A model generated the notes under the pieces. The model did no database searches. It saw only the letters and a list, made by a program, of their open reading frames with translations, and was not told the origin of the DNA. DNA of 20,473 bases from Amoeboradix gromovi X-113 (Eukaryota; Fungi; Sanchytriomycota). The stretch lies in the NCBI GenBank assembly GCA_018985225.1, contig JADGIF010000099.1:1-20473 (forward strand), read 5' to 3'. Positions 1-20,473 of this stretch are shown piece after piece; positions within the stretch are counted from its first letter, which is position 1; every line of letters starts with the position of its first letter. A program made the translations under genes and the position numbers.

Positions 1-84
1 CTCTTGAATCCATAAAGTAATAAAGCTGAAATAATGTTCCAAGTTGTTACAGAAAGTTAGTCCAGTTTTTATATTTGATGTCCC
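1..84 (-). mobile_element. Terminal part of a TIR MITE (second copy of the 5781-6263 element, opposite orientation, truncated by the window edge)
   Basis: 1-84 matches the reverse complement of 5781-5864 at 79/84 nt by manual alignment. Similarity stops sharply after ...TTGATGTCCC (84), followed by flank AATT. Confidence 0.85.
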
Positions 85-189
85 AATTGTTGAAATTAAA
101 ATTAAAGCTGCAAGCATTTTGTGATTTAAAATTCATTTGCAAGCAGAATTTGTTGATTAAAAGCCAAGTCCTATACTCAACTGATCCCA

Positions 190-963
190 ATGCTATTTGT
201 GACATTTGTTACTTCATTAGTAAGTTCTAAGCCATTGCACTTTGAAAGGTTTAGAAACGTGAAGCTAGGTGGGTTATATGATGCTGCTCTTTCGGGAGAT
301 CTCTCTTGTTTGCTGCTTAACAAATACGATGGGTTATATTGCTGGGATACATATGACTTATATGCTGCATTGCATCATAAAAATTCACCCGATGAGCTCC
401 ACAGTATTTCCATATATGGCAACTACGCATGTGCAGGCTATCGTAATGTTTATTGCACCAAAAATTTCAAAGAAGGATATATCGATTGGGTGCTTGTTTA
501 TAGCAGTTCCGACAATGCTAGTTTATCTGTGGAACTTGATGGTAACATTGTTTGCATCACCAGTAAGGACTCAGTGAAGTGCGCGAATTTTTTCACTTTA
601 TTTAGCGATGAACAGGTATGGAGAGAGAAAAAAGTAATTCAAGGTCCTTTAATGGACATATCTATCTCTGGGGAGCTTGCCTGCGTGAATTACAACCAAA
701 ACTTAAATTCAACTATATGCACTGATGACTTTAGTGCTGATAGTCCAAATTGGAAAGCATTGGACGCACCCGTTTTCTCAGTTAAAATCAACAAGAAAAG
801 AAAGTGTGGATTAGATATAAACAAATATTTTCTTACCTGCTATCAGGATGGCAAATGGATCACCGCAACGGAGAAGCAATATTTCTTTGCGCTTGACGAC
901 ACCCATATTATCACATACGATCTCATGTCCATCGGCACACACTCTGTTTCAAGATTCACTTAG
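190..963 (+). CDS. Hypothetical secreted protein, 257 aa
   Basis: Intact ATG-TAG ORF with a short hydrophobic N-terminus (MLFVTFVTSLVSS), rich in Cys and aromatic residues. No family recognised. Confidence 0.65.
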   Translation: MLFVTFVTSLVSSKPLHFERFRNVKLGGLYDAALSGDLSCLLLNKYDGLYCWDTYDLYAALHHKNSPDELHSISIYGNYACAGYRNVYCTKNFKEGYIDWVLVYSSSDNASLSVELDGNIVCITSKDSVKCANFFTLFSDEQVWREKKVIQGPLMDISISGELACVNYNQNLNSTICTDDFSADSPNWKALDAPVFSVKINKKRKCGLDINKYFLTCYQDGKWITATEKQYFFALDDTHIITYDLMSIGTHSVSRFT

Positions 964-1118
964 TAAATCGAGATGAACTTCAGCTTGACTATTTTCTTGA
1001 ATATATCATTTATCGCGAATTTGTATGCATTTTTGCATAATTTCAAAGACTTTTCCAGATTTTTCTAATACGTTAAACACTCGATATTCTTCCTTTTCGC
1101 AAATCGTAAATCAAATGT

Positions 1119-1187
1119 AAAGAAATAAGTAACAGGTACAGCATACATTCATCAACACTGATAAGCTGGTCCAAACATGGTAATTTG
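1119..1187 (+). pseudogene. tnpA: N-terminal MerR-type HTH remnant of IS607-family serine recombinase TnpA
   Basis: Manual translation gives KEISNRYSIHSSTLISWSKHGNL, which fits the IS607 TnpA N-terminal pattern KEAxxxLGVHxxTLxxWxxxGKI. It lies immediately inside the left end, where tnpA starts in IS607. Confidence 0.7.
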
Positions 1188-1405
1188 ATGCCATGCACAA
1201 TATGTGGCACTCTAAAGAAAACCAATTTGGAGAGATATTCATGTACATAGTGACATTGCGAGGTCGACATGGACCACATGGCACCAAGGAACAAATTCGA
1301 TGCCATGTACGAGGTATGGCACTTTAAAGAAAACCAATTTAGAAACATACACATGTACAAATTGTCATTTGGAAATAGATAGAGATCATATGACAGCAAG
1401 GAGTA
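1182..1405 (+). repeat. 112-bp tandem duplication of the Fanzor Zn-finger/RuvC-III segment inside copy A
   Basis: The same motifs recur exactly 112 nt apart: AATTYGATGCCATG at 1182/1294, TAAAGAAAACCAATTT at 1213/1325, CAAGGA at 1285/1397. Confidence 0.85.
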
Positions 1406-1440
1406 CAATACATCAAGTATCTGCATCCTTACTCAATGCC

Positions 1441-1570
1441 ACCTCAGGGTAGTGAAAGCGTGAGCAATCACTGTAACGGAGCATCTAGCATTGCTAGTTT
1501 CTTTGTGGAAATTCTCGATTTTCTCGGAAATCAGGACTTTTAACGAGGAGTATGCAAACTTTTATCAAAA
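1441..1570 (+). ncRNA. Putative Fanzor omegaRNA (scaffold ~1441-1550 plus guide from flank 1551-~1570)
   Basis: Right end of the element, highly conserved with copy B. Contains a GNRA-capped hairpin at 1451-1472 and a long hairpin at 1476-1506. Position matches TnpB/Fanzor omegaRNAs. The 5' end and expression are not demonstrated. Confidence 0.6.
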
Positions 1571-1764
1571 AATTGAAAAGTAGGGAAAATTTAATTGACG
1601 GTAGCAAGTAAAGTAAGTATAGCATAAACTTTTAATTATTCTGCCAATAACCTAAAAAGCTCTTGTCTTTAAATATCGCATTACCGCCTATACAGGCAGC
1701 ATTTTTCTTAATTCGGGTCAATATCCTATTTTCTAGTAAATTGTGAATTATCGGAGTTATTACA

Positions 1765-2187
1765 ATGTTTGTTCGATCTTTTCTTCGATCAAAAGTATCA
1801 TTGAGGACTTATTCATCAAGGGCATTGTTTAACTCCAAGCTTCCAGATCATTATAAATATGGGCCTGGTGGAAAGCCCGGTAAAATTCCAGATGATATGG
1901 AACAAGCGACAGGACCTGAGAGAATTGAGATGATAAGTAATTTGCAAGGTGAGGATCCATATGACATGTCAGTTACAGCATTGGAAAAGAAAGGAACGGA
2001 AAAGAATCCGATTATAGTGAAAAGTCTAGGAATGAGCGATCGTGTTGTTGGTTGTTCAGGTGTTAAAGATGATGGTCATGATATTGTTTGGATCTTCTTA
2101 GAAGGAAAAGAAATCAGAAGATGTACAGAGTGTGGAAATGCTTTTAGACTTGATGATCTTGTCGGGACCGATGACCACGGACATTAA
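1765..2187 (+). CDS. COX4: Cytochrome c oxidase subunit Vb (fungal Cox4), mitochondrial precursor
   Basis: Arg/Ser-rich presequence. Motifs IPDDMEQATGPER, GTEKNPIIV, RVVGCSG..H..W and RCTECG (Zn ligands C-H-C-C) are typical of the COX5B family. Confidence 0.95.
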   Translation: MFVRSFLRSKVSLRTYSSRALFNSKLPDHYKYGPGGKPGKIPDDMEQATGPERIEMISNLQGEDPYDMSVTALEKKGTEKNPIIVKSLGMSDRVVGCSGVKDDGHDIVWIFLEGKEIRRCTECGNAFRLDDLVGTDDHGH

Positions 2188-2580
2188 TGATTTAATAAAT
2201 ATAAAATATTTATTAAATCTTCACTGTCCAGTCTCCCCATTGGAAGCATGAATTCCTACTGTATCGATATCATATTTTGAAGGAAGAATTTTCGATTGTG
2301 GCTTTTGAATGTTGTTGTATACCTAATAAACACATCCTTATTACCACAACTAGCATCTTTCAATACTGTTGATAAGGTATGATGAACCATTTGATACTGA
2401 GTAAGACAATCTAAAAATTCCATTTTTTCTTTAGCACTATCTCCTGATCATCTCTAACGTTTGCAATAAATTAATTAAAACAGTTTTATTTTTAAATTGA
2501 ACCTTGAAAAATTGTTTGGTCATCAATGGGGACTTGGCAGTAACTACTTTATATAATGTTGTTACAAATGTGTTTACTGA

Positions 2581-2901
2581 TTAAAGACATAGCAATGAAA
2601 GTATGATAATTTTGAAGGGAACTTCGTATGTAGCCGACGACTTCTTGTAATATTTTGGATCTATATCGGTAGGTAGGTTCGCTATAACAGATTTGTTAAC
2701 GTTTCCGAAGTTGTTGCCAATTTCAGAGTGAGAAGTACTGTTAGTTACAATAAACCCTGTACTAAGTCCCTCATTGCATTTTTTATAGCAATCACTCCAT
2801 AGTGTCCTCTCCAAGGAGTTGCAGTTAACTACACAGGATTGAACTGCCACAGCATTTTCAAAATTGGCAGATTCAGCAACTAGAACTGCAATGGTAAGCA
2901 T
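2581..2901 (-). CDS. Small secreted, probably GPI-anchored Cys-containing protein, 106 aa
   Basis: Hydrophobic N-terminus, two CxxxC pairs, and a C-terminal SSA followed by a hydrophobic tail (FKIIILSLLCL). Confidence 0.65.
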   Translation of the reverse strand: MLTIAVLVAESANFENAVAVQSCVVNCNSLERTLWSDCYKKCNEGLSTGFIVTNSTSHSEIGNNFGNVNKSVIANLPTDIDPKYYKKSSATYEVPFKIIILSLLCL

Positions 2902-3012
2902 TAATTAATTTAGCCTATTTCATTTTTGACAAACAAGTAATTGGCAGCTAACCAATCAGGATTTCAAAATCGAATCACAAATTATATACAAAACTAGATA
3001 CATCTCTTTAGT

Positions 3013-3094
3013 GACGGTTTGGCACAGTGGTCTAATGCGGTTGCCTAGAAAGCAATTTCCTCCGGGAGCACAGGTTCGAATCCTGTAACCGTCG
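3013..3094 (+). tRNA. tRNA-Ser (anticodon AGA)
   Basis: Acceptor GACGGTT/AACCGTC with discriminator G. Anticodon arm GTTGC-CTAGAAA-GCAAT. Long variable arm TCCT-CC-GGGA. T arm ACAGG-TTCGAAT-CCTGT. No intron. Confidence 0.96.
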
Positions 3095-3335
3095 TTTACA
3101 AAGTTATTCCCCGTATTTTTTATTCTTGTGATAAGTTATTTATTGACACTTGACCAATATTTTATAGTTAATTTCTCACTTTTAAGATACAAATTATGAT
3201 CTGGTTTAATAGTGAGGTCCACAAGGTGCAAAATTCCGAGTTGACTGCGGTTTTTGGATTTTACTACAGCAAAAGCCTAATCATATGTGGGTTTGAACAT
3301 TGGTTGATTAATTCCCTTTTTCTTCGGTTTATCAT

Positions 3336-4520
3336 ATGAAACATTCACTACTAAGGTCTTTGTTATTATTATTTTTAATCTTTACATTATCAATTTTTTG
3401 GAAAAGCGTATATTCTTTCAATGCGGTACTACCATTGAACTACGTATTTAAGTCAAATTTAAAAAGCCATCAGCTTTTGGGCTCCAAAGTGATTAATTCC
3501 AATGGCTATTATAACCCCAGTGTTTTACCACTTCCTAGTGGATTAAATCTTGTACTATTTGGGTTTAAAGTAGGCAGAGTTAGGCAAAAGATTAATGGCT
3601 ACGCCTACAATATTCCGCATTACTGTTTAACTAACACAACTGAGTGTTCTCCGAAGCCCATTAAATTGACTATAGACATCGAAAAATACAAAATACTGGA
3701 CATTAAAGCGGAGTTGAGGGATTTTGAGGATACTCGATGCTTTTATCATCCTAATGGTGATGTAATACTTGTCATATCCTGTCCATCAGCATTGAAAAAT
3801 CAGTTGCGAACCTCTTGCATTGTCAGTGCACAGCAAGTCATTCCCGAGTTAAAGCATATAGTTAACGTTAAACCGGTTTATCCTGCAATGATTTCAGTCG
3901 GGAGTGTTTTATCAGTTTCTGAGTGGCCTAAAAACCAAATTCCAATATTTTTAAATAGCGATTCTATCTATTTGTACGGTTTGAATCCTGATTTAATTTA
4001 CCGATTAAATGATAATGGTAAAACTACAATTTTGTCTAAGTTGTATAATGACTGCACCTCCCAAATGTTATCCGAGTATCCAAGTTTTAGTTCAGCGCAT
4101 CTGGGTAGTAACATGCTGCGACTAGTTTTATGTAAACAAGGTGGGTGTACTCCAAATACGCGCAACACAGTTTTAATTCAAATCGTGCATGTAGTGTATC
4201 TTACCAAGCATACAGTGCGAAATCAGTATCCGTACTACTATAGACTATTTCAGGCAAGAAGTATTGAATGGCCGTACAAACCTGTTTTTTACAGCAATCC
4301 TTTTTTTGTTGACGACTTCGACCCGAATATCTTAATCTATTCTGAATCCATAAATTACAAAATCCCATTTAAGGGAGATCTAACACAAAGAGATATTGGA
4401 TATCTAGATACTGAAGTTGTTCTTGGCTGTGGAATAGACACATGGGAGATTCACATCCCTCTGCTTGTTGATTTTACATTTCGTAAATTTTACGAAACGC
4501 GAAATATTTGCAAAATCTAA
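3336..4520 (+). CDS. Type II membrane protein with a probable five-bladed beta-propeller glycosyltransferase/glycosidase-like domain (GT91 beta-mannosyltransferase / GH130-like)
   Basis: N-terminal anchor. Motifs YYNPSVLP, FEDTRCF and WPKNQIPIF resemble the NPS / EDPR / KNWxPF motif series of this clan. Family call is by motif recall only. Confidence 0.55.
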   Translation: MKHSLLRSLLLLFLIFTLSIFWKSVYSFNAVLPLNYVFKSNLKSHQLLGSKVINSNGYYNPSVLPLPSGLNLVLFGFKVGRVRQKINGYAYNIPHYCLTNTTECSPKPIKLTIDIEKYKILDIKAELRDFEDTRCFYHPNGDVILVISCPSALKNQLRTSCIVSAQQVIPELKHIVNVKPVYPAMISVGSVLSVSEWPKNQIPIFLNSDSIYLYGLNPDLIYRLNDNGKTTILSKLYNDCTSQMLSEYPSFSSAHLGSNMLRLVLCKQGGCTPNTRNTVLIQIVHVVYLTKHTVRNQYPYYYRLFQARSIEWPYKPVFYSNPFFVDDFDPNILIYSESINYKIPFKGDLTQRDIGYLDTEVVLGCGIDTWEIHIPLLVDFTFRKFYETRNICKI

Positions 4521-4558
4521 AGTCTGAAATCCTTGGACATAGAGACCAGAGTTGTGTG

Positions 4559-4593
4559 ATTGGTCCCAAATATCTAGCCAATATGGTGATTGG
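4559..4593. promoter_or_regulatory. Cluster of three CCAAT/ATTGG boxes upstream of the 4665 gene
   Basis: ATTGG 4559-4563, CCAAT 4578-4582 and ATTGG 4589-4593, about 70-105 nt before the ATG. A similar ATTGG/CCAAT pair lies at ~2940-2956 upstream of the 2901 gene. Confidence 0.35.
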
Positions 4594-4664
4594 TTGTTGT
4601 CGGCTGAACCCAGACATTGTCCTATTTTCGATACTTAAATAGTAGTTGATGCTTTCAAGAAGAA

Positions 4665-5012
4665 ATGCTGTTAGCTATTCTTGCATCGGCAATTATACTA
4701 CCTACCAGAGCGATTCTTGTAAAAAGACAAGATGTTCCACCTGATATCCAAATACCGCCCCAAATTTCAGTGAAAGCGGATCCAACAGAACATGTAGACA
4801 AAGCTGCCAAGAGAAAGAGTGCTGCGCCGCCCAAACATGAAGAAGATCCGAATGACTTGGTAAACGAAGACGGTAATTTAACTATCGATGATTATAGGCA
4901 TTATGAGGATATAGTGGACGGCTCCGTTGATGGATCATTTAAACTAACCAGCCTGGAAAAAAGAGGACACAAGGCTACTTCCGATAATGGCGAAGTTAAT
5001 GATTTTGACTAA
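4665..5012 (+). CDS. Small secreted acidic protein with dibasic (KR) processing sites, 115 aa
   Basis: Signal-like MLLAILASA, KR sites at LVKR, AAKR and LEKR, Asp/Glu-rich low-complexity sequence. Confidence 0.7.
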   Translation: MLLAILASAIILPTRAILVKRQDVPPDIQIPPQISVKADPTEHVDKAAKRKSAAPPKHEEDPNDLVNEDGNLTIDDYRHYEDIVDGSVDGSFKLTSLEKRGHKATSDNGEVNDFD

Positions 5013-5168
5013 AATTAGCTAAATTGGCATACTCTTCTATATACCCTTCTAAAAGATGACGTCTAACGTGCTCAGTAAATTTATTTTATTAAATCTTGCT
5101 TTATAAGCAGCCAATATCTTAGATTTCTAACCAAGGTTTGCATGTCAGTACATATGCCGTATGCACAT

Positions 5169-5711
5169 CACCTCTTTAAAATTCTTAACTTATGTGAGAA
5201 TATAAAGAAATTTCAGAAAAACTGCCTGCGCCAGTCGAACCATTACAACTGCTGCTCAAGTTTTAACTCTCCTTGAGTGGAATTGAATAGGTTACTTGCA
5301 CCTGGATTACATATTTTTTATCACCGTTGGTCTTTATCTGCTTCAAAATAATTGCTTGCAGACATGCGTCTCTCTTAGTAGCTTTTCTTCAGAGTTTTAT
5401 ACTTTGTACAAGTTTGACTTGTAAACATCTCATTACATTGCACAATCCATTTCAATTATCTTTGACTAAAATTTTATTTGCAAACCATCATTGGAATGCA
5501 GTAGAGTGCATCCTGTATCGCTTGATGATTTCCTTAGACTCAAATTATCATAATGTGGTAATTTAGAGGCAATTTTCAGAGATGAAAAGAGCGAATGTCG
5601 AATTTCTATGGAATTAGAAACCCATAGAAAGGAGTATTAGATTGGATAGGTGTTATGATAATCACTCTCCCAATTCTGGGAATCAATGTGATAGTAATTT
5701 ATCATGTACTG
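5169..5711 (-). mobile_element. Old, degenerate IS607/Fanzor2-derived element, copy C (left boundary approximate)
   Basis: Minus strand 5446 downward translates IVQCNEMFTSQTCTKYKTLKK (copy B: IIECNESFTRQTCTRCGTLKK). Ends TTTTAAAGAGGTG versus TTTTAACGAGGAG in copies A and B. 5583-5632 aligns without gaps to the left-end region of copy B (about 34/50 nt). Confidence 0.75.
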
Positions 5712-5780
5712 GATGTAATCCAGTAAACTTGTTGCTCAGAGCTTTTCAAATTTCTGTTTCTTTCCTTGAAAATTACATAG

Positions 5781-6263
5781 GAGACATCAAATATAAAAAC
5801 TGGACTAACTTTCTGCAACAACTTTGAACATTATTTCAGCTTTATTATTTTATGGATTTAAGAGGCGAGTGGACATTCAGCTAGTTGCGGAGTTGACGAG
5901 TATAAAAGGAAAATAAATATTCTGTACAGCTATTCTCTTACTCTTTCATCCAATCTTTATTTCAAATAAAATATCACTACTACTCTGTAAAAATTAGAAT
6001 AGATAAGAGTAATGATGTTAGTATAACATTACAAAATGGTTCTAGAAAAGAGTACCGTCTAAGAAAATGCACCTTTTGCTTAGATGCTCAAAGACCTCAT
6101 ATATTTGAACGAGATGCAGGGTCTTCTAGTTTTATTTTGAAGAGGGGATTGAAACTAATGAAAGAAGATTGGTATAATAGAAGATCTTTTATTAATGATA
6201 GCATTTCCTCCTTATGGAGCACCTTTAAAAACGAGTTAGTCTAGTTTTTATATTTGGTGTCCC
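5781..6263. mobile_element. 483-bp non-autonomous TIR DNA transposon (MITE), Sola2-like
   Basis: 30-bp TIRs at 5781-5810 and 6234-6263 (27/30 match), GAG/GGG termini, 4-bp TSD ATAG (5777-5780 and 6264-6267). A second copy occupies 1-84. Superfamily is inferred only from termini and TSD. Confidence 0.85.
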
Positions 6264-6853
6264 ATAGGTCTAGGTCATTCAAAATTCTCTGCATTTCATT
6301 TTTATTGGCTTTGGATATTATCCCAGGATGGTATAACATGAACGAGACTTCTGTATATGATGCATCTCTTCTCTGCAGTGACGGATATAACACTTTATAT
6401 TCATGTGAAAGTAAAGCTAAATACGATTTCCTTAAGAGTAGCGCAAAATTTCCCAACAATTTAAAAGATCAGTTAAAAATTCAATGTGAGCCATGCCAAG
6501 AGGAAAATATTCAGTTTACAGCCAAATGTTCCAGTGATGTAAGCAATGGAAACCATGAAGCATTTTTACTGGAGTTTCAGTGCCATAAAGAAAAAGATGA
6601 ATATTGCTTTGCATCATTATACAATAACAACAACCCAAGCTATATTGATGCCACTTTCAATTGCGATGATCCTTGCCATACGTACTTAGCGAGATATCTT
6701 CAAAGTCAGGGCTTAACTGAGCCGGTAAATTATACCAGATCTGCAGTGTATCAGTTCAGATGGGACAAAGATACAATTGATGATTGTTTATCAGTATCAA
6801 GTGGCAGTATGATTCCTCGTCAATTTCTTATGATGCTAATATTAATGTTATAA
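6254..6853 (+). CDS. Cys-rich, probably GPI-anchored surface protein; 5' end uncertain
   Basis: Open frame with about 11 Cys and a C-terminal SSG plus hydrophobic tail, followed by AATAAA at 6863. The TTG start at 6254 lies inside the MITE TIR. The first ATG (6338) is downstream of the signal-like FKILCISFLLA. Confidence 0.6.
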   Translation: MVSHRSRSFKILCISFLLALDIIPGWYNMNETSVYDASLLCSDGYNTLYSCESKAKYDFLKSSAKFPNNLKDQLKIQCEPCQEENIQFTAKCSSDVSNGNHEAFLLEFQCHKEKDEYCFASLYNNNNPSYIDATFNCDDPCHTYLARYLQSQGLTEPVNYTRSAVYQFRWDKDTIDDCLSVSSGSMIPRQFLMMLILML

Positions 6854-7191
6854 GTAGCGTGAAATAAATGTGGTTTCTATAAATATTAAGTCTTATCACT
6901 CAGCAGTTCAGAACAAATTACATGCTCTACCCAGACAATCGTTTCGCCCATGTTAAAGGTGAAGTTCTCTAATTAATCAAAGATAACATTTTTCAAATAT
7001 AGAAAGCTATGGTTTTTCATTTCGGATAATGATAATAGCTTTAACTCTAATTATCAACATCCGAGATTTTTCTATCATAAAGTAAATGTAAATAACACAA
7101 AAACTGCACGACTGATTAAAAATAACGTTATTGGAGACCTTTAATTAGTTGTCAGCAGAAAAAATACAAGAAATATCCAAAAATCTTTTAT

Positions 7192-7735
7192 TTACATTAA
7201 TGAGCACCTGGTCTGCTCCGTTCTATCCATGAGATCCAGCAGTGATTGAAATATTACATCTTAATTAATCAGTTATACCTATATTTTTGTTAAGCTTTGC
7301 ACTACTCTCTATTGCTATCCCATTCCATCCAGTACTCACTTGTTTGGCTTCCTCGTAGCTAACCTGCCTATTTTGCAAATCGCATTTGTTTCCCACCAAT
7401 ACTATCGGTATAGTATCAAGTCCTGTTAACTGTAGTATCTTATCTCTAATCACCTTCAGCATGGTAAATGATTGTTTTGATGTTATGCTGTATACTAATA
7501 TCACTCCATGTACATTTGCAAACTGAGTACTTATTAGTGTGAATTCGTCAATTCCTGCTGTATCGTGGATCTCCAAATTATATTTTTTGTTTTTATAGCC
7601 ATACAGCTTTGTATATGTAGCGTTTATTGTGGGTTGATAATCATCATTAAAGACTCCTTCTACGAATTGCATAGTCAATGAGCTCTTTCCTACAGAGGGC
7701 GCCCCAACTACTACAATTTTTCTTCCGAGTGACAT
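7192..7735 (-). CDS. RHEB: Rheb-like Ras-family GTPase, 174 aa, two exons (7735-7279, 7259-7192)
   Basis: RKIVVVGAPSVGKSSLTMQFVEG, YQPTI, DTAG, LVGNKCDL and ESSAK motifs. After removing the 19-nt intron the frame ends ...TRCSLM*, a CaaX box as in Rheb. Confidence 0.9.
7260..7278 (-). other. 19-nt spliceosomal intron in Rheb
   Basis: GTATAACTGATTAATTAAG. Contains the in-frame stop, and its removal restores helix 5 and the CaaX box. Confidence 0.88.
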
Positions 7736-7869
7736 GTGAAAATGTCTTGGAAGGGGTATCAACCTGACTCCTAGAACAATGTGTAGCACAATTGGGAGAT
7801 AAGTTGGAGCTCTTTATATGCTCGATCAAGACTACTGCCAGTTAAATAGATTGTTAATAATATATTTAC

Positions 7870-10800
7870 TTATGCATAAAACTTTTTGTTTATCAAATGA
7901 ATCAACAAATTAATATTACACTTCGCCATATCAAATAGCATCACCACGGTTTGTCCTTCAAACTGGCTCTGTAATAAATCGTCCAATCTTACCTGCTCCT
8001 TTTCTTGCACGACTACTATGCCTTTTATTGGACTGTAAGTGACCGATACATCAAATATACCTGCCTCATCACTACCAATCGCAATATCGATCTTATCATA
8101 CTGTTTTACACTCACTTCTGGATGATCTATACTTATCAAGACACCCTTTTCCTGCAACTGTTTAGCTGTGTACTTGTACGATCCAAATTGAGGCAACTTA
8201 CCATTCTCTTTGACCACTCTCTTCTGGTGGTAGTACTGTTTATTAAACATTCCTGGTTGTTTCTTGATCTTTTTATTCTGCATTCCGTGCAAGCAGCTGT
8301 CTATATAAGTCTTATAAGATTCTTGCTGCAATTGCAAATACTGCAGTTTGCTCTTTAAATGATCAATGGTTTCAGCAATCTTTTGGTATTCCAATTTTCT
8401 GTTATTTCTCTTGATATTTCGTTCCACTATGTCTTTGCTAAATTAGTATGAAGTACCCAATGGATGCTATAATTTCCTGATATCCATTCTTTTTACTGGT
8501 CTTACCTCTGGCTTCTAGTAAGTTTAAGTTTAATAGAATCAATTTCTGAATATCTTGCAAAGTACTGTGAGATATGCTAGCAACACTAGCAGAAACAGCG
8601 TTTGTAGACACAGTGTCTCTTCCTACTGTATTTACATTCGTCAGTTTACTATTTAACACAGCACTATCTTTGTCTAGCTTGTTCTGACTACCGATACTGT
8701 GATGCTGCTCTTTCAAAAACGACTCTTCGCTCTCTTTAGTCGGCTGTATATTCAGTAATTCGATAAGATTTCTGCTTTGACAATGCTGCATCACGATTAA
8801 TATTAATCTCTTGGTCTCTGTAAACAGTTGTTTTAGTTCAATCTCCACTGATTCATCATTATGTGGCATCAGATTACTCAACAATGCAAAGGACTGTTCT
8901 TTGCTCTTTTTGCTCAATACATCATCAATTGTTATGTTTTCAAGCGAGTCCAAGTCATTCAATAACGTGTAGATGTAATCATCTTTTTGCAAATGAATTT
9001 TATAATCCAGCAATAACTTGTGCAATCCTATGATTTCAGTAGGACTGATAAACAAACTAGGCTTCTTAACGAGTATAAAGTCACTATAGTGATCAATTTG
9101 AAAGTATTCTTGCAGTTCCACAACCTGACACGTCTGGCTGAGGAACGCTTGAAATTTGATGCTATTAGATGCAATATACGCACTAGCGCTGTTGGAACTG
9201 ACATTAGAACTATTAACACTTGAATCGCTGCTTCCTATACTGATTAGGTTGAGGAGTTTACTAATTTCTGATAAATTCTTACGTTGCTGGGTGGTTAATG
9301 AAACATCGCTGCTAATAACGTCAAACGCTTCTGGTGCGACGATAGCAGGGTTGATGTATCTAAAGAATATCAAATTACCTATAATGCGATTAATGTTCTC
9401 AATAGACTCGTTTGGGAACTTAGCCATCAACGAAGATTTGACTTTGTTAGCTATACACCTAATACCATACGGCATGCGGTGAACACTTGCAAATATAGAA
9501 CTCAAAAATAAAGAAGTCAATTCCTGAGTGTGGCGTTGCATGTTTTCATATTGCACTTTTATAACCGGATCTTGTAAGGCCTCATCTTTAGTGATATCCA
9601 TCTTTTTGCTACTCTTTTGACCTGTCTCCGTTTCTTCTTTAATTATCATCTTTTTGTATAAACTAATTGGATCATTATCCAGCTCCACATCGCTCTGGAA
9701 GACTTGCATGATAGGATCTTTAAGTATGGAGCTTAAAAATTGTCTATCCTTTGCGCCACGTATATAGTTTACGACCAATCGAACAAACTGAGGATTGCTT
9801 TTAATAAAATCACTCAATTCTGTAGTCTCGTTGATTTCCTTGTAGATAATCAAATTAAATAAACTCAGAAGCAAATACTCTTCACGAGGATGCTGCGCAT
9901 ACCCATAGACAGTGAGAATAGATTGCTCCACAAACTTCTTGATTGTTTCACTAGTCATTTGGCGCATTTCCAAAACTATATTACTAAGATAAAATGGATT
10001 AGTTTGAAGCATGTAAAGCAAATTCTGGTAAACCTCTTGTTTATGCCTACTGTCCTTGTCCATCAATTTAAATACCGAGTACATGTTGTTATTAGTGTCA
10101 ATAACTTGTTGATTTGCAGAAGTGCTAGTTAGCTGTATGTCCTCCAAGCTCATTCTATTCTTTACAATTAAAGCTACTTTTAAATCCAAGTCGTTTATCA
10201 TGGTCTCCATTGTAGAGATGTCACGAATATATTTCACCACAGATTGACGCAGATCGCTAGCTTCTAGCTCTTGCTGATAATCTAAATTGGTATTACCATG
10301 GTTAAACATTTCAATAGATTTGTATGTGGGTTTATTAAGCAGTTGGCGGTACAAATGTCGAGTATGGTGTGACTTCCACAAAGACTGGATTTTAACAATC
10401 TCATTAGATTTCAGCTTGTAATAGTTGGAATGACCAATATAGTTACGGCGACATTGAAATGACTTGATTCTGGCCTGAAATAGTATATAAACGGGCAAGA
10501 ATTGGATCAAATGCTGTTGAATTAACTTAAAACGCAAACGGACGACATAATGACGAAACAAAGATTGAAACTGAATTATAAAAGGTTGCTGAGCGCGATA
10601 GTGGTTCATTTGCTGTTTGAACTGATTGCGAACCAGTGCACCACGGAAGAAACGATGAAAATCCACAGAATTATCATCTGTGAAGTGGTTGATTAAATGC
10701 TGATTTGGATCCAAGTTCATTTCTTTAGCAACTGCAGCACCAGCATTGTTAAAATCTGGAAGATTTAGCTCTTCAATCTGTTTTTGAGTAGTTTCTAACT

Positions 10801-11338
10801 CTTCATTTGTGAACTGCAAATGACCACGAAGATCTTTAATTGCTGGAGCCAGTTTCTTGGCACTTAATAAGTGAGCCAACGCATGAATATTGTAGATGAC
10901 TTTGGGAATATTCTTTTTGTCATACAGATCAGTTAATTCAAAAACAAAAGCATCCGGAAGATCAATTGTTTTGCAAAATATGAAAAAGTAGTTGATGTTA
11001 TCAGAATGTCTGAATTGCAGTTTAGCATCTTCACCAAAAATACGTTTAACAATATCGGGTTTGAACTTTTTGGCCAATTTTGCTAAAACAACACCATTAC
11101 GGAGATGCTCATCCAACTCTACTACAGGAGGCAATTGCTGGTCAGAACAGGCTTCTATCCACTGTTTGGCTTCACCAATGTGACACAAGTACTCATAGGC
11201 TTTAATTTGTTTACGGTTCAAATCCATCCAATTTTTTTCATTCTGGGCTACGGCTACATCTACGTGCTCTTCCAAAACTAAATCGCGCTGTAAACGTAAG
11301 CGACCTTGAACAACTTCATCCATTTCAGAGGTGGACAT
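7870..11338 (-). CDS. IQG1: IQGAP (CH domain, IQ motifs, RasGAP-related domain, RasGAP_C), 1149 aa, two exons (11338-8457, 8437-7870)
   Basis: AYEYLCHIGEAKQWIE, LRNGVVLAKL, LQFRHSDNIN, FELTDLYDKKNIPKVIY, MPYGIR and FFRYINPAIVAPE motifs, plus C-terminal KYTAKQLQEKGVL and NINLLIHLINKKF. The two ORFs join in frame across a 19-nt intron. Confidence 0.95.
8438..8456 (-). other. 19-nt spliceosomal intron in IQGAP
   Basis: GTACTTCATACTAATTTAG with a CTAAT branch-like motif. Splicing gives YQEIIASIGKDIVERNIKRNNRKLE, colinear with the conserved IQGAP YQxxxNxIAxDI motif. Confidence 0.9.
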
Positions 11339-11966
11339 GTTAGGTGTTTCAAATTAATACGTCGTCTAGGAAAACAAGAAGAGCTTGTTTGTAAAGCCTG
11401 GCGAGTTGATTAAAAGATGCTCGCTAGCTAAAATAGAAGAAAAGGCGTCTGCAATGAGCGCATATTGTAACCCAAAATTAATTTTATTAACTAGCTTTTG
11501 GAACCTGCAATAATCGATTTTAATTACACAAACTTTTCATAGCAATAAGATGAGCTCTATAAATACGATAGTTTTTAAAAGAATTTCTTAAATAGTATAG
11601 TCTCTTCTCCTTATCTATGCCAAATGTCATCAAATCACCACTGCCAAGTGTCTCAATATTTATGACATCAATAGCATATTAAAAAATACGCTTTTATACA
11701 GGAGCTATCCAATTCTTCTCGGGCTCAGCACATAGGCTCCGGTAGCATCTAAAAGACGTCAAAGAGTTGTTTGGTATGCTCTCATTTTTCTCAAGAGAGC
11801 ATCATGTGTGTAATAGTCTCATGCAATATAAGCAAGAAGACAATACTGGGCAAGCCAGTACTTTGCCTAAGGAGTTCCAAGATCCTGGAACTGTAGAAGT
11901 CAATATAAATGGCCATTTAACATATTTCAATTTTATTTGTCACCTAAAATTCGGATGGCTCGAAAA

Positions 11967-12038
11967 TAGCGAGGGCAGGTTTTGATCCTGCGACTTTGAG
12001 GTTATGAGCCTCACGAACTTCCACTGTTCCACCTCGCT
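11967..12038 (-). tRNA. Initiator tRNA-Met (anticodon CAT)
   Basis: Minus strand: acceptor AGCGAGG/CCTCGCT with discriminator A (A1:U72). Anticodon arm TGAGG-CTCATAA-CCTCA. T loop ATCAAAA (A54/A60, eukaryotic initiator type). Followed by a TTTT Pol III terminator. Confidence 0.93.
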
Positions 12039-13553
12039 TACTTTGGATCGTTAACTAAATTTTACTAATTCTTATCAGTAACAGACCTGCGCTTTTTTTG
12101 CATGCTGAGAAAACTATTGAGTTTTGGTTTCAATAGTTTTGGTATCCTTCTTCTCCAGGTCATGCTCCACGAAACGTCATTGTCATTCTTGTCATTTGTA
12201 GATACTTATGAATGCTATCATGAACAAAAGAAACATTGCTTTTTTGTCTCGACTTTTTTTTAAAGTTGTAAAACTAGCGTAAACTACATTAAACGACTAT
12301 TGACTTAATTTTACTTAGCTTCTCACATCGTGTTATCTTGAAGGAATTAATTTTGAAGATTTACTAATCATAGTTCAAGTTTTAATAATTCAGACTGATG
12401 CAAACTCCCAAAACTTATTCATTTCGGTAAAAAACTTAGAATACCCAAGTGATAACTCAGGCAGATAAATAACTTTTTATCCGTAAAAGTATTATTTAAA
12501 ATGATCAAGATTTCACAAAAATGTTCGAAAACAGAACCAGAAATCTAACTAGTAGTGCATCACTTCTACTGCTCTGTAGAATATGAAGTAAACCTTATAA
12601 TAAGGCACATTCAGAAATGTGTTTGAATAGTTCCATTTTAATTTACCTTAAAAGTCAGCAACATAAAAATAACTCGCCGTATATCAGTCAATTAAGGTTT
12701 ATTAGTGGTACTAGTTTGCATGTTTCTCATTAATTTTGTCAAACTCATCTTTTCTCAGTGAATGATTGAACAATTCACCGTCAATCTTGTAGCTACTGAC
12801 AAGTCCAAGGCATGTATCGACCACTTCCCATTCTTTGTCATCAAACTCGACTTTCTGTTGTCTGCAAAAGGTGTTCACCATTTCAAATGTGTAAGTACCG
12901 AGCAAGTGAGGAGCTTGAGTTTCTGTATACCTTGTTGATCATCAACTCCTTAAATCTATCCAAAGTGATCTTGGCATAGTCAGAAAAGGCAGTGATCAGA
13001 TGGCTGTCAGTTCTGCTGCCTGGTTCTCGGCAACTTTTCGCTCTCTTGAAGACTCTTCCAGAGTAAGACGCACAGGGTAGAAATTGCACTTGCCAGAAAA
13101 ACAAATCTGCAAATATGTTTGCCTCGATCATTTCATCCATTCTTTTTTAACATCGTCATGACTCTTTTATAGATCATCGCATTTTCTTTCGACTACATAA
13201 TGGCACTTGCAGATCATTATGATCATTTTGTAAGAAATCAAGTTTTTGTCTTACATCTTTAAGCCCAAATGCGTTTCTGAATTTGTGCACAAATTATGTG
13301 TGAATATCTAGCATCACAGTATCCAAAGTTGACTTTTTGTCAATTTCTTTCAACAAAGAGTCGCAGTCAGAAGGGATAGTGGAGTCCAGATTCTTAATAA
13401 GCCTAGCAACAGACAGCTCTATTTGGCGCTCCATTTTCATTCCTGATTTTATGTTCAAATAATCCACAACCATCTCTTTAAATTCTTGTAAACAAGAGGG
13501 CTTTAATGCAAGACTCTTTCTGAGGTACATTACTACTTGGCCATCATCTGGGT

Positions 13554-13680
13554 GTTGGAAGCCATGTACTTGGCTCCTCGTTAAAAGTCCTGATTTCCGA
13601 GAAAATCGAGAATTTCCACAGAGAAACTAATACTAGTTTCTCCGTTACAGTGATCGCTCACGCTTTCACTACCCTGAGGC
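13554..13680 (-). ncRNA. Putative Fanzor omegaRNA (scaffold ~13680-13574 plus guide from flank 13573-~13554)
   Basis: GNRA hairpin AGUGA-AA-GC-GUGA-GC-GA-UCACU (13670-13649) and 12-bp hairpin ACGGAGAAACUA-GUAU-UAGUUUCUCUGU (13645-13618), at the right end of the element. Confidence 0.62.
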
Positions 13681-14130
13681 GGGATTGAATAAGGATGCAT
13701 ATACTTGATGTACATGTTCCTTGCTGCCATATTGTCTCTATCTATTTCCAAATGACAATTTGTACATGTGTATGTTTCTAAATTGGTTTTCTTTAGAGTA
13801 CCACACCTTGTACATGTCTGACGAGTAAATGATTCATTACATTCGATTATCGTCTTTCCTCTTTGTTTTCACTTGAACTTCAAGCGTTCCTTGAATGCGT
13901 AATGGGACATGGTCGCCATACTTCTAGCTACCTTGCTCGACAAACTACTTATCATCTGGCTCGTATTGAACGATGGCAAGTAAATAAGATCGTACGTCTT
14001 TGTATACTGTACCTGAAAAGGAAGAATATCGAGTGTTTAAGCTATTAGAAAAATCTGGAAAAGTCTTGAAATGATACAAAAATATATACAAATTCGCGAT
14101 AAATGATTTGTTCAAGAAAATAGTCAAGCT
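13574..14130 (-). mobile_element. Non-autonomous IS607/Fanzor2-derived element, copy B
   Basis: Shares both ends with copy A. AG core at 14130-14129 and 13575-13574. Carries a ~140-codon Fanzor C-terminal remnant. Seamless removal restores the host ORF. Confidence 0.92.
13581..14003 (-). pseudogene. tnpB: C-terminal remnant of a Fanzor2 / IS607-type TnpB RNA-guided nuclease
   Basis: Manual translation: TKTYDLIYLPSFNTSQMISSLSSKVARSMATMSHYAFKERLKFK*KQRGKTIIECNESFTRQTCTRCGTLKKTNLETYTCTNCHLEIDRDNMAARNMYIK... It has a CxxC..CxxC Zn finger, RuvC-III DRD..AARN, Pro at the canonical RuvC-II Glu position and the alternative Glu in NESFT. One in-frame TGA at 13871-13869. No RuvC-I or N-terminal half. 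Confidence 0.9.
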
Positions 14131-14521
14131 GTTTCCTCTAGGGGTAGCTTTAGAAGATGTGCTTGATCGTTTCATTAAAGTGGTGTGGTCATAAGCTAAT
14201 ATAACTATGATAGCCCAAGATAATATATAGATGCCTATTATCCGCCCAAATTGTTGACTAAGCTGTAATCAATATATTTTTACAGATCAATTGCAATTAA
14301 TTATATAGTTTTTTTTTTGTATCTCAATGATCAGCAGGGATACTGTAAAGAAAAAGGTAGCGCAAATGATATGATTTCTCAGGTTCCTTATCTTCATGCG
14401 TTGAGATCTTGAGCACCGGTACACAAAATAGACTACTATTCTGGTTTTTATTGAAAGTAAAATCTTTTTAGAAGAGAACTAATCTTCAATCTAAATATTG
14501 TGGCTTGTCTCGTAAAGATAA

Positions 14522-16738
14522 ATGTTGGTTTTTTTAACCAGTCTGTTAGCCTTCACGTCTTCAGGCTCCAAAACATTACGCGTTTGCGTAAACTATCTAG
14601 AGAAGCCGAATTCGCAATCATTGCTTGAACTGGATACATTCGTAAATCAAGTTTATTTAAAAAATTTATCCTTCCCGGATACAAAAATCGCAATAATTCC
14701 TTTTGTTCAAAATTCTACGGGAAGCGTGAGAAATAAAATGGTTTTACTTGGTAAACTGTTTACTGATACGGATTGTGATGCAGTTATAGGTTCTGAAGAT
14801 CCTGCTAGTAGTGACACTGTGTTTATTAGTCATTATCTGCGTCAGAGCTCCAAACCGATATGCAGTTTAACATCAATAGATTTGGATAAGACTACAAGAT
14901 TGTTAATGAACAATTTGATATCTGTTGTACCATCTAGTAACTTGTTGACTGATAAAATAGCCAGTGTTATTGCGCAGTGGGGCGATTTTCAGATTATTTT
15001 AGATCCTTATTATGTTAGTTTGTTATCTGGTCTAGTTCCAGAAACTATCAATCAAATTGTGATTGATAGGAGTTCGATAAATTTCAAAAATGAGATTCAC
15101 AGTGCTGTATCAACTATAGCTGCCTCCAAGTCCAACTTGGTTCTTTATCTAGGAACAGAAGACGTGTTTTCTGCTATTTATGATGAAATTTTATTAACAT
15201 CCCCCTCTTTGATGGGCACAATTGAATGGGTGCTACTTTCAATGACTCCGATTGAGCTAAATTCGTATTGGAGGAATGTCTACATATTATATCCATTGAA
15301 TTCTGTTGATTCAGGTCGTCTTACTTGTCTAAAATCATATATTTCATTTTATGAGTATGTTGAACCAATCTTGGTGAATTCGAATTTCAATTCAGTCAAC
15401 ATTTCAAACATTAACAAGGTGAGATTTTCAGATTCTAGCAAATTCAATTCAATTGGAGATTTGGAGCGTGCTTGGCAGCTACTGAATACAGAAGATATCG
15501 CAACAATATCGGAAATAGAGATTAGAGACTTAAGATTAGAGAGGGGCACTACAATGTTCAACACGTATAAGCCCCAGTACATTGCTTTACTTTTTTTTTC
15601 CTTTTTTTTTGTGATTTTTACTGTGGTCGTGAGTGTCGTATTGCTGAGAAAAATAAGAGTTAAAAGAAGCGGAATTCTGGACATGGCTACATTGTTTGGC
15701 ATTGTCATGGGTAATTTGTATGTATTTGCATCTATTCCGAAGCCATCTGATTCCAACTGTCAGAGATCCATCTGGTACTTACCAATTGGATTGAGTATTG
15801 TATTGTCTACCATGATTACACGATCATATAGACTATACCGAATATTCGGAGGAGCAAAATTGCATTCTCAGAAATTGAATGACTCAAATTTGTTACTATC
15901 TGTGATAGGGATGGTATCAGTAAATGTTATTATTCTGCTTGTTTGGACGATTGCAGATCCAATGAAGCCGACTATAAATTATCAATATCTACAGTTGAGA
16001 TGTGATTCAGCATACAGTGGAGTATTTACAGGAATACTAGTGTTTTACAACGGTGTGCTGTTGATTGCAGCAGGATTGTTAGCTAATGGCACTCGCAAAA
16101 TTGTCAGTGAATATACAGAATCAACCCAGCTGGCATGGTCGGTGTACAACGTAGCATTATGGTCATTAATAAGTTTACCTATTCAGTTTTCTAATGGACT
16201 CGATCCATTATTGAGGCAAATGTTTAACTGCGTCATTGTTATGATAGCCATTAATACATTCACCGTTTTGCTTTATGGAAAAACATTGATAAAGACCAAA
16301 AATGAGCTCAATACAAGCCGCCCGAGCTCCACAGCAAGTGCCACCTCAACATTCCAGAAAATTGGGGTAGCAAACCTCGCAAACCAAGTGACTGCCAATA
16401 ACGATTCGAAATTATTCATTCATTTGGCGGATGTATGCGAGCCTGGGGTAGTTAACATGTACAGAAGATATTTGCTGATAATGAGCATCGAGGAGAAGTA
16501 CATAGATATATTTGAATTAATGAATGGGCAAGTGAATTTCAGTGGCAGAACTTTCAAACTGGATCTTTTGGAAAAGTTCAAAATTGAGGAAATGAAGAAT
16601 GGCGGAACTCATCTAACTATGGACCACATCCATTTGTATATATTATTTAATGGCGAAGAGTTGAACGCAAACTTTAAACAAACAATCAGACCTTTTGTAC
16701 AGATGAAGCAGAATGCGAACATGCAAGCTAAAATGTGA
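14522..16738 (+). CDS. Class C-like (GABA-B/7tm_3) GPCR with a periplasmic-binding-protein-like ectodomain, 738 aa
   Basis: Signal peptide, ectodomain motif CDAVIG, seven hydrophobic segments, and 7tm_3-like motifs C...WYLPIGLSIVLSTMITRSYRLYRIF and TRKI..EYTESTQLAWSVYN. Confidence 0.85.
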   Translation: MLVFLTSLLAFTSSGSKTLRVCVNYLEKPNSQSLLELDTFVNQVYLKNLSFPDTKIAIIPFVQNSTGSVRNKMVLLGKLFTDTDCDAVIGSEDPASSDTVFISHYLRQSSKPICSLTSIDLDKTTRLLMNNLISVVPSSNLLTDKIASVIAQWGDFQIILDPYYVSLLSGLVPETINQIVIDRSSINFKNEIHSAVSTIAASKSNLVLYLGTEDVFSAIYDEILLTSPSLMGTIEWVLLSMTPIELNSYWRNVYILYPLNSVDSGRLTCLKSYISFYEYVEPILVNSNFNSVNISNINKVRFSDSSKFNSIGDLERAWQLLNTEDIATISEIEIRDLRLERGTTMFNTYKPQYIALLFFSFFFVIFTVVVSVVLLRKIRVKRSGILDMATLFGIVMGNLYVFASIPKPSDSNCQRSIWYLPIGLSIVLSTMITRSYRLYRIFGGAKLHSQKLNDSNLLLSVIGMVSVNVIILLVWTIADPMKPTINYQYLQLRCDSAYSGVFTGILVFYNGVLLIAAGLLANGTRKIVSEYTESTQLAWSVYNVALWSLISLPIQFSNGLDPLLRQMFNCVIVMIAINTFTVLLYGKTLIKTKNELNTSRPSSTASATSTFQKIGVANLANQVTANNDSKLFIHLADVCEPGVVNMYRRYLLIMSIEEKYIDIFELMNGQVNFSGRTFKLDLLEKFKIEEMKNGGTHLTMDHIHLYILFNGEELNANFKQTIRPFVQMKQNANMQAKM

Positions 16739-17267
16739 ATAAATGATTAGCAGTTTAATACCTGTCATTTTAGTTTTTCAAAGGAGCCTAGGATAGATCT
16801 GGTAAAACTAACAAACATCTTAATTGTATAACTGATCAGCTAGAAAGCAAAATATTCTACCAACTGATGATTTAGACGACAATTACTTTTTTCAATTCAT
16901 TCTCTTCTTTTAAAACACTGGAGTAACAAGCAACAATGCTTGCAACGCTAGATTCTTGTTCTAGATAGTGCAATGACTTTCTGCTGTAACAGAACCGCCA
17001 CCAAAATACTAAACCACTCTTTATCAAGCTATCTGGTCTTCCCATATCTTGGGCTTTTCCATTACCATCGTATTCACAATCGTATCCGTTATTCCTGATA
17101 ACACAAAAACTCTATGCATAATTTGCACCGTTATCACGCTCCTGGGTCACATGGTTGTTTCACTTATCACTTTACTGTCTGATAAAACTAGCACCTATTT
17201 GGGGTAGCATTTACTGTATATTCTTCGCATTTTGCCATCCCCTTTTTCTCCCAGACTATCCTCCTTG

Positions 17268-20200
17268 ATGCTACTAGTAAATCTTGTTATTTCTTCTGTT
17301 AAACTGTTTCCCAGTCATTTTGAAATTCATGGCAAGCCAACCCTTTTGCGGAGCGGTTCTTTGCAATGGTACAGAATACCGAAAACAGAATGGAGAGATC
17401 GACTGTATAAGTTCTCGAATATATTCAATATGCTTGAAATGTACGTTAGTTGGCAGCATATTGAGCCTGAGCCAAATGTATTTAAAACTCAAGATTTAAT
17501 CGAGTTCCTGGATCTGGTTAAAGAGCACAACATCTATGTGTATTTCAGACCTGGACCGTTTATATCTAACGAAGAAAACAGTGGAGGAATTCCCGCATGG
17601 GTGATTGCGAAGAGTAACAAGATAATTAACCCGCATTTCAGAGATGGATACTATGCCCTTAGGACAAACGATTTCGATTATCTAGAAATAGTGGAAAGAT
17701 ACTTCAATGTTATAAATCGTATTATTAAGCCGTACTTAGTAACAAACGGGGGTTTTATTGTTCTATACCAGATTGAAAATGAGTACGACCACTTTGAGCA
17801 TTTATTTGAGTTGGAGAAGTCAACTAAATACGAAGGTGAACAAGAGCGACTCTCTGGCTCTACCCTCGATACTCTTGATATGTTCAACAAATTACGCTCT
17901 ATGGTTGAAAAGCATATAGATATCCCGATCAATACTTGTCCAGGTTCCTTGGAATTGAATGGGATGGGAAATGCAAGTAGGATTTTGCCTCTTCCTAATT
18001 ACTACAAAAGCGCCAACTACATAGAGTATTCTGGAATGAAATACAAAAACAATCAGCAAAAACTGATAAATTATTTAAATTTTCCAAGTGGTATATCTGA
18101 GACGTTTAGAAGTCCTTCAACCATTTCTAGATTTGTTATAAGCGGTATGGACATGGTCAACAGCTTTAATGCTTTTGGATTCTTCCAGCCTGGGCGTAAA
18201 AATTCATTATTTGCACACTTCAAAGGCGTAGTGGATGAAACTCAAATATGGAAAATACTTAAAGTTTTATTTCCTCTTCAAGACATAAGAGACTATAGAA
18301 CCTTTTTTTTCCGATTTCCTATTGGTTTGTTTCCTTCTGTCACTGATTTTAATGGCCCTGTGAGTCCAAGTGGTCAGATAAGGTTGTCATATTCTGGTTT
18401 TAGACGGTTGCATTTATTTTACAATGCTTTTGAGCATATACTAGCACCAGCTAACAAGTGTCAACGCAGCACCACTGGAAAGGTGCAAGATAAAATACTA
18501 TCTCATAGCAACAACGTAATTGTGAAAAACCCTCAAATCGGAACCCCTTCTAAGGATACTCGTCGAAACGTTGTTTACTGGTTACCAATTACCAGCAATA
18601 ACCAGGATGGTGCAATTATCGGCCTTGTTTCTCATCTATCGTCTATAACAGTTGAGCCCTACTCAATTACAGCATTTAATATATCATTTCCTAAATATCC
18701 TTTTATAATTCCAAAAAACGAACACATTACAATTAACTCACCACTCAATCAGGTCAACTCTAATAGTGATGATTTCTACTTAATGCATATCCCTGTAAAC
18801 ATCCCCATTTCGGAAGATTTTACCATAAAATACTCCACTGCAGAAATATTGACATTCACAAACGATAAATGGAGTAGCACACGTTACAGTAGACAGAGTC
18901 TATTAATGCTATATGGTGTAGTTGACAGTGTGGCGGAAATCGAATTTTCTGTTCAAGGCGATGTACAGTTTTACTCCTCATTCGGGTATAAATTCAAAAA
19001 ACACGAATCGGGTCTTTTTACATCCTTTAAAATCCAGTCATCGCCTTTTACTTTGCACTTAATCGCAAGTAATCACATTCTCACGATTATTGTCATGGAT
19101 AGATATCTAAGCGGTAGAACATACATCGCGGAGAACGGTATTCTAATGGGATGTGATTTATACAACCCCCTGGCCAATACGATGTCATTCATTACTGATT
19201 CAGCCGATTTCTACACTTATGGAATCTCTTCATTGAACAGCAGATTTGAAGAAGAGTACGTGAATCAACCTAATATTAGTTCAGTAGATGGATCTGCTGG
19301 CTTAAAAGCCTGGCGTGTTGATCACGATATAAATTATGTCAAACCGATTGTTATCAAAGCAGCTTTTCAAACTATTGACACCACAAATACTGATTCGACG
19401 TTTATAAAACTACCAAGACTACTAGAGAGTGAATTGCTTAATATGACAGAGGGGTACATAACCTATAAAAGCGAATTTGTCCTGGACAAAGTAAGCAGCA
19501 GAAACAAGTTGTACATTGAACATGCAAGCGATTTTGTATCTGTATTTATAAACAACAAATATTTAACTTCTCTAGTTCCATTAGGATCCAGGATAAACAG
19601 TGATGATGGTCATTTTAGATTCAGATTTAAAATACCATCTGAAACACTAGTAGTCGGTACAAATACGGTGATTTTAAAATGCGATGTTTGGGGCCGCGGT
19701 AGCTTTATATGCCCAAAAGGTAAGGTGTCATATGTACCGATATTCAATTACCAGGTTCCTATTGGATTTAGTATAGAAATACCGCAGTTAGGGAACGATG
19801 CAAATAAGGGCATTTATGGACGCACTACGTTCAACGACAAAGAACTGAAATGGGGATACAGTATAGGTTTAACTGGAGAGAAAGAAGGATACTACAAAAA
19901 GCAACACGGCAGAACTAAAATAGAGATACCCCACAAGGTTAAGGGTGGTGATATAGAATTCATAAACTTTAACGTTAGGCTGCCAAAATCAATGCACAAA
20001 ATTCCTTTTAGTCTGAAATTGAAGGGGAAAGATTTAAAAGCAGATATTTATATGAACGATGAGATTATAGGGAGATGGATCAGCGACGAGGGTTGGCTAC
20101 AAAAAAGTAGGGAAAACATAGATAGAAATGCTTTGAGCTTGATGAACATGGATCATTTTCCAATTCCAAGTGGATACGAGGAGATTCACATTAGTCTACT

Positions 20201-20318
20201 ATTGGATAGCAAAGGAGATGGGGTTTTAGAGCACGTGGAAGTCGGGATATCAGAAGAAATGTTAGATAAAGATGCGAAGGTCCACGGGCAATACGAAAGA
20301 GTGTATAACTTAGAATAA
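17268..20318 (+). CDS. Secreted GH35 beta-galactosidase-like protein, ~1016 aa
   Basis: SGSLQWYRIP..EWRDRL, YVSWQHIEPEP, FRPGPFISNE..GGIPAW and GGFIVLYQIENEY (acid/base Glu) motifs, with probable C-terminal beta-sandwich domains. First ATG is at 17268; the track's TTG start at 17232 is unlikely in a eukaryote. Confidence 0.92.
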   Translation: MLLVNLVISSVKLFPSHFEIHGKPTLLRSGSLQWYRIPKTEWRDRLYKFSNIFNMLEMYVSWQHIEPEPNVFKTQDLIEFLDLVKEHNIYVYFRPGPFISNEENSGGIPAWVIAKSNKIINPHFRDGYYALRTNDFDYLEIVERYFNVINRIIKPYLVTNGGFIVLYQIENEYDHFEHLFELEKSTKYEGEQERLSGSTLDTLDMFNKLRSMVEKHIDIPINTCPGSLELNGMGNASRILPLPNYYKSANYIEYSGMKYKNNQQKLINYLNFPSGISETFRSPSTISRFVISGMDMVNSFNAFGFFQPGRKNSLFAHFKGVVDETQIWKILKVLFPLQDIRDYRTFFFRFPIGLFPSVTDFNGPVSPSGQIRLSYSGFRRLHLFYNAFEHILAPANKCQRSTTGKVQDKILSHSNNVIVKNPQIGTPSKDTRRNVVYWLPITSNNQDGAIIGLVSHLSSITVEPYSITAFNISFPKYPFIIPKNEHITINSPLNQVNSNSDDFYLMHIPVNIPISEDFTIKYSTAEILTFTNDKWSSTRYSRQSLLMLYGVVDSVAEIEFSVQGDVQFYSSFGYKFKKHESGLFTSFKIQSSPFTLHLIASNHILTIIVMDRYLSGRTYIAENGILMGCDLYNPLANTMSFITDSADFYTYGISSLNSRFEEEYVNQPNISSVDGSAGLKAWRVDHDINYVKPIVIKAAFQTIDTTNTDSTFIKLPRLLESELLNMTEGYITYKSEFVLDKVSSRNKLYIEHASDFVSVFINNKYLTSLVPLGSRINSDDGHFRFRFKIPSETLVVGTNTVILKCDVWGRGSFICPKGKVSYVPIFNYQVPIGFSIEIPQLGNDANKGIYGRTTFNDKELKWGYSIGLTGEKEGYYKKQHGRTKIEIPHKVKGGDIEFINFNVRLPKSMHKIPFSLKLKGKDLKADIYMNDEIIGRWISDEGWLQKSRENIDRNALSLMNMDHFPIPSGYEEIHISLLLDSKGDGVLEHVEVGISEEMLDKDAKVHGQYERVYNLE

Positions 20319-20472
20319 ACACCTTACTTGCTTCTTTAAATAATGCTTGAGCAATTTGCAAATGTAAATACCTTGTTTTTATTATATTCTTGCTTGCAAT
20401 TGGCCTAACTAACGAGGCCGGTTCTACCAATAAATTAGCATCATAATCGGCAACAAATTCGTGTTTATTATC
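20191..20472 (-). CDS. Possible 3' end of a convergent gene entering from the window edge
   Basis: The frame is open from the window end (DNKHEFVADYDANLLVEPASLVRP...). True stop is uncertain because the frame runs into the GH35 gene. Confidence 0.3.
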   Translation of the reverse strand, partial: DNKHEFVADYDANLLVEPASLVRPIASKNIIKTRYLHLQIAQALFKEASKVFILSYTLFRIARGPSHLYLTFLLISRLPRALKPHLLCYPIVD

Positions 20473-20473
20473 A

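Follow-up and report, generated by a model that had tools for sequence, protein, structure and literature searches.

Copies in the window

The window, that is the whole 20,473-nt stretch of DNA analysed here, had been described in an earlier note as carrying three homologous mini-elements of IS607/Fanzor2 type, each with an omegaRNA-like right end and its own guide. This raises the questions of what these nuclease-less copies derive from, and whether they act as a dispersed library of guide RNAs loaded in trans onto a Fanzor encoded elsewhere. The features of the three copies are listed in Table 1. The left ends of copies A and C are 92% identical over 118 nt and their right parts 91% identical over the last 248 nt (blastn). 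Copy B was recovered by plain blastn as a single 110-nt piece of 68% identity; a family profile (nhmmer) detected its Fanzor tail and right end, together with the inner portion of the left end and the tnpA stub. The profile did not detect the outer ~70 nt of the copy B left end, so the homology of the three segments stands except for this part, and the limit of copy B formerly placed at 5711 is unsupported. No close relative of copy B was found elsewhere in the genome, and its right end has lost the pseudoknot and many of the modelled pairs; to judge from its sequence, copy B is a much older, diverged relic of the family.

The tnpA stubs reported in copies A and B were borne out: the alignment of the copy A stub to the N terminus of the IS607 TnpA on contig C542 scored better than 2,000 of 2,000 shuffles, as did that of the copy B stub to copy A. 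Copy C retains ~15 nt of the stub. Copy A contains an internal 112-nt tandem duplication of its zinc-finger part. The copy C peptide, previously assigned to Fanzor from the sequence alone, matches PF07282, retains the RuvC-II glutamate near the zinc finger and the RuvC-III aspartate, and is 52% identical over 98 aa to the C542 Fanzor. Copy C splits a decayed host ORF, the frame of which is continuous once copy C is removed, without any duplication; this restoration fits an AG crossover core, and is equally compatible with a host or an element origin of the preceding C.

Table 1. Features of copies A, B and C and of the interrupted host ORF, in window positions.
Feature	Position	Strand	Evidence
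Copy A, whole	981-1550	+	blastn against copy C
Copy A left junction CAG (predicted TAM; AG, crossover core)	981-983	+	Junction survey
Copy A left end, short direct GA(C/T)T(A/T)TT motifs	984-1098	+	
Copy A tnpA stub, N-terminal winged-helix piece of IS607 serine recombinase	1110-1181	+	TnpA of contig C542, shuffles
Copy A zinc-finger segment of Fanzor2, duplicated, decayed	1190-1296	+	
Copy A Fanzor2 C-terminal remnant (zinc finger, RuvC-III), frameshifted, stops within right end	1302-1543	+	
Copy A predicted omegaRNA scaffold, ends in AG	1431-1550	+	
Copy A candidate pseudoknot, loop CCTC with GAGG	1442-1445 with 1545-1548	+	Pairing possible
Copy A flank, would-be guide	1551-1566	+	Inferred from TnpB/Fanzor architecture
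Copy B inner left end and tnpA stub	5497-5629	-	nhmmer family profile, E 7.5e-5; stub against copy A, shuffles
Copy B Fanzor tail and right end, ~63% identity to family	5169-5449	-	nhmmer family profile, match 5449-5170, E 6e-24
Copy C, whole	13574-14131	-	blastn against copy A
Copy C left junction CAG	14131-14129	-	Junction survey, blastn
Copy C left end	14014-14131	-	blastn against copy A
Copy C Fanzor2 C-terminal remnant, without RuvC-I, one private stop	13581-14003	-	PF07282
Copy C predicted omegaRNA scaffold	13574-13690	-	Folding z -3.7
Copy C flank, would-be guide	13558-13573	-	Predicted
Decayed host ORF, split by copy C	13294-14175	-	Single copy in genome

Family size, structure and insertion sites

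The Amoeboradix gromovi genome has been reported as 10.5 Mb with 36.3% GC (PMC8371127), and the assembly searched comprises 10.55 Mb in 1,319 contigs. A 25-mer of the right end, allowed up to 3 mismatches, was found 534 times in these 10.5 Mb and 0 times in the control. Three copies do lie in the window, and the family of 500+ members was greatly underestimated by that count; one right end occurs per ~20 kb, amounting to about 3% of the genome, provided that the majority belong to full mini-elements. The genome also contains 150+ matches to PF07282 and 12 resolvase matches. The commonest form of the mini-element is ~593 nt long and consists of the left end, the tnpA stub, a deletion junction, the Fanzor tail (the last ~140 codons) and the right end, which overlaps the stop codon. 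Further classes of deletion junction exist, one of which includes copy A. By their structure, the mini-elements are non-autonomous deletion derivatives, or ghosts, of a transposon of IS607-type serine recombinase plus Fanzor2. The copies are neighboured by ordinary eukaryotic genes and are therefore not bacterial contamination. Pattern searches of viral and metagenome contigs confirmed no relatives.

Left junctions read CAG|CT(T/C)GA, with C at position -3 in 39 of 41 against a background of ~20%, and right ends terminate in GAGGAG followed by unrelated flank; the proposal that each copy has its own flank is upheld by 50 of 50 sampled right ends, all of which differ. Neither terminal inverted repeats nor target-site duplications were present at the junctions examined, while short direct motifs occur within the ends. 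The dinucleotide common to both junctions is AG (CAG at the left, GAG at the right), the exact boundary being one that only an empty site would fix. In bacterial IS607 elements, the insertion motif doubles as the TAM, and its -3 base tells an empty site apart from the end of the element itself (10.1101/2023.11.20.567912). The CAG and GAG junctions fit this -3 rule, from which AG is suggested as the core and CAG is predicted as the TAM. The fetched loci contained no empty-site paralogue, no empty allele was seen in raw-read contigs, and neither these contigs nor the assembly showed an abutted-end (circle) junction. The most similar pair among 47 copies shares 93.8% identity, young identical copies being poorly assembled. 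The copy-level analyses below cover 36-50 of the 500+ copies, chosen by similarity.

Masters, TnpA and the open Fanzor2 gene

At least three Fanzor families are present in the genome. Its TnpA matches IS607-family serine recombinases, and in the related elements C542 and C46 the PF00239 TnpA overlaps the Fanzor. Longer cognate copies that include the RuvC-I DPG motif (C385, C565, C977 and C11, with sister copies C46 and C477) support the earlier suggestion that the mini-elements derive from past autonomous masters. The intact tnpA+Fanzor master for which a genome check had been proposed was not among them: in the assembly, the cognate copies that were read (all except C977, C477 and C1) are either disrupted or cut off by the end of a contig, and the match tables list no long open frame for the remaining long cognate copies. 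Assembly or decontamination may have removed a collapsed master.

Among the Fanzors found, a single one has a long open frame: P0003 of contig C542, a 671-aa Fanzor2 with D, E, D motifs. The best PDB match of P0003 and of the cognate piece is the mimivirus Fanzor2 (9b0l), no entry among the PDB matches listed being recognisable as Fanzor1; the long cognate copies and P0003 have the Fanzor2 marks of a DPG RuvC-I, an E beside a C4 zinc finger and an RD motif. Three of the four top relatives inspected are located among giant-virus marker genes. The protein tree was a quick one without Fanzor1 references, in which the L074 piece was entered with one stop read as X. By the features tested, the element belongs to IS607EU/Fanzor2, in agreement with the identity first proposed for it and with the IS607 TnpA matches of the stubs. 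The accompanying remark that fungal Fanzors are mostly Fanzor1 conflicts with the published statement that Fz2 "is found broadly in fungi" (PMC10432273).

The C542 element was considered as the master of the mini-elements and rejected, since its right end is single-copy and unrelated to theirs and its tnpA is broken by a TAG in the winged helix. Its Fanzor is ~44% identical to the cognate protein. The mini-elements themselves, without RuvC-I, are predicted to be incapable of cleavage.

Predicted omegaRNA scaffold of the right end

An Rfam search of the sequence returned two tRNAs only. The right end is predicted to fold like an omegaRNA, as had been proposed, with modest covariation and a candidate pseudoknot. 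Copy C folds well beyond expectation (Table 1) and retains its modelled pairs except for a common 3-nt loop deletion; copies A (z -0.9) and B (z -1.7) do not stand out alone. In 16 copies, mostly diverged, 28 two-sided changes were counted against 15 in shuffles, none of 500 of which did as well, and RNAalifold retained one helix only. The CCTC loop of a hairpin is complementary to the GAGG at -6 to -3, a candidate pseudoknot picked by eye among chance 4-mers; the GAGG occupies the place at which IS607 and Fanzor2 RNAs have been described to form their pseudoknot, and another family in this genome has CTAC/GTAG in the same register, also picked by eye. Pairing is kept by 10 of 18 shared scaffold variants compared to 19 of 91 private ones (p 0.006), which suggests that the structure was under selection while the family spread. 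Private substitutions are depleted neither in the scaffold (observed/expected 1.18) nor in its stems, and all modelled pairs are intact in 8 of 50 copies, with the pseudoknot intact in 31 of 50; thus nothing points to selection once a copy had inserted.

Mosaic, synonymous-biased variation

Variants were analysed in 36 copies with one common deletion junction. In the Fanzor frame, shared variants comprise 34 synonymous and 23 nonsynonymous changes versus 39 and 150 for private ones (p 1e-7); alleles present in six or more copies number 22 synonymous to 7 nonsynonymous, and singletons 27 to 92. As these 36 copies are unable to encode the nuclease, their largely synonymous shared variants must stem from coding masters. 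The variants are also finely shuffled among copies. Linkage (r2) drops to background beyond ~30-50 nt, and all four gametes, each seen at least twice, occur in 526 of 547 distant pairs of sites (96%), compared to a mean of 4% and a maximum of 15% under a clonal null. Among pairs within 20 nt, 24 of 48 likewise show all four gametes at least twice. Multi-base blocks assort independently, and a 28-nt deletion and the junction type are seen in all four combinations. The mini-elements and their coding masters apparently formed one recombining pool.

A different account, which we regard as unlikely, is that of a plain fossil MITE-like family propagated clonally by TnpA alone, the mosaic reflecting assembly chimeras among master-derived subfamilies together with recurrent synonymous changes. 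The assembly is indeed a short-read, two-round one from an amplified single-cell sample, with coverage below 1 in the contig names, and blocks often exist as two haplotypes at about 50:50; an assembly artefact behind the mosaic pattern is possible, and this mode of assembly may account for part of the long-range mosaicism and may have left out a collapsed master or young copies identical to one another. However, joins at k of 21 or more cannot generate four-gamete pairs 9-19 nt apart, so assembly chimeras explain the long-range part only. The synonymous variants located 6-50 nt from the common deletion junction, the four combinations of the 28-nt deletion with junction type, and the mostly synonymous variants in raw-read contigs (17 of 28) also argue against a clonal origin. 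A TIR MITE examined as a control for mosaicism offers no more than 14 short copies, among them one linked subgroup, and is too weak to decide. Loss of mismatch repair was considered as a cause of the shuffling and does not explain it, as five MutS homologues with long open frames are present.

Origin and present state of the family

Taken with the junctions, this pattern is probably best explained by decaying ghosts of an IS607EU transposon, which were spread by TnpA, retained by Fanzor2 homing and shuffled with their masters, and which now drift neutrally. The TnpA of full-length masters would have excised and reinserted the mini-elements through recombination at their AG core, while the cognate Fanzor2 would have loaded the right-end RNA of each copy. 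The loaded Fanzor2 may have recognised CAG plus the flank at the empty site, sparing the element's own GAG end, and its cutting may have driven restoration of the element by gene conversion; TnpB-driven retention has been described for IS607 (PMC13565253). Copying between elements, by template switching or ectopic conversion, would have moved synonymous variants of the masters into the mini-elements and finely shuffled them. Repair of empty sites triggered by Fanzor, with template switching, would yield such shuffling, a link to Fanzor that we infer. The masters would since have decayed, or be absent from the assembly, leaving the assembled mini-elements to drift. Rather improbable is a fuller version, with hundreds of transpositions of an AG-core IS607 in a eukaryotic nuclear genome, a pooling of mini-elements and coding masters by Fanzor2 homing repair with template switching, and guides supplied in trans by the mini-elements, perhaps even now by way of an unassembled master.

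The notion of a live trans-guide library, in which an intact cognate Fanzor2 that escaped assembly or was removed in decontamination, or else the C542 protein, loads the mini-element RNAs, did not fare well and appears improbable. It has a precedent in the SpuFz1 ghosts, and is consistent with the intact modelled structure of copy C, the frequent retention of the pseudoknot, the open frame of P0003 and the long cognate copies that run off contig ends. Against it, a search of the assembly yielded no intact cognate Fanzor, decay of the scaffold proceeds at the background rate with few copies fully paired, and the divergence of the C542 protein and its unrelated right end speak against that protein as the partner; raw-read contigs contain no outstanding high-depth extension of a master, and no non-self target of CAG plus guide was found in the fetched loci, a small part of the genome. 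That the mini-elements encode a selected, truncated Fanzor of ~125-140 aa, possibly joined to the tnpA ATG by a 30-nt GT-AG intron, would explain the synonymous bias and agrees with the GT...AG segment after that ATG and with open frames of 140+ codons in 13 of 36 copies, but is very improbable given stop codons common to 5-7 copies each, neutral singletons and a length of 19 nt for the two visible host introns. The family is most likely a fossil.

Comparison with known systems

Ghost loci and the trans-guide idea have already been published for the Fanzor1 of Spizellomyces: Saito et al. (2023) described ~550-nt ghost loci, 134 of them in S. punctatus, the omegaRNAs of which work with SpuFz1, and proposed a guide repertoire (PMC10432273). 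The present family resembles the Spu-1 ghosts in being composed of nuclease-less copies of about this length with both ends, an omegaRNA region and distinct flanks. Spu-1 has 30-nt inverted repeats, a Fanzor1 and 19 intact genes beside its 134 ghosts, whereas here the element is IS607/Fanzor2, inverted repeats are lacking, copies number 500+ and no intact cognate gene was found.

Among IS607EU/Fanzor2 elements (mimivirus ApmFz2; Bao and Jurka, PMC3627910; Yoon, 10.1101/2023.08.09.552727), as here, a serine recombinase tnpA overlaps the Fanzor2 ORF, RuvC-I carries DPG, the E lies just before the zinc finger, the omegaRNA, here a predicted one, extends over the 3' coding end, and TIRs and TSDs are absent. 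The differences are the AG core and predicted CAG TAM (GG and GGG in those elements) and the massive nuclear amplification. Bacterial IS607-TnpB elements (IS607, ISXfa1, CboIStron; PMC6188088, 10.1101/2023.11.20.567912) similarly have a dinucleotide core, which in IS607 is a GG recombined by TnpA, short direct repeats in their ends, a TAM that equals the insertion motif with a -3 base unlike that of the element's own end, and a pseudoknot beside the guide, here predicted; unlike them, the present family resides in a eukaryote and consists mostly of non-autonomous copies. Fine-scale shuffling of copies as seen here was not found in the literature searched.

Three features set the present family apart: the extent to which IS607 was amplified in the nucleus, its AG core, and variation that is mosaic and biased to synonymous changes, the last being new here. 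Gilbert and Cordaux listed 80 IS607-like sequences in 13 eukaryotes with no evidence of transposition (PMC3673617); the sequences of the present family argue strongly for extensive transposition by an IS607 serine recombinase within a cellular eukaryote, something that the 2013 survey was unable to show. If real, the fine shuffling would be a genomic footprint of copying from one Fanzor element to another, and would bear on the role of Fanzor in its hosts. The non-GG core and the CAG TAM are testable predictions, and the one open Fanzor2 gene in this genome can be assayed.

Related Fanzor loci and mobile elements

P0003, the one long open Fanzor2 gene found in the host genome, is present in a single copy, and its sequence retains both an open frame and the catalytic motifs. 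The protein can be assayed. The right end of this locus is its own, and the accompanying tnpA carries a premature TAG; the locus represents either a recent insertion or a domestication. In giant-virus-like contigs (L080, L082 and L083), the likeness 3' of the Fanzor2 gene runs ~100 nt past the likely right end, as though the locus and its guide had become fixed. A divergent third IS607-Fanzor family was seen in four fetched loci (L063, L067, L070 and L072), with the right-end sequence TTTAACGTAGGC and with CTAC/GTAG as a candidate pseudoknot.

Many remnants of the nuclease-less Fanzor minis are listed in EukProt as host proteins of 100-165 aa (P0123-P0155), and the predicted proteome is inflated as a result. 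The MITE-like repeat of the window has terminal inverted repeats of ~36 nt; at least 13 further pieces were found in the fetched loci, where they frequently adjoin Fanzor minis.

Features of the window and the P0003 locus
Feature	Position	Strand
MITE-like repeat, ~495 nt, distinct from Fanzor minis	window 5775-6269 and 1-82	
tRNA gene	window 3013-3094	+
19-nt GT-AG intron, Ras-family gene	window 7260-7278	-
19-nt GT-AG intron, IQGAP-like gene	window 8438-8456	-
tRNA gene	window 11967-12038	-
Class C GPCR-like protein (7tm_3)	window 14522-16738	
GH35 beta-galactosidase	window 17232-20318	
Open Fanzor2 gene P0003, 671 aa	L061:1473-3491 (host contig G000:C542)	-
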